Source: an uncultured Desulfarculales bacterium (GTDB lineage Bacteria > Desulfobacterota > Desulfarculia > Desulfarculales > JAHJDS01). From it: a DNA stretch of 64,000 bases. The DNA lies in NCBI GenBank assembly GCA_964569795.1, contig CAZMVB010000007.1, forward strand, positions 60,014 to 124,013, in the 5' to 3' direction. How positions within the stretch are numbered: the first letter of the stretch is position 1; every line of letters begins with the position of its first letter. Below the pieces are notes generated by a model, which was not told where the DNA came from, ran no database searches, and saw nothing but the letters and a program-made list of their open reading frames with translations. A program made the translations under genes and the position numbers. Shown here one piece after another: positions 1 to 64,000 of the stretch.

Positions 1-123
1 TTGAACAGTTCCTGGTTGGCCAGGGCGTACAGGAACTCGTACAGCTCCTGACCCGCCGAACGGGCGTCCTGCTCGGCCCGGACCAGTTTCTCAAGTTTGG
101 CGAACGGATCGGTCTCGGTCGTC
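1..123 (-). CDS. hypothetical protein, N-terminal fragment (gene runs off the left edge)
   Basis: Manual reverse translation from ATG at 123-121 gives MTTETDPFAKLEKLVRAEQDARSAGQELYEFLYALANQELF..., open to position 1. Co-oriented with the 167-523 ORF and 43 nt downstream of it. No recognisable domain. Confidence 0.3.
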
Positions 124-166
124 ATGACCTGTCTCCACGGCGGCCGAACCCGGGCGGGCGGCCGGT

Positions 167-523
167 CTATTTGATGACGGTCGGCCGGCGGGCGGCCCGG
201 TCAATGGCCTCGATGACCTCGGTCAGTCGCCGCAGGTCCTGGATGGTCAGGGCGGACAGCTTGAAGTTGTTCTCCCTGATCTTCCGATCCAGCTGCCGCC
301 TGATCTCCCGCATCTCGGGGTCGAACCACTCGCTGGCCGCGGTCACGCTCAGCAGATCGGCCAGCTCCTTGCCCCGGCGGCGCGATTCGAGTTCGGCCGC
401 CACCAGGAGCCGGGCTCGACCGACCAGGGAGGTCAAGGACCTGGGTCGGGGCTCGGACTCGCTTCGGGTCGTCTCTTCCTTGGGTTGTTGTCGCCGGCGG
501 CCAAACAGGGACATCGGTTTCAC
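167..523 (-). CDS. hypothetical small protein (basic disordered N-terminus, helical C-terminus)
   Basis: 118-aa ORF, co-oriented with the PP2C gene and 45 nt downstream of it. No recognisable motif. The opposite-strand ORF 171-533 looks like a GC artefact. Confidence 0.45.
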   Translation of the reverse strand: MKPMSLFGRRRQQPKEETTRSESEPRPRSLTSLVGRARLLVAAELESRRRGKELADLLSVTAASEWFDPEMREIRRQLDRKIRENNFKLSALTIQDLRRLTEVIEAIDRAARRPTVIK

Positions 524-568
524 TCCCGCGTGAACGTTCGCGCCATTTAATCAGACCCCCCGGGGCGT

Positions 569-1588
569 TCAGCCGGGGCGGGTGGTGATACGGTCGAGCA
601 GATTCTTCTGGCGCATGGCCAACAGTTCCCGACGGACCGTTTCGACGGGCAGGTCCGTCCGGTCGGCGATGTCTTTGAGGCGCGAGCATCCCGCGGCCAG
701 GGCGGTCAGGATGTCGAGCCACAGGGCGGCCGTGGCGTTGTCCGCCACCTCCAGAAAATCCCTGAGGCGGCGCTGGTCCATCCGGTGCAACTGGTCGATG
801 CTCTTCCGGACCAGCTTCAACACGGCGATCGAGCAGTCATCGGTCGTCTTTTCGACGATGATGCTGTTGAGATTGTAGTACAGGGCCCGGGTGACGGCCA
901 GGGCCGGATTGTCGTCGAGCCACTCCAGGATGCGCTGGGTGGCCGGGGCCATGATCTGCCGGGACCGGTTGAACAGGCTTTCGGCCGCGCCGTCGGACAG
1001 GAGGATGAACCCGTCCACTTTGCCCGTTTTCCCGGTATAGAGGCGCAGCCGTTCCTCGACGCCGGGCTGGGTGATGAAGTAGGTCATGTTGGCGAACTCG
1101 CCCCGGTCCGGCGGGGACAGGACGATCACCCGCTCCTCGGTCATGGCCCCGATCACGCCGTCGCCCAGGTGGCCGGCCAGATAGGTCCCGTCCTTGACAC
1201 CGACGAACAGGAGGGTCGAGGCGAAGTCGCGCAGGTCGGCGCCCATCTCCCGGCCCAGGTGGCGGAGACTGTCCTGCATGTCCTGGATGATCATCCGGCG
1301 GGCCAGGGGGTTGTCGTCCACGAAGCGGTCGAAGTGTTCATGGACCAGGCGGCAGATCCGCTGGGTGCAGATGTCGGCCCCTTCCTTGGCCCAGCGGGCC
1401 GATCCGGCCCCGTCGGCCAGGGAGACCACGGCCAGCCCCTGGTTCAGGAGCGAGTCGGTCTTGTCCTGGCAGCCGACGCCCGAGACGCGATGGGACCGGC
1501 CCCGGACGTGGGCGTGGGCCGCTTTCCAGTCCACGATCATGACGCGGGAGCGGCCGGCGCCGCCTGGATTGTGCTGGACTTGGGTCAC
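569..1588 (-). CDS. PP2C-family Ser/Thr phosphatase (YegK/PphC-like) with C-terminal winged-helix-like tail
   Basis: The translation has the bacterial PP2C-like pattern CQDK...LADGAGS...LLSDGAAESL. The C-terminal ~70 aa (LKDIADRTDLPVETVRRELLAMRQKNLLDRI) looks like a wHTH. The annotated start is GTG at 1588 with a weak RBS, so the start is uncertain. Confidence 0.85.
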   Translation of the reverse strand: MTQVQHNPGGAGRSRVMIVDWKAAHAHVRGRSHRVSGVGCQDKTDSLLNQGLAVVSLADGAGSARWAKEGADICTQRICRLVHEHFDRFVDDNPLARRMIIQDMQDSLRHLGREMGADLRDFASTLLFVGVKDGTYLAGHLGDGVIGAMTEERVIVLSPPDRGEFANMTYFITQPGVEERLRLYTGKTGKVDGFILLSDGAAESLFNRSRQIMAPATQRILEWLDDNPALAVTRALYYNLNSIIVEKTTDDCSIAVLKLVRKSIDQLHRMDQRRLRDFLEVADNATAALWLDILTALAAGCSRLKDIADRTDLPVETVRRELLAMRQKNLLDRITTRPG

Positions 1589-1671
1589 CTGATTCTGTTC
1601 CCGCCGGAATTAATATTATATTATACCCCAATTTTCCGGCGTGACGGAAAAAAGTCGGCCTGATGCGGCCG

Positions 1672-1695
1672 TAAAAACCGGACAAATCGGTCCGG
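1672..1695 (-). terminator. weak terminator-like hairpin after the vWA gene
   Basis: On the minus strand: CCGGAC-cgattt-GTCCGG followed by TTTTTA, 10 nt after the vWA stop. A TATAAT box (minus strand, 1625-1620) follows and could restart transcription for the PP2C gene. Confidence 0.3.
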
Positions 1696-1704
1696 CCGGG
1701 GGAG

Positions 1705-2376
1705 TTACAGCTCGCCCCAGCCCTTGATTCCCTCCTGGTCCAACCCGACGGTGTCTCCCGGGGTCGAGCGCGACACCTCGGACACGCTCTTGCTCAGCCA
1801 CTCGAAGAAGTCGGACAGCTTGCCGTCCTTGAGCCGGATCGGCTCGCGTTGGGGCGAAAAATTCCTCAGGATCTCCATCACGGCGTAAGGGCCGATCCCG
1901 ATCGGAAACAGGGACAGTTTCTTTTGCTCGACCAGTTCCCGGGTCCGGGTGGCGGCGATGGAGATGTCGTCGGTCGGAGCGCCGTCGGTCATGATCACCA
2001 TCCAGGGCTGGTAGTAGTCCACCCCGGCCTGGGCGTATTCTCCCTTGCGCGTCTCCAAGAGGTCCAGGGCCAGGTCCACCGCCTCGCCCAGGGGCGTTTT
2101 GCCGTAGGCCTTCATCTGGGGCATCTGCTGCCGGGTGACCTTCTCGAAGTCGAGCAGGCGCTGGACCTCCTGGCCAAAGGTGACCACGGCCACCTCGGCG
2201 GCCAGCGAGGCCACCTCGTCGCCCTTGATGTCGTCAAGTAATTGACGCACACCCAGGTTCAACTCGTCGATGGGCTCTCCGGTCATGGACCGGCTGGTGT
2301 CCAGGACCAGGCAGATGGGCACCCGGGGCGTCGGGTTCTCGATCAGGTCTTGTTGTCTGATTTCCAGGTGGCTCAT
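1705..2376 (-). CDS. von Willebrand factor A domain protein (TerY/YegL-like)
   Basis: MIDAS-type motif in ICLVLDTSRSMTGEPI, later MVIMTDGAPTDD. I prefer the ATG at 2376 (MSHLEIRQ..., preceded by ACGGGGA) over the track start at 2433. Confidence 0.85.
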   Translation of the reverse strand: MSHLEIRQQDLIENPTPRVPICLVLDTSRSMTGEPIDELNLGVRQLLDDIKGDEVASLAAEVAVVTFGQEVQRLLDFEKVTRQQMPQMKAYGKTPLGEAVDLALDLLETRKGEYAQAGVDYYQPWMVIMTDGAPTDDISIAATRTRELVEQKKLSLFPIGIGPYAVMEILRNFSPQREPIRLKDGKLSDFFEWLSKSVSEVSRSTPGDTVGLDQEGIKGWGEL

Positions 2377-2440
2377 CGCTATCCCCGTTTGATCAGGGTC
2401 CCCGGTCCGTTTCCCGGCCGGGTTCCTTTCCAAAATACGC

Positions 2441-4441
2441 CTACCCCCAAAACTGGGTCAAGAGTTGAATGAGAACGATCCCGACGAACAGCAGGGCCAG
2501 GGCCCACAGGCCCACGAACGAGGCCGAGATGCGGAGTCTTTTCTTCTGGGGCTCGGCCGAGGCCCGGACCGCGGCAAAGGGAGTCACCTCGGGTTCGGCC
2601 TGGGGCTCGGCCGTCCGGTCCTGATCCTGGCGGGCCTGGCAGGCGGGGCAGTACAGGGACCGGCCGGCCCGGGCCGCCTCTTCCGCTGCCTCCTTCTTGG
2701 CCATGAACTGGTAGTGGCAGCCCGGGCACTCGACCACCGTTGACCCGAATTCGCTCCGGCGGCACTCGGGACACAGCGGCGCGGTCCCGTTGGTGTCGAG
2801 CCGCTCGGCGGCGGCCGCGCTCTCCTCGAACTGAACACCGCACTGCCGGCAGACCATCGACACCGGCCCGGTCAGGGGCATTTTGTCGGGAAACATCTCG
2901 GGCGAGGCCTGGCCGACCTCGAGGTCCCGGGCGTAGTCCCGCATGACCTCGAGCCACCTCTCCGTGGATAACCGTTTGTTTTCACGAAATGTCTGGAAAA
3001 AGGCCCTCCGGACCTCCTGGGGCAGATTGGCCCAGATGTACAGCCACTGACCGGCCGGTTCCCGGCCCGTGGGCGCCCCGGTCAGCCCGTAGGGAAATTC
3101 CAGACGCCGGATGTTCGCCCCCGGATCGCCCCCGCCCCGCTGGGAATAGGGCGGCTTGCCCGGGACCAGGATCATGAACAGGAGTGTGGCCAGGGCGAAC
3201 ATCTCGTGAGCGGGCGTGCGCAGAAAGCCCTTGAAGTCCCGCCCCTGGATCTCGGGCGGGGTGTAGTTGACCGTGCCCACCGGGCAGGGATAGTCCTCGA
3301 CCTGATAGGAGTCGGTGTCCACGAAATAGACCGCCCCCGAGCCGTCCACCAGGATATTGGACTGGTTGACGTCGCCCACCAGGACGTTCTTGCGGTGCAG
3401 AAAGTCGAACGTCTCCAGGATCCTCAGGCAGAGCCGGACCAGATCGCCCCGGGTCAGGTGGGGAAACCTGGCCAGGAGGTCGCTCTTGGGCATGAAGACG
3501 GTCGTCTGCAGGTCCTTGCCCTGGGCCGCCTCCATGACGTAGCCGACCACCTGGTTGTCATCCCCCAGGACCAGGTCCAGGGGCCAGCACAGGCCGGGAC
3601 AGGTGAGCTGGTGATCGATCATCAGCCGCAGCTTGTCCACGTGGCGGTCGGTGATCTTGTCCGGCCGGTAGATCTTGGCCGCCAGGCCCAAATCCGTCAG
3701 AAAAATGTCGCCCTCGCCGCCGGCGCCGATCTGACGGACCAGCCGCAACCGGCCGTAACGGACCGTCAGGACGTCGTCCCCGACCCGGGGACCCCCGGCC
3801 TCGGAACCGGTTTCCGGGGCCTGGTCAGCGGCCTCCCAGGCGATGGGCCTGGTCCTGACCCGGAAGGGTCGTCCGCCGTCCATATCCTCCAGGGCGACCC
3901 CGAAGGCCTGGACCCCGGGCCGGTTGACCCGGCCGGTGAACGGGGCCTGGTTCTGGGCCCGATCCGGATGCCAGGGGACCAGCCGATACTCCCCCTCGTC
4001 CCGGACCATCTTCAGGACCAGCAGATCGTGGTGATCGGGGACGTCCTCCTCCTGCTGAAGGAAGTCGATGGTCCGGGCCAGATCAGGGTCCTGGGTGATG
4101 AGACACAGGTTGTAAGCGGCTGTATAAGTTGAAAAAACCTTGCTAAAGACCTCGTTGGACCCGGGGTCCCCGTCCGTGCCGGGGATGGTCATCAGGCCCT
4201 TTTCCTGAAGGGCCTTGAGCAACCTCAAACTCTGGGTCGCCCGGCGGGCCACCTGCTCCCGCTTGGTCCGGGCCAGGGCCTGGACCTGACCGACCACTAC
4301 CCGGGGGACGACCACCCGCCCCAGATGCCGCCCCAGGACCCCGGGCAACATCCGCCCCAGGACATGGGGCGCGCCCGGGTGCATCAACGCCGTGGCGTCG
4401 ATGAAGATCTTGTACTGTGAGGCCAGCAGGTCCAGGTGCAC
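2441..4441 (-). CDS. Ser/Thr protein kinase (YegI-like) with PIN-like N-terminal domain, C-terminal zinc ribbons and a TM anchor
   Basis: Kinase core: IGAGGEGDIF, AAKIY, VLVGDVNQSNILV, FVDTDS, TVNYTPPE. N-terminal ~135 aa: KIFIDATAL ... CLITQDPDLARTI, a PIN-like acidic pattern. C-terminus: CRQC...CPEC and CPGC...CPAC, then the hydrophobic tail FVGLWALALLFVGIVLIQLL. GTG start with a GAGGA RBS. Confidence 0.85.
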   Translation of the reverse strand: MHLDLLASQYKIFIDATALMHPGAPHVLGRMLPGVLGRHLGRVVVPRVVVGQVQALARTKREQVARRATQSLRLLKALQEKGLMTIPGTDGDPGSNEVFSKVFSTYTAAYNLCLITQDPDLARTIDFLQQEEDVPDHHDLLVLKMVRDEGEYRLVPWHPDRAQNQAPFTGRVNRPGVQAFGVALEDMDGGRPFRVRTRPIAWEAADQAPETGSEAGGPRVGDDVLTVRYGRLRLVRQIGAGGEGDIFLTDLGLAAKIYRPDKITDRHVDKLRLMIDHQLTCPGLCWPLDLVLGDDNQVVGYVMEAAQGKDLQTTVFMPKSDLLARFPHLTRGDLVRLCLRILETFDFLHRKNVLVGDVNQSNILVDGSGAVYFVDTDSYQVEDYPCPVGTVNYTPPEIQGRDFKGFLRTPAHEMFALATLLFMILVPGKPPYSQRGGGDPGANIRRLEFPYGLTGAPTGREPAGQWLYIWANLPQEVRRAFFQTFRENKRLSTERWLEVMRDYARDLEVGQASPEMFPDKMPLTGPVSMVCRQCGVQFEESAAAAERLDTNGTAPLCPECRRSEFGSTVVECPGCHYQFMAKKEAAEEAARAGRSLYCPACQARQDQDRTAEPQAEPEVTPFAAVRASAEPQKKRLRISASFVGLWALALLFVGIVLIQLLTQFWG

Positions 4442-4732
4442 GGCGTCCTCAGGGTCAGGCCGGTCCGAAGGTTCGGGCCGCAGATATCTCGTTTCGTCTA
4501 AAGAGCAACATTTGTGCCACCCGGCGCGGGGTGGAAAACTATCCGATTATAACCCGAGCCCACGGATTTGTTAACGATTTTCACTCCCCGGCCCAGGCCC
4601 GGCCGACCGGGGCCGGGTCGGTCTATTATTTCGGTTTCCCGGCTCCAAAGACTCGACCTCGACTACCACAATGTGGTAGTATAACCTCTGGGATAGGAAA
4701 ACACCAGGCCAACCATAACATCAAGGTGTGTC

Positions 4733-5089
4733 ATGGCTGACAGGACGTCTATCCTGGCCCGGGCGCCGGCCAGACTGCTGATCGTGTTCGGGGCGGTCAT
4801 CGTCGGCGCGGTCCTGATTTTTAAGGGATTCACCTTCCTGCCGGTGATCGGGATCTTCCTGGGGCTGGCGGTGATGTGGTCGGGCGTGGCGGCCGGGATC
4901 CGGGTGCTCCGCCTGTCCGAGCAGGCAAGCGTCCCGAAAATCGAATCCCTGGCCGCGCCGGTCCCCTTGCCCGCCCCGGCGGGCGTCCCTGAGGAGGAAC
5001 CAGCGGAACAGGTCTTCTCTTTCCCCGTACCGGACTGGATCCCCTCGGCCGCGCCGGAAAAGACCGAACCGAGGCCGTCGGGCTCCTGA
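4733..5089 (+). CDS. small membrane protein, hypothetical
   Basis: 118 aa with two clear hydrophobic helices (LLIVFGAVIVGAVLIF, LPVIGIFLGLAVMWSGVAAGI) and a Pro/Glu-rich tail. Divergent from the kinase operon. Confidence 0.5.
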   Translation: MADRTSILARAPARLLIVFGAVIVGAVLIFKGFTFLPVIGIFLGLAVMWSGVAAGIRVLRLSEQASVPKIESLAAPVPLPAPAGVPEEEPAEQVFSFPVPDWIPSAAPEKTEPRPSGS

Positions 5090-5111
5090 AGTCAATCGGC
5101 CGGAATCGCTG

Positions 5112-5489
5112 TCAGTCGTCCAGCAGCGATTTCAGGACCGAGCATTGCCGACAGATCTTCATTTTGGACGCCCAGTCCTTTTGCACCTCGCCCCGGCAGA
5201 TTGTCCCGTTGATGAACCAGCACAGGTGCCCGGCCTTGAATTCCCAGGCCGGGCACCGCTCCCGCAGGTGTTCGGGGCAGTCCTGGACATCCCAGCAGAT
5301 CTGTAATTTTCGGGGGGATGCCTTCAGGGCCAGCAGAAACAGCAACTGCCGTTCCGCGTGGACCGTTATCCGCCGCCAGCCCTGTTCGAAGCTTTCCACG
5401 GCCTTGACCGAGGTCCCCAGGAGTTGGGACAGTTGCCGCTGGGATTTTTCGAGACGGCCCCTGATCCGGGAGAATTCGATCTTGTCCAT
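5112..5489 (-). CDS. XRE-type HTH transcriptional regulator with Cys-rich C-terminal domain
   Basis: N-terminal HTH pattern (LEKSQRQLSQLLGTSVKAVESFEQG). The C-terminal ~65 aa carry 7 Cys, including two C-W pairs (ICWDVQDCP, HLCWFINGTIC) and a terminal CRQC. Co-oriented with cooS and 109 nt downstream of it. Confidence 0.7.
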   Translation of the reverse strand: MDKIEFSRIRGRLEKSQRQLSQLLGTSVKAVESFEQGWRRITVHAERQLLFLLALKASPRKLQICWDVQDCPEHLRERCPAWEFKAGHLCWFINGTICRGEVQKDWASKMKICRQCSVLKSLLDD

Positions 5490-5598
5490 GAGGCTTGGGC
5501 GGCTCCTTGAGGCCCAGGATATACTTCCGGCTGATACCTGACAAGTCGGCGGCCCCGGTCCGGTTTCGGACGAGGAATGTGGTCTTGACCTGACCCTA

Positions 5599-7569
5599 TC
5601 AGGCCGACAGGGCCCGGCGGTCGGCCATGTCCATCAGGACGCGCTCGCGGGCCGTATCCAGACCCAGGTCGGCCCGCTTCTTGTCGATGTGGGCGATCAT
5701 CATCGCCGCCATCTCGTACGGGTCGCGGGTGAATCCCCACTTGCCCAGGCCCTGCGCCTCGAGGCCCTCAAACATCAGGTCGTGGAACTTGGTGTTCTTG
5801 ATGGCGGGGAAGGTGACCCCGAACACGGTATAGACGCCCGAGGCGACAAAGTACTGGCCGATGGCGATGGCCTTTTCGCTCATGAACTCGGGCGCGGCCC
5901 CGGCCACGGGCAGGTCGGCGATGCTGTCGCCCAGGCCCCCGACCCGGACCATCTCGGCGGCCGCAGTCAGGATCCGGCTGTTGTCGATGCAGGCCCCCAG
6001 GCCCAGCACCGGCGGGATGCCCACCGCCTCGCAGACCTCGCGCAGCCCCGGCCCGGCCAGGGCCGAGGCCTCGGGGGTGCACAGGCCGGCCTTGGCCAGG
6101 GCGATCTGGGCGCAGCCGGTCTGGATGACCAGGACGTCCTTCTTGATCAGCTCCTTGACCAGCTCGACGTGGACCCAGTCCTGCTTGACCCGCGGGTTGG
6201 TGCACCCGACCACCCCGGCCACGCCCCGGATGCGGCCGCCTATGATGTTGTCGTTCAGGGGCCAGTAGGACCCCCGAAAGACCCCGCCCAGCATGTAGTC
6301 GATGTATTCGTGGGAAAAACCCGCGATCGCCTGATCGACCCGCTTCGGGATCTCGATCCTGGCCTCCCGGGTCGCAAAGCGCTCGATGGCCGCCAGGACG
6401 ATCCGATCGGTGCAGTCCCGGGGGTCGTGCTCGACGAACTCGATGTGTTCGGCCCCCTCGAGTCTGCACCGGGGGTTGGTGGTGAAGAACCGGGTGTCAT
6501 AGCACTTGGCCACGTTGGCCAGGCCCTGCTTGATGCACTGGACGTCCACGGCCATGGCGTCCACCGCCCCGGTGACCAGGACGGCCTCGGTGGACATGAA
6601 GTTGCCGGCGTGGGGGATGCCCCGGCGGCCCATCATCTCCAGGCCGGAGCAGCACATCCCCACCAGGTTGATGCCCTTGGCCCCGGCGGCCTTGGCCCGC
6701 TCGATCAGGAGCGGTTCGCTTACCGAGGCAATCATCGAGTCGAACAGGTTCGGCTCGTGGCCGTGGATGATGATATTGACCTCGTCCTCCTTGAGCACGC
6801 CCATGTTGACCTGGGCGGGCACGGCCATGGGCGTGCCGAACAGGATGTCCGACACCTCGGTCGAGACCATGGACCCGCCCCAGCCGTCGGCCAGGGCCGT
6901 CCGGCTGATCTGGGTCATCAGGTTGTCCGCGTCCTGGTCCACGCCCATGGTCGAGCGGTGCATCATCTCCATGATCTCCCGCATCGCCCCCCGGGGGACC
7001 AGGTCCAGTTCCCGCCACCGGGCCAGGGTGGCCGGCGGCACCCGGCGCGAAAAGGGGATCTCGCCCTCGAGCTGGGTGTAGGTCTTTTTCAGCTCGGTGT
7101 AGAGGTCCAGGGCGATCTCCTTGATGGTCCGGTCCTCGATCGGGATCTCCATCTCCTGGGCCAGGTCTAAAAGCTTTTCCTCGTCCTTGAGGGAGTACTC
7201 GGCGATCTTGCCCTCGGCCACCTCGCGGAACAGTTCGAGCATGACCAGGCCGTGGTCGGTGTGGGCGGCCGTGCCCGCGGCCACCATCCGGCCGAAGTTG
7301 CGGGCCTGGATGGTGTCAATGGACGCCCCGCACACCCCGGTCTTCTGGTAGGGATCGTTGAAGTTGAGGCGGCAGGGCCCCATGAAGCAGTGCTTGCAGC
7401 AGGCCGACTTCTCGCCGATGGGACAGGCCTTCATGTTGGCCGCCCGGTCAAAGGCCGTCGTCACGCCGTCGGCCGCGGCCTTGGCCAGCATCTGCGCCGT
7501 GGACTCGCAACTGGTCACGTCCTGGGGCCGCACGGTCTTGGCCTCTTTCTGGTCCTCTGTCTTTTTCAT
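5599..7569 (-). CDS. cooS: anaerobic Ni-Fe carbon monoxide dehydrogenase catalytic subunit
   Basis: Full-length CooS-like translation, including the N-terminal cluster motifs CPIGEKSACCKHCFMGPCRL. I prefer the ATG at 7569 (MKKTEDQ), preceded by AAGGAG, over the track start at 7605. Confidence 0.95.
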   Translation of the reverse strand: MKKTEDQKEAKTVRPQDVTSCESTAQMLAKAAADGVTTAFDRAANMKACPIGEKSACCKHCFMGPCRLNFNDPYQKTGVCGASIDTIQARNFGRMVAAGTAAHTDHGLVMLELFREVAEGKIAEYSLKDEEKLLDLAQEMEIPIEDRTIKEIALDLYTELKKTYTQLEGEIPFSRRVPPATLARWRELDLVPRGAMREIMEMMHRSTMGVDQDADNLMTQISRTALADGWGGSMVSTEVSDILFGTPMAVPAQVNMGVLKEDEVNIIIHGHEPNLFDSMIASVSEPLLIERAKAAGAKGINLVGMCCSGLEMMGRRGIPHAGNFMSTEAVLVTGAVDAMAVDVQCIKQGLANVAKCYDTRFFTTNPRCRLEGAEHIEFVEHDPRDCTDRIVLAAIERFATREARIEIPKRVDQAIAGFSHEYIDYMLGGVFRGSYWPLNDNIIGGRIRGVAGVVGCTNPRVKQDWVHVELVKELIKKDVLVIQTGCAQIALAKAGLCTPEASALAGPGLREVCEAVGIPPVLGLGACIDNSRILTAAAEMVRVGGLGDSIADLPVAGAAPEFMSEKAIAIGQYFVASGVYTVFGVTFPAIKNTKFHDLMFEGLEAQGLGKWGFTRDPYEMAAMMIAHIDKKRADLGLDTARERVLMDMADRRALSA

Positions 7570-7629
7570 GAACTGGGCTCCTTGGTCCCGGTTGGGCGCA
7601 AACACAAGTACAACAATGGATCAGCTAGA

Positions 7630-7658
7630 ATTATATCGGACCGTTTTGGTCCCTGCCA
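7630..7658 (-). promoter_or_regulatory. candidate sigma-70 promoter of cooS with overlapping palindrome
   Basis: Minus strand: TGGCAG-17 nt-TATAAT, with the -10 at 7635-7630. The spacer contains the palindrome GGACCaaaacGGTCC (7638-7652). A second palindrome, ATCTCCA-N10-TGGAGAT, lies at 7680-7703. Confidence 0.35.
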
Positions 7659-7747
7659 CAGCCCCCACCCAGCAGATGAATCTCCAGAGTTTCCGATGGA
7701 GATAGCTGTTCGTTATTAAATAAAATTAAAGTTCGGCCCTGGTGGAA

Positions 7748-9304
7748 TTATCCGCCGGTCCCCAGGCCCAGCCCCCTGGCCGGCCGGTGGCCTCGGCCAG
7801 GCCTTGGTCGGGCTGCGCCCGGCCCGTCCAGGCGGATTTTTTTGAGGCCGGTGAGCGCCTTTTGAGGGATGACCCTGGCCCAGGGGACAATCTTCCGCAG
7901 GCGCCACATGGACTTGAGAACGGGCCAGGGCAGGGGCAGGGTCGAGGCCAGTTGCCCCAGCCGGACAAAGGCCGCCCCGTCGCGGCCGCTGATCCGGAGC
8001 CGGCGGTTGACGTGGGCCGACAGGTCGAACTGGGCCAGGTAGGTCTCCTCGGTGAGCAGCCCCTCGGCCCGGGCCTTGTGGTACAGCCCGGTCCCCGGAA
8101 ACACTGTCAGGGAGAAGAACAACACCTCGTAAGGCGTGGGCAGCCGGCAGAGCAGGCGCAGGGTGTCCAGCCGGTCGGCCTCGGTCTCCCAGGGGCTGTC
8201 CACGATGACGTCGTAGTGCGGGGCCAGGCCGTATGGCCGAAGCCTTTGCGACAGCTTTCTCGCCACGTCGATGATACGCCGGTTTGACTCCCGCCGATTG
8301 AATAATTTCCTGATCCGGGGGCTGCCGGTCTGGATGCCCATCTCCACGAAAGACACCAGTCCCGTTTTTAGTAGGATGTCCAGCTTGCGGTCGCGAAAGC
8401 TCATCGGGCTGAGCAGGAACATGAAGGGCAGCTTGATTTGATTCCAATAGGCCCGGGCGAACTGGGCCAGCTTGTCCTCGCGCCAGAGCAGGAAGTCGTC
8501 TGAATAGACGTAAACCTTGTGCAGGTTGGGAATGGCCTGCTTGACCTCTTCCAGCTCGGCCATGATGTCTGGCACGGAACGCTTGCGCAGGCCGAGGCGG
8601 CCGGACAGCCTCTTGAGCAGGGGCCGGCAGCAGTAGGTGCAGTCCCCGACGCAGCCCCGATCCACGAACAGGTAATAGGGGTTCTTGGGCCGGCCGGTCT
8701 TGCCCGGGGGCAGGAACCGTTCCGGCCCGGGCCTGGTCCAGGCGCGGGTTCTGACGTCAAAGGCGTGGGTCTGGTCAAAGAAGAACCGGGGCCGGGGTAT
8801 TTCGTCCAAATCGTCCAGGCTGGGGGCGGCCCGGTAGTCGTCGGTCAGGGTGGCGCGTGTGTAGATGCCCTGCACATTGGCCGCGCCGTCAGGGTCGCCG
8901 GCGGCCAGGCGCTCGACGAACAGGGGAAAGGCGATCTCGCCCTCGCCGACGCAGACGTAGTCCGAGAACCCGAGGACCTCGGCCGGCCGGACCGAGGCGT
9001 GGATGCCGCCGCTGATGATGATTTTTGCGGCGAATTTTTCCCGGACGGCCTGGGCGATGCGCCGGACCAGGGGCACGTGGGCCGACAGGAACGAAAAACC
9101 GAGCAGGTCGGCGTCAACGATTTTTTCAAAGAGACCGGGCAGGAGGGCCGGGGCCAGGTTTGGATCGTCCAGGTCGGACATCCGGGCCTGCCAGGCGGGG
9201 ATGACGATTTTGACCTGATGGCCGGCGTTTTCCGCCAGGGTGGCCAGGATCCGGAGCGGGTAAAGCTGACCGGTGACGTCCCAGCCGAGAAAGGCGACCT
9301 TCAC
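7748..9304 (-). CDS. B12-binding-domain radical SAM protein
   Basis: N-terminal Rossmann-like B12-binding region (MKVAFLGWDV...) and the radical SAM cluster motif CVGDCTYCC (CxxxCxxC). 518 aa. Confidence 0.85.
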   Translation of the reverse strand: MKVAFLGWDVTGQLYPLRILATLAENAGHQVKIVIPAWQARMSDLDDPNLAPALLPGLFEKIVDADLLGFSFLSAHVPLVRRIAQAVREKFAAKIIISGGIHASVRPAEVLGFSDYVCVGEGEIAFPLFVERLAAGDPDGAANVQGIYTRATLTDDYRAAPSLDDLDEIPRPRFFFDQTHAFDVRTRAWTRPGPERFLPPGKTGRPKNPYYLFVDRGCVGDCTYCCRPLLKRLSGRLGLRKRSVPDIMAELEEVKQAIPNLHKVYVYSDDFLLWREDKLAQFARAYWNQIKLPFMFLLSPMSFRDRKLDILLKTGLVSFVEMGIQTGSPRIRKLFNRRESNRRIIDVARKLSQRLRPYGLAPHYDVIVDSPWETEADRLDTLRLLCRLPTPYEVLFFSLTVFPGTGLYHKARAEGLLTEETYLAQFDLSAHVNRRLRISGRDGAAFVRLGQLASTLPLPWPVLKSMWRLRKIVPWARVIPQKALTGLKKIRLDGPGAARPRPGRGHRPARGLGLGTGG

Positions 9305-9313
9305 CGCCGGCCC

Positions 9314-10153
9314 TTAACCGCTTTTGTCGGACGGATCACCCGGTTTGTCGGCCACGTGCACGAAGAACTCGGCCACGTCCGGGTCATAGTCGGTCTCGAA
9401 ATCGCCGTAAGTGGTCACCGGATCGAATCCGGCCTCGTAGAGCAGGCTCCGGAAGTAGCCGTTTCGGAGCGGAAACATGTTCAGGTAATAGACCGTGTTG
9501 TCCGGGAAGGCATACCGGAACCGGGCCAAGCCGCTGTCCACGTAATCCGGCTCGACGCAGACCTCCTGGCCGCAGTAGAAGATGTGGTTGTTGATATACT
9601 TTTCGTCCAGGATGGCGTCGTAGTTGCGCTGATCGGCGATGAGGACCCCGCCCGGGGAGAGCAGATCGAACCACTGCCTGAGCACCAGCCGCCGTTCGTC
9701 CTCGGAAAACAGATGGGTGAAGGAGTTGCCCAGGCAGACGATGGCGTCGAATGGGCCGGCGACTTTTTTGGCAACGTGACGCCAGTCGGCCTGGACCGGG
9801 TCCAGGTTCAGGCCTCGTTCCCGGGCGTTATTTTGGGCCTTTACGAGCATGGCCGGCGAGCCGTCCAGGGAGGTGACCTCGAAGCCGGCCTGGAGCATCC
9901 GGATCGAGTGAAAGCCGGTGCCCGTGGCCACGTCCAGGACCCGGTGGGCCTTTTTCTCCTTGAGTATCCGGCAAAAGAACTCGCCCTCGATCCGGGATCG
10001 CCGGCCCCAGCCCACGAGCTGGTCCCACTTCTCGGCGAATCCGGGGACGTATTCGAACCGGTAATGATCGGAATCCCGGACCGCCTTGGGGTCGGCCCCG
10101 AAATCCTGTTCGATCACACCGGTGTTTTGTCTCTGGTCAAAATCCATAACCAC
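9314..10153 (-). CDS. class I SAM-dependent methyltransferase, glycine/sarcosine N-methyltransferase-like
   Basis: SAM motif I VLDVATGTGFHS. The flanking blocks (DSDHYRFEY..., CLGNSFTHL, ADQRNYD, YYLNMFPL) match my recollection of the GSMT family. 9 nt upstream of the rSAM gene. Confidence 0.75.
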   Translation of the reverse strand: MVMDFDQRQNTGVIEQDFGADPKAVRDSDHYRFEYVPGFAEKWDQLVGWGRRSRIEGEFFCRILKEKKAHRVLDVATGTGFHSIRMLQAGFEVTSLDGSPAMLVKAQNNARERGLNLDPVQADWRHVAKKVAGPFDAIVCLGNSFTHLFSEDERRLVLRQWFDLLSPGGVLIADQRNYDAILDEKYINNHIFYCGQEVCVEPDYVDSGLARFRYAFPDNTVYYLNMFPLRNGYFRSLLYEAGFDPVTTYGDFETDYDPDVAEFFVHVADKPGDPSDKSG

Positions 10154-10320
10154 CTCGCGTACCTAACATAGTAACCCGCTTTCACCCAAAATCAACCATG
10201 TAAAAGGGAATACGGTCTAACCCGCGACGCGATCAGGGAATATTTTTAGCGGTGACTGGAATTGTAACTAGAAATCCCTTCCCGGCGTCTTATAATGTTA
10301 GAACAAGGGGGATTAGTCCA

Positions 10321-12675
10321 ATGATGACGACAATCGAGTCGTATCCCTTCCAATGCCTGCTGAGCCTGAGACCGCTGATCGATCACCTGACCGAGACCGT
10401 TGAGCGCGGCGGGGCGCCCGGTCTGGACCCCGGTCTCCTGGACCGCCTGAAGGAGGCCCCGGAACTTTTTGGGCCGATCACGGACTGGGAGGTCCTCGAC
10501 CGGCACCGGTCCCTGGTGGACGATCTGATGAGCCTCCTGTTTCCGCCGGCCGATTGGGACAGCCGGGCCATGGCGGCCATCGTCCCGGTCACGATGCGTC
10601 CCTTCCACGTCACCCCCCAATTCGAGCGCCTCTTTCTGGATGTGGACAGCTACGTGCCCCTCAAAAGCAACGTGGATCAGGAGACCTTCGAGCGCGGCCG
10701 GGCCATCCGGGCCTACCTGTTCATCCTCGAAAAATTCTACGGCATCCACCGGGACATGGAGCCGCTGCTGATCAACACTGTGACCGATCCGGAGACCGGC
10801 CTGGACCGCTATTACAAGCTGGGCCTGGACTTCCGCTTTTGCCGGGCCGAGGCCGCCGGCGAACTCCCGCCGCTGTCCGAGGAGGACCGGAGAAAAATCA
10901 TCGCCCACATCACCGAGCCCGAGGTGATCCGGGAGATCCTGCCCCCCCAGCACTTCGAGTTTCACGGGTTCGTGGTCATCGACGCCGTGGACGTGACCGA
11001 GTCCGAGGTCCTGGCCGCCCTCACCCGGGAGCTGATCAATCAGCAGTCCATCACCTCGACGGCCGGTTTCGCCCGCATCCAGCAATCGGTCCGGACCCTG
11101 CTCAAAAGGCCGGACGTGACCATCGGCCTGTGCGCCCTGGCCGAGGACCATCTGATGGTCCTCAATTTCGGGGAAAACGACCACGAGGAGAGCTGCGGCG
11201 CCTGGTGCGTTCTGGGTGACTCGCTCCACATCCCGCTCTCGGAATTCGAGGGCTCCCCTTACCAGCGGGTCCTTCAGAGCGAGGACATCATCCGGATCGA
11301 CGACCTGGCCCAGACCTCGTTCGACACCCGGTTCGATCATGATTTTCAGGCCCACGGCATCCGGTCGTTCATGCTGGCCCCGCTCCATTTCCAGGGCCAG
11401 TGCGTCGGGACGCTGGGCGTCAAGTCGCCCCGTCCCGAGGACCTGGGACCCATGGACGAGATGTTCCTCAAGCTCCTCCAGCCCCTGTTCGCCATGGCGG
11501 TCAAGAACGTCCAGGAGGACGTCAACAGCCAGATCCAGGCGATCATCAAGGAGGAGTGCACCGCCATCCACCCGTCGGTCGAGTGGCGTTTCCGGCAGGC
11601 GGCCTTCAAGCACCTGACCGAGCTGCGGATGGGGCGTCCCTCGGAGATGGAGCCGATCGTCTTCAAGGAGGTTTACCCCTTCTTCGGCAGTTGCGACGTC
11701 CGGGGCTCGACCGAGGAGCGCAACCGGGCCATTCAGGCCGACCTGATCGAGCACCTGACCCTGGGCCGCGAGGTGATCGAGGAGGCGGGCCGGGTCAAGC
11801 CGATGCCTTTCCTGGCCGAACTGGCCGGCCGCCTCAAGAACCTCGAGACCCGGCTGTCGGGGGGCCTGGGCTCGGGCGACGAGGCCCTGGTCACCGGCTT
11901 CATGCGGCGCGAGGTCGAGTCGATCTTCGACGAGGTGCGGCGGCTGGGGCCCAAGGTCCACCGGGCCGTGGACGCTTACGAGCGGACCGTGGACCGGCAC
12001 CTGGGCACGGTCTATCACCGCCGGCGCCAGTTCGAGCAGAGCGTCCAGATCCTGACCGAGCGCCTGGCCAATTACCTCGACCAGGAGGCGGCCCGGGTCC
12101 AGGAGAACTTCCCCCACTACTTCGAGCGGCATCGGACCGACGGCGTGGATTACCTGGCCTACATGGGCGGCTCGCTGGCCGAGGACGGCCGGTTCAATCC
12201 GGTGTACGCCCGGAACATGCGCCTGTGGCAGATCATGGTCGCCTGCGGCCTGGCCTGGCACACCGAGCGCCTCAAGAGCGAGCTGCCGATCGAGCTGGAC
12301 ACGGCCCAACTGATCCTGATCCAGAACGCGCCCCTGGCCATCAGGTTCCGCTACGACGAGAAGAAGTTCGACGTGGACGGGGCCTATGATATCCGGCACC
12401 AGATCCTGCGGTCCCGGATCGACAAGGCCACGGTCATGGGCGGCGAGCGCCTGACCCAGCCCGGCCAGGTGGCGATCGTCTATGCCCACCCCTCCGAGGG
12501 CCAGGAGATGATGCGTCACCTGGAGCATCTGCGCGGCGAGGGTTTCCTGACCGGTCAGATCGACCGGCTGGACCTGGAGGATCTGCCCGGGGTCCAGGGC
12601 CTGCGGGCCCTGCGCATGGAGATCAACCTGGAGTCGGCCGCGTTGTCGGCGCGGTTGGACAGTATCGCAGTTTAA
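10321..12675 (+). CDS. large cytoplasmic protein with central GAF-like domain, function unknown
   Basis: ATG at 10321 preceded by AAGGGGGA. The central segment ends in a typical GAF pattern (IRSFMLAPLHFQGQCVGTLGVKS). I recognise nothing in the remaining ~400 C-terminal aa. Confidence 0.65.
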   Translation: MMTTIESYPFQCLLSLRPLIDHLTETVERGGAPGLDPGLLDRLKEAPELFGPITDWEVLDRHRSLVDDLMSLLFPPADWDSRAMAAIVPVTMRPFHVTPQFERLFLDVDSYVPLKSNVDQETFERGRAIRAYLFILEKFYGIHRDMEPLLINTVTDPETGLDRYYKLGLDFRFCRAEAAGELPPLSEEDRRKIIAHITEPEVIREILPPQHFEFHGFVVIDAVDVTESEVLAALTRELINQQSITSTAGFARIQQSVRTLLKRPDVTIGLCALAEDHLMVLNFGENDHEESCGAWCVLGDSLHIPLSEFEGSPYQRVLQSEDIIRIDDLAQTSFDTRFDHDFQAHGIRSFMLAPLHFQGQCVGTLGVKSPRPEDLGPMDEMFLKLLQPLFAMAVKNVQEDVNSQIQAIIKEECTAIHPSVEWRFRQAAFKHLTELRMGRPSEMEPIVFKEVYPFFGSCDVRGSTEERNRAIQADLIEHLTLGREVIEEAGRVKPMPFLAELAGRLKNLETRLSGGLGSGDEALVTGFMRREVESIFDEVRRLGPKVHRAVDAYERTVDRHLGTVYHRRRQFEQSVQILTERLANYLDQEAARVQENFPHYFERHRTDGVDYLAYMGGSLAEDGRFNPVYARNMRLWQIMVACGLAWHTERLKSELPIELDTAQLILIQNAPLAIRFRYDEKKFDVDGAYDIRHQILRSRIDKATVMGGERLTQPGQVAIVYAHPSEGQEMMRHLEHLRGEGFLTGQIDRLDLEDLPGVQGLRALRMEINLESAALSARLDSIAV

Positions 12676-12801
12676 TTCAAAAAAACTATTAATTTAAGAT
12701 AGATAGTTATTGTCTAACATTTATATTGACTTCCCCTACTATGAATGATAATTTTTTACAGAAGTTTATCTATATCTAGTCACAAGAATGAGAGAAAAGG
12801 A

Positions 12802-13716
12802 ATGAAGGAGAAGTTCCTCTCTTTGATAAGGAGTTGGCTTGTTTTATTTCGGGTACTATTGGATCCTATGTTTTTGATTCCATTCGGTATCGCAGTTTTA
12901 TTAGTACTTATTTCTTTCGGTCAGACAGACAAACATGTGGCAGCGGTCCTAATCTTTCTGATATCTTTGAGTACCGGCATTGCAGGAGGCGCTGCCACAA
13001 AAATTTGGCTAGACCATTTTGAAGAAAAGCTCACAGAGACCAAGGGCAAGTCTGCGATTCGGGATTTAAGACTTTTATTCTTTGCGATAATCAGAATAAG
13101 GTTGAGAATTGAGAGTAACAGAAATGAACTTGATGAAAACGATGAAAAAAATAAATTAATGATCAGCCAGTTGCAGGTTTATGCTGACCGCTGTTTTGAT
13201 CTGTCAGAAGCTGTCGCAAATGCAATTGAAAATTGGGCCGACATTCTTGAAGAAGCAAATATTACTGACCAACTTAACGAAATGAAGAGACTGCAGGGGA
13301 AAATCGAAGAAAACGTTTCAGAGAAAAACAGGCTAAAAGATGAACTTTCACGTGTTAAGGAGGATAAGGAAGAAGAAAGGGAGAGGCTGCAAAAAATTAT
13401 TACTAAGAAAGAAGAGGAAATCGAATCATTAAAGAGTAAAGAAGAAAAGATCGTTAGTCCTCTTTTTTCAATGTCTGATAAAGGCGTATCTGCCTCTTCT
13501 GCTACTATAAGTGTTGAACACATGTTAAAATTACAATCATTTGGTTCTACAATAGAAAATAGTGAAAAACCATCTGGTTATGAAATCGTATTCGGGCAAA
13601 ATGAAGAAAGGAAATGTATCAAATGCGGCAAGAAATTGCCTAATACAGCGATATCATATCTTCAGCCGAGCAGCTACCGTGATTCATTATGTGACGATTG
13701 TAAAAGAAAGACTTAA
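12802..13716 (+). CDS. orphan membrane / coiled-coil / zinc-ribbon protein encoded in an AT-rich island
   Basis: ATG at 12802 preceded by AAAGGA. Two N-terminal TM helices and a long E/K-rich coiled-coil region. C-terminal CIKCGKK...CDDCKRK (CxxC-N23-CxxC). Codon usage is strikingly AT-rich compared with the neighbours. Confidence 0.65.
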   Translation: MKEKFLSLIRSWLVLFRVLLDPMFLIPFGIAVLLVLISFGQTDKHVAAVLIFLISLSTGIAGGAATKIWLDHFEEKLTETKGKSAIRDLRLLFFAIIRIRLRIESNRNELDENDEKNKLMISQLQVYADRCFDLSEAVANAIENWADILEEANITDQLNEMKRLQGKIEENVSEKNRLKDELSRVKEDKEEERERLQKIITKKEEEIESLKSKEEKIVSPLFSMSDKGVSASSATISVEHMLKLQSFGSTIENSEKPSGYEIVFGQNEERKCIKCGKKLPNTAISYLQPSSYRDSLCDDCKRKT

Positions 13717-13760
13717 TTTATTGTCGAAATAGTATTATCGGGTTGATTAAGCGAAAAGAC

Positions 13761-14960
13761 CTAAGAATAAAATATATGCTTCATAATTATAGCATATAAG
13801 AACACCGCCCGCCGCAGGTCCTCGATATCGACGAACTCGCCGGTGGTGTGGGCCTGGTTGATCGATCCCGGGCCCATGATGATCGTCGGGATGCCCGCTT
13901 CCAGGACGTAGAACCGGGCGTCGGTGAAGCCCCGCGATCCCCGGGGCTCCCTGGGCTCGCCCGTGATTGCGGCCGCGGCAGCCAGGGCAATTTGGACGAT
14001 GGGCTGGGCCGGGTCGATCTCGTAAGGGGCGGCAAAAATTATGTCCTGCAGCTCCACCTCGGCCCCGGTCTCGGCATGGAATCTCTCGATCAGATTGTTC
14101 AGGCCGGCCCGGGCCTCCTCGGGGCCGGTCCCGGGCAGGACCCGCTGGTCGATCTCGATCGTGCAGTGATCGGGGACCACGTTGATCTTTGAGCCGCCCA
14201 CGATAGTTCCCAGGTTAACAGTCGGTGGTCCCAGCAACCGATGCTCGCCGGCTTGCGGTAGTTCCCTGAGTCGCATAATCAACCCGGCCATGCGCTCGAT
14301 GGCGTTGTCCCCCAGGTGGGGCACCGATCCATGGGCCGATTTACCCCTGACCGTAGCCCGGGTCCACAGCGCGCCCTTAGAGGCGATGACCACGTTGAGC
14401 CCGGTCGGCTCGCCCACGATGGCCGCGTCGGCCTGGGTCAGGCCGTTTTCCACCAAAAACCGTGCCCCCTGGGCCCCGCCGGTCTCCTCGTCGGACACCA
14501 GATGAATGATGATCTCTCCGTCCGCCGGCCTTTCAGGGAGATTCTGGATCAGCCGGGCCGCCCAGAGCATGGCCGCCACGCCGCCCTTCATGTCGGCCGC
14601 GCCCCGGCCGTACAAACGGCCGTCGTCAATGAAACCGTCGAAGGGCGGCATTGACCAGGCCGAATCAATCCCGGCCGGGACCACGTCCAGATGACCATTG
14701 AGCAAGATCTTGGGCGAGCGCCGGCCCCAGCCGTTCCGGGCGATCAGGTTCAACCGGCCCAGGTCTGTCCGGAGCAGTTCGGTCTCGAACCCCCAGTCTG
14801 TCAAGAGTTCGGCCAGGAACTCGATGGCCGGGGCCTCGTCGCCCGGGGGATTTTCGGTGGGCATCCGGACCAGTTTTTGGGCCAGGGAGACCGGCTCGTT
14901 CTCAGGCAGATTATTCCTGAAATTTTCCGTAATGGCCCCGGCTTCCTGGCTCGAATTCAT
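13761..14960 (-). CDS. M20-family metallohydrolase (ArgE/DapE-type deacylase)
   Basis: Typical blocks LLNGHLDVVP, GRGAADMKGG, SDEETGG, SAHGS. The last ~13 codons (..AIIMKHIFYS*) are encoded by AT-rich DNA. Confidence 0.9.
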   Translation of the reverse strand: MNSSQEAGAITENFRNNLPENEPVSLAQKLVRMPTENPPGDEAPAIEFLAELLTDWGFETELLRTDLGRLNLIARNGWGRRSPKILLNGHLDVVPAGIDSAWSMPPFDGFIDDGRLYGRGAADMKGGVAAMLWAARLIQNLPERPADGEIIIHLVSDEETGGAQGARFLVENGLTQADAAIVGEPTGLNVVIASKGALWTRATVRGKSAHGSVPHLGDNAIERMAGLIMRLRELPQAGEHRLLGPPTVNLGTIVGGSKINVVPDHCTIEIDQRVLPGTGPEEARAGLNNLIERFHAETGAEVELQDIIFAAPYEIDPAQPIVQIALAAAAAITGEPREPRGSRGFTDARFYVLEAGIPTIIMGPGSINQAHTTGEFVDIEDLRRAVFLYAIIMKHIFYS

Positions 14961-14973
14961 GTCGCCCGGCGTC

Positions 14974-16851
14974 TCACTTGAGTCCGGCCCGGCGCAGGGC
15001 CTGGAGGTGTTTTTCGAGAAGGGCCGGGTCCTTGAAGGTCATGGTCCGGCGCACGAAGTCCAGGGACAGCCGGGGATAAATTTTCCGGGCCGCGGCCAGG
15101 TGTTGTCTGGCCCGGTGCGGCCGGCCCAAGTCAGCGAAGATCCCGGCCAGGAAGATGTGGCCGACCAGGGGGGCGCACTCGCCTTGCTTGCACCTGGCCA
15201 GATATTTCAGGAAGACGTCCCGCGCCTCGCGGAGCCGGCCGGTCAGGAAGTAGGCCTGGCCGAGCTGGTGGAGGTAAAAGGCCGGATAGTGCGGGCTGAG
15301 GTCCATGCCCCGTTTGATGTAACCGATCGCCTCGGCGGGGCGTCCGGCGTAGATCAGGCCGCGGCCGTAGAGGACCAGGCTGTTGTCGTCGTTGGGCTGA
15401 AGGGCCACGGCCCGCCGGAAAGATTTCAGGGCGGCGTCAAAGCGGCGGTGCATCAGGTGGATGCTGCCCCACAGGGCGTAGGCGGAGGACAGGTTCTTGT
15501 CCAGGCGCAGGGCCTTGGCGGCCAGCTTCTGGGCCATGTCCAGGGACTTGGCCTTGTCGGGCTTGAAACCCAGGCGGGCGTCCATCCAGTAGGTCCAGGC
15601 CAGCATGACCCAGGCCAGGGCGTACTTGGGGTCCAGCTTGACCGCCCGGCTGAACAGCCGCCGGGCCTGTTCGTTGTCGCCGATGGTGTGCCGCCGGAAA
15701 TGGCCCAGCCCCCGGACGAACAGGCTCCAGGCCTCGAGGTTGGTGGTGCCGCTGCCCGAGGTCTTACCTCCGGTCAGCTTGACCATCAGGGAGTTGGCGA
15801 TCTTGAGGGTGATTTCGTCCTGGAGGGCCAGGACGTCCTTGAGGGGCCGGTCGTATTTCTCGGCCCAGAGGTGCCGGCCGGTTTTGGCGTCGATCAACTG
15901 GGCCGTGACCCGGATGCGCGACCCGGCCTTGAGGACGCTGCCCTCGAGGACATAGTCCGCCCCCAATCGCCGGCCGACCTTTTTGACGTCCACGGACCGT
16001 CCCTTGTAAACAAACGTCGAGTTACGGGCAATGACCCGGAGGGAGGCGATCTTGGACAGGGCGGTGATGATGTTCTCGGTCAGACCGTCGGCCAGGTAGT
16101 CCTGGGTCTTGTCCCGGCTGAGGTTGTTGAAGGGCAGCACGGCAATGGTCGGCTGGGGCTTGACCGCGTTTTCGTGCATCCGCCGGACCACGATGCCGAC
16201 CACCCGCGCGAGTCCCGCGATCAACAACATGGCCGCAATGGTCAACAACACGGCCCGGCGGACGCGACGGCGCTGGGATCGAGGTCTGCGGACCGGACCG
16301 GCCGCGGCCGGCGTCCCGTCCTCGGGGCGGGACCAGATGGCGTAGATCCGGACCGGTTGATCCACGTTCTTGACCTTGCGCTCGCCCAGGTCCTTGAACC
16401 GGAAGTCGAACTTGCCCTTGACCTGGTCGTAAACGCTCTGGGACAGGCACACCCCGCCGGGCTGGGCCAGGCCCTCGATCCGGGCGGCCAGGTTGACCCC
16501 GTCGCCGTAGATCCGGTCGCCCTCGGCCACCACGTCGCCCAGGTTCAGCCCGATCCGCCAGTCCATGCGGCGGCCTTCCGGTGCCTCGGCGTTGCGGGCC
16601 GCCAGTTCGGTCTGGATGGCCACGGCCGCGGTCACCGCCGCCAGGGCGCTTCTGAATTCGGCCAGGAGGTTGTCGCCCGGCGAATCGACCACCCGGCCCC
16701 CGGTGGACACGATCAGCTCGGACATCAGCCGCCGGTGCTCGGTCAGGGTCTCGATGGTCGCCGCCTCGTCCTCGGCCATCAGAAGGCTGTAGCCCTTCAC
16801 GTCGGCGCTCAGGATGGCGGCCAGCTTGCGGTGGGTCTGCTCGTCGCTCAT
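14974..16851 (-). CDS. class III adenylate/guanylate cyclase fused to a TM segment and TPR repeats
   Basis: N-terminal cyclase domain (AAILSADVKGYSLLM...GDGVNLAARIEGLA), one TM helix (AVLLTIAAMLLIAGLA), then a TolB-N-like region and TPR-like repeats. Confidence 0.9.
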   Translation of the reverse strand: MSDEQTHRKLAAILSADVKGYSLLMAEDEAATIETLTEHRRLMSELIVSTGGRVVDSPGDNLLAEFRSALAAVTAAVAIQTELAARNAEAPEGRRMDWRIGLNLGDVVAEGDRIYGDGVNLAARIEGLAQPGGVCLSQSVYDQVKGKFDFRFKDLGERKVKNVDQPVRIYAIWSRPEDGTPAAAGPVRRPRSQRRRVRRAVLLTIAAMLLIAGLARVVGIVVRRMHENAVKPQPTIAVLPFNNLSRDKTQDYLADGLTENIITALSKIASLRVIARNSTFVYKGRSVDVKKVGRRLGADYVLEGSVLKAGSRIRVTAQLIDAKTGRHLWAEKYDRPLKDVLALQDEITLKIANSLMVKLTGGKTSGSGTTNLEAWSLFVRGLGHFRRHTIGDNEQARRLFSRAVKLDPKYALAWVMLAWTYWMDARLGFKPDKAKSLDMAQKLAAKALRLDKNLSSAYALWGSIHLMHRRFDAALKSFRRAVALQPNDDNSLVLYGRGLIYAGRPAEAIGYIKRGMDLSPHYPAFYLHQLGQAYFLTGRLREARDVFLKYLARCKQGECAPLVGHIFLAGIFADLGRPHRARQHLAAARKIYPRLSLDFVRRTMTFKDPALLEKHLQALRRAGLK

Positions 16852-16950
16852 GGGCTCGAACCAGGGTGACGCCGGTCAGGAAGCGGGAAAACGCTCAAGC
16901 CATGCTACCACACCGAAGATGAATGAACAATTGACCGGGAACGGCCCGGA

Positions 16951-18492
16951 TCACGATCCGGGGGGCGGGTCCTGGCGATTCAGGATCCCGGCCAGGCGGC
17001 CGGCCAGCCGGGCCGTGGCCCAGTGATTCATCAGGTAGAAAAAGTCGATCTCCGGACCGAAGAACCAGTAATCCCGCCGGGGCATGGCGATCCCCAGTTT
17101 CGACCACAGCCATTGAACCGCCCGGAAGTGCATGGCCTGCTCCAGCCGGAGCCGCGTCCGGCCGATGCCGTGATTTTTTTTTAGGTATTGGAAAAACTCG
17201 CGGCGGAGCCGGCGATTGACCGGCCACAGATACCGGTCGGACAGGAATTTCTTTTCCAGGGCAAAGGTGCCGCGCTCGACGCCGGCCTCCTCGGCGATGC
17301 GCCGGGGAATGGGCCGGTCGTAGTCGCCGCCCAGGCGCCAGGGGGCCATTTCCGCCGAGGCGGTGATCGCCTGTATCTGCTCGATGTTGTTGGCAAAGAT
17401 GAAGGGCACGGCCACGTGGATGAACCCGGCCTTGAGCCTGATCTCGGACAGGTTCAGGCCGGACAGGCACTGGCGTCTGATTTTGGAGTGGATGTACTTG
17501 GGATGGGTCCCCGGGGTCCACAGCAGGTCGCCGTGGTAGCCGGTGAACACGGCCGCCGCCTGACAGTGGCCCTGGATGTAGTCGGTCAGGGGGTGGTGGC
17601 CGATCTCGGACCAGTGGCCCGAGTGCCGCTTGGGGTAGTTGGTGGCCAGGAAGTAGAGTTCGTCCTCGGTGATCTGGTCTCGTCTGGCCTTGGGCACGAT
17701 GGGCGTAAGCCCCAGGGCCGAGACGACGGGGGCCGAGTTTTCCGTCCACTTGTGACCGATCAGCCGCTCCCAGGGCCGGTCCAGGCGCTCGCCGGCAAAG
17801 CAGTGGGTGACGCCCAGGTCCTTGACCAGGGTCGAGACGGCCGTGGAGTCGTATCCCTCGCTGACGGTGGTGAAGGCGGCCAGGGGCCGGTCCCGGTCCG
17901 GGCTGGCCAGGTTGTCCTTGATGCGCGTCAGGGCCGCCCGGAGCAGGGACAGGTAGGTCTCGAAGGAATCCAGGCGGTGGGTTCGGGTCCTCTCGCCAAA
18001 GGTGACGCCCTCAGGGGTGATGATCAGGTTTTCGTAGAAGACCTGATGGAAATAGTCGATGGTCGGATGGATCACCCGGAAACGGTCGTCGAAGCGATCG
18101 ACCCCCTTGAACACGCTCAGGCATTCCCGCCAGTAGTCGTGGTGATCGTCCAGCCGGGCGCCGGTCCCCGCCAGGAGCAGGATCAGGCTGTTGGACACCA
18201 GGTACCGGCCGTCGGCCTGGCAATACAGAATCCGGTCCACCGACCCGGTCGAGGCCGGGAAATAGGCGGCCTGGCCCTCGAGGCGGACGCCCGAGCCGAA
18301 AAAGGCCTCGCTGCGGTGGAACTCTCCGGCGGCGAAGTCGCCGTCCCAGACCCCCTCGACCGCCCAGTCGGCCCGGCACTCCACGGCCGGGCCGTGGGTG
18401 AGGGTGATCTCCCCGGTCGCGGGCTCGACCTCGGCCAGCCAGGCCAGCCGGGGAAGATCGGCGTTGGGGCGAAAGGTCAACCGGAAGGGCAA
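16951..18492 (-). CDS. hypothetical protein, distant asparagine-synthase/PP-loop-like
   Basis: 513-aa ORF with coherent composition. The central segment FTTVSEGYDSTAVSTL resembles an SGGxDS PP-loop. There is no N-terminal Cys2 nucleophile. The function call is weak. Confidence 0.6.
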   Translation of the reverse strand: MPFRLTFRPNADLPRLAWLAEVEPATGEITLTHGPAVECRADWAVEGVWDGDFAAGEFHRSEAFFGSGVRLEGQAAYFPASTGSVDRILYCQADGRYLVSNSLILLLAGTGARLDDHHDYWRECLSVFKGVDRFDDRFRVIHPTIDYFHQVFYENLIITPEGVTFGERTRTHRLDSFETYLSLLRAALTRIKDNLASPDRDRPLAAFTTVSEGYDSTAVSTLVKDLGVTHCFAGERLDRPWERLIGHKWTENSAPVVSALGLTPIVPKARRDQITEDELYFLATNYPKRHSGHWSEIGHHPLTDYIQGHCQAAAVFTGYHGDLLWTPGTHPKYIHSKIRRQCLSGLNLSEIRLKAGFIHVAVPFIFANNIEQIQAITASAEMAPWRLGGDYDRPIPRRIAEEAGVERGTFALEKKFLSDRYLWPVNRRLRREFFQYLKKNHGIGRTRLRLEQAMHFRAVQWLWSKLGIAMPRRDYWFFGPEIDFFYLMNHWATARLAGRLAGILNRQDPPPGS

Positions 18493-18616
18493 TGATTCGT
18501 TCCTCTTGCCATGGGGGTCGTCTGGAATTATAAACTACCAGGAGGCAGACGCTCCCACAAAGAATGTAGGGGGCGGTCCGGGGGTTGTCAACTCCGGAGG
18601 CGCCGCGGGATCGAGC

Positions 18617-19165
18617 GTGACCACCGAGATCGAGTACCACTTTCACCGGCCCGACCAGCTCCCGCCCGGGCTGTTCGACGAGATCTGCGGCCTGATCCAG
18701 ACCGTGGGCGCCATGCGGCCGGAGCGGGTCCGGGAGAACCTGTCCCGGGCCTTTCTGATCGGTTACGCCCAATGCCAAGGCCGGGTGGTGGGCACGGTCA
18801 CCCTCAAGCGACCCCGCCCGGAATACGTCCGCTGGGTCGAGTCCAACACCGGCCTCGACCTGGGGGAATTCCTGGAACGGGGCTATACCACGGTTTTGCC
18901 CGAATTCCGGGGCCTGAAGGTGGGGGCGACCCTGATCCGGGGACTGACCGAACGGGCCGGGGGGCGGCCGATCTACGTGGTCATCGCCCAGGACAACCTC
19001 CCCGCCCAGGCCCTGGCCCGGGGCAACGACACCCACCTCCAGGCCACCTATTTCAGCCCGAGCCTGGGCAAGGAGGTCGGGGTCTGGGTCCAACGCTACG
19101 GTCGGGACGGCCTGCCGGCGGCGCGGCCGGGGCCCGGTCCAAGTGGCCATTTTTCCAAGACCTGA
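18617..19165 (+). CDS. GNAT-like acetyltransferase-fold protein (start uncertain)
   Basis: The segment GRVVGTVTLKRP...LPEFRGLKVGATLIRGL resembles GNAT motif A. The track ORF starts at 18398, inside the opposing gene. The first plausible in-frame start after that gene is GTG at 18617. Confidence 0.5.
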   Translation: MTTEIEYHFHRPDQLPPGLFDEICGLIQTVGAMRPERVRENLSRAFLIGYAQCQGRVVGTVTLKRPRPEYVRWVESNTGLDLGEFLERGYTTVLPEFRGLKVGATLIRGLTERAGGRPIYVVIAQDNLPAQALARGNDTHLQATYFSPSLGKEVGVWVQRYGRDGLPAARPGPGPSGHFSKT

Positions 19166-19250
19166 TATGCTTTTTGGTGTAAATTGAGTGACGACCCAGC
19201 CGCGGGCCTGACGGGCAGGGTCGCGGCCGATGAACCGCTCGGGGAGAAAT

Positions 19251-21134
19251 ATGGCCAAGGTCTATCGGGGCCGGCGGGGACCGCGCCTGATCAAGCGCGG
19301 CCTGGCGGTGCTGGCCGCCTCGCTCCTGGCGCTGATCCTCATCGGGGGGATCGCCGGCCGCGGCAAGCTGTCCGACTGGGACCTGGCCTACCTCAACGTC
19401 GGCGTCCTGGAGGAGCCCAAGACGCTCAATCCGTGGCTGGCCACCGACACCTGGTCGCTGCGGGTGATGAGGCTGATCTACCAGCCGCTGATGATCCGCA
19501 ACCCCAAGATGAAGCTGATCCCCTGGCTGGCGGCCGGACCGCCCCTGCCGGAATACGGCCGGGCCACGATCCGATACTACCTGCATCGCATCGGGCGAAG
19601 GTCCCATCAGCCGTGGCTGATGCTGAACCTGCCCAGTTCCCGGGCCGGGGCCCTGACCTACCTGATCAAATTGCGCCAGGCCATGTGGTCGGACGGGACG
19701 CCCTTTACCGCCGCCGACGTCATTTTCACGGCCGATCTTATCCGCCGGTTCAAGGTGCCGACCCACTACGCCATGTGGGAGTTCGTGGAAAAGGTGGAAA
19801 GGGCCGGACTCCGGGCGGTCAGGTTTCATCTGTCCCGGCCCGAGCCGTCGTTCCTGCGGCGAACCCTGGTGGCCACGCCCATCGTCCAGCGCCGGCAGTG
19901 GGCCAAAATCGTCGCCCTGGCCCGCGAGGCCAGCTCGCCCCTGGTCCAGTTGATGCGCTACAACCTGGAAAGACCGGTCGGCCTGGGGCCCTTCGTCCTC
20001 AAGCAATGGCGGCACGGCGTCTATTTGTTCATGGTGCGCAACGACCGTTTCTTCGGCCGGGGCAGGGTCTTTTCCGGGATGCGGCTGGGGCCCCACATTC
20101 CGGGGATGATCATCAAGGTTTACGGCACCTCGGACGCGGCCATCCTGGCCCTGCGCAAGGGCGCCATCGACTTCTACTGGAACACCATCCTGCCCGGCTA
20201 CATTCGCCAGATCGAGGGCGAGCACGACATCAGGCTCTTCAACAACGAGAAGAGCGGCTTCTATTTCTTCGGATTCAACCTGCGCCGCCACCCCTTCGAC
20301 GACGTCAACTTCCGACGGGCGGTGGCGACGATGATCAACAAGAAGTTCATTGTCGAGCGCATACTCCAGAAGGCGGCCGAGCCCCTGGTGACCTTTGTGC
20401 CGGCCGGAAGCGACTACTTCTGTCCGGGTCTCAGGTCGTGCGGCGAGGGCCTCACCCTGGACCAGCGGATCAAGGCGGCCTACCACATTCTCAAACGGGC
20501 CGGTTACACCTGGCGCACCCCTCCGGTCACCGCCGGCGGCCGCATCGTCCAGGGCGATGGCCTGATTCGACCCGACGGCCGGCCGGTCCAGGAGTTCACC
20601 ATCCTCACCCCGCCGGCCGACTACGATCCGGGCCGGGCCATGGCCGGGATCATGATCCAGGAGTGGCTCCGGCTGATCGGGATCCCGGCCCTGGCCCGGC
20701 CCATGGGCTTCGGGGCCCTGGTCCATCGCGTCAAACAACGGCACGATTTCGCCACCTTTGTCTTCGGCTACGGCAACCTGAGGCCCTATCCCAGCTATCT
20801 GTGGGCCTTTTACCACTCTTCCCGGGACCAGCCCGGCGACTGGAACATGAGCGGTTACCGGTCCCGGCAGTTCGACCGCCTGGCCGATAGGGCCAAGCGG
20901 ACGGTCGATCACGCCCGGCAGCGGGAACTGGTGCACCAACTCCAGCGGATCCTGGTCCGGGACATCCCCTATTTCCCCCTGTACAACCCGCGCCTGGTGG
21001 AGGGAGTGCGGCGGGACCGGTTTCGAGGTTGGGTCATGATGCGCAACGGTATCGGTAACGTCTGGTCGTTCTGCCGGATAAGGCTGACGCCCGGGGACTC
21101 CCCGCCCCGCCGCGTCGGGTCGGCCCGCCCATGA
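19251..21134 (+). CDS. ABC transporter substrate-binding protein, peptide/nickel (family 5) type
   Basis: ATG at 19251 after GGGAGA. Signal-anchor sequence LAVLAASLLALILIG. SBP family 5-like body. First gene of a five-gene importer operon. Confidence 0.85.
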   Translation: MAKVYRGRRGPRLIKRGLAVLAASLLALILIGGIAGRGKLSDWDLAYLNVGVLEEPKTLNPWLATDTWSLRVMRLIYQPLMIRNPKMKLIPWLAAGPPLPEYGRATIRYYLHRIGRRSHQPWLMLNLPSSRAGALTYLIKLRQAMWSDGTPFTAADVIFTADLIRRFKVPTHYAMWEFVEKVERAGLRAVRFHLSRPEPSFLRRTLVATPIVQRRQWAKIVALAREASSPLVQLMRYNLERPVGLGPFVLKQWRHGVYLFMVRNDRFFGRGRVFSGMRLGPHIPGMIIKVYGTSDAAILALRKGAIDFYWNTILPGYIRQIEGEHDIRLFNNEKSGFYFFGFNLRRHPFDDVNFRRAVATMINKKFIVERILQKAAEPLVTFVPAGSDYFCPGLRSCGEGLTLDQRIKAAYHILKRAGYTWRTPPVTAGGRIVQGDGLIRPDGRPVQEFTILTPPADYDPGRAMAGIMIQEWLRLIGIPALARPMGFGALVHRVKQRHDFATFVFGYGNLRPYPSYLWAFYHSSRDQPGDWNMSGYRSRQFDRLADRAKRTVDHARQRELVHQLQRILVRDIPYFPLYNPRLVEGVRRDRFRGWVMMRNGIGNVWSFCRIRLTPGDSPPRRVGSARP

Positions 21135-22102
21135 AACGCTACTTCATTTCCCGCCTGCTGCAGATCCTGCTGGTCCTGTTCATTGTTCTGACCGTCCTGT
21201 TCATCCTGTTCCGGCTGGCCCCCGGCGACCCGGTGGACCGGATGGTCGATCCGAGCATGACCCCCAAGGATCAGGCCCACCTCAAGGCCGAGCTCGGCCT
21301 GGACCAGCCCATCCCCATCCAGTACCTGGTCTATCTCAAGAACTTCGTCACCGGCAATTTCGGGTACTCGTTCCACTACGGCAAGCCGGTGATCGACATC
21401 ATCGCCGACCGGCTGCCCAACACCATCCTCCTGTTCACGACGGCGGTGTTGCTGTCGGCCCTGGTGGGCGTGGCCTGGGGCAAGATCGCCGCCTGGAAAA
21501 AGGGCCACCCCCTGGACACCTCCCTGACCCTGGTCTCCCTGGTGACCCATACCCTGTTTCTGCCCTGGGTGGCCCTGCTGCTCATCTGGCTGCTGGGATA
21601 CAAGCTGGGCTGGTTCCCGATCAACGGCATGATCTCGGCCAAGGTCTGGCTGGACCCGAGCGCCGGCTTTCTGACCCGGGCGGCGGACATCCTGCACCAC
21701 ATGATCCTGCCCCTGGGGACCCTGTTCCTGCTCCAATTCGGGACCTACCTGCTGGTGATGCGCAGCTCGATGCTCGAGACCCTGCGCGAGGACTACATCA
21801 TGACCGCCCGGGCCAAGGGCCTGAGGGAAAAGGACATCCGCAACCGGCACGCCGCGCCCAACGCCCGCCTGCCGGTCATCACCAGCATCGGACTGTCGCT
21901 GGCCTTTTCCATCAACGGCGGGGCCATCACCGAGACCGTGTTCAGTTGGCCCGGCATCGGCCGGGAACTGGTCCGGGCGGTGAGCCAGAACGACTATCCC
22001 CTGGCCCAGGCCTCTTTCCTGCTCCTGTCCCTGGTGGTGCTGTTGTCGAACCTGGTGGTGGATTTGCTGTACGCCTATTTCGATCCCCGGATCCGGTACT
22101 GA
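21131..22102 (+). CDS. ABC transporter permease (DppB/OppB-like)
   Basis: Multi-TM protein with the conserved block YIMTARAKGL. Its start overlaps the stop of the SBP gene. Confidence 0.9.
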   Translation: MKRYFISRLLQILLVLFIVLTVLFILFRLAPGDPVDRMVDPSMTPKDQAHLKAELGLDQPIPIQYLVYLKNFVTGNFGYSFHYGKPVIDIIADRLPNTILLFTTAVLLSALVGVAWGKIAAWKKGHPLDTSLTLVSLVTHTLFLPWVALLLIWLLGYKLGWFPINGMISAKVWLDPSAGFLTRAADILHHMILPLGTLFLLQFGTYLLVMRSSMLETLREDYIMTARAKGLREKDIRNRHAAPNARLPVITSIGLSLAFSINGGAITETVFSWPGIGRELVRAVSQNDYPLAQASFLLLSLVVLLSNLVVDLLYAYFDPRIRY

Positions 22103-22113
22103 GGTCGCTGCGG

Positions 22114-23025
22114 ATGGTTTTCGACTCGCCCCCGAGCCGGCACCCCTGGGCCCAGCGTTTCCGAGAGGGCTGGGGCCTGTTCCGGCGCAACCTGTTCGGC
22201 CAGATCGGCCTGATCCTGCTGGGCCTGTTCGGCCTGATGGCCCTGCTCAGCTACCTGCCGCCCCTGATCGATCCGATGTACCACCCCATGGTCGGGGTGG
22301 ACCCCCAGATCATGCACACCACCGGACCCAGCTGGCGCCACTGGCTGGGAACGGACTTCATGGGCCGGGACATCCTGAGCCAGCTTCTGGCCGGGGCCCG
22401 GGTGGCGTTCATGGTCGGGGTGTCGGCCGCCTTCATGAGCATCGTCCTGGGAGGCTCGGTCGGGATGATCGCCGGATACGCCGGGGGATTCCTGGACACC
22501 CTGCTGATGCGGACGGCGGACATCATCATGGTCCTGCCGACGCTGCTGGTCATCCTGATGCTCAGCTCGTTGTTCGGGCAGTTGTCCATCGTGACCATCG
22601 TGGTGATGATCGCCCTGTTCCGCTGGCCGGGGGTCAGCCGGGTGATCCGGGCCCAGACCCTGTCCCTGAAGCAGCGGCCGTTCATCGACGCCGCCCGGGT
22701 GGCCGGGGCCTCCCACACCCGGATCATCTTCAAGCACATCATGCCCAACGTCCTGCCGCTGGCCTTCCTGTACATGACCTTCCGGGTGACCTCGGCCATC
22801 ATCATCGAGGCGGCCCTGTCCTTTCTGGGCTTCGGCGACCCGACCACGGTCAGTTGGGGAATGATGCTCCAGTGGGTCTGGAAGACGGGCCACATGTTCG
22901 AGGCCCCCTACTGGCTGCTGCCGCCGGGCATCTGCATTTCGCTGTTGACCTTGTCCTTTTACCTGCTGGGCCGGGCCATGGAAGAGGTCCTCAATCCCCG
23001 TCTGAGAAGCATGGAAGAGGGCTGA
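22114..23025 (+). CDS. ABC transporter permease (DppC/OppC-like)
   Basis: ATG at 22114 (MVFDSPPS...), just after the previous stop. Conserved block FIDAARVAGASHTRIIFKHIMPN. The track start at 21946 overlaps the upstream gene out of frame. Confidence 0.9.
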   Translation: MVFDSPPSRHPWAQRFREGWGLFRRNLFGQIGLILLGLFGLMALLSYLPPLIDPMYHPMVGVDPQIMHTTGPSWRHWLGTDFMGRDILSQLLAGARVAFMVGVSAAFMSIVLGGSVGMIAGYAGGFLDTLLMRTADIIMVLPTLLVILMLSSLFGQLSIVTIVVMIALFRWPGVSRVIRAQTLSLKQRPFIDAARVAGASHTRIIFKHIMPNVLPLAFLYMTFRVTSAIIIEAALSFLGFGDPTTVSWGMMLQWVWKTGHMFEAPYWLLPPGICISLLTLSFYLLGRAMEEVLNPRLRSMEEG

Positions 23026-23040
23026 TCGGGAGACGAAGCG

Positions 23041-24030
23041 TTGTCCCTGCTCGAGGTGGAACATCTGAGCGTCGGTTTTCGGACCTCCTTGGGGGTCCTC
23101 AAGGCGGTGGAGGACGTCTCGTTTCGGGTCGAGGCCGGCCGGTCCCTGGGACTGGTGGGCGAGTCCGGCTGCGGCAAGACGACCATCGGCCTGGCCTGCC
23201 TGGGCATCCTGCCCGAAAACGGCCGGGTCAGCGCCGGGCGGATCAGTCTGGACGGAGAGAACCTGCTGGACAAGTCCGAGGAGGAAATGCGGCACGTCCG
23301 CTGGAAGGACATCGCCATGATCTTCCAGGCGGCCATGAACGCCCTCAACCCCGTCCACCGGGTCGGTGACCAGATGGTCGAGGCCATCCTGACCCACCAG
23401 CCCGAGCTGTCCCCGGCCCGGGCCCGGCAGCGGGTCAGGGACCTCTACCAGCTCGTCGGCCTGTCCGCCGACCGGCTGGACGACTACCCCCACCAGTACA
23501 GCGGCGGCATGCGGCAGCGGGCGATCATCGCCATGGCCCTGGCCAACAACCCCAAGCTGATCATCGCCGACGAGCCGACCACGGCCCTGGACGTGATCGT
23601 CCAGGACCAGATCCTGCGCGAGACCAGGGTCCTCCAGCAGGAGTTCAACATCGGCATCATCTTCATCTCCCACGACATCTCGATCGTGGCCGAGGTCTGC
23701 GACGACATCGGGATCATGTACGCCGGCCAGCTGGTCGAGAGCGGCCCGGTGGAGGCGGTCCTGTACCACCCGGGACACCCCTACACCCGGGCCCTGGTGT
23801 CCTCCTTCCCCCGCTTGGAAGGGGAAAAGACCAAGCTGGCCCCCATCCCGGGCGAGCCGCCCAACCTGGTGGGGACCATCCCCGGGTGCCGGTTCTGCGA
23901 CCGGTGTCCCCAGCCCGAGTCGTCCTGCCGGCTGGCACCGCCCCAGTGGCAGGAGATGGGCCCGGAGCATCACGTTTTGTGCGACCACTGCGACGTTGCT
24001 CGGAACCGGAGGCCGGAAGGCAATGCCTGA
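23041..24030 (+). CDS. ABC transporter ATP-binding protein (DppD/OppD-like)
   Basis: Walker A GESGCGKT, signature YSGGMRQR, Walker B LIIADEPT. TTG start. Confidence 0.9.
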   Translation: MSLLEVEHLSVGFRTSLGVLKAVEDVSFRVEAGRSLGLVGESGCGKTTIGLACLGILPENGRVSAGRISLDGENLLDKSEEEMRHVRWKDIAMIFQAAMNALNPVHRVGDQMVEAILTHQPELSPARARQRVRDLYQLVGLSADRLDDYPHQYSGGMRQRAIIAMALANNPKLIIADEPTTALDVIVQDQILRETRVLQQEFNIGIIFISHDISIVAEVCDDIGIMYAGQLVESGPVEAVLYHPGHPYTRALVSSFPRLEGEKTKLAPIPGEPPNLVGTIPGCRFCDRCPQPESSCRLAPPQWQEMGPEHHVLCDHCDVARNRRPEGNA

Positions 24031-25039
24031 GGTCAGCCCCCGGACCGACGCCCCCCTGGTCCTGATGAGCCGGGTCAGCCGGTTCTACCGGACCCGGGTC
24101 GGCATCTTCGGCGGCCGGGGCCGGCTGGTGACCGCCCTCGACCGGGTCTCCCTGTCCTTTATGCCGGGCGAGATCTTCGGCCTGGTGGGCGAGTCGGGCA
24201 GCGGCAAGACCACCTGCGGCCGGCTCCTGGTCGGTCTCGAACGGCCCGATCAGGGCAGCATCCTGTTGAACGGCCGGGACATCACCGGCCTCAAGGGCCG
24301 GGCCTACCGGGCCTACCGGCGTCAGGTCCAGATGGTCTTCCAGGACCCCTACCAGTCGCTCAACCCCCAGCTGACCATCCTGGACAGCGTGTCCGAGCCG
24401 CTGATCACCAGCCGGATCTGCCGGCCCCACCAGCGGCGGGACCTGGTCCGGGAGGCCCTGCAGCACGTGGGCCTGTCCCCGCCCGACGATTTCCTGTACC
24501 GTTTTCCGCACCAGCTCTCCGGCGGCCAGCGCCAGCGGGTGGCCATCGCCCGGGCGATGATCGTCGATCCGGCCTGCGTCGTGGCCGACGAGCCGACCTC
24601 GATGCTGGACGCCTCGTACTCGGCCCAGATCTTCGAGATCCTGCTCGAGATGCGCCGCCGGTTCTCGACGACGGTCATCTTCATCACCCACTCCCTGGCC
24701 GCGGCCAGGTATCTGTGCGACCGGATCGCGGTCATCTACCGGGGCAGCCTGATGGAGCAGGGGCCGGCCACCCGGATCATCGAACACCCCCGCCATCCCT
24801 ACACCCGGGCCCTGCTGGACGCCACGCCCAAATTCGGGCGCGGCGCGGCGCCGCCGCGGTACGACACCCTGCTTCAGGCCGAACGGATTTCCAGCGGCGG
24901 CGGCTGCGCCTTCTATGCCCGCTGCCAGTGGGCCCGCCGCACCCGCTGCGCCCGCGAGGCCCCGGACTGGCGGGAAGTCGGCCCGGACCACGTCGCCGCC
25001 TGTCATTACCTCGAAACCGGGGCCGAAACCGAGACCTGA
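24023..25039 (+). CDS. ABC transporter ATP-binding protein (DppF/OppF-like)
   Basis: Walker A GESGSGKT, signature LSGGQRQR, Walker B VVADEPT. ATG at 24023 overlaps the upstream stop by 8 nt. Confidence 0.9.
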   Translation: MPEVSPRTDAPLVLMSRVSRFYRTRVGIFGGRGRLVTALDRVSLSFMPGEIFGLVGESGSGKTTCGRLLVGLERPDQGSILLNGRDITGLKGRAYRAYRRQVQMVFQDPYQSLNPQLTILDSVSEPLITSRICRPHQRRDLVREALQHVGLSPPDDFLYRFPHQLSGGQRQRVAIARAMIVDPACVVADEPTSMLDASYSAQIFEILLEMRRRFSTTVIFITHSLAAARYLCDRIAVIYRGSLMEQGPATRIIEHPRHPYTRALLDATPKFGRGAAPPRYDTLLQAERISSGGGCAFYARCQWARRTRCAREAPDWREVGPDHVAACHYLETGAETET

Positions 25040-25209
25040 TGTCCCGGCCGGACGGCCCTCGTCCGGGCGGGCCGGCCTGGTTGTCAACCAAGGCCACTGT
25101 AGTTATGATACGCTTGGCATGGCGGCGGCCTGGAAGAACGGGGCCGCCGGCCGGAAACGGGGTGGGCCGGTCGTCCGGGGCCGGCGGGCAGGGCGGATCA
25201 CCGAAATCC

Positions 25210-28068
25210 ATGCTTGAAAAGACATTCAAACTGATCAAGATCCAACCCGAGGAAGTCAGTCTCTTCCTGTGGACGGCGGCCCTTTTCTTTCTGATCAGGG
25301 CCGCCGGACTGGTCTTCGACAACTTCGCCGAGACGACCTTTCTCAAGCGCTTCGGCGTCCAGTACCTGCCCCTGGTTTACGCCGCCAACGCCATTCTGAC
25401 CTTCTTCATCATGGGCGGCATGATGGGCGTCATCCGCAAGATGCCCAGCGCCCGGCTGCTGGCCTGGCTGATGGTCTTTTGCGGCGTGTCGGTGGGGCTG
25501 CTGCGGCTGGTGGTCGCCCTCAAGGTGTCCATGGTCTATCCGGTGCTCTTTCTGCTCCGGGCCCAGTACATGGCCCTCCAGGCCCTGATCTTCTGGAACC
25601 TGGCCAACGACCTGTTCAACACCCGCCAGTCCAAGCGGCTCTTTCCCCTGCTGGCCGCCGGCGGGGTGCTGGGGGCCATCGCCGGCTCCTTCGGGACACC
25701 GGCCCTGGCCCGGGCGGTCAGCGTGGACAACCTGATGCTGGCCTACATGGTCACCACCATCGCCGCCGGGGCCGTGGTCTGGCGCATGTCCCAGGTCTTT
25801 CCGACCCTGGCCGTGCCGGAAAAGGGGAGCGCCAGCGAGCGGAAACCGTCCCTCAAGGAGGAACTCCGGGACATCTGGCCGCTGATCAGGGAATCGACCC
25901 TGGTCAAGATCATGATCCTGCTGACCCTCCTGCCCAACATCGCCATCCCGATCCTGAACTACCAGTTCAATCTGATCGTCAACTCGGCCTACGGGACCGA
26001 GGGCGGCCTGATCGGGTTTCTGGCCTACTTCTACGGGGTGATGAATGTCATCAGCCTGGTGGTCCTCCTGTTCGTGGGGCAGATCTATTCCCGGTGGGGC
26101 CTGCCGGCGGCCCTGATGTTCCACCCGGCCAACTACATCCTGGCCTTCCTGGCCCTGTTCTTCCGGTTCAACGTCATCAGCGCCGTTTACGCCCGGATCT
26201 CGACCAACATCCTGCGGGTGACCATCAACAATCCGGCCCGGGAGGTGCTGATGGGCCTGTTCCCGGCGGCCATCCGGCCCTTGATCCGGCCCTTTTTGCG
26301 GGGGACGGTGGTCCGGGTGGGCATCCTGGTCGGTTCGGGTCTGATCCTGCTCTCCGATCTGGTGCTGACGCCCTCGACCGGACTGCCGGCCTGGTTCAAG
26401 CCGTATTTCACCTGGGGCCTGGCCGCGAGTGCGGTCGCCGTGAAGTCCAACATTGTCGGGGTCTCCCTGGGCCTGCTGGGGGCCTTCATCGGCCTGGGCT
26501 GGCTGATCACCAGCATCTGGCTCAAGCGGTCCTACTCCCAGGTCCTGATGGACATCATCTCCCGGGACGTGGTGGACCTGAAGTCCCTGGAAAAGGACGA
26601 CGTCTCCCAGATGTTCCAGGACAAGCGGGCCCGGGATCAACTGATCCAGGCCTGTCAAGGCACCCAGGGCCCGGTCTGCGTCTGGTACGCCGAGCTGATG
26701 AAGGCCCAGGGCGTCAAGGACGTGGACAAACACCTGCTGGATCTGATCCGGAACAAGGACGAGGAAACGGTCATCGGGCTGTTGCCGCTGTTGCCCGAGG
26801 GGATGGACCCCGAGGCGGTGGACACCTTCGAGCGGTTGGCCGATCCGACCCGTCCGTCGCTGACCCGGGCCCTGGCCGAGGCGGCGGGCAAACTGCCGCC
26901 CGACCACGCCCGGCGGTTCCTGGAGGACCTGCTCCGCCAGGACAACGTTCTCGAGGTCAAGGCCACGGCCGTGGCCGGCCTGTACCACCACGACCCGGAC
27001 CGCTACCGGTCCGTGATCGACGACTGGCTCGACTCCGACGACGTTGACCAGCGCCTGGCCGGGGTCATCGCCGCCGGAGGGTCGGGCGACGGCGGTTACC
27101 TGGCCCGGCTGCACCGGCTGTTGACCCGGGAGGCCGATCGCCGGGTGACCAGCCAGATCCTGATCGCCCTCAATCAGCTCGGCGATCCCCAGGTCTGGAA
27201 CCTGGTCCTGGCCCGCCTGGGGAGCGATCCGGTCCCGATCGAGGTCCTGCGGGACTTCCCCATCACCTCGGACGACGGCGTCCGGGCCTTCATCCGCCTC
27301 CTGGGTCAGGATGACGATCAACTGCGCGCCCTGGCCCAGGACAAGCTGCGGGAGGCGCCCTACCACAACACCCAGCTGATGATCGAGTGGCTGGCCGCGC
27401 CCCAGCGCCGGATTCGCGAGGGCCTGTTCGAGCTGATGGAATCGCTGCAGATCAGCGATTTGGACATCATCGTCTTCGGCCGCACCGAGACCGAGCGGGC
27501 CTACCGCAACCTGGTCGAGGCCGAGGCCCTGGGGCGGCTGGCCCCCGAGGGGCCCGAGCGCGACCTCTTGATCAGCCATCTCCGGGAAAAGAAGGACGAG
27601 CGCCTCAAGACCATCATCCGGGTCCTGGCCACCCAGGGGGACCCGGTCCGGATGCGGATCGTCCTCCGGGGCCTGTCCTCGACCGACGACCGGCTGCGAT
27701 CCAACGCCCTCGAGGCCCTGGAATCCATGGTCGGCCGGAACCTGTCCCGGGCGATGATGCCCCTGCTGGAGGACCTCAGCCCGGCCGACTGCCTGGCCGC
27801 CGGCCGCCGCCTGTTCAACATCCGCCAGGACTTCCAATCAGGGCCGGAGCTGTTCGATCATCTTTTGACCAAGCATGACTGGGTGACGCTCTATCTGACC
27901 TTGTGTCTGGTGGCCGAAAACGGTCCGGCCGAGCGCTACCGGGACCGGATCGAGCCCCTGACCCGGGCCGACAACGATCAGGTGGCCCGGCTGGCCGGGA
28001 AGCTGCTGGGCCGGGGTCCGGCGTCACCCCAGAGAGGAGGAGACCATGTCTTCGACGGGAGCGGCTGA
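25210..28068 (+). CDS. multi-pass transporter-like membrane domain (MFS/TLC nucleotide-translocase-like) fused to a C-terminal HEAT-repeat domain
   Basis: ATG at 25210 (MLEKTFKLIKIQPEE...). About 12 hydrophobic segments over the first ~470 aa, then ~450 aa of repetitive helical HEAT-like sequence. The part of the track ORF upstream of 25210 is a frame read-through. Confidence 0.75.
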   Translation: MLEKTFKLIKIQPEEVSLFLWTAALFFLIRAAGLVFDNFAETTFLKRFGVQYLPLVYAANAILTFFIMGGMMGVIRKMPSARLLAWLMVFCGVSVGLLRLVVALKVSMVYPVLFLLRAQYMALQALIFWNLANDLFNTRQSKRLFPLLAAGGVLGAIAGSFGTPALARAVSVDNLMLAYMVTTIAAGAVVWRMSQVFPTLAVPEKGSASERKPSLKEELRDIWPLIRESTLVKIMILLTLLPNIAIPILNYQFNLIVNSAYGTEGGLIGFLAYFYGVMNVISLVVLLFVGQIYSRWGLPAALMFHPANYILAFLALFFRFNVISAVYARISTNILRVTINNPAREVLMGLFPAAIRPLIRPFLRGTVVRVGILVGSGLILLSDLVLTPSTGLPAWFKPYFTWGLAASAVAVKSNIVGVSLGLLGAFIGLGWLITSIWLKRSYSQVLMDIISRDVVDLKSLEKDDVSQMFQDKRARDQLIQACQGTQGPVCVWYAELMKAQGVKDVDKHLLDLIRNKDEETVIGLLPLLPEGMDPEAVDTFERLADPTRPSLTRALAEAAGKLPPDHARRFLEDLLRQDNVLEVKATAVAGLYHHDPDRYRSVIDDWLDSDDVDQRLAGVIAAGGSGDGGYLARLHRLLTREADRRVTSQILIALNQLGDPQVWNLVLARLGSDPVPIEVLRDFPITSDDGVRAFIRLLGQDDDQLRALAQDKLREAPYHNTQLMIEWLAAPQRRIREGLFELMESLQISDLDIIVFGRTETERAYRNLVEAEALGRLAPEGPERDLLISHLREKKDERLKTIIRVLATQGDPVRMRIVLRGLSSTDDRLRSNALEALESMVGRNLSRAMMPLLEDLSPADCLAAGRRLFNIRQDFQSGPELFDHLLTKHDWVTLYLTLCLVAENGPAERYRDRIEPLTRADNDQVARLAGKLLGRGPASPQRGGDHVFDGSG

Positions 28069-28534
28069 GCCCGCCCAGGAAACCAGTCTGTCCCAGAGGA
28101 TCCTGCTGCTCAAGGGCATGGACATGTTCGCCGGACTGACGGTCAGCCAGCTGGCCGCCGTGGCCACGGTGGTCGAGGAGGTGGACTACTCGCCGGACGA
28201 GGTCATCATCCACGAGGGCGAGGTCGGCGAGGAGATGTACCTGATCGTCTCGGGGTCGGTCCTGGTCACCAAGCGGGCCGAGGACGGCTGCGACGTGGAC
28301 CTGGACACCCTCAAGGCCGGCACCTATTTCGGCGAAATGGCCCTGTTCGACCTGCTGGCCCGGTCGGCCACGGTCACCGCCCGGGAGGCGACCTCGCTGC
28401 TGGTGCTCCACAAGCGGGAGTTTGCCGAGACGGTCCGCGAGTATCCCGAGGTGGCCCTCCAGATGTGCCGGGAACTCAGCCGCCGGCTGCGCGGACTCCA
28501 CGAGAAGATCAAGGCCCTGCCGATCTGTTTCTAG
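28046..28534 (+). CDS. cyclic nucleotide-binding domain protein
   Basis: Classical cNMP-binding pattern (GEEMYLIVSGSV...FGEMALFDLLARSATVTA). The start overlaps the upstream gene end by 23 nt. Confidence 0.85.
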   Translation: MSSTGAAEPAQETSLSQRILLLKGMDMFAGLTVSQLAAVATVVEEVDYSPDEVIIHEGEVGEEMYLIVSGSVLVTKRAEDGCDVDLDTLKAGTYFGEMALFDLLARSATVTAREATSLLVLHKREFAETVREYPEVALQMCRELSRRLRGLHEKIKALPICF

Positions 28535-28542
28535 CCCGTTTC

Positions 28543-29313
28543 TCACCATCCGTCGATGGTCTCGGCCAGGGCCGCGCCCAGGCCCCGGCGGACCACCGTG
28601 GCCCGGTCCGGGATGACGGTCAGGTTCGCCTCGTCCAGAAAAAGCCTCTTGTTGATTTCGATCTGGATCGCCCCGCCGCCCCGCTTCCTCAGAAACGGCC
28701 CCCAGGTCCGGGTGATGAAGCCGCCGCGGTAGGGGAAGTTGAGGGCCACGCTCAGGCCCTGCCTTTCCAGGTTCCGGGCCAGGGCCTGCAGCAGACCGGG
28801 TGAACAACTGACCTCGTCCTCGGGGCCGCCGGCCGGGTCCCCGCCGTTGCCCAGGACCACGTCCGGCCGGTCTCGTCCCGGGTCCGGGGCGTCGGCCGGA
28901 CCGACGGCGTCCAGGGAGTGGCCGTCGATCAAGAGCCTGACCCGCTCCCCGGCCAGGGCCTGGGCCAGCCGGCGGTGATAGGGCTGATAGTAGCGCTCGA
29001 TCCGGTCAATGACCTCGGCCTGGTCCGGCTCCCGGCCGGGCCGGAACACGGGCCGGCCGAAGTAGTCGGTCCGGGCGACCACCCCCTTCTCGTCCCGCTG
29101 CCCCGGATCCCGGTTGAGATCGACCACGAACCGCGACCAGCGGGCCATGATCACCGCCGCCGCCGGCAGGGGCCCGAAGATCTGGGCCGTGCCCAGGTCC
29201 ACGTTCGCCAGGATCTGCCGCTCGGTCTGGGCCAGGGTGGCCTTGATGGCCGGCGGCACCTCGCCGCCGGCGTGGGGCACGGAAACGACCAGGGGGGACA
29301 GGACAGAGGACAT
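28543..29313 (-). CDS. N-formylglutamate amidohydrolase-family (FGase) protein
   Basis: Family pattern SVPHAGGEVP...SRFVVDLNR...LLIDGHS... Confidence 0.8.
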   Translation of the reverse strand: MSSVLSPLVVSVPHAGGEVPPAIKATLAQTERQILANVDLGTAQIFGPLPAAAVIMARWSRFVVDLNRDPGQRDEKGVVARTDYFGRPVFRPGREPDQAEVIDRIERYYQPYHRRLAQALAGERVRLLIDGHSLDAVGPADAPDPGRDRPDVVLGNGGDPAGGPEDEVSCSPGLLQALARNLERQGLSVALNFPYRGGFITRTWGPFLRKRGGGAIQIEINKRLFLDEANLTVIPDRATVVRRGLGAALAETIDGW

Positions 29314-29361
29314 GTCAGCGGTTCGGCCTGCCGCGGGCGGCCGGCGGCCGGGGCGCTCGGC

Positions 29362-30390
29362 TCATAGGGCCAGGGGACGCCGCCTGGTCGTCATCTGGCG
29401 TCCCCGGCGCAGGTTCTCGACCCGCTTCTCGACGAAATCGATCACCTTGGCCTCGAGCTTGACCCCGTCGAGCTGGTTGATACGGGGGATGCCCCCCGGG
29501 GAGACGACGTTGATCTCGACCAGCTTGTCGCCGATGACGTCCAGGCCCACGAAATGGAGGCCGTCCTGGACCAGGCGATCGCTGACCGCGGCGCAGATGC
29601 GCCGGTCCGACTCGGTGATGACGTGCTTGGCCGGGGTGGCCCCGGCGTGGATATTGGTCCGGAAATCTCCCTCGGCCGGGATGCGGCGCATCGCCCCCAG
29701 AATTTCCCCGCCCAGCATCATGATCCGCACGTCGCCCTGGGTCTTGACCTCGTGCAGGTATTCCTGGACCATGATCGCCTCGCGCCGGGTGTAGGGCTTG
29801 TACGACTTGACGTAGTAATTGATCAACGAGTTCAGGTTGTCCCGGTCCCGCAGGGACACCTTGATGACCCCCTCCCCCTGGTAACGGTACAGGGGCTTGA
29901 CCATCATGTCGCCCCCGAACTCCTCGATGACCCGTTTCAGGCGGCCCGGGTCGCGGGAGACGTGGGTCTCGGGGATGATGTGGGGGAAGTTGAGCAGATA
30001 CAGCTTCGAGTTGGCCACCAACTGGCCGGTGGTCGAGTTGATGATGAACACCTGATCGTTGACCGGATTCAAGAACTCCATGGTCTGATGAATCAGGGGC
30101 GGGTCCTTGCGCAGGAACACCGCGTCGATCTTGGTGATGTCCTCGAAGATCAACTCCTCCCGTTTGAGGGAGTCCACCACCGACCGCCAGTAGTCGGCCA
30201 TGCCCATGTCGGCCGGAACGCTGATGTTGTGCATCCGGGCCACCAGGCGGCTGCCGCGGACGTAGATGTCGTGGGGCTCCAGGAAAAAAACGGAATGACC
30301 CCGTTGATTGGCCTCGTACATCAAATGGCTGGTGGTCTCGAAAGTGGGATCGATCGATTCCAGCGGATCGGCGACAAAGGCGATCTGCAT
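29362..30390 (-). CDS. ATP-grasp ligase of the prokaryotic glutathione synthetase family
   Basis: Alignable by eye to E. coli GshB: RKDPP, GDVRIMMLGGE, RIPAEGDFRTNIHAGA, FVGLDVIGDKLVEINVVSPGG. Confidence 0.85.
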   Translation of the reverse strand: MQIAFVADPLESIDPTFETTSHLMYEANQRGHSVFFLEPHDIYVRGSRLVARMHNISVPADMGMADYWRSVVDSLKREELIFEDITKIDAVFLRKDPPLIHQTMEFLNPVNDQVFIINSTTGQLVANSKLYLLNFPHIIPETHVSRDPGRLKRVIEEFGGDMMVKPLYRYQGEGVIKVSLRDRDNLNSLINYYVKSYKPYTRREAIMVQEYLHEVKTQGDVRIMMLGGEILGAMRRIPAEGDFRTNIHAGATPAKHVITESDRRICAAVSDRLVQDGLHFVGLDVIGDKLVEINVVSPGGIPRINQLDGVKLEAKVIDFVEKRVENLRRGRQMTTRRRPLAL

Positions 30391-30676
30391 TACCGTCTCC
30401 CCAACGGCCCTCGGCCCGATTCTGTCAGGAAAGCGATGGAGGCCCGCCCCCCAATCTTTCTAACAATATCACACGAAATAGGGATCGTCGCCTTTTTTGG
30501 TTAAAAAAAATCATCCAAAGCGGTCCGGGTTGAACCCATGCGGGCCGCGGCGGTGATGAGATGCCCCGGCGAGAAATAGATGGTCACCGGAAAGAGCGGG
30601 AAGGAAATCAAGATGATGGCCCGGCGCACCCGTTGTCGTCTCAGGCTCAGACTCCTCCGGTCCGACGGCGGGGGGA

Positions 30677-32284
30677 TCAATCCAGGGCGAAGATCTCGAC
30701 CGGGCGGCTTCGGCCCTTGACGATGGTCTCGGGCATCACCCGGAGCGGAAAGGCGTCCGCCAGACCGGCCCGGGTATTGGCCGTCAACAGGACGTCGGTC
30801 CCGAACCGCTTGTTGAGTCCCTGGAGGCGGGCGGCCACGTTGACCGTGTCGCCCACCAGGAGGTAGGACAGCCGGTCCGGGCTGCCGATGTTGGCCGCCA
30901 GGACCTGGCCGGTGTGCAGGCCGATGCCGTGGCGCAGGGGCGGGATCTGTTGCCGGGCCAGCCGGTCATTGACCTCGGCCAGCCGGGCGCGCATGTCCAG
31001 GGCGGCGGCCACCGCCTGACGGGCGTGATTCTCCAGGCCCAGGGGCGCCCCGAACACGGCGTAGATCTCGTCGCCCAGGAACTGGAGCACCAGGCCGCCG
31101 CGCTCCCGGATGGCCGGGGTCATGGCCTCGAAATAGCCGTTGAGGATGGTGACCACCTGCTTGGGCGGCGTGGCCTCGACCAGGGGGGTGAAGTCCCGCA
31201 GGTCGGCGAACATGACCGTCACCTCCCGGATCACCCCGTCCAGGGGGATCCGGCCGGCCAGGATCTCGTCCCGGATCTCGCGGGTGACGTACTTGCCAAA
31301 GGTCTCCTTGATGAAGTCCCGCTCCCGCAGGCCGGCGATCATCAGGTTGAAGGCGTCGGCCAGGTCGCCCAGCTCGTCGTTGTTGGCGACGGCGACCCTG
31401 GCCAAGAGGTTCCCCTCGCGCACCCGGGCCATGGCCCCGGCCATGGCCTGGACCGGGTCGGCCACGCTCGCCGACACCAGGCGGGACAGGACCACCCCGG
31501 CCAGAATCAACACGGCCGGGACAAAGATGATCACCAGGACGGTGCTGGTCAGGGCCGCCTGTCCCGCGGCCGAAAGGGTCTGTCCGGGGACCGCGGCCAG
31601 GGCGGTGCTCACCTTGTGGTAGAAGATGACCCCGACGACGATCATCGGGGCCACGCTGATCATCATCAACGAGTACAGCAGGCGGTGACGGACGCCCAGC
31701 CTGAACACGCCCTTCAGCCGGGACAGGCCGCCCTCGGGAAAAAACACGGTTCGCAGGCGGCGCATCAGGGCCTCGGTGGCGAAGAAGACAATGGTCGTCG
31801 TGGCCACGCCCGAGGTCAGGATCCCCACGGCCAGCCGGGACGACTCGAACCAGGCCTTGCCTGCCGGCTCGGAGGCGGTGATCAGCCGGAAGCCGCCCAT
31901 GATCAGCGTGGCCAGCACCCAGTTGAACAGGGTAATGGCGGCATACATCAGCGGCGCGTTGAGGACCAGGCGCTGGACCCGCCCCAGGGCCTCCGGTTCC
32001 AGCCGACCGCCCGTCAGCAGGATCAGGTAGGCCCGGCGGACCGCCAGTTGATTCCGAATCCCCAGGAAGGCACCCAGTCCCACCAGGACGGCGGTCATGA
32101 CCAGTCCCACCATCAGTTGACGGTCCAGGAGCGGTTTCAGGTCGGGCTGGTCCAGGAAGACGAAATAGAAGATGCACAGCAGCGCCCCCATCAGATTGGC
32201 GCCGATCTGCACCCCGATATTGGTCAGGGAGAACCTCCTGACCTCGTAATCGGCCGGAACATCACGGGATCGGCGGTCGGTCAT
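30677..32284 (-). CDS. membrane-bound class III adenylate/guanylate cyclase with HAMP domain
   Basis: Several N-terminal TM helices, a HAMP-like linker (NDELGDLADAFNLMIAGL) and a cyclase core (VMFADLRDFT...GDTVNVAARLQG). Confidence 0.9.
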   Translation of the reverse strand: MTDRRSRDVPADYEVRRFSLTNIGVQIGANLMGALLCIFYFVFLDQPDLKPLLDRQLMVGLVMTAVLVGLGAFLGIRNQLAVRRAYLILLTGGRLEPEALGRVQRLVLNAPLMYAAITLFNWVLATLIMGGFRLITASEPAGKAWFESSRLAVGILTSGVATTTIVFFATEALMRRLRTVFFPEGGLSRLKGVFRLGVRHRLLYSLMMISVAPMIVVGVIFYHKVSTALAAVPGQTLSAAGQAALTSTVLVIIFVPAVLILAGVVLSRLVSASVADPVQAMAGAMARVREGNLLARVAVANNDELGDLADAFNLMIAGLRERDFIKETFGKYVTREIRDEILAGRIPLDGVIREVTVMFADLRDFTPLVEATPPKQVVTILNGYFEAMTPAIRERGGLVLQFLGDEIYAVFGAPLGLENHARQAVAAALDMRARLAEVNDRLARQQIPPLRHGIGLHTGQVLAANIGSPDRLSYLLVGDTVNVAARLQGLNKRFGTDVLLTANTRAGLADAFPLRVMPETIVKGRSRPVEIFALD

Positions 32285-32501
32285 CTCGGCCTCCGGTCAC
32301 GGGGAAGGTTGGGACCGGGCTTGGGCGGGCACCCGGTCGGCCCTGACCAAGAGGCGGGCCGGTTCGAGAATACCATATTCAGCGGCCCCCCTGAAAAAAT
32401 GAGTCGGCTGTAACCGTTTTCCGGGGCCAAACGACGTAACCCCTAGACAACCCCTCGCCGAACTTCGGCGGACAACGACCAAAAAATGCTGGAGGCATGT
32501 C

Positions 32502-32987
32502 ATGAAGAGAATCGGCATCATCATCGCCGCCCTGGCCCTCTTGATTTTACCCTTGACCGGCTCGGCCAGGGCCTCTGCCGACCCCGGCGACTGTCCATCC
32601 CTGTCCCGCGTCATCCTGAAACTGGTCAGGGTCGATTTGACCCGGGCCCAGAAGCGGTCCATCGCCAAGATCCTCCTGAAGCATCAGCCCGAGTTCCGGG
32701 CGAACATGGCCCAGATCCACCTGGGCCGCCAGGCCCTGGCCGATGCCCTCCTGGCCCCCAAGCCGGATCAGGGGGCGGTCAAGGCCGCCTACGGCCGACT
32801 GTCCGCGGCCGGAGAGAGGCTGGCCCTGCTGGCCGCCCGGGTCCTGCCCCAATTGCGGTCCGTGCTGACCCCCCGGCAGGTCAAGGTGCTCCAGGGGGTC
32901 CGCCTGGACGTCAAGAAACGGGTCAGGTGTCGCCTCACTGCCCGGCGGGCGGTGGTCGATCGGTGGCTGGCGGTCCACGCCAAGTAA
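32502..32987 (+). CDS. periplasmic Spy/CpxP-family (LTxxQ) protein
   Basis: Signal peptide MKRIGIIIAALALLILPLTGSARA. LTxxQ-type motifs LTRAQ and LTPRQ. Helical composition. Confidence 0.7.
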   Translation: MKRIGIIIAALALLILPLTGSARASADPGDCPSLSRVILKLVRVDLTRAQKRSIAKILLKHQPEFRANMAQIHLGRQALADALLAPKPDQGAVKAAYGRLSAAGERLALLAARVLPQLRSVLTPRQVKVLQGVRLDVKKRVRCRLTARRAVVDRWLAVHAK

Positions 32988-33115
32988 CGTCTGCCCGGGA
33001 GCCGGTCGGAGAAGTGCCCCGACCGGCTTTCGGGCGGGAAACCGATGACGCGGTTCGGGTTGTGCCCGGCCCGGACCGCGTGCTATCGTGTCCGTCGTCA
33101 CCGGGGCCTGTCGCC

Positions 33116-33721
33116 ATGCATTCACATCCGTCCGATGCCGAGATAATCCGACTGGTTCTGGACGGAGAGGTGGATGCCTACGAGGTACTGGTGAAGCGGC
33201 ACACGCCGCTGGCCGGCCGGATCGTGGCCGGCAAGATCCCCCGGGAGGACGCGGCCGAGGTGGTGCACGAGGTCTTTGTCCGGGCCTACCGGTCCCTGGC
33301 GACCTTTGACCACCGCAGCCCGTTCGCCCACTGGCTGTCCCGCATCGCCGTCCGCTGCTGCCACGATTTCTGGCGGGAGCGCTACCGGCGGCGCGAGGTG
33401 CCGATCAGTTCCCTGTCGGACGATACCCGGGACTGGCTGGAGCGGGTGGCCATCGGGCTGGACGGCGACGATGGACCCGCGCCGGCCGGATCGGCCGAGC
33501 GATACGAGGCCGCCGAACTTCTGACCTGGCTCCTGGATCACCTCGCGGCCGACGACCGGCTGGTGTTGACCCTGACCCACCTCGAGGGTCATTCCACCCG
33601 GGAGGCGGCCGATCTTTTGGGCTGGAGCCAGGCCAAGGTCAAGGTCAGGGCCCACCGGGCCCGGAGCAAGCTGCGCCGCCTGGTCGATTCGGCCGGGCGG
33701 GAAACTGGAGAAAACCGATGA
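33116..33721 (+). CDS. ECF-type RNA polymerase sigma-70 family factor
   Basis: Region 2 (AEVVHEVFVRAYRSL..F..WLSRIAVRCCHDFWR) and region 4 (LVLTLTHLEGHSTREAADLLGWSQAKVKVRAHRARSKL). ATG at 33116. The upstream part of track ORF 32486-33721 is read-through. Confidence 0.9.
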   Translation: MHSHPSDAEIIRLVLDGEVDAYEVLVKRHTPLAGRIVAGKIPREDAAEVVHEVFVRAYRSLATFDHRSPFAHWLSRIAVRCCHDFWRERYRRREVPISSLSDDTRDWLERVAIGLDGDDGPAPAGSAERYEAAELLTWLLDHLAADDRLVLTLTHLEGHSTREAADLLGWSQAKVKVRAHRARSKLRRLVDSAGRETGENR

Positions 33722-34071
33722 GTCGTAACCGGCGACGCCTGGACAAGATCGAACGGGCCCTGATCGCGGCCCACCGGGAGGCCCCCGGGCCGGACCTGGG
33801 CGACGACTGGCGGCGTCGGCTCATGGCCGACGTCAGGCGTCAGCCCCGGCCGGAGACGGACCCGGCCCCGGCCCGGCCGGCGGTGGACCTGAGCGGCCCC
33901 ATCCTCAAATTCGCCGCGGCCGCGGCCCTGGCGGCGGTCATGATCGCCGTTTACGTCTGGCTGGCCGCACCGGACGTTGACACTGAACTGGCCCGGCTGG
34001 CCATGTTCGATCCGACCAACCTGGTGTCGCTCCACTGGCTGGGCGGCGCGGTCCAGGGGGTGCTGTTATGA
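33718..34071 (+). CDS. putative membrane anti-sigma factor
   Basis: ATGA overlap with the sigma gene. Single TM helix (FAAAAALAAVMIAVYVWLAA). The call is positional only. Confidence 0.55.
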   Translation: MSRNRRRLDKIERALIAAHREAPGPDLGDDWRRRLMADVRRQPRPETDPAPARPAVDLSGPILKFAAAAALAAVMIAVYVWLAAPDVDTELARLAMFDPTNLVSLHWLGGAVQGVLL

Positions 34072-34490
34072 AGCGGTGGAAGGTCTGGCTCGGCGTGGCG
34101 GTCATCTTCGTGAGCGGACTGGCCATCGGGTCCCTGGGCACGGGGCTGGTCATCGGCCTGGGCGTCAAGAGAATGGTCCGCCGGGTGACCGCCGGCGACA
34201 CCTCGATCATCACCAGGGTGGTCATGATGAAGATGAGGCGGGACCTGCGCCTGAGCCGTGAGCAGCGCCGGGAAATCCGGCCGGTGGTCGCCGCGGCCAT
34301 CGACCGGATCCGCCGGCTCCACGACACCCTGCGCCCCAAGATCGAACGGGAAATCGCCAAGGCCGTGACCGTGATCAACCGCCACCTGACCCCCAAGCAG
34401 CAACGCCGGCTGAGCGATCGCCTGAAATTGCTCCGCGCCCACTGGCGTCCGTCCCGCCCGGAAGGCGTTCGCCCGCCGGTCAGTCCTTGA
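34068..34490 (+). CDS. membrane-anchored Spy/CpxP-like (LTxxQ) protein
   Basis: ATGA overlap with the upstream gene. N-terminal anchor [19 protein letters not shown]. Motifs LSREQ and LTPKQ. Confidence 0.55.
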
Positions 34491-35406
34491 ACAGCTCGGT
34501 GCTCAGATAGCGCTCCCCGGTGCTGGGCAGGACGACCACGATCCGCTTGCCGGCGTACTCCGGCCGCTGGCCGAGCTGCAGGGCGGCACAGGCGGCCGCG
34601 CCCGACGAGATGCCGGCCAGCAGTCCCTCCTCGGCGGCCAGCCGCCGGGCGGTCTCGAAGGCCTCCTCATTGGTCACGGTCACCACCTCGTCGATGATCT
34701 CCCGGTTGAGCACGGCCGGGACGAAACCGGCCCCGATGCCCTGGATCTTGTGCGGACCCGGCTGGCCGCCGGACAGGACCGGCGAGCCGGCCGGCTCGAC
34801 GGCCACCACCCGGAATCCGGGGGACCGGCCCTTGATGACCTCGCCCACGCCGGTGATGGTCCCGCCGGTGCCCACCCCGGCCACCAGGGCGTCCACCTGA
34901 CCGTTGGTGTCCGCCCAGATCTCCTCGGCCGTGGTCCGGCGATGGATCTCCGGGTTGGCCGGGTTGCTGAACTGGTCGGGCATATAGGCCCCGGCCGTCT
35001 CGGCCAGGATCTCCTGGGCCCGCTCGATGGCCCCCTTCATCCCCTGGGCCCCCGGGGTGAGGACCAGGTCGGCCCCGAGGTGCCCCAGCAGCTTGCGGCG
35101 CTCCAGGCTCATGGTCTCGGGCATGGTCAGCAGCAGCCGGTATCCCCGGGAGGCGCAGACAAAGGCCAGGGCGATGCCGGTGTTGCCGCTGGTCGGCTCG
35201 ACGATCAGCGACCGGGGCGTGATCAGGCCCTGCTCTTCGGCGGCGTCGATCATGGCCACGCCGATGCGGTCCTTGACGCTGGACAGCGGATTCAGGTACT
35301 CGAGCTTGGCCAGGATCGTGGCCCCGCCGCCGGCGGCCAGGCGCTTCAATCCGACCAGGGCCGTCCGGCCCACGGCCCGGGTGACGTCGGAAAAGACCTG
35401 GGTCAT
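34480..35406 (-). CDS. cysK: cysteine synthase A (O-acetylserine sulfhydrylase)
   Basis: PLP-lysine motif [17 protein letters not shown], and GTGGTITG. Confidence 0.95.
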
Positions 35407-35407
35407 G

Positions 35408-36391
<984 letters not shown>

Positions 36392-36567
36392 GGTCCGGCT
36401 CCCGGTCTTTGGTCATCCTTTCGGGCGAATAGACTTTTGGATCAATCTTATCAGAAAACGGGTCCCCGCGCCGGTAACCGCCCTTGACCGGCCCCTTGTC
36501 CGGCGGCCGGGATCGAGGTATGGTCTAGAGGTGTTTCGGAGCGTGGGTGAGACGGAGAGACCGGACC

Positions 36568-39500
36568 ATGATCTGCCCCCAGTGCGCCGCTGAAAATCCT
36601 CCTGAAGCCAGGTACTGTTCCCGGTGCGGCGCCCGGTTGCCGGCCGAGACCCAAGGCCAAGGAGTTCCCCGGGAGACGATACCGCCTCCCGCTGATGAGT
36701 CCCGGCCCCTCGAGGCCGGCCAGGTTCTCGACGGACGCTTCGAGATCGTCCGCGTCCTGGGCCAGGGGCCCCGGGGCGTGGTCTATCTGGCCCGGGACCT
36801 GGACCTGCAGGGCCGGGAGATCGCGATAAAAGTCTTTCGTCCGGAGATCACGTCCGATCCTGACCTGGACCGGGCCCTGACCCGGGGGGTGATCTCCTGG
36901 CAGGGTCTGATCCACCCGGGGGTGGTCAAGGTCTATGACCTGCGCCGGGCGGGGGAGCGCCGGTTCCTGACCGAGGAGTACGTCCCCGGGAAGGGCCTGG
37001 ACCGTTTTTTGACCGAACGCGGGGAAGGCAGACTTTCGCTGCCCGAGGCCTGCCGGGTGGGCATCGGGATCCTGGAGGTGCTGGCCTTTGCCCATCCCGA
37101 AACTCCTCACCTGGGCCTGACGCCCGGCAACGTGCTGGTCGAGGGCGAGTTCCCGGAGATCAGGGTCAAGCTGACCGACTTTGCCGTGGCCGGCCGGCTG
37201 GAGGCCGTTCGGGCCGGGGGCGACGAATCGGCGTCCGAGGGAGCGGCGGCCGACATCCAGGCCATTGGGGCCGTTCTGTACGAACTGGTGACCGGCCAGG
37301 TCCCGGCCGTCCCGGCGACGCCCCCCTCCCAGGTAATACCCGGCCTGCCCACGGGACTCGACGAGGTCCTGGCCCGGGCCCTGGACCCGGACCCGGCCGC
37401 CCGGTTCCCTGACGCGGCCCGGTTTCGGCGGGCCCTGGTGACCGTGGCCAAGGAGGCGATCGAGGCCGAACTCAGTCAGCGCCGCCAGGCCGAGGAGCGC
37501 CGGTCCAGGAACGCCCGGCCCGAGGCCGAGGCGGACCGGGCCGTGACCGACGGCCGCCTGGACCAGGCCCTCCGCCGTTACGAGGCCGTGTCGAGTCCCG
37601 ACCAACCCGGGTCCGGGGAGACCCAGGAACGCGCCCGGCGGCGGCTCACCCGGGGGGGCCGCCGCCTCGGGCTGGCCGCCGGGGCGGCGCTCCTGGTCGC
37701 GGCCGGGGTGGCGGGCTACATCCTCTGGAGGGATTACACTACCCGCCAAGACATCAAGCAGTGGACAACCCAGGCCGCCGCGGCCTGGCGGCAGGGGCGA
37801 TTCCGGGCCGCCCGCGCTTTATATCTCCGCCTGGCCCGGGTCCGTCCCGAAGATCAAGCCCTCCGCCGCCGCCTGAAGGCCTCTGCGGCCAAGATCGAAG
37901 AACTGGCCCAAGGGACGGCCCCCTTTATCGCCCGGGCCAGGCTGGCCCGGGGCCAAAAACGACTCGGACTGGCCCGGGATCAGGCCCGCCTGGCGCTCAA
38001 GGTCGATCCCCATCACCCCGAGGCCCTCCGGCTCCTGGCGGCCGTCACCGCTGACCTGAAAAAGATCAAGGCCTGGCTGGCCGCGGCCGCATCGGCCTGG
38101 CAAAAAAAGAATTACCAAACCGCCGGCCGGCTCTACCGGCAGGTAATCGGCCTCTCCAGCGAGCACCCGGTCGCAACCCGGCGACTGGCCCAGATCCCGG
38201 CCCTGATCAAGGCCCGTCGCGCCCGGGTGAATTCGCTGGCCGCCCGGGCCGGCCGGGCCCTGGACCAAAGGGACCTGACCGCGGCCGAGAAATCATACCG
38301 CTCGCTGTTGCGGCTCGATCCCAATCTCGAGTCGGCCCGGGCGGCCCTGGCCCGGATCAGGCGGATCCGAGAGCAGATGGCCGGCTGGGTGGCCCGGATC
38401 GAGAAACTGTGGCAAGACCGCAAATACGCCGCGGCCCGGGAACTCTTTTTCCGGGCCTCGGCCCTGAATGCCGCCCCGCCCCCGGCCCCGACCCGATCCC
38501 GGCCGGCCGCGGCCGACCGCCGGGAGTTGCGTAAAAAAATCGCCGTTGCCCTGGCGGCCGGACGCCGGGCCCTGGCCGCCCGGAAATGGTCCGCGGCCCG
38601 GGGCCTTTTCAGCCGGGTCCTGAAACTGGACCCGGGCAACGCCGAGGCCCGGCAGGCCCTGACGCTGATCGCCGCCCGGGCCAAACAGGTCGCCGCGGCC
38701 CAGGCCCAGGCCAAAACGGCCCTGGCTCGGGGGGACCTGGCCCTGGTGGCCGCCGCCCTGAGACGGTTCGAAAAAATCGATCCGTCTCACCCGGACGCGG
38801 CCAGGCTCAAGGCGGTTCTAGACTCCGGGATAAAGTCGCTCCTGGATCGGGCCCAACAGGCCCTGGATCAGCACCGACCGGATCAGGCCCGACAACTGAC
38901 CGAGCGGGCCCTTAGGTTGCGCCCGAAAGACCCTCGGGGCACGGCCCTGGGCGAGCGGATCAAGGCCATTCAGGCCCAGGTGGCCGCCCTGCTGACGCGG
39001 ATCGAGACGGCCCAGAACAGAAAGGACTGGACCGGGGCCGGCAAGCTGATCAAGCAGGCCGTCGCCCTGGACAGCCAAAACGCCGGCCTGGACCGACTCG
39101 TCCGGCGCGGGCGGGAGGTCCTGGCCCGGCTCAGGCCGCTGCTGGAAAAGGCCCGCCGGGCCGAGGCCAAGGGAGACCTGGCGGCCGCCCGGGAGGCCTT
39201 GCGTCGGGCCGCGGCCCTGGCCCCGGGTGACCGGGCGATCGCCGCCGCCCGGGACCGGGTGAAAAGGCGCCTGGACAGTCGGAAGGCCGTCGGTCTCAAA
39301 AAGACGGCCCGCCTGATCAAGGCCGAGAAGTGGACCCAGGCCGAAAAGGCGGTCCGGTCCGTCCTCAAGCTGGACCCGGCCTCGGCCTCGGCCTATGCCT
39401 ATCTGGGTACGGTCCGGATGGAACAAGAGAAGTTTCCAGCGGCCCTGGCCGATTACGATAAGGCCCTGAAACTGGGCCTGCCCCCCGCCAAACGGGCCGG

Positions 39501-39702
39501 GGTCCACTACATGCGCTGCTTTGTCCTGTTCCGGCTGGCCCGCCTGCGGCCGGCCGTCAAGGCCTGCAGCCGGGCCATCACCCTGGCCCCGAAACGGGCG
39601 GTCTATTACCGGGCCCGGGCGGCCATTTATCGGCGGCTGGGCCTGAGGGCCGCCGCCGCCCGGGACCAGGCCGCCTTCCGGCGGTTGAGCCGGGGCCGAT
39701 AG
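36568..39702 (+). CDS. zinc-ribbon / Ser-Thr-kinase-like (probably catalytically dead) / TM / TPR-repeat protein
   Basis: ATG at 36568 after GGAGAG. CPQC...CSRC ribbon. Kinase-like motifs GQGPRGVVY and IAIK. The catalytic loop reads HLGLTPGN instead of HRDLKPxN, and DFA replaces DFG. One TM helix (LAAGAALLVAAGVAGYIL), then ~650 aa of TPR-like repeats. Confidence 0.8.
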   Translation: MICPQCAAENPPEARYCSRCGARLPAETQGQGVPRETIPPPADESRPLEAGQVLDGRFEIVRVLGQGPRGVVYLARDLDLQGREIAIKVFRPEITSDPDLDRALTRGVISWQGLIHPGVVKVYDLRRAGERRFLTEEYVPGKGLDRFLTERGEGRLSLPEACRVGIGILEVLAFAHPETPHLGLTPGNVLVEGEFPEIRVKLTDFAVAGRLEAVRAGGDESASEGAAADIQAIGAVLYELVTGQVPAVPATPPSQVIPGLPTGLDEVLARALDPDPAARFPDAARFRRALVTVAKEAIEAELSQRRQAEERRSRNARPEAEADRAVTDGRLDQALRRYEAVSSPDQPGSGETQERARRRLTRGGRRLGLAAGAALLVAAGVAGYILWRDYTTRQDIKQWTTQAAAAWRQGRFRAARALYLRLARVRPEDQALRRRLKASAAKIEELAQGTAPFIARARLARGQKRLGLARDQARLALKVDPHHPEALRLLAAVTADLKKIKAWLAAAASAWQKKNYQTAGRLYRQVIGLSSEHPVATRRLAQIPALIKARRARVNSLAARAGRALDQRDLTAAEKSYRSLLRLDPNLESARAALARIRRIREQMAGWVARIEKLWQDRKYAAARELFFRASALNAAPPPAPTRSRPAAADRRELRKKIAVALAAGRRALAARKWSAARGLFSRVLKLDPGNAEARQALTLIAARAKQVAAAQAQAKTALARGDLALVAAALRRFEKIDPSHPDAARLKAVLDSGIKSLLDRAQQALDQHRPDQARQLTERALRLRPKDPRGTALGERIKAIQAQVAALLTRIETAQNRKDWTGAGKLIKQAVALDSQNAGLDRLVRRGREVLARLRPLLEKARRAEAKGDLAAAREALRRAAALAPGDRAIAAARDRVKRRLDSRKAVGLKKTARLIKAEKWTQAEKAVRSVLKLDPASASAYAYLGTVRMEQEKFPAALADYDKALKLGLPPAKRAGVHYMRCFVLFRLARLRPAVKACSRAITLAPKRAVYYRARAAIYRRLGLRAAAARDQAAFRRLSRGR

Positions 39703-39876
39703 GCCGTCCGGCTAACACTGACCTGTTCCCGGTCCGCTTTGCCCGGAAAGTATTCCGTTTCGACCGGAGACCAGGATTTCGATGCCCCCAGGTCAGGGTC
39801 GGCCCGGTCCGGTTTGGTCAGGGCAACCTGTTTGATTGAATAGATAAATCAAAAAATTAACCCCATCCGGCGTTCT

Positions 39877-39891
39877 TGGCACGTATCTTGT
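39877..39891 (+). promoter_or_regulatory. sigma-54-type promoter (-24 TGGCAC / -12 TTGT)
   Basis: TGGCACGTATCTTGT has correct -24/-12 spacing, but the -12 element reads GT rather than GC. About 25 nt upstream lies the AT-rich palindrome TTGATTgaatagataAATCAA (39832-39852). Confidence 0.5.
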
Positions 39892-39902
39892 TACTTAAAA
39901 AC

Positions 39903-40334
39903 ACGAAACAAGCGGACCCGGAACTGCCGGGATGACAATCCGGTTCTCGCCGGATCAAATATTCTGCTCCCGTTTCCCTCCCAACGGCGCGTGAAGGCAA
40001 GCTACACCCTGAGCCAGGGTCGGGCCAGACCCCGGTCCCAGGGAGCAGACAAAGCGGGGCCACGAACCGGCCCCAAGGTCATTGACAACCTGATAGGACA
40101 CGCCGGTGAGCGGGCGGATCGGCCGGATTCGGCGGCCCAGGCCGACCTCCTACCCGAATCCGGGGCCGCCCGCCCGGCGCTGTCGAGCACACCCCCTGTG
40201 ACACCGTTCGCCGGGTGTTGGACGGCGGTTTATCCTTCCCTCTCCCCCCCAAAAGCCGTCCAACACCTGAGCGTCGGTATAACCCGGGCGGCCGGGCGGT
40301 TGACAATCGCTCGGCCGCCCGTTTATTTTCGTTT
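39903..40334 (+). ncRNA. candidate structured non-coding RNA or long regulatory leader (class unknown)
   Basis: About 430 nt with no credible ORF. Perfect hairpins: 10 bp (40123-40132 / 40154-40163) and 13 bp (40214-40226 / 40255-40267). Ends in a 9-bp GC stem plus a T-rich tract. Bounded upstream by the sigma-54-like promoter. Confidence 0.4.
40286..40334 (+). terminator. rho-independent terminator-like hairpin
   Basis: GGGCGGCCG-17 nt loop-CGGCCGCCC followed by GTTTATTTTCGTTT, ending 29 nt before the SCP2 gene start. The loop contains TTGACA, which could alternatively be a -35 box. Confidence 0.5.
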
Positions 40335-40362
40335 AGACCACTTCTAAACAGGGGGGACTGAC

Positions 40363-40764
40363 GTGGATCAACCAGTGGCCTACCTGAGTCAGGAGTGGGC
40401 GGCCGAGGCCCTCCGGCGCCTGCAAGCGGAACTGACACCCGAGCAGATGAAATTCTTGACCACGTCCATGTCCAACCTGTACCGCAACTGTCCGGACGGC
40501 CAGGCGCGATTCCTGTTCTTCCGCTGTGAGGACGGCCGGTTCACTGACGTCACCTCGGGCCAGGGGGAGCCCCCGCCGGCCGAGTTCAGGATCACCGGGG
40601 ATTACGAGGTCTTCGCCCGGATCTCCCGGGCCGAACTCAAGTCCCAGCGGGCCCTGATGACCGGCAAGCTCAAGCTCAAGGGCAACATGGTCAAGGCCCT
40701 CAAGCTGGCCTCGATCGCCGACCGGATGAACAAGGTCCTCTCGACGATCCCGACGACCTACTGA
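40363..40764 (+). CDS. SCP2 sterol-carrier-like domain protein
   Basis: GTG start after AGGGGGGA. C-terminal SCP2 signature ALMTGKLKLKGNMVKALKL. Confidence 0.8.
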   Translation: MDQPVAYLSQEWAAEALRRLQAELTPEQMKFLTTSMSNLYRNCPDGQARFLFFRCEDGRFTDVTSGQGEPPPAEFRITGDYEVFARISRAELKSQRALMTGKLKLKGNMVKALKLASIADRMNKVLSTIPTTY

Positions 40765-40807
40765 GCCGGGCCGGAGCCCCGCCCCCACCCCCGCAGGAGT
40801 CAGCCTC

Positions 40808-42022
40808 ATGAGCGCCAGCGATCTGTTCTTCATCGACTTTCCGGCCCGGGTGAGCGCCGTGCAGGAGGCCATGGCCGCCCAGGGCCTCGACGTCTATCTG
40901 GGCTCCCGGCTGCGGACCCTGTCCTGGCTGACCGACGCCTTTTGTCCCTGGCGGAGCTTCGTGATCGTCCCGGCCCAGGGACTGCCCACGGCGGTCACCT
41001 TTGTCATCGACGCCGCCCGGGTGGCCGAGGACTCCTGGCTGGACGAGGACCACGTCCTGGGCTACGCCCCCATGGGCGGCATGGACCAGATCTCGCTGAT
41101 CTCGGATTACATCCGGGACGACCTGGGCCTCAAGCGAGGCCGGATCGGCATCGAGAGCGGCATGTCCAACTACCTGCCCGAGGGCAACCTGACCCATTAC
41201 GAGTACGAACAATTCGCCGATGCCCTGACGGGCTGCGAACTGGTCAACGCCCATGACATCATCGACCGGCTGTCCCTGATCAAGGACGCCGGGACCGTCA
41301 ACCGCTTCCGCCGGGCCTCGGCCATGGTCGATCAGGGCCACCGGGCCGTGTTCGAGGCCCTCCAAAACGGGGGCTGGCAGGGGATGACCGAGACCGAGGT
41401 GGCCGGCATCGCCGCGGCGGCCATGCGCCGGGCGGGCAGTGAGTGGGAGTGGTCCTTCACCGGCGGCAACGAGATCGCCTCGGGACCCCGGACCGGACTG
41501 GCCGGCGGGGCCTGCACCCCGGCCTCGCGGCGCGAATTCAAAGGCGGCGAGCCGCTGATGGTCGATCTGCACGCCATGTTCAAGCTGGGCCTGGGCGATC
41601 ACGCCCACAACTACTTCCTGGGCCGGGCCACCGACCGTCAGCTCTGGCACGCCCAGAACTTCATTGACCTGGTCACCCGCTGCCTGGCCGCCTACCGGGC
41701 CGGTGTGTCACCGTCGAGTCTGGCCGAGGAGATGATGGACCTTGCCGAGTCCCGCCAGTTCGCCGACTACATGGTCCCGGGGTTCGAGCACGGCATCGGG
41801 CTGGCCGGGGACGAGTGGCGCATCGGTCTCAACCAGGGGCCGATTCCCTACTGGACCGACCCAGACCACGTCTATCAGGCCGGCGAGCTGATCATCTGCG
41901 CCATGCAGTACGCCTGTCCGGACGAGGACGTGGGCTTCCGTTATGAAAATCCGATCCTGATCCAAGCTGAGGGGTGCGAGCCGCTGTCCAAATATCCCCT
42001 GGGGGTCGAAGTCATTCCCTGA
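40808..42022 (+). CDS. M24-family metallopeptidase (Xaa-Pro peptidase/creatinase fold)
   Basis: N-terminal creatinase-like domain plus a pita-bread core (GEPLMVDLHA..., FEHGIGL, ICAMQYA...YENPIL). Confidence 0.85.
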   Translation: MSASDLFFIDFPARVSAVQEAMAAQGLDVYLGSRLRTLSWLTDAFCPWRSFVIVPAQGLPTAVTFVIDAARVAEDSWLDEDHVLGYAPMGGMDQISLISDYIRDDLGLKRGRIGIESGMSNYLPEGNLTHYEYEQFADALTGCELVNAHDIIDRLSLIKDAGTVNRFRRASAMVDQGHRAVFEALQNGGWQGMTETEVAGIAAAAMRRAGSEWEWSFTGGNEIASGPRTGLAGGACTPASRREFKGGEPLMVDLHAMFKLGLGDHAHNYFLGRATDRQLWHAQNFIDLVTRCLAAYRAGVSPSSLAEEMMDLAESRQFADYMVPGFEHGIGLAGDEWRIGLNQGPIPYWTDPDHVYQAGELIICAMQYACPDEDVGFRYENPILIQAEGCEPLSKYPLGVEVIP

Positions 42023-42030
42023 GCCCGGGG

Positions 42031-42624
42031 TCAAAAAATATCGGGATAAAACCTCTGGGCGCATTCAGGACACAGCCCGTGCGACAGGGAGATCCGGTAA
42101 CGGCGATGGAGATAGACCTCCAGGCCCTCCCAGTGTTGGTCCCGGTTCTTGATCCTTTTACATTGGCCGCAGATGGATACGACCTCGGGCGAACCGATCC
42201 GTGACGGCCGGTCGTCCCGGTCCCGGGCGGCGGCCAGCCGCTCCTTGTCGCGGCGGGACTTGAACAGGGCCATCTCGATGGTGGCCTTCAGTTCCAGGTC
42301 CAGGAAGGGTTTCAGCAAATAGCCGTAGGGCTCGGCCTCTTTGGCCCGCTCGATCAACCAGTCATCGGCGTCGGCCGTCAAGAAGACGACCGGCACGCCC
42401 AGCCGCTCCCGGAGATCTCGGGCGCACTCGATGCCGTCCCGTTTCCCCTTGAGAACGATGTCCATCAGGACCAGATCGGGCCGGACGCTTACGGCCTGTT
42501 TCATGGCGGATCCGGCCGTGTCAACCGTGCCGCAGACCTCATAGCCCATGGTTTTCAAACTGACCCGGATGTCCTGGGCCTCCACGAAATCTTCCTGGAC
42601 GATCATGATCCTGGTGGCACCCAT
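42031..42624 (-). CDS. response regulator receiver protein with C-terminal CxxC...CPxC domain
   Basis: REC domain (IMIVQED...PDLVLMDIVL...LLKP). The C-terminal ~50 aa read ICGQCKRIKNRDQHWEGLEVYLHRRYRISLSHGLCPECA. Confidence 0.9.
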   Translation of the reverse strand: MGATRIMIVQEDFVEAQDIRVSLKTMGYEVCGTVDTAGSAMKQAVSVRPDLVLMDIVLKGKRDGIECARDLRERLGVPVVFLTADADDWLIERAKEAEPYGYLLKPFLDLELKATIEMALFKSRRDKERLAAARDRDDRPSRIGSPEVVSICGQCKRIKNRDQHWEGLEVYLHRRYRISLSHGLCPECAQRFYPDIF

Positions 42625-42877
42625 CAGCGCTTCCCCTATTTGACCTGAACTCCGGACCAGGGTTCCCCAAGCATTATGCTAAGTACATCCCATCGGTATA
42701 TAGTAAATAATATATTATTAACTACTGCTTATGGTATCTGGTTCCCAGACCAACCTGTTTTTTTTGGCCCATAACCTGACAGTTTAGTTCTATTTCGGAG
42801 TAAAAGCAATAATAAAGGTGCGGACAGGGGCCTGGTGGGGCAGCGGACTTGTCCGACGCCCGGCCCTGAGCCACGGG

Positions 42878-44023
42878 TCAGGCCGCCTCGAACCAGGCCC
42901 GGACCGTTCGTTGCCTGGCCTCGTTGTCCTCGATACGCTGGTTCAGGTCCGTCAGAAAGGCCCACAGCCGCTCGCCGATCCGGTCCGGATTTTGACCTTG
43001 ACCGTACAGCCAGTGAACGTAGATGTCCGCCAGCCGGTTCACGAACCGGAAGGGCACAAAGCACCGGGCGCAGGCCGGGATCGACATTTCTCGTTCGCCC
43101 CGGTGCATGGCCCGGATGTCCTCGGCCCGTTGGTTTTGCCACAGGTCAGGGACCGATTCCCGCTCGACCGAGCCGATGACCACCTGGGCGTCGTAGTCCC
43201 GGCAGCACAGGGTCGCCTGGGCATCAAAGGTGAAATGGATGTTCTTGAAGACCAGCCGGCAGGGCAGGTTGGGGCGGACCAGGCGAGGAAAGGGAAAATT
43301 CTCGGTGAAATAGGCGTTGCTCGGGCTCAGCCCGTCGATCAGGAAAAAGCGGACCTTGTCCGGGGTGGTGTAGGGTTCGAGCATCTCGAGGAAGGGTCCC
43401 ACCTCGTGGACGTTGGTCTGGGAGATGACGAATCCGGCGTGCAGGGCCATTGGCCGGGCGGCCCGGTCATTGAATTTCTTGACCGCCTCCAAGCTCGACC
43501 TGACCCGGTCGAAACTGCCTCCCCGGCGGATGCGGCCGTAGGTCTCGGCCGTGGCGGCGTCGATGGAGAACCGGATCTTGTGGATGGTGTCGCTGAACCG
43601 GTCGATCAGATCGGCCAGGGCCCGGGGGAACTGGGCGTTGGTGCTCAGATAGACGGGATAATTTTTGCCCTGGGCGATCTCCATCAGGCCCGGCAGATCG
43701 GGGTGGAGGAAGGTCTCGCCCACGGTGTGGAGTCCGGGGTGGGCGATGCCCAGGGCCTGGAGCTGATCGACGATCCGCCCGAAGGTTTCGGGGGCCATGT
43801 GTCCCCGGGGCCGCCGGGAGAGCTGGGTGCTGCACATGGCGCAGTTCAGGTTGCAGTTGTTGTTGATCTCGATCAGGGCCCAGGCCGGCCGGTCCAGGGT
43901 GGTCGGCCGCATGAGGGGCCCGTCGCCCAGGGCGGCGATACGCTCGGCCTGATCACTCTCGTTCCGGGAGGAAGCGGTTTTCGAGTCCGGTCGATCCCGG
44001 TCCACGGATTGAATATGGTTCAT
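42878..44023 (-). CDS. radical SAM / SPASM-type protein
   Basis: CNLNCAMC (CxxxCxxC) near the N-terminus. Cys-rich C-terminal half (PCRLVF..., LCCRDYD, IPACARC) compatible with auxiliary clusters. Confidence 0.8.
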   Translation of the reverse strand: MNHIQSVDRDRPDSKTASSRNESDQAERIAALGDGPLMRPTTLDRPAWALIEINNNCNLNCAMCSTQLSRRPRGHMAPETFGRIVDQLQALGIAHPGLHTVGETFLHPDLPGLMEIAQGKNYPVYLSTNAQFPRALADLIDRFSDTIHKIRFSIDAATAETYGRIRRGGSFDRVRSSLEAVKKFNDRAARPMALHAGFVISQTNVHEVGPFLEMLEPYTTPDKVRFFLIDGLSPSNAYFTENFPFPRLVRPNLPCRLVFKNIHFTFDAQATLCCRDYDAQVVIGSVERESVPDLWQNQRAEDIRAMHRGEREMSIPACARCFVPFRFVNRLADIYVHWLYGQGQNPDRIGERLWAFLTDLNQRIEDNEARQRTVRAWFEAA

Positions 44024-44255
44024 GGGCCGCCCGGTTCAGGGATAATGATCGTCTTTTAAAAAATACCATTGGGCGGGGGTAATTCAAGTCCGGGGTGAGA
44101 GTGCTGGTCCCTCCCTAGAGGGGGCCCATGCCTTCAGGCCGCATAATTCCCTGGGTTATCGACGGCCGGCCCTGGACGCCGTGTTTCCCTCCGGGTCTGA
44201 TCTGATGCCTCCCTGGACACCTGCATCAGGGACAGGCCAAAAAACAATCAGCGGT

Positions 44256-46184
44256 TCAACCCATGTACAGTCTGAGAAACACGTTGATCACCAGCAGAGT
44301 CAGAATGGTTATCGGTATCATGGCCCGGGTTCGGGTCCGTTGATCTTCAAAGACCCCGACCAGGCTGGCTCTCCCGCGGCTGAGCCCGAAGTAAAGTCCG
44401 GCCAGCAGCAGGGTTCCCTGAATGTAGGGGATGCTCTCCGGCCAGAAGGGCCGGTACGGAACGCTGGCCGTTCCCAGGAGATTCCAGCCCAGCCCCAAAG
44501 GATCGGACAGGACCGCCAGGATATAACTGTAGTTGATCATCACCTGGGGGAGACTGAAGGCGATCCAGGTGAAGATGCCCACCGGAATGAATACGTAGGC
44601 CAGCGGCTTGGCCATTTCCCGCCAGGGAAGCGGTTTTCCCGCAAGTTTTTGTCCGGCCTTCACGGCGGTCATGAACAGGCCCGGGAACACGACCAGGGTC
44701 AGCGCCAGCACGGCCCCCACGTAGATCAAAAACGGCAGGAGGTGGTGGGTCTCGGTGACGTTGGCCGCCTGTTTGATGACGTTCCAGGGGCCGAGCATGG
44801 TCACGCTGAAGACGAAGGCGACCGCCACCATGATCAGGACATTGAAGACCTCGTCCATGCCCCTAAGACCGAGGTCCGAACCAAAGGGCCTGATGAACAG
44901 GCCGATGTTGTCCTTGGGACAGCTCTTGACGCACTCGGTGCACAGGCCGCAGTAGTTGTTGCGGGTCATCTTGCCGGGATACTGACCCCAGGGGCAGGCC
45001 CAGCCGCGCTCGCCGCCCAGGAGGCACTCTTTTTCCTTGTGTTTCTTGCACACCTCAGGGTCGATCGCCCTCAACTCGCTGCAGGCGGCCATGGAATAGG
45101 TGCCCAGGAACCCGCCCACCGGACAGACGAACCGACAGAAGGACCGGCCCCGGAAGATCAGGGACAGGACCAGGGTCGCGGCCAGAATGATCAGGAACAA
45201 CACCGCCGTGGCCACCGGTCGGGTGATCAGGATGATGCCGAACGAAATCAAGACCAGGAACAAAATGTTCTGAAGCCAGATGTTGTTCAGCCGCCGGGGC
45301 CAGTCACGGTTGAGCCCCAGAAAGCGGTGGTGAAGTCTCTTGAACGGCTCCTTGAAATACCTCACCGTCGTGATCCTCATGCGGGACAGCCATTCCCCGG
45401 GCGCGGGGAGGGGGCACATCATGCACCACACCCGGCCTCCGAAAGGCAGCATCACCGCCTTGAGGAGGGTCCACCACAGGATCCAGACAAAAATGATGGC
45501 GATGTTGCGGTTGCCCACCGGACTGCCCCAGAAGGCACTCAGGATGAAGAGGTAAAAGAAGACCAGATTGGGGAGGATGACGATGAACTGAAAGCTGCGG
45601 GCCTTGAACGCCTTCTTGAGCCAGGGCAGCTTGTCAAAGAGGTTGATGTGCCGCCTCTGCCGCGGGGCGGCCGGACCGAAGCCGAACCACAGCAGAAGGG
45701 CCAGGGCCATCCCGATCGAGAGCGACACGGCCAGGTGATAGGGCAGATTGTCGCGAACGATGAGCTCCCCGGTCATGAAGGGGTGCAGGCTCCCGCAGGT
45801 CTGGGTGCAGCGAAAGGTGAACTTACCCCGCTTGTCGGCCTTGAACTTGATCTGGCGGACCTTGTCCCAGTCGGTGTGGACCTTCCCGTGGTCGTCCTTC
45901 CAGGCATACTTGAGAAACATCAGGCCCTGCTGCTTGATCACGGCATCGATACCGTAGGCCTCGAGCAGAAAGCCGTGGGTGACGTCCAGGGAGGTGGCCC
46001 TGATGATGAGGGTGTCGCCCTTGTTGACGATGATCCGGGGCGGGGTGTAGCCGTACTTCCGGGCCTTCAGATTGATGACCCTGGTCCGGGGCTTCGGAGA
46101 TCCGGCGAGGCGCCACAGGAAAGGGACGGCCACGGCCACCGCCAGCGTGGCGGCGATGGCCGCCATCAGCTTGGGTCGGGTCAC
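44256..46184 (-). CDS. NapH/NosR-like polyferredoxin membrane protein with N-terminal CuA-motif cupredoxin domain
   Basis: N-terminal anchor, then DVTHGF ... FRCTQTCGSLHPFM (H...CxxxCxxxHxxM). About 8-10 TM segments with CMMCPLP and CRFVCPVGG (CX3CP). Cytoplasmic CGLCTECVKSCP plus a second Cys cluster. Confidence 0.8.
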   Translation of the reverse strand: MTRPKLMAAIAATLAVAVAVPFLWRLAGSPKPRTRVINLKARKYGYTPPRIIVNKGDTLIIRATSLDVTHGFLLEAYGIDAVIKQQGLMFLKYAWKDDHGKVHTDWDKVRQIKFKADKRGKFTFRCTQTCGSLHPFMTGELIVRDNLPYHLAVSLSIGMALALLLWFGFGPAAPRQRRHINLFDKLPWLKKAFKARSFQFIVILPNLVFFYLFILSAFWGSPVGNRNIAIIFVWILWWTLLKAVMLPFGGRVWCMMCPLPAPGEWLSRMRITTVRYFKEPFKRLHHRFLGLNRDWPRRLNNIWLQNILFLVLISFGIILITRPVATAVLFLIILAATLVLSLIFRGRSFCRFVCPVGGFLGTYSMAACSELRAIDPEVCKKHKEKECLLGGERGWACPWGQYPGKMTRNNYCGLCTECVKSCPKDNIGLFIRPFGSDLGLRGMDEVFNVLIMVAVAFVFSVTMLGPWNVIKQAANVTETHHLLPFLIYVGAVLALTLVVFPGLFMTAVKAGQKLAGKPLPWREMAKPLAYVFIPVGIFTWIAFSLPQVMINYSYILAVLSDPLGLGWNLLGTASVPYRPFWPESIPYIQGTLLLAGLYFGLSRGRASLVGVFEDQRTRTRAMIPITILTLLVINVFLRLYMG

Positions 46185-46191
46185 GATCCAC

Positions 46192-46881
46192 CTATCGCTT
46201 GTAGAGAACGCCCGGCGCGCCCCGCCTGGGTTTCAAGACGACCGTGACCTGTCCCGTGGCCGGGACCGTGACCGTGGCCCGGGAGGTACCCAGTTTCTCG
46301 TGCCAGGTCTTCACCAGATAGGTCCCGGCCGGAAGCCCCGGCACCCCTTTGATTCCGACTCGATTCAGATACGCCGCGTCGGGAATGGTGAAGCTCCCGT
46401 CCGGACCGGTGACCGCGAAGTAGGGATTTCTAAGCACCATGATATAGGCCCGCATCTCCTGGTGGACGTCGCACCTGAGTTCGACCACTCCGGCGCGATC
46501 GAAAACGACCGTCCTCCTCTCGCCCGGCTTGTAGCTGCCCAGGTTGAACTTCTTGGCCCGGGACAGGCTGAAGATGTTGTGGGCGACCTTGTCGTTGTTG
46601 GGAAACAGGACCCTCGATCCGACCAGGACCGGCAGCATATGGGGAATGAAGGTCAGCCTCCGCTGATCCATCACGAATCTGGTTCCCGATAGGAATCTGG
46701 TTCCCGATAGATTGACGGCCACCTTGGGGGCCCGCACAACATAGACCAGGATATTGGCCGGCGACCTGAGGCCCATGGGCTTGACCACGCCCTTGATTGT
46801 GCCCGCCGCGGCGGTGGTGATGACTATCAAACCCATGGCCAGAGCCATGATCGGGATAGAGACGAAGACGTATCGACGCAT
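46192..46881 (-). CDS. secreted cupredoxin-like protein with C-terminal carboxypeptidase-regulatory-like beta domain
   Basis: Signal/anchor sequence. Candidate type-1-Cu ligands in DKVAHNIF ... LRCDVHQEMRAYIMV. C-terminal segment FAVTGPDGSFTIPD...GTYLVKTWHE. Confidence 0.7.
   Translation of the reverse strand: MRRYVFVSIPIMALAMGLIVITTAAAGTIKGVVKPMGLRSPANILVYVVRAPKVAVNLSGTRFLSGTRFVMDQRRLTFIPHMLPVLVGSRVLFPNNDKVAHNIFSLSRAKKFNLGSYKPGERRTVVFDRAGVVELRCDVHQEMRAYIMVLRNPYFAVTGPDGSFTIPDAAYLNRVGIKGVPGLPAGTYLVKTWHEKLGTSRATVTVPATGQVTVVLKPRRGAPGVLYKR
46675..46710 (-). repeat. perfect in-frame 18-bp tandem duplication inside the cupredoxin-like gene
   Basis: gaatctggttcccgatag occurs twice in tandem (46675-46692 and 46693-46710), encoding the duplicated peptide LSGTRFLSGTRF. 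Confidence 0.95.
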
Positions 46882-46896
46882 CTTGGATTTCCTTTC

Positions 46897-48627
46897 CTAC
46901 CATGCCTTTTGAGTAATCAAGATGTCCTTTACCCGCCAGCCCTTGATCCGAGCCAGGGGTCTGACCACGGGCCGATAGATGAGCTTGGCCAGGGCCGACG
47001 GCTCGTCATTGGGGTTGGTCAGGGCGTACACGAACTCGAGGGTGACCGTCTTCTTGGGCCTGATCCGGTTGTCCTGGACGATCCTGGTCGCCCGCCAGAA
47101 GGGGACGTTCAGGTGGCCCCGGTCGTCGGCCAGGACCCGGGCGAAGATGGCGCCCGGCAGGCCGGCGTAGTTGCCGTCCGTTGGTTTGCCCCGCCCGGCC
47201 CACCAGGGCAGGCGTCCGCCCTTCACCAGCTTCAGGGCCTTTCCGGCCGAGTCCTTGGCCGAGACCAACAGAATGACGTTGCGCATCGTTTCCCCGGTGG
47301 GCACCCAGTGGCCACCGTTGGTGTTGGAGATGTGGACCTTGATGACCAGGCGGTTACCCTTGATCTTGCCCTCCAGCTCCATGCCCAGGGCATTTTGCAA
47401 CTGTGTCCGGGTGCCGCCCTCGAAAAGGTGCGGGGTTATACTGCTCGGCGATCGGTAAACGCCCCACATGCGCCGAGCCATGCCGTCGACCAGATAGTGA
47501 TCGTAGGGTAGCAGTCGCTTCTCCCAGCCCATGTGGCAGGATTGGCATCGCTTGCCCTTGTTCGGGTCCCGGGGGCCCAGAGAGTCCTGCCACTGCTTCC
47601 ACTCGTTATAGGTCGTTTGAATCGGCAGCCAGGCGTTCCCCTTGAGGCCGAAGCCGGCCCATTCTCGGGCGGTGTAGATCTTGGACCAATCCCACTTCCT
47701 GCCCCGGGCCGGTCGCCGGAAGTGGCTGTGACAGGTCGAACAAAAACGCCCCTGGCCAAAAACGGGACTGTAGGAAGCGGCCATGGGCGGGGCCACGGTG
47801 TCGTCATAGGGTCCGAAGACCATAATCCAGCGCCGACTCCACTGCCGCTCGAGGACTGCCGAGGCGTGTCCGGGCTTGCGCATGTCAGGGACCACCTGCC
47901 GCACCTTGTGGCAGTAATCGCAACTGATCCCGGTCCACTCCGTGCGCCGCGAGCGGGCAATGGTTCTCAGGTCCAAGGATCGAGCCGGATTGGCCGCCGC
48001 CGTCGGGGCGTGACACACCGCGCAGGACCCCTCTTGACGGGGATTGTCGCGGCGCCAGCCCGGTCCCCGACGCAACCTGCCCCCGGCGGCGGTGCCGTAA
48101 TACATGTCCCAAAGCAGGGGGTTGGCCAGCGCCCGGGACATTTTCGCCCCGGCCCAGATGCGGGTCACCTTGGTATGGCACATGAAGCAGATTCGCGGGG
48201 ATAAGAAGATGTACCCCGGCTGATCCCCCAAAAAGAGGGGCGCCATGACCAGGTTGCCGACATTGCCGCCCCGACCAAGGCGGCCGGCGCTGTTGAACCA
48301 GCCGGCCTTGCCCGCCGTGACCAGCAACCGGCCCCGCCGGGGCAGGGGTGACCGCAACACGAAACGTCCTCGGGCGTCGGTCAGGACCATTTTGTCCTGT
48401 CCCTGGACCCGGACCCTGGCCCCGGCCACGGGGCCGTACCGGGATGTCACCCGCCCGGTGAAGATGTACTCCGGCGGTTTCGGCTTGTTGGGGACCGCTC
48501 GGGAGGCGACCCGGGGGGAAGCCGCGGTGGCCGGCCTCCTGGTTTCTTGAGCGATGGCGCAGGCGAACACGACCCCCAGGACCAGAGTGCCCGCTGAAAA
48601 GGCCAGGAATAAATTTCGCGAAGCCAT
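46897..48627 (-). CDS. pentaheme c-type cytochrome with N-terminal carboxypeptidase-regulatory-like domain
   Basis: Five CxxCH motifs: CFMCH, CAVCH, CDYCH, CSTCH, CQSCH. Signal peptide. GGGGGGAGG RBS. Confidence 0.85.
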   Translation of the reverse strand: MASRNLFLAFSAGTLVLGVVFACAIAQETRRPATAASPRVASRAVPNKPKPPEYIFTGRVTSRYGPVAGARVRVQGQDKMVLTDARGRFVLRSPLPRRGRLLVTAGKAGWFNSAGRLGRGGNVGNLVMAPLFLGDQPGYIFLSPRICFMCHTKVTRIWAGAKMSRALANPLLWDMYYGTAAGGRLRRGPGWRRDNPRQEGSCAVCHAPTAAANPARSLDLRTIARSRRTEWTGISCDYCHKVRQVVPDMRKPGHASAVLERQWSRRWIMVFGPYDDTVAPPMAASYSPVFGQGRFCSTCHSHFRRPARGRKWDWSKIYTAREWAGFGLKGNAWLPIQTTYNEWKQWQDSLGPRDPNKGKRCQSCHMGWEKRLLPYDHYLVDGMARRMWGVYRSPSSITPHLFEGGTRTQLQNALGMELEGKIKGNRLVIKVHISNTNGGHWVPTGETMRNVILLVSAKDSAGKALKLVKGGRLPWWAGRGKPTDGNYAGLPGAIFARVLADDRGHLNVPFWRATRIVQDNRIRPKKTVTLEFVYALTNPNDEPSALAKLIYRPVVRPLARIKGWRVKDILITQKAW

Positions 48628-48729
48628 TACCTCCCCCCTTCATCTTCACAGAATCTTATCGGGCAGACGGAAGTGCCGCCGCGGCGCTGGCGGCTGAACG
48701 GCTTCCGAAATCCTCTGGTCCGCTCCGCG

Positions 48730-49200
48730 TTATCCCCGGACCACCAGGGTTCCCTGCATCTTCTTGTGCTGATCCCCGCAGATGATGTTGCACGAGAAGG
48801 TGAATCGGCCTGCCTTGTTCGCCCGGAAGGTCACGATGGTCACCTTGCCGGGACGAATGCCGTCCTTGACAAAGATCCCGAAGTCCTTGAGGCTGAAGCC
48901 GTGAATGACGTCACTGCTGGTGAGTTTGAACACCACCAGGTCGCCCTTGTGGACGGTCAGCACCGGTTTGATGAGCCGGCCGCCGGTCAGGTCGAGGGCC
49001 GCGAGGTCAACCCCCGAGACCCGGCCGGGAAGCCACCCCAGTTGATAATTGCCCGTCAGGGTGAACACCTTGGCCCCCCGGGGCAGCTTGGACCGCCACA
49101 GGTAATGGTCATAGGCCCCGATCCCCAGGGGCAGGCCCACCAGGATAAACAATATCAGCAGCAAGGCTACGATGTCCACTTTGAGAATTCGTTTTCGCAT
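48730..49200 (-). CDS. membrane-anchored CuA-type cupredoxin (COX2/NosZ C-terminal-like)
   Basis: N-terminal TM helix. DVIHGF, then 36 residues, then CNIICGDQHKKM, which matches H...CxxxCxxxHxxM. Confidence 0.75.
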   Translation of the reverse strand: MRKRILKVDIVALLLILFILVGLPLGIGAYDHYLWRSKLPRGAKVFTLTGNYQLGWLPGRVSGVDLAALDLTGGRLIKPVLTVHKGDLVVFKLTSSDVIHGFSLKDFGIFVKDGIRPGKVTIVTFRANKAGRFTFSCNIICGDQHKKMQGTLVVRG

Positions 49201-49274
49201 GATGTCTGACCTTGTTGGCTCAGGGCCACGGCCCGGCCCCTCTTCGGATTTCCTCTCGTGCCTGTCCCCAGAGG

Positions 49275-49676
49275 TTAAATGGGCCTGACCATGCCCGTTG
49301 TCTTATCCACGGCGTACCGTTGGACGGTCTTGCCGCCGGACTTGACGTTGAACTCGAAATAGGAGCCGGCGTCCTGACCGCCGGACACCCGGAACTTGGG
49401 ATTGATTCGAGCCACGATGCCTCGCACGATCTCACGCGCCCGGTCCAGGGTCACCGTCCCGCGCTGGTAAATCCTGCCCGACCGAGGCTGGCTCCAACGG
49501 TTGGTATTCTGGCCACGGTAGTTGGTCATCATCGAGCAGCCTTGCCCGGCCGCGCCCATGCGGTAACCCAGGGTCTGGGCCAGGGCCGTCTGGACCGCGG
49601 GAAAAACAGTGACCAGGGCCAACCCGGTCAAAACCACCAGGCCGATTCCGGCCAGGACGGAATATTTCTTTTTCAT
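49275..49676 (-). CDS. small exported PepSY-like protein
   Basis: Signal peptide MKKKYSVLAGIGLVVLTGLALV. AAGGAGG RBS. The C-terminal beta-rich segment ends in ...YAVDKTTGMVRPI, PepSY-like. The function call is weak. Confidence 0.55.
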   Translation of the reverse strand: MKKKYSVLAGIGLVVLTGLALVTVFPAVQTALAQTLGYRMGAAGQGCSMMTNYRGQNTNRWSQPRSGRIYQRGTVTLDRAREIVRGIVARINPKFRVSGGQDAGSYFEFNVKSGGKTVQRYAVDKTTGMVRPI

Positions 49677-49718
49677 AGTAGCCCGACCTCCTTGCTAGTG
49701 TTCTGCCCGGGGTGCATG

Positions 49719-49734
49719 AGCAACTTCCTTGCCA
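49719..49734 (-). promoter_or_regulatory. sigma-54 promoter (near-consensus) for the Cu/heme/FeS cluster
   Basis: The minus strand reads TGGCAAGGAAGTTGCT, against the consensus TGGCAC-N5-TTGCW, with correct GG/GC spacing. About 45 nt upstream of the ATG at 49676. Confidence 0.65.
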
Positions 49735-50588
49735 AACCACAGGCGACACAAGGGGATGGTTACATATCTACTTGATATGGCGGTGTAAATGTGATGAACA
49801 TCCTGGCGCCAACCGGAATGTCCCATTGATCAGGTGTATAAATTTTATACGGTAGGTCGCTGAGGAAACGGCCCCAGGAATCTCGTGAAAACCTGGACTT
49901 CACCCCTTGGACGGTCTTGAGGTCGTGACCTGACGGCCCCAACCCATAAGTGGAAATCAAAAGAGATGGCCTTCAGATGTGACGCCATGATACGCGGAAT
50001 CTCCAGCAACCTGATGGCTGCCAAGCCTTCCCACCGTCCGGTTTGGCGGGCCGGGACAGGCGGTCGCATTCCGGGTAGAGAAGAGGCCCCCTGATAATAA
50101 CCGGACGGCGATTCAGGTACGCGTAATTCCTACGCTGTGCCAACCCGATTGAGTAATCTTTACGCGCTAGTCTCAGACAACGGCCGGTCCTACGACGAAT
50201 ATACTCAGACCATATGATATCAAATTATTTGTCTGGCTGGCGGCAATCTGGGACATCACTTGCCGTATATAAAAACAACAAGGTCGCGAAACGAATCAGG
50301 CCACCTAAAAAATGAGGCAGTGGGGAGGCCGTCATGAAAGGTTGGGGGACACAACAAGATGATCACCCGACCTCGGGCGGGGCGTCCGCGGCCGACATGG
50401 CCGCCGGCAAGGGCGCGCTCGAGCGGTGCCGGGTCCGGCTGGATGCCTATCGTCGGTCCAGTCCTGGTCAACGGTAGGAAATCGATTGCCTGTATTTTGC
50501 CCGCAAAACTGTATCGCCATGAAAGGCTTTCAGGACCATCCGAAAAATGCTTGAATTAAATCAACCCATTTTGGTCATGGATTTCATT

Positions 50589-50665
50589 TGGCGCGCCAGG
50601 CAGGACTCGAACCTGCGACCTGCGGATTAGAAGTCCGCTGCTCTATCCACCTGAGCTACTGGCGC
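50589..50665 (-). tRNA. tRNA-Arg (anticodon UCU), CCA encoded
   Basis: The reverse complement folds by hand into a cloverleaf. Acceptor stem GCGCCAG/CTGGCGC, D arm GCTC-AGGTGGATA-GAGC, anticodon arm GCGGA-CTTCTAA-TCCGC, T arm GCAGG-TTCGAGT-CCTGC, discriminator G, then CCA. Confidence 0.95.
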
Positions 50666-50825
50666 CGAAGATAGGGCAGTATAAGCCGTGCCCCCCTGGT
50701 TGACAAGGACTATGCCCGGCCGGGCCACCCCCCCATGACGGTCGTTTCATGGCAAGGACGTTGACCTGCCCGGCCGGAGACTGATACATATCAGGGGCGC
50801 CAAGACGCCATGAAGGGGGCGCCTC

Positions 50826-51725
50826 GTGACCAGCCGACACCGAATCGAAGGCACCTTCCTGGGACTCTCCCGGGACCAAACCCCCTGGGCCACGGCCCGG
50901 GCGGTCATCCTCCCGGCGCCCCTGGACACCGACCCCCAGGCCGGACTGGACCTGGCCCCAGGGCCGGCCGCCGTCCTGGCCGCCTCGGCCGGCCTCGACC
51001 CCTACGACCATGAACTGGACCGGGAGACGGCGGACCTGCACACGGCCAAGGCCCTCGATTTCAGCGGCGCCGATCCCGCCGCCGCGGTCAAGACCGTGGC
51101 CAACGCCACCGAACGCTGGCTCAAGCGGGGCAAGTTCGTCCTGGTCCTGGGCGGCGAGCAGACCGTGACCCTGGGGACGACCCTGGCCCACTTGCGCCGG
51201 GGCCGCTCCTTCGGGGTCCTCCACCTTTCGGCCCGGGCCAACCTGAATCCCGACCATCAGGGCCGGGCCTTTGGCCCGTCCTGCGTGGGCGCCCGGTTGC
51301 TCGAGGCCGGATTGTCCCTGACCGGGCTGGGCTGGCGGGGGCTGAGCCGGGCCGAACGCCAGGCCGCGGCCGATCCCCGGATCCAGGCCTTTTTCCCCGA
51401 CAAACTCGACTGGGGCGGCGACTGGATCGGATTGATCCTGGACCGGCTGCCAGACCCGATCTATCTCTCCCTGGACCTGAGCGTCCTCGATCCGGGCCTG
51501 ATGCCCGACGTGGCCCATCCCTTGCCCGGCGGCCTGACCTGGCGGGAACTGACCGCCTTTCTGGGGCGGCTCTTCGCCGTCCGGCGGGTGATCGGGGCGG
51601 ACGTGGTCCAGTATCGCCCCGGTCCCCTGAGCCGGTCCACGGCCCTGGCGACCGCCTGGCTGGTCCATCGGCTGATGGGCCTGGCCCTGCCGCCCGTGGC
51701 GGCGGCCCCGGGAGCCGGGGTCTGA
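50826..51725 (+). CDS. arginase/agmatinase-fold protein with degenerate metal-binding motifs
   Basis: Ureohydrolase-like blocks are present but substituted. GGEQT replaces GGDHS, LSARAN replaces DAHxD, SLDLSVLDP replaces SxDxDxxDP, and DVVQ replaces DxxE. GTG start. Confidence 0.75.
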   Translation: MTSRHRIEGTFLGLSRDQTPWATARAVILPAPLDTDPQAGLDLAPGPAAVLAASAGLDPYDHELDRETADLHTAKALDFSGADPAAAVKTVANATERWLKRGKFVLVLGGEQTVTLGTTLAHLRRGRSFGVLHLSARANLNPDHQGRAFGPSCVGARLLEAGLSLTGLGWRGLSRAERQAAADPRIQAFFPDKLDWGGDWIGLILDRLPDPIYLSLDLSVLDPGLMPDVAHPLPGGLTWRELTAFLGRLFAVRRVIGADVVQYRPGPLSRSTALATAWLVHRLMGLALPPVAAAPGAGV

Positions 51726-51993
51726 TCGGCCCCCGGGGCGACCTCACGACAAAATATAATATTCAATTGCGATCAGCCAGGGGGCCGGTCGCCGGCCCCG
51801 CTCCAGGGGTGATGACCGGTTCCCCGGCCCCCCCTTTCCGAGGGTGGTCGGCCGGCCACATATCCCTGGGGAACGACGGGGCGATTGAGAATTATAATAT
51901 CAATATTATCAACATATTAACCGCATTCGCCTTCGCCGTTGCGGACCGGTGGGGGCGGGGTGTGAATTTGGTCTATTTAGCTGACTTTTTTCC

Positions 51994-52022
51994 TTGACAA
52001 TGGTTGTGGCTGCGGTTATAAG
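51994..52022 (+). promoter_or_regulatory. sigma-70 promoter of aprBA
   Basis: TTGACA (51994-51999), a 17-nt spacer, then TATAAG (52017-52022), about 150 nt upstream of aprB. Confidence 0.55.
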
Positions 52023-52171
52023 TGTAAAGTCTCACAAGCGGCCAAGGGACTAGACGGGCTTCATCCGAACCGGGTCGGTCTAGGCGGGTGATTGTGTTGT
52101 TCCGACCAGAGCCGGTTGGGGTGGGCTGATCCAAATGCCAGGGAACTGGCGTTGTTAACAGGAGGGAGTAT

Positions 52172-52627
52172 ATGCCGAGTTTTGTCATTTTGGAAAAGTG
52201 CGATGGCTGCAAGGGCCAGGACAAGACGGCCTGCATGCACATCTGCCCCAACGATCTGATGATGCTGGACAAGGACGGCTCGTTGGGTTACGGGGAGATG
52301 AAGGCCTTCAACCGCGATCCTGCCATGTGCTGGGAGTGCTACAACTGTGTCAAGATCTGCCCTCAGCAGGCAGTGGACGTGCGCGGTTACGCCGACTTCG
52401 TGCCCATGGGGGCCTCGGTGGTGCCGCTGCGCGGGTCCGAGGACATCATGTGGACGGTCAAGTTCCGGGACGGCTCGCTGAAGCGGTTCAAGTTCCCCAT
52501 CCGGACTACTCCCGAAGGCACGGCCAAGCCCCTGGGCGACTTTGACGAGGGTGACGGCGACCTCAATGGCGTTAACCTGATGACCGAGCCGGCCTCGACC
52601 GGCGCCGCCAAGCTGCCGACGCTGTAG
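52172..52627 (+). CDS. aprB: adenylylsulfate (APS) reductase beta subunit
   Basis: MPSFVILEKCDGCKG...CMHICPNDLM...CWECYNCVKICP, then the characteristic C-terminal tail. AGGAGGGAG RBS. Confidence 0.95.
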   Translation: MPSFVILEKCDGCKGQDKTACMHICPNDLMMLDKDGSLGYGEMKAFNRDPAMCWECYNCVKICPQQAVDVRGYADFVPMGASVVPLRGSEDIMWTVKFRDGSLKRFKFPIRTTPEGTAKPLGDFDEGDGDLNGVNLMTEPASTGAAKLPTL

Positions 52628-52645
52628 GCGAGGAGGTATTTGCAT

Positions 52646-54559
52646 ATGGCTAAGTCGGATAAATTTGAAACCGTCGAGGTCACCACTGATCTGCTGATCT
52701 GTGGTGGTGGTATGGCCGCGGCTGGCTGCGCGGTCGAGGCCGCCTACTGGGCCAAGAAGAACGGCCTGAGCGTGACCCTGGTGGACAAGGCCGCCTTTGA
52801 CCGGTCCGGCGCGGTGGCCATGGGCCTGTCGGCCATCAACCAGTACGTCAACTACGGCAAGGGCGTGAACTCGGTCGAGGACTATGTCCACTACGTCCGT
52901 CAGGACCTGATGGGCATCTCCCGTGAGGACCTGGTGTTCAACATCGCCCGCCACGTGGACTCGACCGTCCACCTGTTCGAGAAGTGGGGCCTGCCCATCT
53001 GGAAGGACGAGGAAGGCAACTACGTCAACGAGGGTCGGTGGCAGCTGATGATCAACGGCGAGTCCTACAAGGTCGTCGTGGCCGAGGCGGCCAAGAACGC
53101 CATCGCCGAGCTGGGCGACAAGGGCCAGATCTTCGAGCGGGTGTTCATCGTCGAGCCGATCCTGGACGGCGATCAGATCGCCGGCGCGGTCGGCTTCTCG
53201 ACCCGCGAGGAAAAGTTCTACGTGTTCAAGGCCAAGGCCGTCATCGCCGCCATGGGCGGCGCGGTCCACGTCTTCAAGCCGCGGTCCTCGGGCGAGGGTC
53301 TGGGCCGGTCCTGGTATCCGCCGTTCAACTCCGGCTCCTCGGCCTACTTCACCCTCAAGGCCGGCGCCGAGATGACCTGCCAGGAAGTCCGGTTCATCCC
53401 GGTCCGGTTCAAGGACGCCTACGGTCCGGTCGGGGCCTGGTTCCTTCTGTTCAAGTCCCGGGCGGTGAGCGCCGGCGGCGGCGAGTACATGGTCGAGCGC
53501 AAGGCCGAGCTCAACAACTGGGCGCCCTACGGCCTGGCCAAGCCGATCCCGGCCAACCTGCGCAACTACCTGGGCATGCTCGACACCGACGCCGGCCTGG
53601 GGCCGCTGTACATGGAGACCCACGAGGCCATCGCCAACCTGGCCAAGGCCTACGAGGGCAACGAGAAGGCCTTCAAAAAGAAAATGAAGGAACTGGAGAG
53701 CGAGGCCTGGGAGGACTTCCTGGACATGACCATCTCCCAGGCGATCCTGTGGGCCTCCCAGAACATCAAGCCCGAGGAAAAGCACTCCGAGATCGCCGCC
53801 TGCGAGCCCTACTTCATCGGCTCCCACTCCGGCGCCTCGGGGGCCTGGGTGTCCGGACCTCCGGACCTCAAGGGCAAGGGCAAGATCAGCGACGACTACT
53901 TCTGGGGCGACGTGGGCAACATGACCACGGTCAAGGGGCTGTTCGCCGCCGGTGACGCCTCGGGCGCCAGCTCCCACAAGTTCTCCTCGGGCTCCCACGC
54001 CGAGGGTCGCTACGCCGCCAAGCAGGCCATCAAGTACATCGTCAACAGCAAGCCCTCGCCCAACGTGGACGCCGGCAAGGTGGCCGAACTCAAGGCGCGG
54101 GTCCTCCGGCCGCTGGACCTGTTCGAGCAGTACTCGAACCTGACCAGCGACACGGACATCAACCACGAGTACGGCAAGCCGAAGCAGTTCATGTTCCGGC
54201 TGCAGAAGATCATGGACGAGTACGCCGGCGGCGTGTCCAGCGCCTTCAAGACCAGCAAGAGCCTGGCCGAGCGCGGCATGGAACTGCTGGGCTTCCTCAA
54301 GGAGGACGCCGAGAAGCTGGGTGCCGAGGACCTCTACGAGCTGGAGCGCTGCTGGGAGAACACCCACCGCATGTGGCAGGCCGAGGCCCACGTCCGGACC
54401 ATCCTGTTCCGCGACGAGACCCGGTGGCCGGGCTACTACTTCCGGGCCGACACGCCCACCATGAAGGACGACTGGCTGGCCTTCGCCAACTGCCGGTGGG
54501 ATCCGGCCTCGGGCGAGTGGGAGATGAAGAAGGTCCCGGTGACCGCCCTCATCGACTGA
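52646..54559 (+). CDS. aprA: adenylylsulfate (APS) reductase alpha subunit
   Basis: FAD motif DLLICGGGMAAAG and full-length AprA-like sequence. ATG at 52646 sits at good spacing from GAGGAGG. Confidence 0.95.
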   Translation: MAKSDKFETVEVTTDLLICGGGMAAAGCAVEAAYWAKKNGLSVTLVDKAAFDRSGAVAMGLSAINQYVNYGKGVNSVEDYVHYVRQDLMGISREDLVFNIARHVDSTVHLFEKWGLPIWKDEEGNYVNEGRWQLMINGESYKVVVAEAAKNAIAELGDKGQIFERVFIVEPILDGDQIAGAVGFSTREEKFYVFKAKAVIAAMGGAVHVFKPRSSGEGLGRSWYPPFNSGSSAYFTLKAGAEMTCQEVRFIPVRFKDAYGPVGAWFLLFKSRAVSAGGGEYMVERKAELNNWAPYGLAKPIPANLRNYLGMLDTDAGLGPLYMETHEAIANLAKAYEGNEKAFKKKMKELESEAWEDFLDMTISQAILWASQNIKPEEKHSEIAACEPYFIGSHSGASGAWVSGPPDLKGKGKISDDYFWGDVGNMTTVKGLFAAGDASGASSHKFSSGSHAEGRYAAKQAIKYIVNSKPSPNVDAGKVAELKARVLRPLDLFEQYSNLTSDTDINHEYGKPKQFMFRLQKIMDEYAGGVSSAFKTSKSLAERGMELLGFLKEDAEKLGAEDLYELERCWENTHRMWQAEAHVRTILFRDETRWPGYYFRADTPTMKDDWLAFANCRWDPASGEWEMKKVPVTALID

Positions 54560-54600
54560 TAATGTCCCGGAGACCGGACTTGTCTCTGTGACCTGATCAG

Positions 54601-54636
54601 GGGGGGAGGAGTCCCTCCCCCCTATTTTTTCTTTTT
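54601..54636 (+). terminator. rho-independent terminator after aprA
   Basis: GGGGGGAGG-agtc-CCTCCCCCC followed by TATTTTTTCTTTTT. Confidence 0.75.
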
Positions 54637-54853
54637 ACTCGGCGGGCCCCCTGGGGTCCGCCGGACCCGTGAAGGATCATATCCCCGGGCTCTTGTTCGG
54701 TTGCACCTGAGAACGCCCTTGTTCAGTGGCCGTGGGGCGGGTTATAACTGACCCGTGCTGGTCGTCTTGGTTTATTTGCCGTCGATGGGCACTGAACAAC
54801 GGCGCCGATGCCGGGCGCCACTGAGGATGGTTTAAACCTTTGGGAGGTTAGTA

Positions 54854-56113
54854 ATGGCCGACGATCAAGCCAAGAGCATCTTGGTGGTGGGAGGCGGCAT
54901 GAGCGGACTGACGGCCGCGGTCGAGGCGGCCGAGGTCGGCCGCCGCGTCGTCCTGGTCGAAAGGAACCCCTACCTGGGTGGTCGGGTGGCTCAGCTGCAC
55001 CAGTATTTCCCCAAGCTCTGTCCGCCCGCCTGCGGACTGGAGATCAACTACCGGCGGCTCAGGGAAAACGACCGCATCCAGGTCCATACCCTGACCGAGG
55101 TCGAGTCCATCAGCGGCCAGGCCGGCGACTTCGAGGTGACCCTCAAGGTCAACCCGCGCCACGTCAACGCCAACTGCACCGCCTGCGGCAAGTGCGCCGA
55201 GGCCGTGGAGACGACCATCCCCAACCCCTTCAACTTCGGCATGGATACGATCAAGGCGGCCTACCTGCCGCACCCCATGGCCTACCCGCTGCGCTACGTC
55301 ATCGATCCGTCCATCGCCGCCACCGACGAGGGCCAAAAGGCGGCCGCGGCCTGCGCCTACGCCGCCGTCGAGCTGGATCAAAAGCCCGAGACGGTCACCG
55401 TCAAGGTCGGCTCCATCGTCTGGGCCGGGGGCTGGGATCCCTATGACGCCGCCAAGCTCGAGAACTACGGCTTCGGGACCTTCCAGAACGTCATCACCAA
55501 CGTGATGATGGAGCGGCTGGCCTCGGACGACGGACCGACCGGCGGCCAGATCCTGCGGCCCGGGGACGGGACACCTCCCGGCAGCGTGGCCTTCATCCAG
55601 TGCGCCGGCAGCCGGGACGAGAATCACCTGGCCTACTGCAGCGGCATCTGCTGCCTGGCCTCGATGAAGCAGGCGACCTACGTCCGGGAGCAGTTGCCCA
55701 ACACCGAGGCCTTCATCTTCTTCATCGACATCCGGACCCAGGATCGCCTCGAGCAGTTCTACGAGACGGCCAAGCTGGACGAGAAGCTCAAGTTCGTCAA
55801 GTCCAAGATCGCCCTGATCACCGAGGATGCGGCCACCGGCGCCCTGACCCTGGAGGGCGAGGACACCCGGTCCGGCGAGCAGATCCGGCAGACGGTGGAC
55901 CTGGTCGTTCTGGCCACGGGCATGGTCCCGACCACGGCCGGCCTCAAGGTCCCGGCGGACGTCAGCTACGACGACTACGGATTCATCAGCGTCGATTCCG
56001 GTGTGGCCGGCATCGTCGGGGCCGGATGCATCAAGCGCCCCAACGACGTCTCCAGTTCGGTTCAGGACGCCACGGCCGCGGCCATGAAGGCGCTGGTGGC
56101 GGCGGGGAGGTAG
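54854..56113 (+). CDS. qmoA: quinone-interacting membrane-bound oxidoreductase complex subunit A (HdrA-like flavoprotein)
   Basis: SILVVGGGMSGLTAA FAD motif and an HdrA-like body. Located directly after aprBA. GGGAGG RBS. Confidence 0.9.
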   Translation: MADDQAKSILVVGGGMSGLTAAVEAAEVGRRVVLVERNPYLGGRVAQLHQYFPKLCPPACGLEINYRRLRENDRIQVHTLTEVESISGQAGDFEVTLKVNPRHVNANCTACGKCAEAVETTIPNPFNFGMDTIKAAYLPHPMAYPLRYVIDPSIAATDEGQKAAAACAYAAVELDQKPETVTVKVGSIVWAGGWDPYDAAKLENYGFGTFQNVITNVMMERLASDDGPTGGQILRPGDGTPPGSVAFIQCAGSRDENHLAYCSGICCLASMKQATYVREQLPNTEAFIFFIDIRTQDRLEQFYETAKLDEKLKFVKSKIALITEDAATGALTLEGEDTRSGEQIRQTVDLVVLATGMVPTTAGLKVPADVSYDDYGFISVDSGVAGIVGAGCIKRPNDVSSSVQDATAAAMKALVAAGR

Positions 56114-56119
56114 CAAGCG

Positions 56120-58423
56120 ATGGATAAGAAGACCGGCGTTTACATCTGCACCGGCTGCGGAATCGGTGATCTGCTCGACGTCGACGCCCTGGTCGAGGCG
56201 GCCGAGGAATCCAGCCCCGACGAGGTCAAGACCCACGCCGCCTTCTGCGGCGGCGAGGGTTTCGCCCAGATAACGGCGGACGTGGCCGACGGGACCAACA
56301 CCATCGTCATCGCCGCCTGCAGCCCGAGGGCCTTTGCCGACAAGTTCAAGTTCGACGGCTGCATCGTCGAGCGGGCCAATCTGCGCGAGCACTGCGTTTA
56401 CGTCCAGCCCACCGACGCCGAGATCGACGCCCTGGACGAGGACGACGAGGAAAAGACCAAGCTCAAGGAGTCCCGGCAGGAACTGGCCGAGGACTACATC
56501 CGGATGTCCCTGACCCGGGTCGGCAAGACGACCCTGCCCGAGCCCTACGCCGGCGAGGAGGGGACCGAGTTCTCCAAGACGATCCTGGTCATCGGCGGCG
56601 GCGTGGCCGGGCTGACCTCGGCCCGGGACGCCTCGGCGGCCGGCTACCCGGTGGTCCTGGTCGAGCAGGAGGCCGCCCTGGGCGGGTTCGCGGGGAAGAT
56701 GCGGAAGCAGGCCCGCCTGCCCTACAAGGACCTCTACGACAAGGACGTGGACGACCTGGTGGCCGCAGTTTCGGGCGACGCCAACATCAAGGTCCTGCTC
56801 GGTGCCAAGATCGACAAGATCGAGGGCGGCCCGGGGCTGTTCGACGTCTCGATCTCGGCCGACGGTTCGAGCTCGACCGAGAAGATCGGCTCGATCGTCC
56901 TGGCCACCGGCTGGACGCCCTACGACGCCACCAAGCTGGCCGACCTGGGTTACGGCGCCAGTCCGGACGTGATCACCAACGTCCAGCTCGAGGAGATGGC
57001 CGGTCAGGGCAAGATCACCCGGCCCAGTGACGGCCAGCCGGTGACCAAGGCGGCCTTCATCCAGTGCGCCGGCTCGCGTGACCCCCAGCACCTGCCGTAC
57101 TGCTCCAGCGTCTGCTGCACCGTGTCGCTCAAGCAGGCCCTCTACCTCAGGGAGGACAACCCCGAGGCCCAGGTGTACGTCATCTACAAGGACATGCGGA
57201 CCCCGGGCCAGAGCGAGGACCTGTACCGCAAGGTCCAGCAGGACGGGGCGGTCTTCATCCGGGGTCAGGTCGAGAGCGTCGCCGCCGAGGGCGGCCAGTT
57301 GACCGTCGTCGCCCAGGACGAGCTCCTGGCCGAGTCGATCAGCCTGGACGAGCTGGACCTGGTGGTCCTGGCCACGGGCCTGGTGCCGACCACCAAGCCG
57401 ACCCGGGCGATGATCGACAAGTTCCTCAAGGCCGAGGCCGAGGCGGCTGAGGGCGACGAGGCAAAGAAGGATGAGGAAAAGGCGGGTCCGGAACTGGCCG
57501 AGGACGCGGCCCTGGCCGGCGGGAACATCTTGAACCTTCAGTATCGCCAGGGACCGGGCCTGCCCCTGCTCAAGTACGGCTACCCCGACTCGCACTTCAT
57601 CTGCTTCCCCTACGAGACCCGGCGGACGGGCATCTACGCCGCGGGCGCGGTCCGGCGGCCCATGGGCCTGACCGACGCCAAGGAGGACGCGGCCGGGGCG
57701 GCCTGCAAGGCGGTCCAGTGCACCGAGGCCACGGCCATCGGCCGGGCGGTCCATCCCCGGGCCTGGGACCTGTCCTTCCCCGAGTTCTTCATGCAGCGCT
57801 GCACCCAGTGCAAGCGGTGCACCGAGGAGTGTCCCTTCGGGGCGATCAACGAGGACGAGAAGGCCAACCCCCTGCCCAACCCGACCCGGTGCCGCCGCTG
57901 CGGGGTGTGCATGGGCGCCTGTCCGGAACGGATCATCTCCTTCAAGAACTACTCGGTGGACATGATCGGGTCGATGATCAAGTCCATCGAGGTCCCCGAC
58001 GAGGACGAGGAGAAACCCCGGGTCATCGCCCTGGTCTGCGAGAACGACGCCTACCCGGCCCTGGACGCGGCCGGCCTCAAGGGCAGGCGCCTGTCGCCTT
58101 ACGTCCGGGTGATCCCCCTGCGCTGCCTGGGGGGCCTGAACCTGGTCTGGATCGCCGACGCCCTGTCCAAGGGCATCGACGGCATCATTCTCCTGGGCTG
58201 CCGCCACGGCGACAACTACCAGTGCCACTTCATCAAGGGGTCGCTGTTGGCCGAGACCAGGCTGTCCAAGGTCTCCGAGACCCTGAACCGGCTGGCCCTG
58301 GAGAGCGAGCGGGTCCGCTTCCGCGAGGTGTCCATCGCCGACGCGGACAAGCTGCCCGAGATCATCAACGGCTTTGTGGATGATCTGGGCGAGTTCGATC
58401 CCAACCCGTACAAGGGTTTCTAG
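56120..58423 (+). CDS. qmoB: Qmo complex subunit B (HdrA-like flavoprotein with ferredoxin and MvhD-like domains)
   Basis: ILVIGGGVAGLTSA. Ferredoxin motifs CTQCKRCTEECP and CRRCGVCMGACP. C-terminal MvhD-like segment (VIALVCENDAY...LLGC). Confidence 0.9.
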   Translation: MDKKTGVYICTGCGIGDLLDVDALVEAAEESSPDEVKTHAAFCGGEGFAQITADVADGTNTIVIAACSPRAFADKFKFDGCIVERANLREHCVYVQPTDAEIDALDEDDEEKTKLKESRQELAEDYIRMSLTRVGKTTLPEPYAGEEGTEFSKTILVIGGGVAGLTSARDASAAGYPVVLVEQEAALGGFAGKMRKQARLPYKDLYDKDVDDLVAAVSGDANIKVLLGAKIDKIEGGPGLFDVSISADGSSSTEKIGSIVLATGWTPYDATKLADLGYGASPDVITNVQLEEMAGQGKITRPSDGQPVTKAAFIQCAGSRDPQHLPYCSSVCCTVSLKQALYLREDNPEAQVYVIYKDMRTPGQSEDLYRKVQQDGAVFIRGQVESVAAEGGQLTVVAQDELLAESISLDELDLVVLATGLVPTTKPTRAMIDKFLKAEAEAAEGDEAKKDEEKAGPELAEDAALAGGNILNLQYRQGPGLPLLKYGYPDSHFICFPYETRRTGIYAAGAVRRPMGLTDAKEDAAGAACKAVQCTEATAIGRAVHPRAWDLSFPEFFMQRCTQCKRCTEECPFGAINEDEKANPLPNPTRCRRCGVCMGACPERIISFKNYSVDMIGSMIKSIEVPDEDEEKPRVIALVCENDAYPALDAAGLKGRRLSPYVRVIPLRCLGGLNLVWIADALSKGIDGIILLGCRHGDNYQCHFIKGSLLAETRLSKVSETLNRLALESERVRFREVSIADADKLPEIINGFVDDLGEFDPNPYKGF

Positions 58424-58657
58424 GCGCGATCAGACGGCCCGGCCGCCTGGTCGGGCCGCCGAAATATTACGGTTCCCGGGCCCGGGACGGCCCGGGGACC
58501 GGGGACGTCCCCGATCGGGGTCACCGGCTGGCCAGCCGCGGCGACGGTATGGTATTCTCAGTCGTCCGGCGGCCGGTTCGACGGCCGGGGATCGTCCAGG
58601 GGGGTTCGGCCCGCCGCTGGCCGGAGGCCGCAGGGAACAACAAGCAACGAGAGTGCC

Positions 58658-59278
58658 ATGACCCTTCATAACAGCGCCGGTCCCGGGGAATCAGCCTCCC
58701 CGGCGACCTATAACCCGGCCTTCGCCAACGAGGTTTTCCGGAACGTGGACTCGGGCGAAGAGATCAAGATGTGCATGCAGTGCGGCGTCTGCGCCGCCTC
58801 CTGCCCCTTGTCCCTGGTGATGGACTATTCGCCCCGCAAGATCTTCACCCTGATCCGGGCCGGACGCCGGGAGGAGGTCCTGTCCAGCCGGGCCATTCTG
58901 CTGTGCACCTCGTGTTACGCCTGCAAGGTCCGCTGTCCCCGGAAGGTGCCGGTGGTGGACGTGATGCACGGCCTGGCCCGCTACGCCATCGTCCTGGGCT
59001 ACGCCTCCCGGCCCCTGACCCAGAGCTTCGGCACCCACTTCTGGGGCAGCATCTACAAGGTCGGCCGGATCGACGAGAAGGAGGTCTCGCGCAAGTACTT
59101 CTTCCGCGACGGCCCGATCAAGGCGGCCAAGTACGGCCTGGAGATGGCCGACATCGGTCTCAAGCTGATGACCCGGCGGCGGATGAAACTCCTGCCCGAG
59201 CGTCCGATTCGAGGCATCGTCGATCTGCGGAAAATGCTCGATACGGCCGCGGAAAAGGGGAAGGGGAGGGCCGACTGA
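58658..59278 (+). CDS. hdrC: heterodisulfide reductase subunit C-like iron-sulfur protein (soluble; occupies the qmoC position)
   Basis: Two motifs, CMQCGVCAASCP and CTSCYACKVRCP. No hydrophobic cytochrome-b-type domain. The RBS is weak, so the start is uncertain. Confidence 0.8.
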   Translation: MTLHNSAGPGESASPATYNPAFANEVFRNVDSGEEIKMCMQCGVCAASCPLSLVMDYSPRKIFTLIRAGRREEVLSSRAILLCTSCYACKVRCPRKVPVVDVMHGLARYAIVLGYASRPLTQSFGTHFWGSIYKVGRIDEKEVSRKYFFRDGPIKAAKYGLEMADIGLKLMTRRRMKLLPERPIRGIVDLRKMLDTAAEKGKGRAD

Positions 59279-60162
59279 TGGACTACTTCATGTATGCCGG
59301 CTGTTCGCTGGAGGGTCCCAACAGCGGGTCCCATTACCTGGTGTCCCTCGAAGCCTGCGCCGAGCCGCTGGGAATCGAGTTTCACGACCTGGAGGACTGG
59401 AGCTGCTGCGGGGCCTCGATCTCCTACGTCGGGGGCAACGAGCTTTCGGTCAAGGTCCTGGCCGCCCGGAACCTGGCCCTGGCCCAGGCCGAGGGGGGGT
59501 ATGACATCGTCGCCCCGTGCAGTTCGTGCTACATCGTCCTGAACAAGATCGGCCACGAGTTGGACGAGGACCCCGACCTCCGAGCCCGGGTCAACGAGAT
59601 CCTGGCCCAGGGGGGTCTGGAGTACAAGGGCGGCATCCGGACCCGGCACGTCCTGGACGTGCTCTACCACGACGTCGGTCCGGACAAGATCGCCGCGGCC
59701 GTGACCAAGCCGCTCCAGGGGATGAAGGTCGCCGGGTACGTCGGCTGCCAGACGGTCAGGCCTTACGGGGAATACGACTCGACCGAGCGGCCGGTGATCA
59801 TGGACCGGCTGATCAGGGCCCTGGGGGCCGAGGCGGTGGATTTTCCGCGGCGGACCCGCTGCTGCGGCTCGGGCATCTTCCTGACCGAGATGGAACTCTG
59901 CTCCTCCCTGGTCAAGGACATCCTCAAGGACGCGGTGGACCGGGAGGCCAAGCTGATCGCCACGTCCTGTCCCATGTGCCAGATGAACCTCGAGGTCTAT
60001 CAGTCGCGGATCAACAAGCTGCACGGCACCAGCTTCAACGTGCCGGTGGTGTTCATCACCCAGCTCATGGCCGCCGCCTTCGGCCTGAACCTCAAAAAGG
60101 CCGCCGCCCTGAACCGCAATCTGGGCACGGCCCGGAAGCTGGTGGCCGAGGCCGTGGCCTGA
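59278..60162 (+). CDS. hdrB: heterodisulfide reductase subunit B-like protein (two CCG domains)
   Basis: CCG-domain cysteines (WSCCGAS...PCSSCY and RCCGSG...SCPMCQ). TGATG overlap with hdrC. Confidence 0.85.
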   Translation: MDYFMYAGCSLEGPNSGSHYLVSLEACAEPLGIEFHDLEDWSCCGASISYVGGNELSVKVLAARNLALAQAEGGYDIVAPCSSCYIVLNKIGHELDEDPDLRARVNEILAQGGLEYKGGIRTRHVLDVLYHDVGPDKIAAAVTKPLQGMKVAGYVGCQTVRPYGEYDSTERPVIMDRLIRALGAEAVDFPRRTRCCGSGIFLTEMELCSSLVKDILKDAVDREAKLIATSCPMCQMNLEVYQSRINKLHGTSFNVPVVFITQLMAAAFGLNLKKAAALNRNLGTARKLVAEAVA

Positions 60163-60260
60163 TAGGGCCCGGGGCGGAAAAGATTTTAAATGGCCTGAAG
60201 TCCGCGGGCCCCCGACGGTCAGGGCGGGCTTGGGCCGGGAGGTTTTTCAACCACTTTACG

Positions 60261-60502
60261 GCTGCCACAGTTCGTGGGGCTGACTTGCGTGTTGTTTCCT
60301 GATCCGGCTTTCTGATGCGGAGGTCGGGCCCTCTCGGGGGCGCGATCGTCACCTGAATCTACAGCGATGAAACCGCGGAGAAACGGGACCTGATAACCGA
60401 AGTTGACCCGGAAGCTGTTCTCCGGCCGGCCGCTCATTCCGCCGCGTCCGGCCGCCACCCGCGCAGTATCCTGAGGTGGGACAGCCCCACGAACTGTCAG
60501 CA
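60261..60502. repeat. long-range inverted repeat enclosing ~200 nt of ORF-free sequence (candidate structured RNA or MITE-like element)
   Basis: ACAGTTCGTGGGGCTG (60267-60282) is the exact reverse complement of CAGCCCCACGAACTGT (60482-60497). GCTG/CAGC extends the helix across a small bulge (60261-60264 / 60499-60502). Confidence 0.6.
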
Positions 60503-60655
60503 TCTTAGCCCATACCCGCCGCCGGGCCCCGGCCGAGTTCGGTCCGGGGTCTTCTTTGTGGCAGCCTTGACCCGTCGGCCCGTCGGCCTTAAGTTGAAGG
60601 TAAGGCCGACCGGTCAGGGGACCGCCGGCGCCGTTAACTCGCGAGCCCCGAGGCG

Positions 60656-60928
60656 ATGATGACCGATATCGACGAGAGCATTTGCCCCCACTGCGGACAG
60701 AAGATGAAGCGGTGGGACCCCGGGCCCGAGTCGTCCTGGGGCGTCCCCTTTCTGTGGGTCTGTTTCAACGACGACTGCCCCTACTACGTCCGGGGCTGGG
60801 ATCACATGATGACCACCCAGCAGATCAAGGCCTCCTACCGCCACCGCCTGATCCCCGGCACCAAGGACGCCGGTCCCCTGGCCGTGTGGTCGCCCTATGC
60901 CCTGCGGGACGGGATAATCGAGGACTAG
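60656..60928 (+). CDS. small zinc-ribbon protein, hypothetical
   Basis: 90 aa with CPHCG...CFNDDCP (CxxC-N24-CxxxxC) and Trp-rich composition. GAGG lies upstream. Confidence 0.55.
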   Translation: MMTDIDESICPHCGQKMKRWDPGPESSWGVPFLWVCFNDDCPYYVRGWDHMMTTQQIKASYRHRLIPGTKDAGPLAVWSPYALRDGIIED

Positions 60929-60982
60929 CCCGGATTATTCATGAGGGCTCGGACCGGACCCTGTCTGAATCAGGGGGCCCGA

Positions 60983-61480
60983 CTAACGGCCGCAGGCGGC
61001 CCCGGCCAGGGCCTGATAGGCGGCCAGGATGCGGGCCTCTTTTCGGCGGCGGGACTGGTCGAGCCTCCAGGGAGGCACGGCGGCCAGTCGGGCCGCCAGT
61101 TGGTCGCGGTCCGGCAGGTTTTCCCGGCGGGACCCGATCACCCGGCCGGTCAGGCTGTCCACGATCTCGACCTGGTCGCCGTTGGTGACCACGGTCAGGG
61201 GGATGACGGTCTCGGCCAGGAGACGGGCGGCGGCCGTGGCCGCCCGGGACAGGTTCGAGATCCAGCCCGGGGCGCAGACCACGATCGCCGCCGGCCGGCC
61301 GTCGAGGGTGATCAAAAAGTCGATGATGAACGGCGGCCCCTCGTATTCGGGCTGGTCCGGGGCGAGCCCGACGTGGGTCGTCAGGTCCGACTGGTGGAAG
61401 CCCTTGTTCTCGAGCAGAAACCGGCGGAAGGCCGCAAAGGTCTCGGCGGTCCCGCAGCGGGTGGGCTGAAAGGTATTCAT
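60983..61480 (-). CDS. hypothetical protein, type I restriction enzyme HsdR-N-terminal-like (PD-(D/E)xK-like fold) domain
   Basis: The pattern FIIDFLITLDGRPAAIVVCAPG...PLTVVTNGDQVEIVD resembles the HSDR_N_2 family, but the E-x-K position reads V-x-A. The call is weak. Confidence 0.5.
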   Translation of the reverse strand: MNTFQPTRCGTAETFAAFRRFLLENKGFHQSDLTTHVGLAPDQPEYEGPPFIIDFLITLDGRPAAIVVCAPGWISNLSRAATAAARLLAETVIPLTVVTNGDQVEIVDSLTGRVIGSRRENLPDRDQLAARLAAVPPWRLDQSRRRKEARILAAYQALAGAACGR

Positions 61481-61569
61481 GATTATCTCAATTCGGGTGG
61501 CGAATTTAAGTTTAACATGGTTGATGGCTTAATTCAGGCCGTAAGTAGCGGGGCGGCTTTGGGAGCGAC

Positions 61570-62331
61570 ATGAAACTGAACGTCGGTCGGAATGATCCCT
61601 GCCCCTGCGGCAGCGGCAAGAAATTCAAGAACTGCCACCTGGGGCTGGAGGTGGAGCTGCTGCTGCGGCGGGACGAGCCCCTGTCCCCGGCCGCCGCCCA
61701 CCTGATCTGCGCCCTGCCCGGGGTGACCTACGGCCGTTCGGCCGAGATGGCGGCCGCCTTCCAGACCGGGGGTGTCCGGCTCAAGTTTGTGGACCTGGCG
61801 GCCTATCACCGGCTGGGCCTGGGCGGCGCGGGCCGCGAGGCCCCGAAAAGCGGCGACAGCGCCGGGGTGTTCATCAATCCGATCAAGACCAGGGGCGTGG
61901 ACCCGGATCAGCTCTACCTGGCCGTCAGCCGCCACGTCAGCGACTCGACCCTGATCCACCAGTTGGCCCACGTCCTCCATTATCTGAACGACGAGCCGCC
62001 CGGGCCGGACCTGACCGGACGCCTGGCCCTGGAGACCGGCATCCCGGTCGAGCAACTGGAGCACACCGCCCAGTACGCCCGCTGGCTGGACGAGTTGCGG
62101 AAAAAATTCGCGGTCGAGCCCGACGCCGAGGACGCCATTGTCCTGTATTTGTATGAGCGGGATCTGCTCCTGAACGACGACTCGATCGCCGCGGACAACC
62201 GGACCGAAATGCTGGTCGGCGCCGAGCGGATGATGCGCCACCTGCGCACCCACACCGCCGAGATCGACGACCTGATCAAATCCCGGCCGGGCTACATCGG
62301 TCCGGCCGATGGCCGAAGCGACGAGGGCTGA
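61570..62331 (+). CDS. SEC-C metal-binding motif protein
   Basis: N-terminal GRNDPCPCGSGKKFKNCH. I do not recognise the remainder. Confidence 0.7.
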   Translation: MKLNVGRNDPCPCGSGKKFKNCHLGLEVELLLRRDEPLSPAAAHLICALPGVTYGRSAEMAAAFQTGGVRLKFVDLAAYHRLGLGGAGREAPKSGDSAGVFINPIKTRGVDPDQLYLAVSRHVSDSTLIHQLAHVLHYLNDEPPGPDLTGRLALETGIPVEQLEHTAQYARWLDELRKKFAVEPDAEDAIVLYLYERDLLLNDDSIAADNRTEMLVGAERMMRHLRTHTAEIDDLIKSRPGYIGPADGRSDEG

Positions 62332-62366
62332 CGGTCCGGGTAGATCAGGGCCGCGGGGGAGGGACG

Positions 62367-63005
62367 ATGATGGCGGCCGCGTACCAGGACCGGGACGACG
62401 CCGGCCGCCGGTTGGCCGTGGCCCTGGCGGCCTACGCCGGACCCGGGACCGTGGTCCTGGCCATTCCCAACGGCGGGGTGGCCGTGGCCGTGCCCATCGC
62501 CCGCGCCCTGGACTGCCCCCTCCATCTGATGGTCGTCCGCAAGATTTTATTTCCTCACACCACCGAGGCCGGTTTCGGGGCGGTAAGCTCCGACGGGACC
62601 ACGGTCATCGATCAGGCCCTGGCCGGCAGGGCGGGGCTTTCAACGGCCCAGATCGAGACCCAGCGGCAACAAGCCCTCGAGAGCGTCAAGGCCCGCCTGG
62701 CCCGCTACGGCGCCCGGGCCGAGCCGCCGCCCCTGGCCGGCCGGACCGTGATCCTGGTGGACGACGGCCTGGCCTCGGGCTCGACCATGGAGGCCGCGGT
62801 CAGGATCGCCCGGAGCCGGGCGCCGCAGCGGATCGTCGTCGCCGCGCCCACCGCCTCGGCCCGGGCCATGGCCCGGCTCGAACCGCTGGTTGATGATCTG
62901 ATTTGCCCCCACGTGGGGACCGGTCCGGTCTTTGCCGTGGCCAACGCCTTTGCCCGCTGGTACGACGTCAGCGACGACGAGGTGGAAAGGCTGCTGGAGG
63001 GCTAA
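62367..63005 (+). CDS. phosphoribosyltransferase-family protein
   Basis: PRPP-binding loop VILVDDGLASGSTM and the upstream segment LAIPNGGVAVA. Confidence 0.85.
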   Translation: MMAAAYQDRDDAGRRLAVALAAYAGPGTVVLAIPNGGVAVAVPIARALDCPLHLMVVRKILFPHTTEAGFGAVSSDGTTVIDQALAGRAGLSTAQIETQRQQALESVKARLARYGARAEPPPLAGRTVILVDDGLASGSTMEAAVRIARSRAPQRIVVAAPTASARAMARLEPLVDDLICPHVGTGPVFAVANAFARWYDVSDDEVERLLEG

Positions 63006-63784
63006 ACTGACCTGGGTTTCAGGGTCGGGTCCCCGAACAGGGCGAACCGGAGCCACTTCATGCCCAGTTCCAGCAGGGCCTCGTCGGTCTCGCGGGCGGC
63101 CTCGATTTCCGCCGGGTCCAGATCAAAGGCCTCCCGGAACCGGGTGTTGAACACGAACTGACGGAAGCGGTCCAGGTTGTAGGACACCAGGTTGAACATC
63201 TGGATCTTGCGGAAGGCCTCCTCGTCGCTGACCGGCGCGGCCTTGAGGTCCTGGCGGGTGATGATCTCCATCCACTGATCGTTGTGGCGGTGATGGTCGT
63301 CCAGGCCCTGGTCGGCCATCCATTCCGGGGCGGTCCAGGTCGGTCCGGCCTCGAAACCCCGGCAGTGATCCTCCCTCACCAGGAAGAACATCTCCCGGGC
63401 CCGCCCACCGGCCTCTCCCGCGGCCGAGCCCCGGCCCAGGGGATAGAGCCGGCAGGCCCCGGGCCGGTCGGGATATACTTGGCAGCCGGCGGCGCTCACA
63501 AAGGGGCAGCGGCCGCCGGCGGCCATGGCCAGTTTGCGGCGGGGGAAGTCGCGCGGCCGGCCCGGATCGAGGCGGGTGCATTGTTCCAGAAAGTCGCCGG
63601 TGGGCAGCCCCAGGTTCCGGCTCAGCCGGAGGATGTCGTACGGGGTCAGGGTCAGGTCCAGCTTCTGGCAGCACTCGGTGAAGCAGGGCACCCCGGGGTG
63701 GCAGGCAAAGGTGAACCGCTTTTCCCCCAGGGGCTCGAACCGGGTTGACGGCCGATCCGCGGGGCTACTTGCCATCCGGTTCAC
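63002..63784 (-). CDS. YkgJ/UPF0153-type cysteine-cluster protein
   Basis: N-terminal CHPGVPCFTECC motif and later CPF...GCQVY...CRLYP. Confidence 0.75.
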   Translation of the reverse strand: MNRMASSPADRPSTRFEPLGEKRFTFACHPGVPCFTECCQKLDLTLTPYDILRLSRNLGLPTGDFLEQCTRLDPGRPRDFPRRKLAMAAGGRCPFVSAAGCQVYPDRPGACRLYPLGRGSAAGEAGGRAREMFFLVREDHCRGFEAGPTWTAPEWMADQGLDDHHRHNDQWMEIITRQDLKAAPVSDEEAFRKIQMFNLVSYNLDRFRQFVFNTRFREAFDLDPAEIEAARETDEALLELGMKWLRFALFGDPTLKPRSV

Positions 63785-64000
63785 TCTGGGCCTGGTGCTG
63801 GGCCACGATCTCGGGGCGGATCTTCAAGGTCGGCTCGCCGAACAGGCCGAACTTGATCCAGTCCAGGCCCAGCTTCAGCAGATCGACCTCGTAGCGAAGG
63901 GCCTTGAAGATGGTCTCCTCGGGGACGTCGAATTTTTGCAGAAACGAACTCTGAAACACGAAGTCCTTGAACCGGTCCAGGTCATAGGTGGCCATGAAGA
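63765..64000 (-). CDS. paralogous YkgJ-type protein, C-terminal fragment (gene runs off the right edge)
   Basis: Its C-terminal ~70 aa align with those of the 63002-63784 product: YDLDRFKDFVF/YNLDRFRQFVF and LFGEPTLK/LFGDPTLK. The stop overlaps the downstream gene start by 20 nt. Confidence 0.7.
   Translation of the reverse strand, partial: FMATYDLDRFKDFVFQSSFLQKFDVPEETIFKALRYEVDLLKLGLDWIKFGLFGEPTLKIRPEIVAQHQAQSEPDGK

Follow-up and report, generated by a model that had tools for sequence, protein, structure and literature searches.

Gene Order at the Locus

The window, which is the whole 64,000-nt stretch of DNA analysed here, comes from an uncultured Desulfarculales bacterium and holds a gene-free gap of 660 nt (39703–40362). 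The gap lies directly 5′ of two plus-strand genes identified by Pfam matches: one for an SCP2-domain protein (40363–40764, with a GTG start at 40363) and one for an M24 peptidase (40808–42022). It is dense in hairpins and is bounded by a sigma-54-type box (39877–39891) and a strong terminator-like hairpin (40285–40334). The promoters and RNA features described below are all on the plus strand.

For comparison, metagenomes and MAGs provided seven distinct related sequences, all from one narrow clade. In each of the seven, the element lies immediately 5′ of SCP2-M24 and shares its strand, while the neighbour on its upstream side differs, being a kinase gene in the window and a GGDEF-EAL gene in the locus designated L081. 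A metagenome-wide scan with a pattern of loop plus stem returned one true homolog (L084) and two chance matches (L085 and L086). Searches of viral contigs, plasmids and phages for the element gave no match, and profile searches found no second copy in the window or in any locus. The element is restricted to a narrow clade, from which it is represented by seven metagenome-derived sequences.

The SCP2-M24 pair is conserved in 76 of the 80 related loci. More distant relatives (in Desulfobacterota, Spirochaetota and other phyla) have the same gene pair, with SCP2 60–73% identical, in the order tetR-SCP2-M24 and with no sigma-54 box. Their tetR gene, coding for about 195 aa, is immediately upstream of SCP2, the position of the gap here, whereas in this clade a sigma-54 promoter and a structured RNA candidate are found there. 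Gene order across these operons establishes that tetR has been replaced at this position in the clade. A response regulator of 197 aa encoded in the neighbourhood has a receiver domain only and is unrelated to the TetR of the relatives.

Coding Potential and Known RNA Families

The preliminary description of this DNA saw no credible ORF in the gap, and comparison bears this out: no frame is conserved among the homologs, and the gap ORFs, which are Arg/Pro/Gly-rich strings that include two of 118 and 119 aa, have no Pfam match. A 20-aa ORF with an ATG start (39932–39994) was also considered and rejected: it is frame-shifted in the window relative to L082 and L087, and the ATG is missing in L081. 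Conservation peaks instead in hairpins and in a pyrimidine loop, with no codon-like pattern.

The gap might nevertheless be a decayed tetR pseudogene or an unrecognised gene for a small protein, since tetR of about 195 aa occupies exactly the same position in relatives, the gap is similar to it in size, and the 118- and 119-aa ORFs can be called mechanically. Against this, searches of four homologous gaps with 15 TetR proteins (tblastn) and with an HMM against six-frame translations gave no significant match to TetR; the best E-value was 0.065, with the frames scattered. No frame survives the indels in the most conserved stretch, and neither the absence of Pfam matches nor the distribution of conservation fits a gene. 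We regard a coding origin of the gap as highly improbable.

The gap had not been matched by eye to known RNA families, and it is not matched by covariance models either. Rfam 15, whose coverage includes riboswitches, 6S, tmRNA, RNase P, SRP, Qrr, CrcZ, GlmY and RsaE, gave no match in the gap at gathering thresholds. At permissive thresholds there were generic hairpin matches only, the best of which (ctRNA_pGA1, 25 bits vs. a cutoff of 45) covered just the terminator hairpin.

A Sigma-54-Type Promoter and Its Upstream Sites

The element with sigma-54 spacing that had been picked out earlier, TGGCACGTATCTTGT, is present at 39877–39891 and is conserved as a −24/−12 box (TGGCAYR-N4-YTGW) in 7/7 homologs. 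The −24 element is TGGCA(C/T) in every one of them. In the −12 element the spacing and the TG are conserved, and the consensus C is replaced by T or A in all seven (TTGT, TTGA or CTGT). Loss of this C is unusual among sigma-54 promoters. When one mismatch is allowed, six sigma-54-like boxes are found in the 64 kb, vs. 5.4 expected. A single box alone is therefore not above chance; this one is, because it is conserved in seven homologs and keeps a fixed distance to a pair of palindromes upstream.

The palindromes have the form TCCR-N7-YGGA. The first, TCCGCTTTGCCCGGA (39733–39747), is 144 nt 5′ of TGGCAC and has an equivalent at 144–145 nt in L082, L087, L081, L001 and L093, even where the intervening DNA is unalignable; its half-sites covary in L081 (TCCA...TGGA). 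The second, TCCGTTTCGACCGGA (39754–39768), comes 21 nt after the first and 123 nt 5′ of TGGCAC, and is found at 123–125 nt in every homolog that reaches that far upstream. The pair is present in 6/6 sequences extending upstream, including L001 and L093, in which the DNA between pair and box cannot be aligned. As a tandem pair at the exact spacing it is confined to this locus in a set of 92 loci, and the window contains it a single time. Its distance from the box is within the range of sigma-54 activator sites (~100–200 bp upstream), and both palindromes are candidate enhancer sites, which an enhancer-binding protein may bind. The preliminary description missed them (39733–39768); they lie outside the region that it reported.

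An AT-rich block (39832–39860) holds the palindrome TTGATT-N9-AATCAA (39832–39852) and, at 39847–39859, AATCAAAAAATTA, which fits the IHF consensus, WATCAANNNNTTR. The palindrome had been singled out earlier; it is present, but the upstream element that is conserved is another. What homologs preserve here is AT-richness and TAAATCA, not the palindrome or the full IHF match.

That the organism uses sigma-54 is shown by a canonical box at another place in the window. The window ORFs that were scanned include no gene for an enhancer-binding protein and no Sigma54_activat domain. None of the other 79 genome loci has a sigma-54 box within 700 nt 5′ of SCP2, and sigma-54 control as an ancestral trait of SCP2-M24 was rejected on this ground. 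All in all, the promoter is very probably real.

Fold and 5′ Part of the Predicted RNA

From the geometry of the promoter, transcription would start near 39903, and from the position of the terminator U tract it would end at 40334, giving a predicted non-coding RNA of ~430 nt. The region 39900–40335 has a fold z of −6.35 on the plus strand, where 0/100 shuffles are as stable, vs. −3.81 on the minus strand. The homologs give −3.27 and −5.48 on the plus strand and −2.29 and −3.17 on the minus strand, so that z is lower on the plus strand in three homologs, the window counted.

The 5′ two-thirds of the predicted RNA evolves fast, identity between homologs in the 5′ part being 66–75% in the alignments. 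The window, L082, L087 and L081 all retain a small hairpin, AUCCGG-UUCUCG-CCGGAU (39938–39955), in which U-G changes to U-A; it is missing from a subtype with a short 5′ part. The next hairpin (39966–39990) carries the C/U-rich loop UUUCCCUCCCAA, inside which is the anti-Shine-Dalgarno (anti-SD) core CCUCC. Its stem and loop are invariant in the four homologs of the long type; a U-A to U-G change is found in L087 and a compensatory one at columns 63/89, and the hairpin is missing from L001, L093 and L094. Farther on, single-stranded GGUCAUUGACAAC (40077–40089) contains TTGACAA, invariant in four homologs, and this UUGACAA motif is repeated in the terminator loop. A long hairpin (40101–40179) has a conserved base (CGCCGG/GCGGGCGG ... 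CCGCCCGCCCGGCG), kept in both subtypes, and a tip of variable length. The perfect 10-bp hairpin of the preliminary description, CCGGATTCGG/CCGAATCCGG (40123–40163), exists as described, but it is only the window-specific tip of this variable stem, for which L082, L081 and L087 have a replacement or a deletion.

The Conserved 3′ Block

The 3′ ~145 nt are 84–96% identical between homologs, vs. 67–84% at the third codon positions of SCP2, and on this pattern we propose them as the functional module of the predicted RNA. A C/U-rich linker (40188–40202) reads CACCCCCUGUGAC in the window and UUCCUCCUGUGAC in other homologs, and its motif CCTCCTGTGA is invariant in 6/7. It is followed by a 22-bp hairpin with a 28-nt loop (40203–40278; 98.5% of cells paired), within which the 13-bp hairpin noted before, GGTGTTGGACGGC/GCCGTCCAACACC, is nested. 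This stem has one compensatory pair (GC to AU, in L087), two wobble changes and, in L082, two adjacent mismatches that account for two unpaired cells. The loop, GGUUUAUCCUUCCCUCUCCCCCCCAAAA (40227–40254), has an 18-nt core, AUCCUUCCCUCUCCCCCC, that is invariant in all homologs. Length differences beside the core are +1, 0 and +2 nt; as these are not multiples of three, the 3′ block is not coding.

The second hairpin of the block is a GC-rich, terminator-like stem-loop (40285–40321) with 17 pairs, 13 of them G-C, and 100% of cells paired; its free energy in homologs is about −35 kcal/mol. Two pairs are compensatory (GC to AU) and three are G-U/G-C wobble pairs, which form on the plus strand only. 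The U tract, UUUAUUUUCGUUU (equivalent to TTTATTTTCGTTT or TTTATTTTCG), adjoins the stem directly (40322–40334) and ends 28 nt before the SCP2 start. A GC stem followed by TTTATTTTCGTTT had thus been correctly recognised, the scan now giving 17 pairs, and in the window the arrangement is that of an intrinsic terminator. Of the homologs, L082, L081 and L087 have a weaker U tract (UUUAUUCUCG), and L001, L093 and L094 have a degraded one (GCCUAUUCUC, UCUUAUUCUC). With the tract degraded, termination is doubtful in the short-5′ subtype.

Across both 3′ hairpins (39 pairs), 99.1% of cells are paired, vs. 27–46% with slid partners. There are three compensatory pairs and five of the wobble type, and most pairs never vary. 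Since the G-U pairs form on the plus strand only, the fold is specific to that strand. Covariation is thin because it comes from seven distinct sequences of one narrow clade. The hairpins are nevertheless conserved with compensatory changes across homologs, and no conserved coding frame emerges from the same comparison; these were the two comparative checks that the preliminary description had proposed.

A sigma-70-like promoter, TTGACA-18-TATTTT (40300–40329; 10/12 consensus matches), is located inside the terminator, with the −35 in the terminator loop and the −10 in the U tract. TTGACA and TATTYT, at a spacing of 17–18, are invariant in 7/7 homologs, including those in which the U tract has decayed. 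Such persistence suggests that the operon has a sigma-70 promoter of its own.

The embedded promoter brings up the question of whether the block functions at the DNA level only. It could be a promoter/operator of SCP2-M24 whose inverted repeats bind a dimeric regulator, any RNA being incidental: TTGACA-17/18-TATTYT is invariant, the −35 element is flanked by inverted repeats, and symmetric changes in half-sites would mimic compensatory ones. However, G-C alternates with G-U at five pairs, and several pairs are always G-U; in a DNA palindrome, as on the minus strand, these do not match. An invariant 18-nt pyrimidine loop and arms set 28 nt apart are atypical of an operator, and the conserved sigma-54 promoter and its enhancer sites, 300–400 nt upstream, point into the block. 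A purely DNA-level function is accordingly quite improbable.

Possible Modes of Action

The preliminary description wavered between a stand-alone small RNA (sRNA) and a leader of the SCP2-M24 pair, and the core common to both has held up: a conserved promoter, no conserved frame, constrained hairpins on the plus strand and a terminator-like end. Judged by these features, the gap most likely encodes a previously undescribed, folded regulatory RNA of ~430 bases, driven by a sigma-54 promoter, and it is probable that a functional non-coding RNA is made. The best explanation overall, to which we give a probability of about 0.5, is a sigma-54- and activator-dependent regulatory RNA whose anti-SD-like loops pair with G-rich ribosome-binding sites, first that of SCP2. 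In the window, the element has what is expected of a trans-acting sRNA, namely its own promoter, its own terminator and, as a seed, the invariant 18-nt loop.

The steps may be pictured as follows. An enhancer-binding activator would bind the two TCCR-N7-YGGA palindromes, and a DNA bend at the AT-rich block would let it meet sigma-54 RNA polymerase at the box. The heavily folded transcript would, in most cases in this genome, stop at the 17-bp hairpin and U tract. It would expose pyrimidine-rich, anti-SD-like strands, the linker CCUCCUGUGA and the invariant loop AUCCUUCCCUCUCCCCCC, to which members of the long type would add UUUCCCUCCC. G-rich ribosome-binding sites could be the pairing targets of these strands, and that of the SCP2-M24 mRNA is the first candidate. 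Pairing might occur in trans, with transcripts from the sigma-70-like promoter embedded in the terminator, or in cis, within read-through transcripts. An operon that is TetR-controlled in relatives would thereby come under the control of a signal acting through sigma-54 and its activator.

The candidate partner of loop 2 is the G-rich SD of SCP2, AGGGGGGA (40350–40357). The predicted duplex of loop 2 with the SCP2 ribosome-binding site has an energy of −26.1 kcal/mol, the second best of 46 gene starts and within the lowest 0.8% of random windows. Folding of the full length pairs the SD with loop 1 for the window, with the linker for L081 and with the terminator tail for L082, and the idea of one consistent cis partner was dropped, as it differs from homolog to homolog. 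No specific duplex, in cis or in trans, is backed by covariation, because C/U loops pair generically with a G-rich SD and the partners differ. Action by anti-SD pairing is thus the tentative part of the proposal, and we give it less than even odds.

The position of the element also fits a 5′ leader. Here the sigma-54 promoter would have taken the place of the tetR promoter in driving SCP2-M24 through a ~430-nt 5′ UTR, the hairpin would be a conditional attenuator and/or the C/U strands would mask the SD in cis, and there would be no functional free RNA. The element is always directly 5′ of SCP2-M24 and on its strand (7/7) while the upstream neighbour varies, and with tetR and its promoter missing the operon needs a promoter. 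The weak U tract in L001, L093 and L094 makes read-through likely there, and for the window, L082 and L081 the predicted full-length folds have the SD paired. But the window terminator is strong, and TTGACA and TATTYT are invariant inside it even where the U tract has decayed. No antiterminator or alternative pairing is evident by inspection of the sequence and predicted folds; the consensus folds show the terminator form only, and no aptamer, riboswitch or leader family is matched. The SD partner is inconsistent between homologs, and in L087 an insertion of ~190 nt separates the element from the SD. A leader with no free RNA is possible, although we consider it unlikely.

The regulatory RNA that we favour could also be joined to the embedded promoter in a more elaborate scheme. 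A sigma-54-controlled RNA that mimics an anti-SD would have replaced TetR, with one segment serving both as the terminator of the RNA and as the −35/−10 DNA of the operon. Active sigma-54 would in that case have two effects: the operon promoter would be occluded or read through, and the RNA that masks the ribosome-binding site would be provided. This full form of the regulatory swap is speculative and rather unlikely.

Relation to Known Systems

The candidate resembles several known regulatory RNAs in part. CrcZ/CrcY of Pseudomonas is a sigma-54-dependent RNA of ~400 nt that has its own terminator and exposes repeated motifs. Its motifs are A-rich and bind Hfq/Crc, whereas those here are C/U-rich, and the CrcZ covariance model has no match at E up to 10. 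By analogy, the pyrimidine-rich strands could titrate an RNA-binding protein with a C/U preference, in the manner of CrcZ or CsrB. The length (~430 nt), the sigma-54 dependence and the two to three repeated exposed motifs recall CrcZ, and the 18-nt invariant loop exceeds a typical seed in length. However, two or three motifs are few and they are mutually non-identical, no candidate binding protein is encoded nearby (window ORFs scanned), and with the anti-SD core CCUCC in the motifs, base pairing is the simpler reading. Protein sequestration is improbable.

Returning to the anti-SD-like RNA, Qrr of Vibrio, GlmY and NfiS combine a sigma-54 promoter, activator sites, an intrinsic terminator and a conserved single-stranded seed, as is predicted here; they are shorter (100–250 nt) and belong to unrelated sequence families, with no Rfam match for the present candidate. 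The sRNAs of the RsaE/RoxS type expose C-rich motifs complementary to a G-rich SD, again as in the candidate, but they are Firmicutes RNAs of ~100 nt, are not sigma-54-dependent and likewise do not match it in Rfam.

In the literature searched, a precedent for sigma-54-dependent non-coding RNAs exists in Desulfovibrio, and no report was found to match this element. Four such RNAs, dependent on sigma-54 and enhancer-binding proteins (EBPs), are reported in Desulfovibrio vulgaris Hildenborough, downstream of DVU0653 and DVU0679 and upstream of DVU3282 and DVU2357 (PMC4641369). Going by their description, they are like the element here in belonging to the former Deltaproteobacteria, in being intergenic, in having a sigma-54 promoter with upstream activator sites and in being predicted by comparative genomics; several of them adjoin their EBP gene, whereas the element here has no adjacent activator gene.

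The very narrow distribution (seven sequences, all metagenomic) limits the impact of the element. If confirmed, it would be a new RNA family among the few sigma-54-dependent regulatory RNAs outside Gammaproteobacteria, and in an uncultured lineage of deltaproteobacterial type. It would, moreover, clearly exemplify the evolutionary replacement of a TetR protein repressor, at the same operon position, by an RNA-based, signal-activated module. The overlap of terminator and promoter offers a testable model in which two sigma factors are coupled at one gene, and the TCCR-N7-YGGA pair provides a handle for tracing the activator and its regulon.

The gap upstream of the SCP2-M24 pair

The best-supported reading of the 660-nt gap that separates the TPR/protein-kinase gene (36547-39702, +) from the SCP2-domain gene (40363-40764, +; Pfam), itself followed by an M24 peptidase gene (40808-42022; Pfam), is that it specifies a structured non-coding RNA whose synthesis would depend on sigma-54 and an activator. 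The elements listed in the preliminary description were all found at the sequence level: an AT-rich palindrome (39832-39852), a sigma-54-like box TGGCACGTATCTTGT (39877-39891), a perfect 10-bp hairpin (40123-40163), a 13-bp hairpin GGTGTTGGACGGC/GCCGTCCAACACC (within 40203-40278) and a GC-rich stem-loop (40285-40321) followed by TTTATTTTCGTTT.

Searching the genome collection with the SCP2 protein gave 80 loci; only in the closest of them, L001 (SCP2 92% identical in amino acids), does the upstream DNA match that of the window. Further loci came from look-ups of the exact proteins of close SCP2 relatives: L082, L087 and L081 (SCP2 95, 93 and 89% identical to the window), L093, L094 and L083, the last belonging to the window's own organism. 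A DNA pattern scan across metagenomes contributed L084 alone, its remaining two matches being due to chance. There are thus seven distinct versions of the element, each directly upstream of SCP2-M24, in a long-5′ subtype (window, L082, L087, L081) and a short-5′ subtype with an unalignable 5′ region (L001, L093/L084, L094). No copy was found in the viral contigs, plasmids and phages searched, nor a second copy in the window or any fetched locus.

A probable sigma-54 promoter with candidate enhancer sites

The proposed sigma-54-like promoter recurs in all seven versions as TGGCAYR-N4-YTGW, with, in six of them, a pair of TCCR-N7-YGGA palindromes at a fixed distance upstream. The palindromes are 20-21 nt apart (39733 and 39754 in the window), and lie 144-145 and 123-125 nt from TGGCAC in the window, L082, L087, L081, L001 and L093. 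The pair is present in every sequence that reaches far enough, including the subtype in which the DNA in between is unalignable, and in L081 both half-sites are altered together, to TCCA...TGGA. Single sites occur in the window at chance level (10 found vs. 9.3 expected); the tandem pair is confined to this locus among 92 loci. The AT-rich block between the palindromes and the box holds, in the window, AATCAAAAAATTA, which fits the IHF consensus. Homologs keep the AT-richness and TAAATCA but nothing else; the AT-rich palindrome of the window is not conserved as such.

Judged from sequence, the arrangement is that of a textbook sigma-54 promoter with candidate enhancer sites, and its geometry predicts that transcription should start near 39903. 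The consensus C at -12 is found in none of the seven versions, and the scanned ORFs of the window include no gene for an enhancer-binding protein. A canonical box, TGGCACAAATGTTGC (4505-4519, -), shows that sigma-54 is in use in this organism; it stands about 64 nt before a gene with a protein-kinase domain. This gene (2441-4441, -) is followed by VWA (1705-2433) and PP2C phosphatase (569-1588) genes, and the set looks likely to be a sigma-54-dependent kinase/phosphatase operon. A third exact sigma-54-like box, TGGCACTCTCGTTGC (58644-58658, -), overlaps an ATG; it is situated about 416 nt upstream of a 1126-aa ORF (54848-58228, -), in the 540 nt that separate this ORF from a CCG-domain gene (58771-60162, +). 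At the contig start of L001 (L001:1-60), a 14-nt tandem repeat, CGCCCCACCCGATC, is present in four copies, each with a TCCG...CGA half-palindrome similar to the candidate enhancer sites.

A conserved predicted RNA fold

The predicted transcribed region is non-coding, and constraint along it is uneven. Its 3′ ~145 nt (~40190-40335) are 84-96% identical among homologs, compared with 66-75% in the 5′ part and 67-84% at SCP2 third codon positions. This block contains an invariant 18-nt pyrimidine run, AUCCUUCCCUCUCCCCCC; directly behind it, length differences of 0, 1 or 2 nt among the versions break any reading frame. A conserved protein-coding frame was looked for among the homologs and is absent; the gap ORFs are Arg/Pro/Gly-rich and without Pfam match, in keeping with the earlier opinion that none is credible. 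That the region is a pseudogene or a small protein gene is thus very improbable. A 20-codon ATG ORF (39932-39994) was considered as a gene and rejected, being frame-shifted among homologs and without the ATG in L081.

The predicted + strand RNA folds with z = -6.35 (0 of 100 shuffles equally stable) and the - strand with z = -3.81; in two homologs + is again lower. RNAalifold gave the same hairpin series with each of three alignments. The series ends in two + strand hairpins, one with a 22-bp stem and 28-nt loop (40203-40278), the other with a 17-bp terminator-like stem (40285-40321). Over their 39 pairs, 99.1% of cells are paired, vs. 27-46% after the partners have been shifted by 1-3 columns. 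Compensatory GC to AU changes are seen at three pairs (in L087 for the first hairpin and L001/L093/L094 for the second), in a sample of seven sequences where most pairs never vary; L082 has two adjacent mismatches in the first hairpin. Another five pairs are G-C in some versions and G-U in others. Because a G-U pair would turn into a C-A mismatch in the opposite strand, and likewise in a palindrome of DNA, it is the + strand RNA that is under constraint. This pattern and the upstream sigma-54 promoter both speak against a promoter/operator working at the DNA level only, which we consider improbable. Further 5′, a long hairpin (40101-40179) keeps its base, its tip being swapped or lost among homologs; the perfect 10-bp hairpin is this tip, specific to the window and not conserved. 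The failure to recognize a known RNA family by eye agrees with Rfam, in which no match to the candidate RNA reaches its gathering score and those below threshold are generic hairpins. The window's only Rfam match at gathering score is a tRNA gene (50592-50665, -).

A probable overlap of terminator and promoter

The last stem-loop has 17 pairs, 13 of them G-C, and is called a terminator by consensus scan. With UUUAUUUUCGUUU after it, the window hairpin should, by its sequence, terminate efficiently; the short subtype has GCCUAUUCUC or UCUUAUUCUC instead, and read-through is therefore likely there. All seven versions keep, unchanged, TTGACA as the hairpin loop and TATTYT 17-18 nt downstream of it, predicted to be a good sigma-70-type -35/-10 pair. 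From this embedded promoter the SCP2-M24 mRNA would begin ~27-45 nt ahead of the start codon, and in L087, where a hairpin-rich insertion of ~190 nt sets it further away, ~200 nt ahead of it. One stretch of DNA thus seems to be both the upstream RNA's terminator and the operon's promoter. The insertion (L087:3312-3500), between terminator and SCP2 start, is missing from all other homologs; it consists of three long hairpins, all nearly perfect, and resembles a miniature inverted-repeat element.

The preliminary description offered a stand-alone sRNA or a long leader. The core that the two share (conserved promoter, + strand hairpins, no frame) stands. The RNA may work as a terminated free sRNA or as a read-through leader, or perhaps as both, in proportions differing between subtypes. 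A pure leader or attenuator, to which the read-through tracts would be suited and the window's terminator less so, is possible but the less probable reading. The heptamer UUGACAA occurs twice in the RNA at conserved positions, single-stranded at 40077-40089 and in the terminator loop at 40298-40306; a 3+3 pairing of the two, around an A-A mismatch, is conceivable.

Pyrimidine strands and ribosome-binding sites

CCUCC is the core of the 16S anti-Shine-Dalgarno (SD) sequence. Three C/U-rich segments of the + strand RNA are predicted to be exposed: a loop UUUCCCUCCCAA (39974-39983), in the long subtype only, a linker (U)UCCUCCUGUGA (40188-40202), both containing CCUCC, and the invariant loop (40227-40254). 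The SCP2 SD is G-rich: the window has AGGGGGGA, the short subtype GGGAGG or GAGGAGG. With the SCP2 start region the large loop is predicted to form a duplex of -26.1 kcal/mol, which ranks second best of 46 window gene starts and falls within the lowest 0.8% for random windows. The complementarity is generic, and the pyrimidine segment that pairs with the SD in full-length folds changes from homolog to homolog, so no single duplex has support. Most likely, the conserved 3′ module would present anti-SD-like strands through which the RNA controls translation at G-rich ribosome-binding sites, that of the adjacent operon first. A protein sponge, in which the RNA would act by binding protein, is an unlikely alternative to such control.

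Replacement of the tetR gene

Of the other 79 genome loci, most have a ~195-aa TetR-family gene directly in front of SCP2 and in the same orientation, as has the next-closest relative (SCP2 73% identity). No sigma-54 box was found at tetR-type loci, and tetR is missing throughout the RNA-bearing clade. The upstream neighbour is not constant: the window has the kinase gene there, L081 a GGDEF-EAL gene. SCP2-M24 downstream is constant, so the element belongs with this pair. The net effect would be that the RNA takes over from TetR control. Neither tblastn nor a TetR profile detected any tetR remnant in the gap.

Comparative support for this sequence-based model is solid; the model is testable, and the distribution of the RNA very narrow. 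Established sigma-54-dependent regulatory RNAs include Qrr, GlmY, CrcZ and NfiS. In Desulfovibrio vulgaris, four ncRNAs dependent on sigma-54 and an enhancer-binding protein have been reconstructed (PMC4641369). The kind is therefore already known, and the candidate, its sequence family being outside Rfam, would be a new member of it. Three aspects are less ordinary: a TetR gene has been replaced, the 18-nt pyrimidine loop is invariant, and terminator and promoter seem to overlap.

Two differences concern the neighbouring genes. The SCP2/M24 gap is ~355 nt in the closest tetR-type loci (L088:3403-3757, L089, L090; SCP2 73% identical) vs. 43 nt in the window. A 197-aa response regulator gene (42031-42624, -) is missing from L087 and kept beside M24 in L081 and L083; it encodes a receiver domain and a C-terminal region of ~80 aa that is without Pfam match and has the motif CGQCKRI...W..LE.YL.
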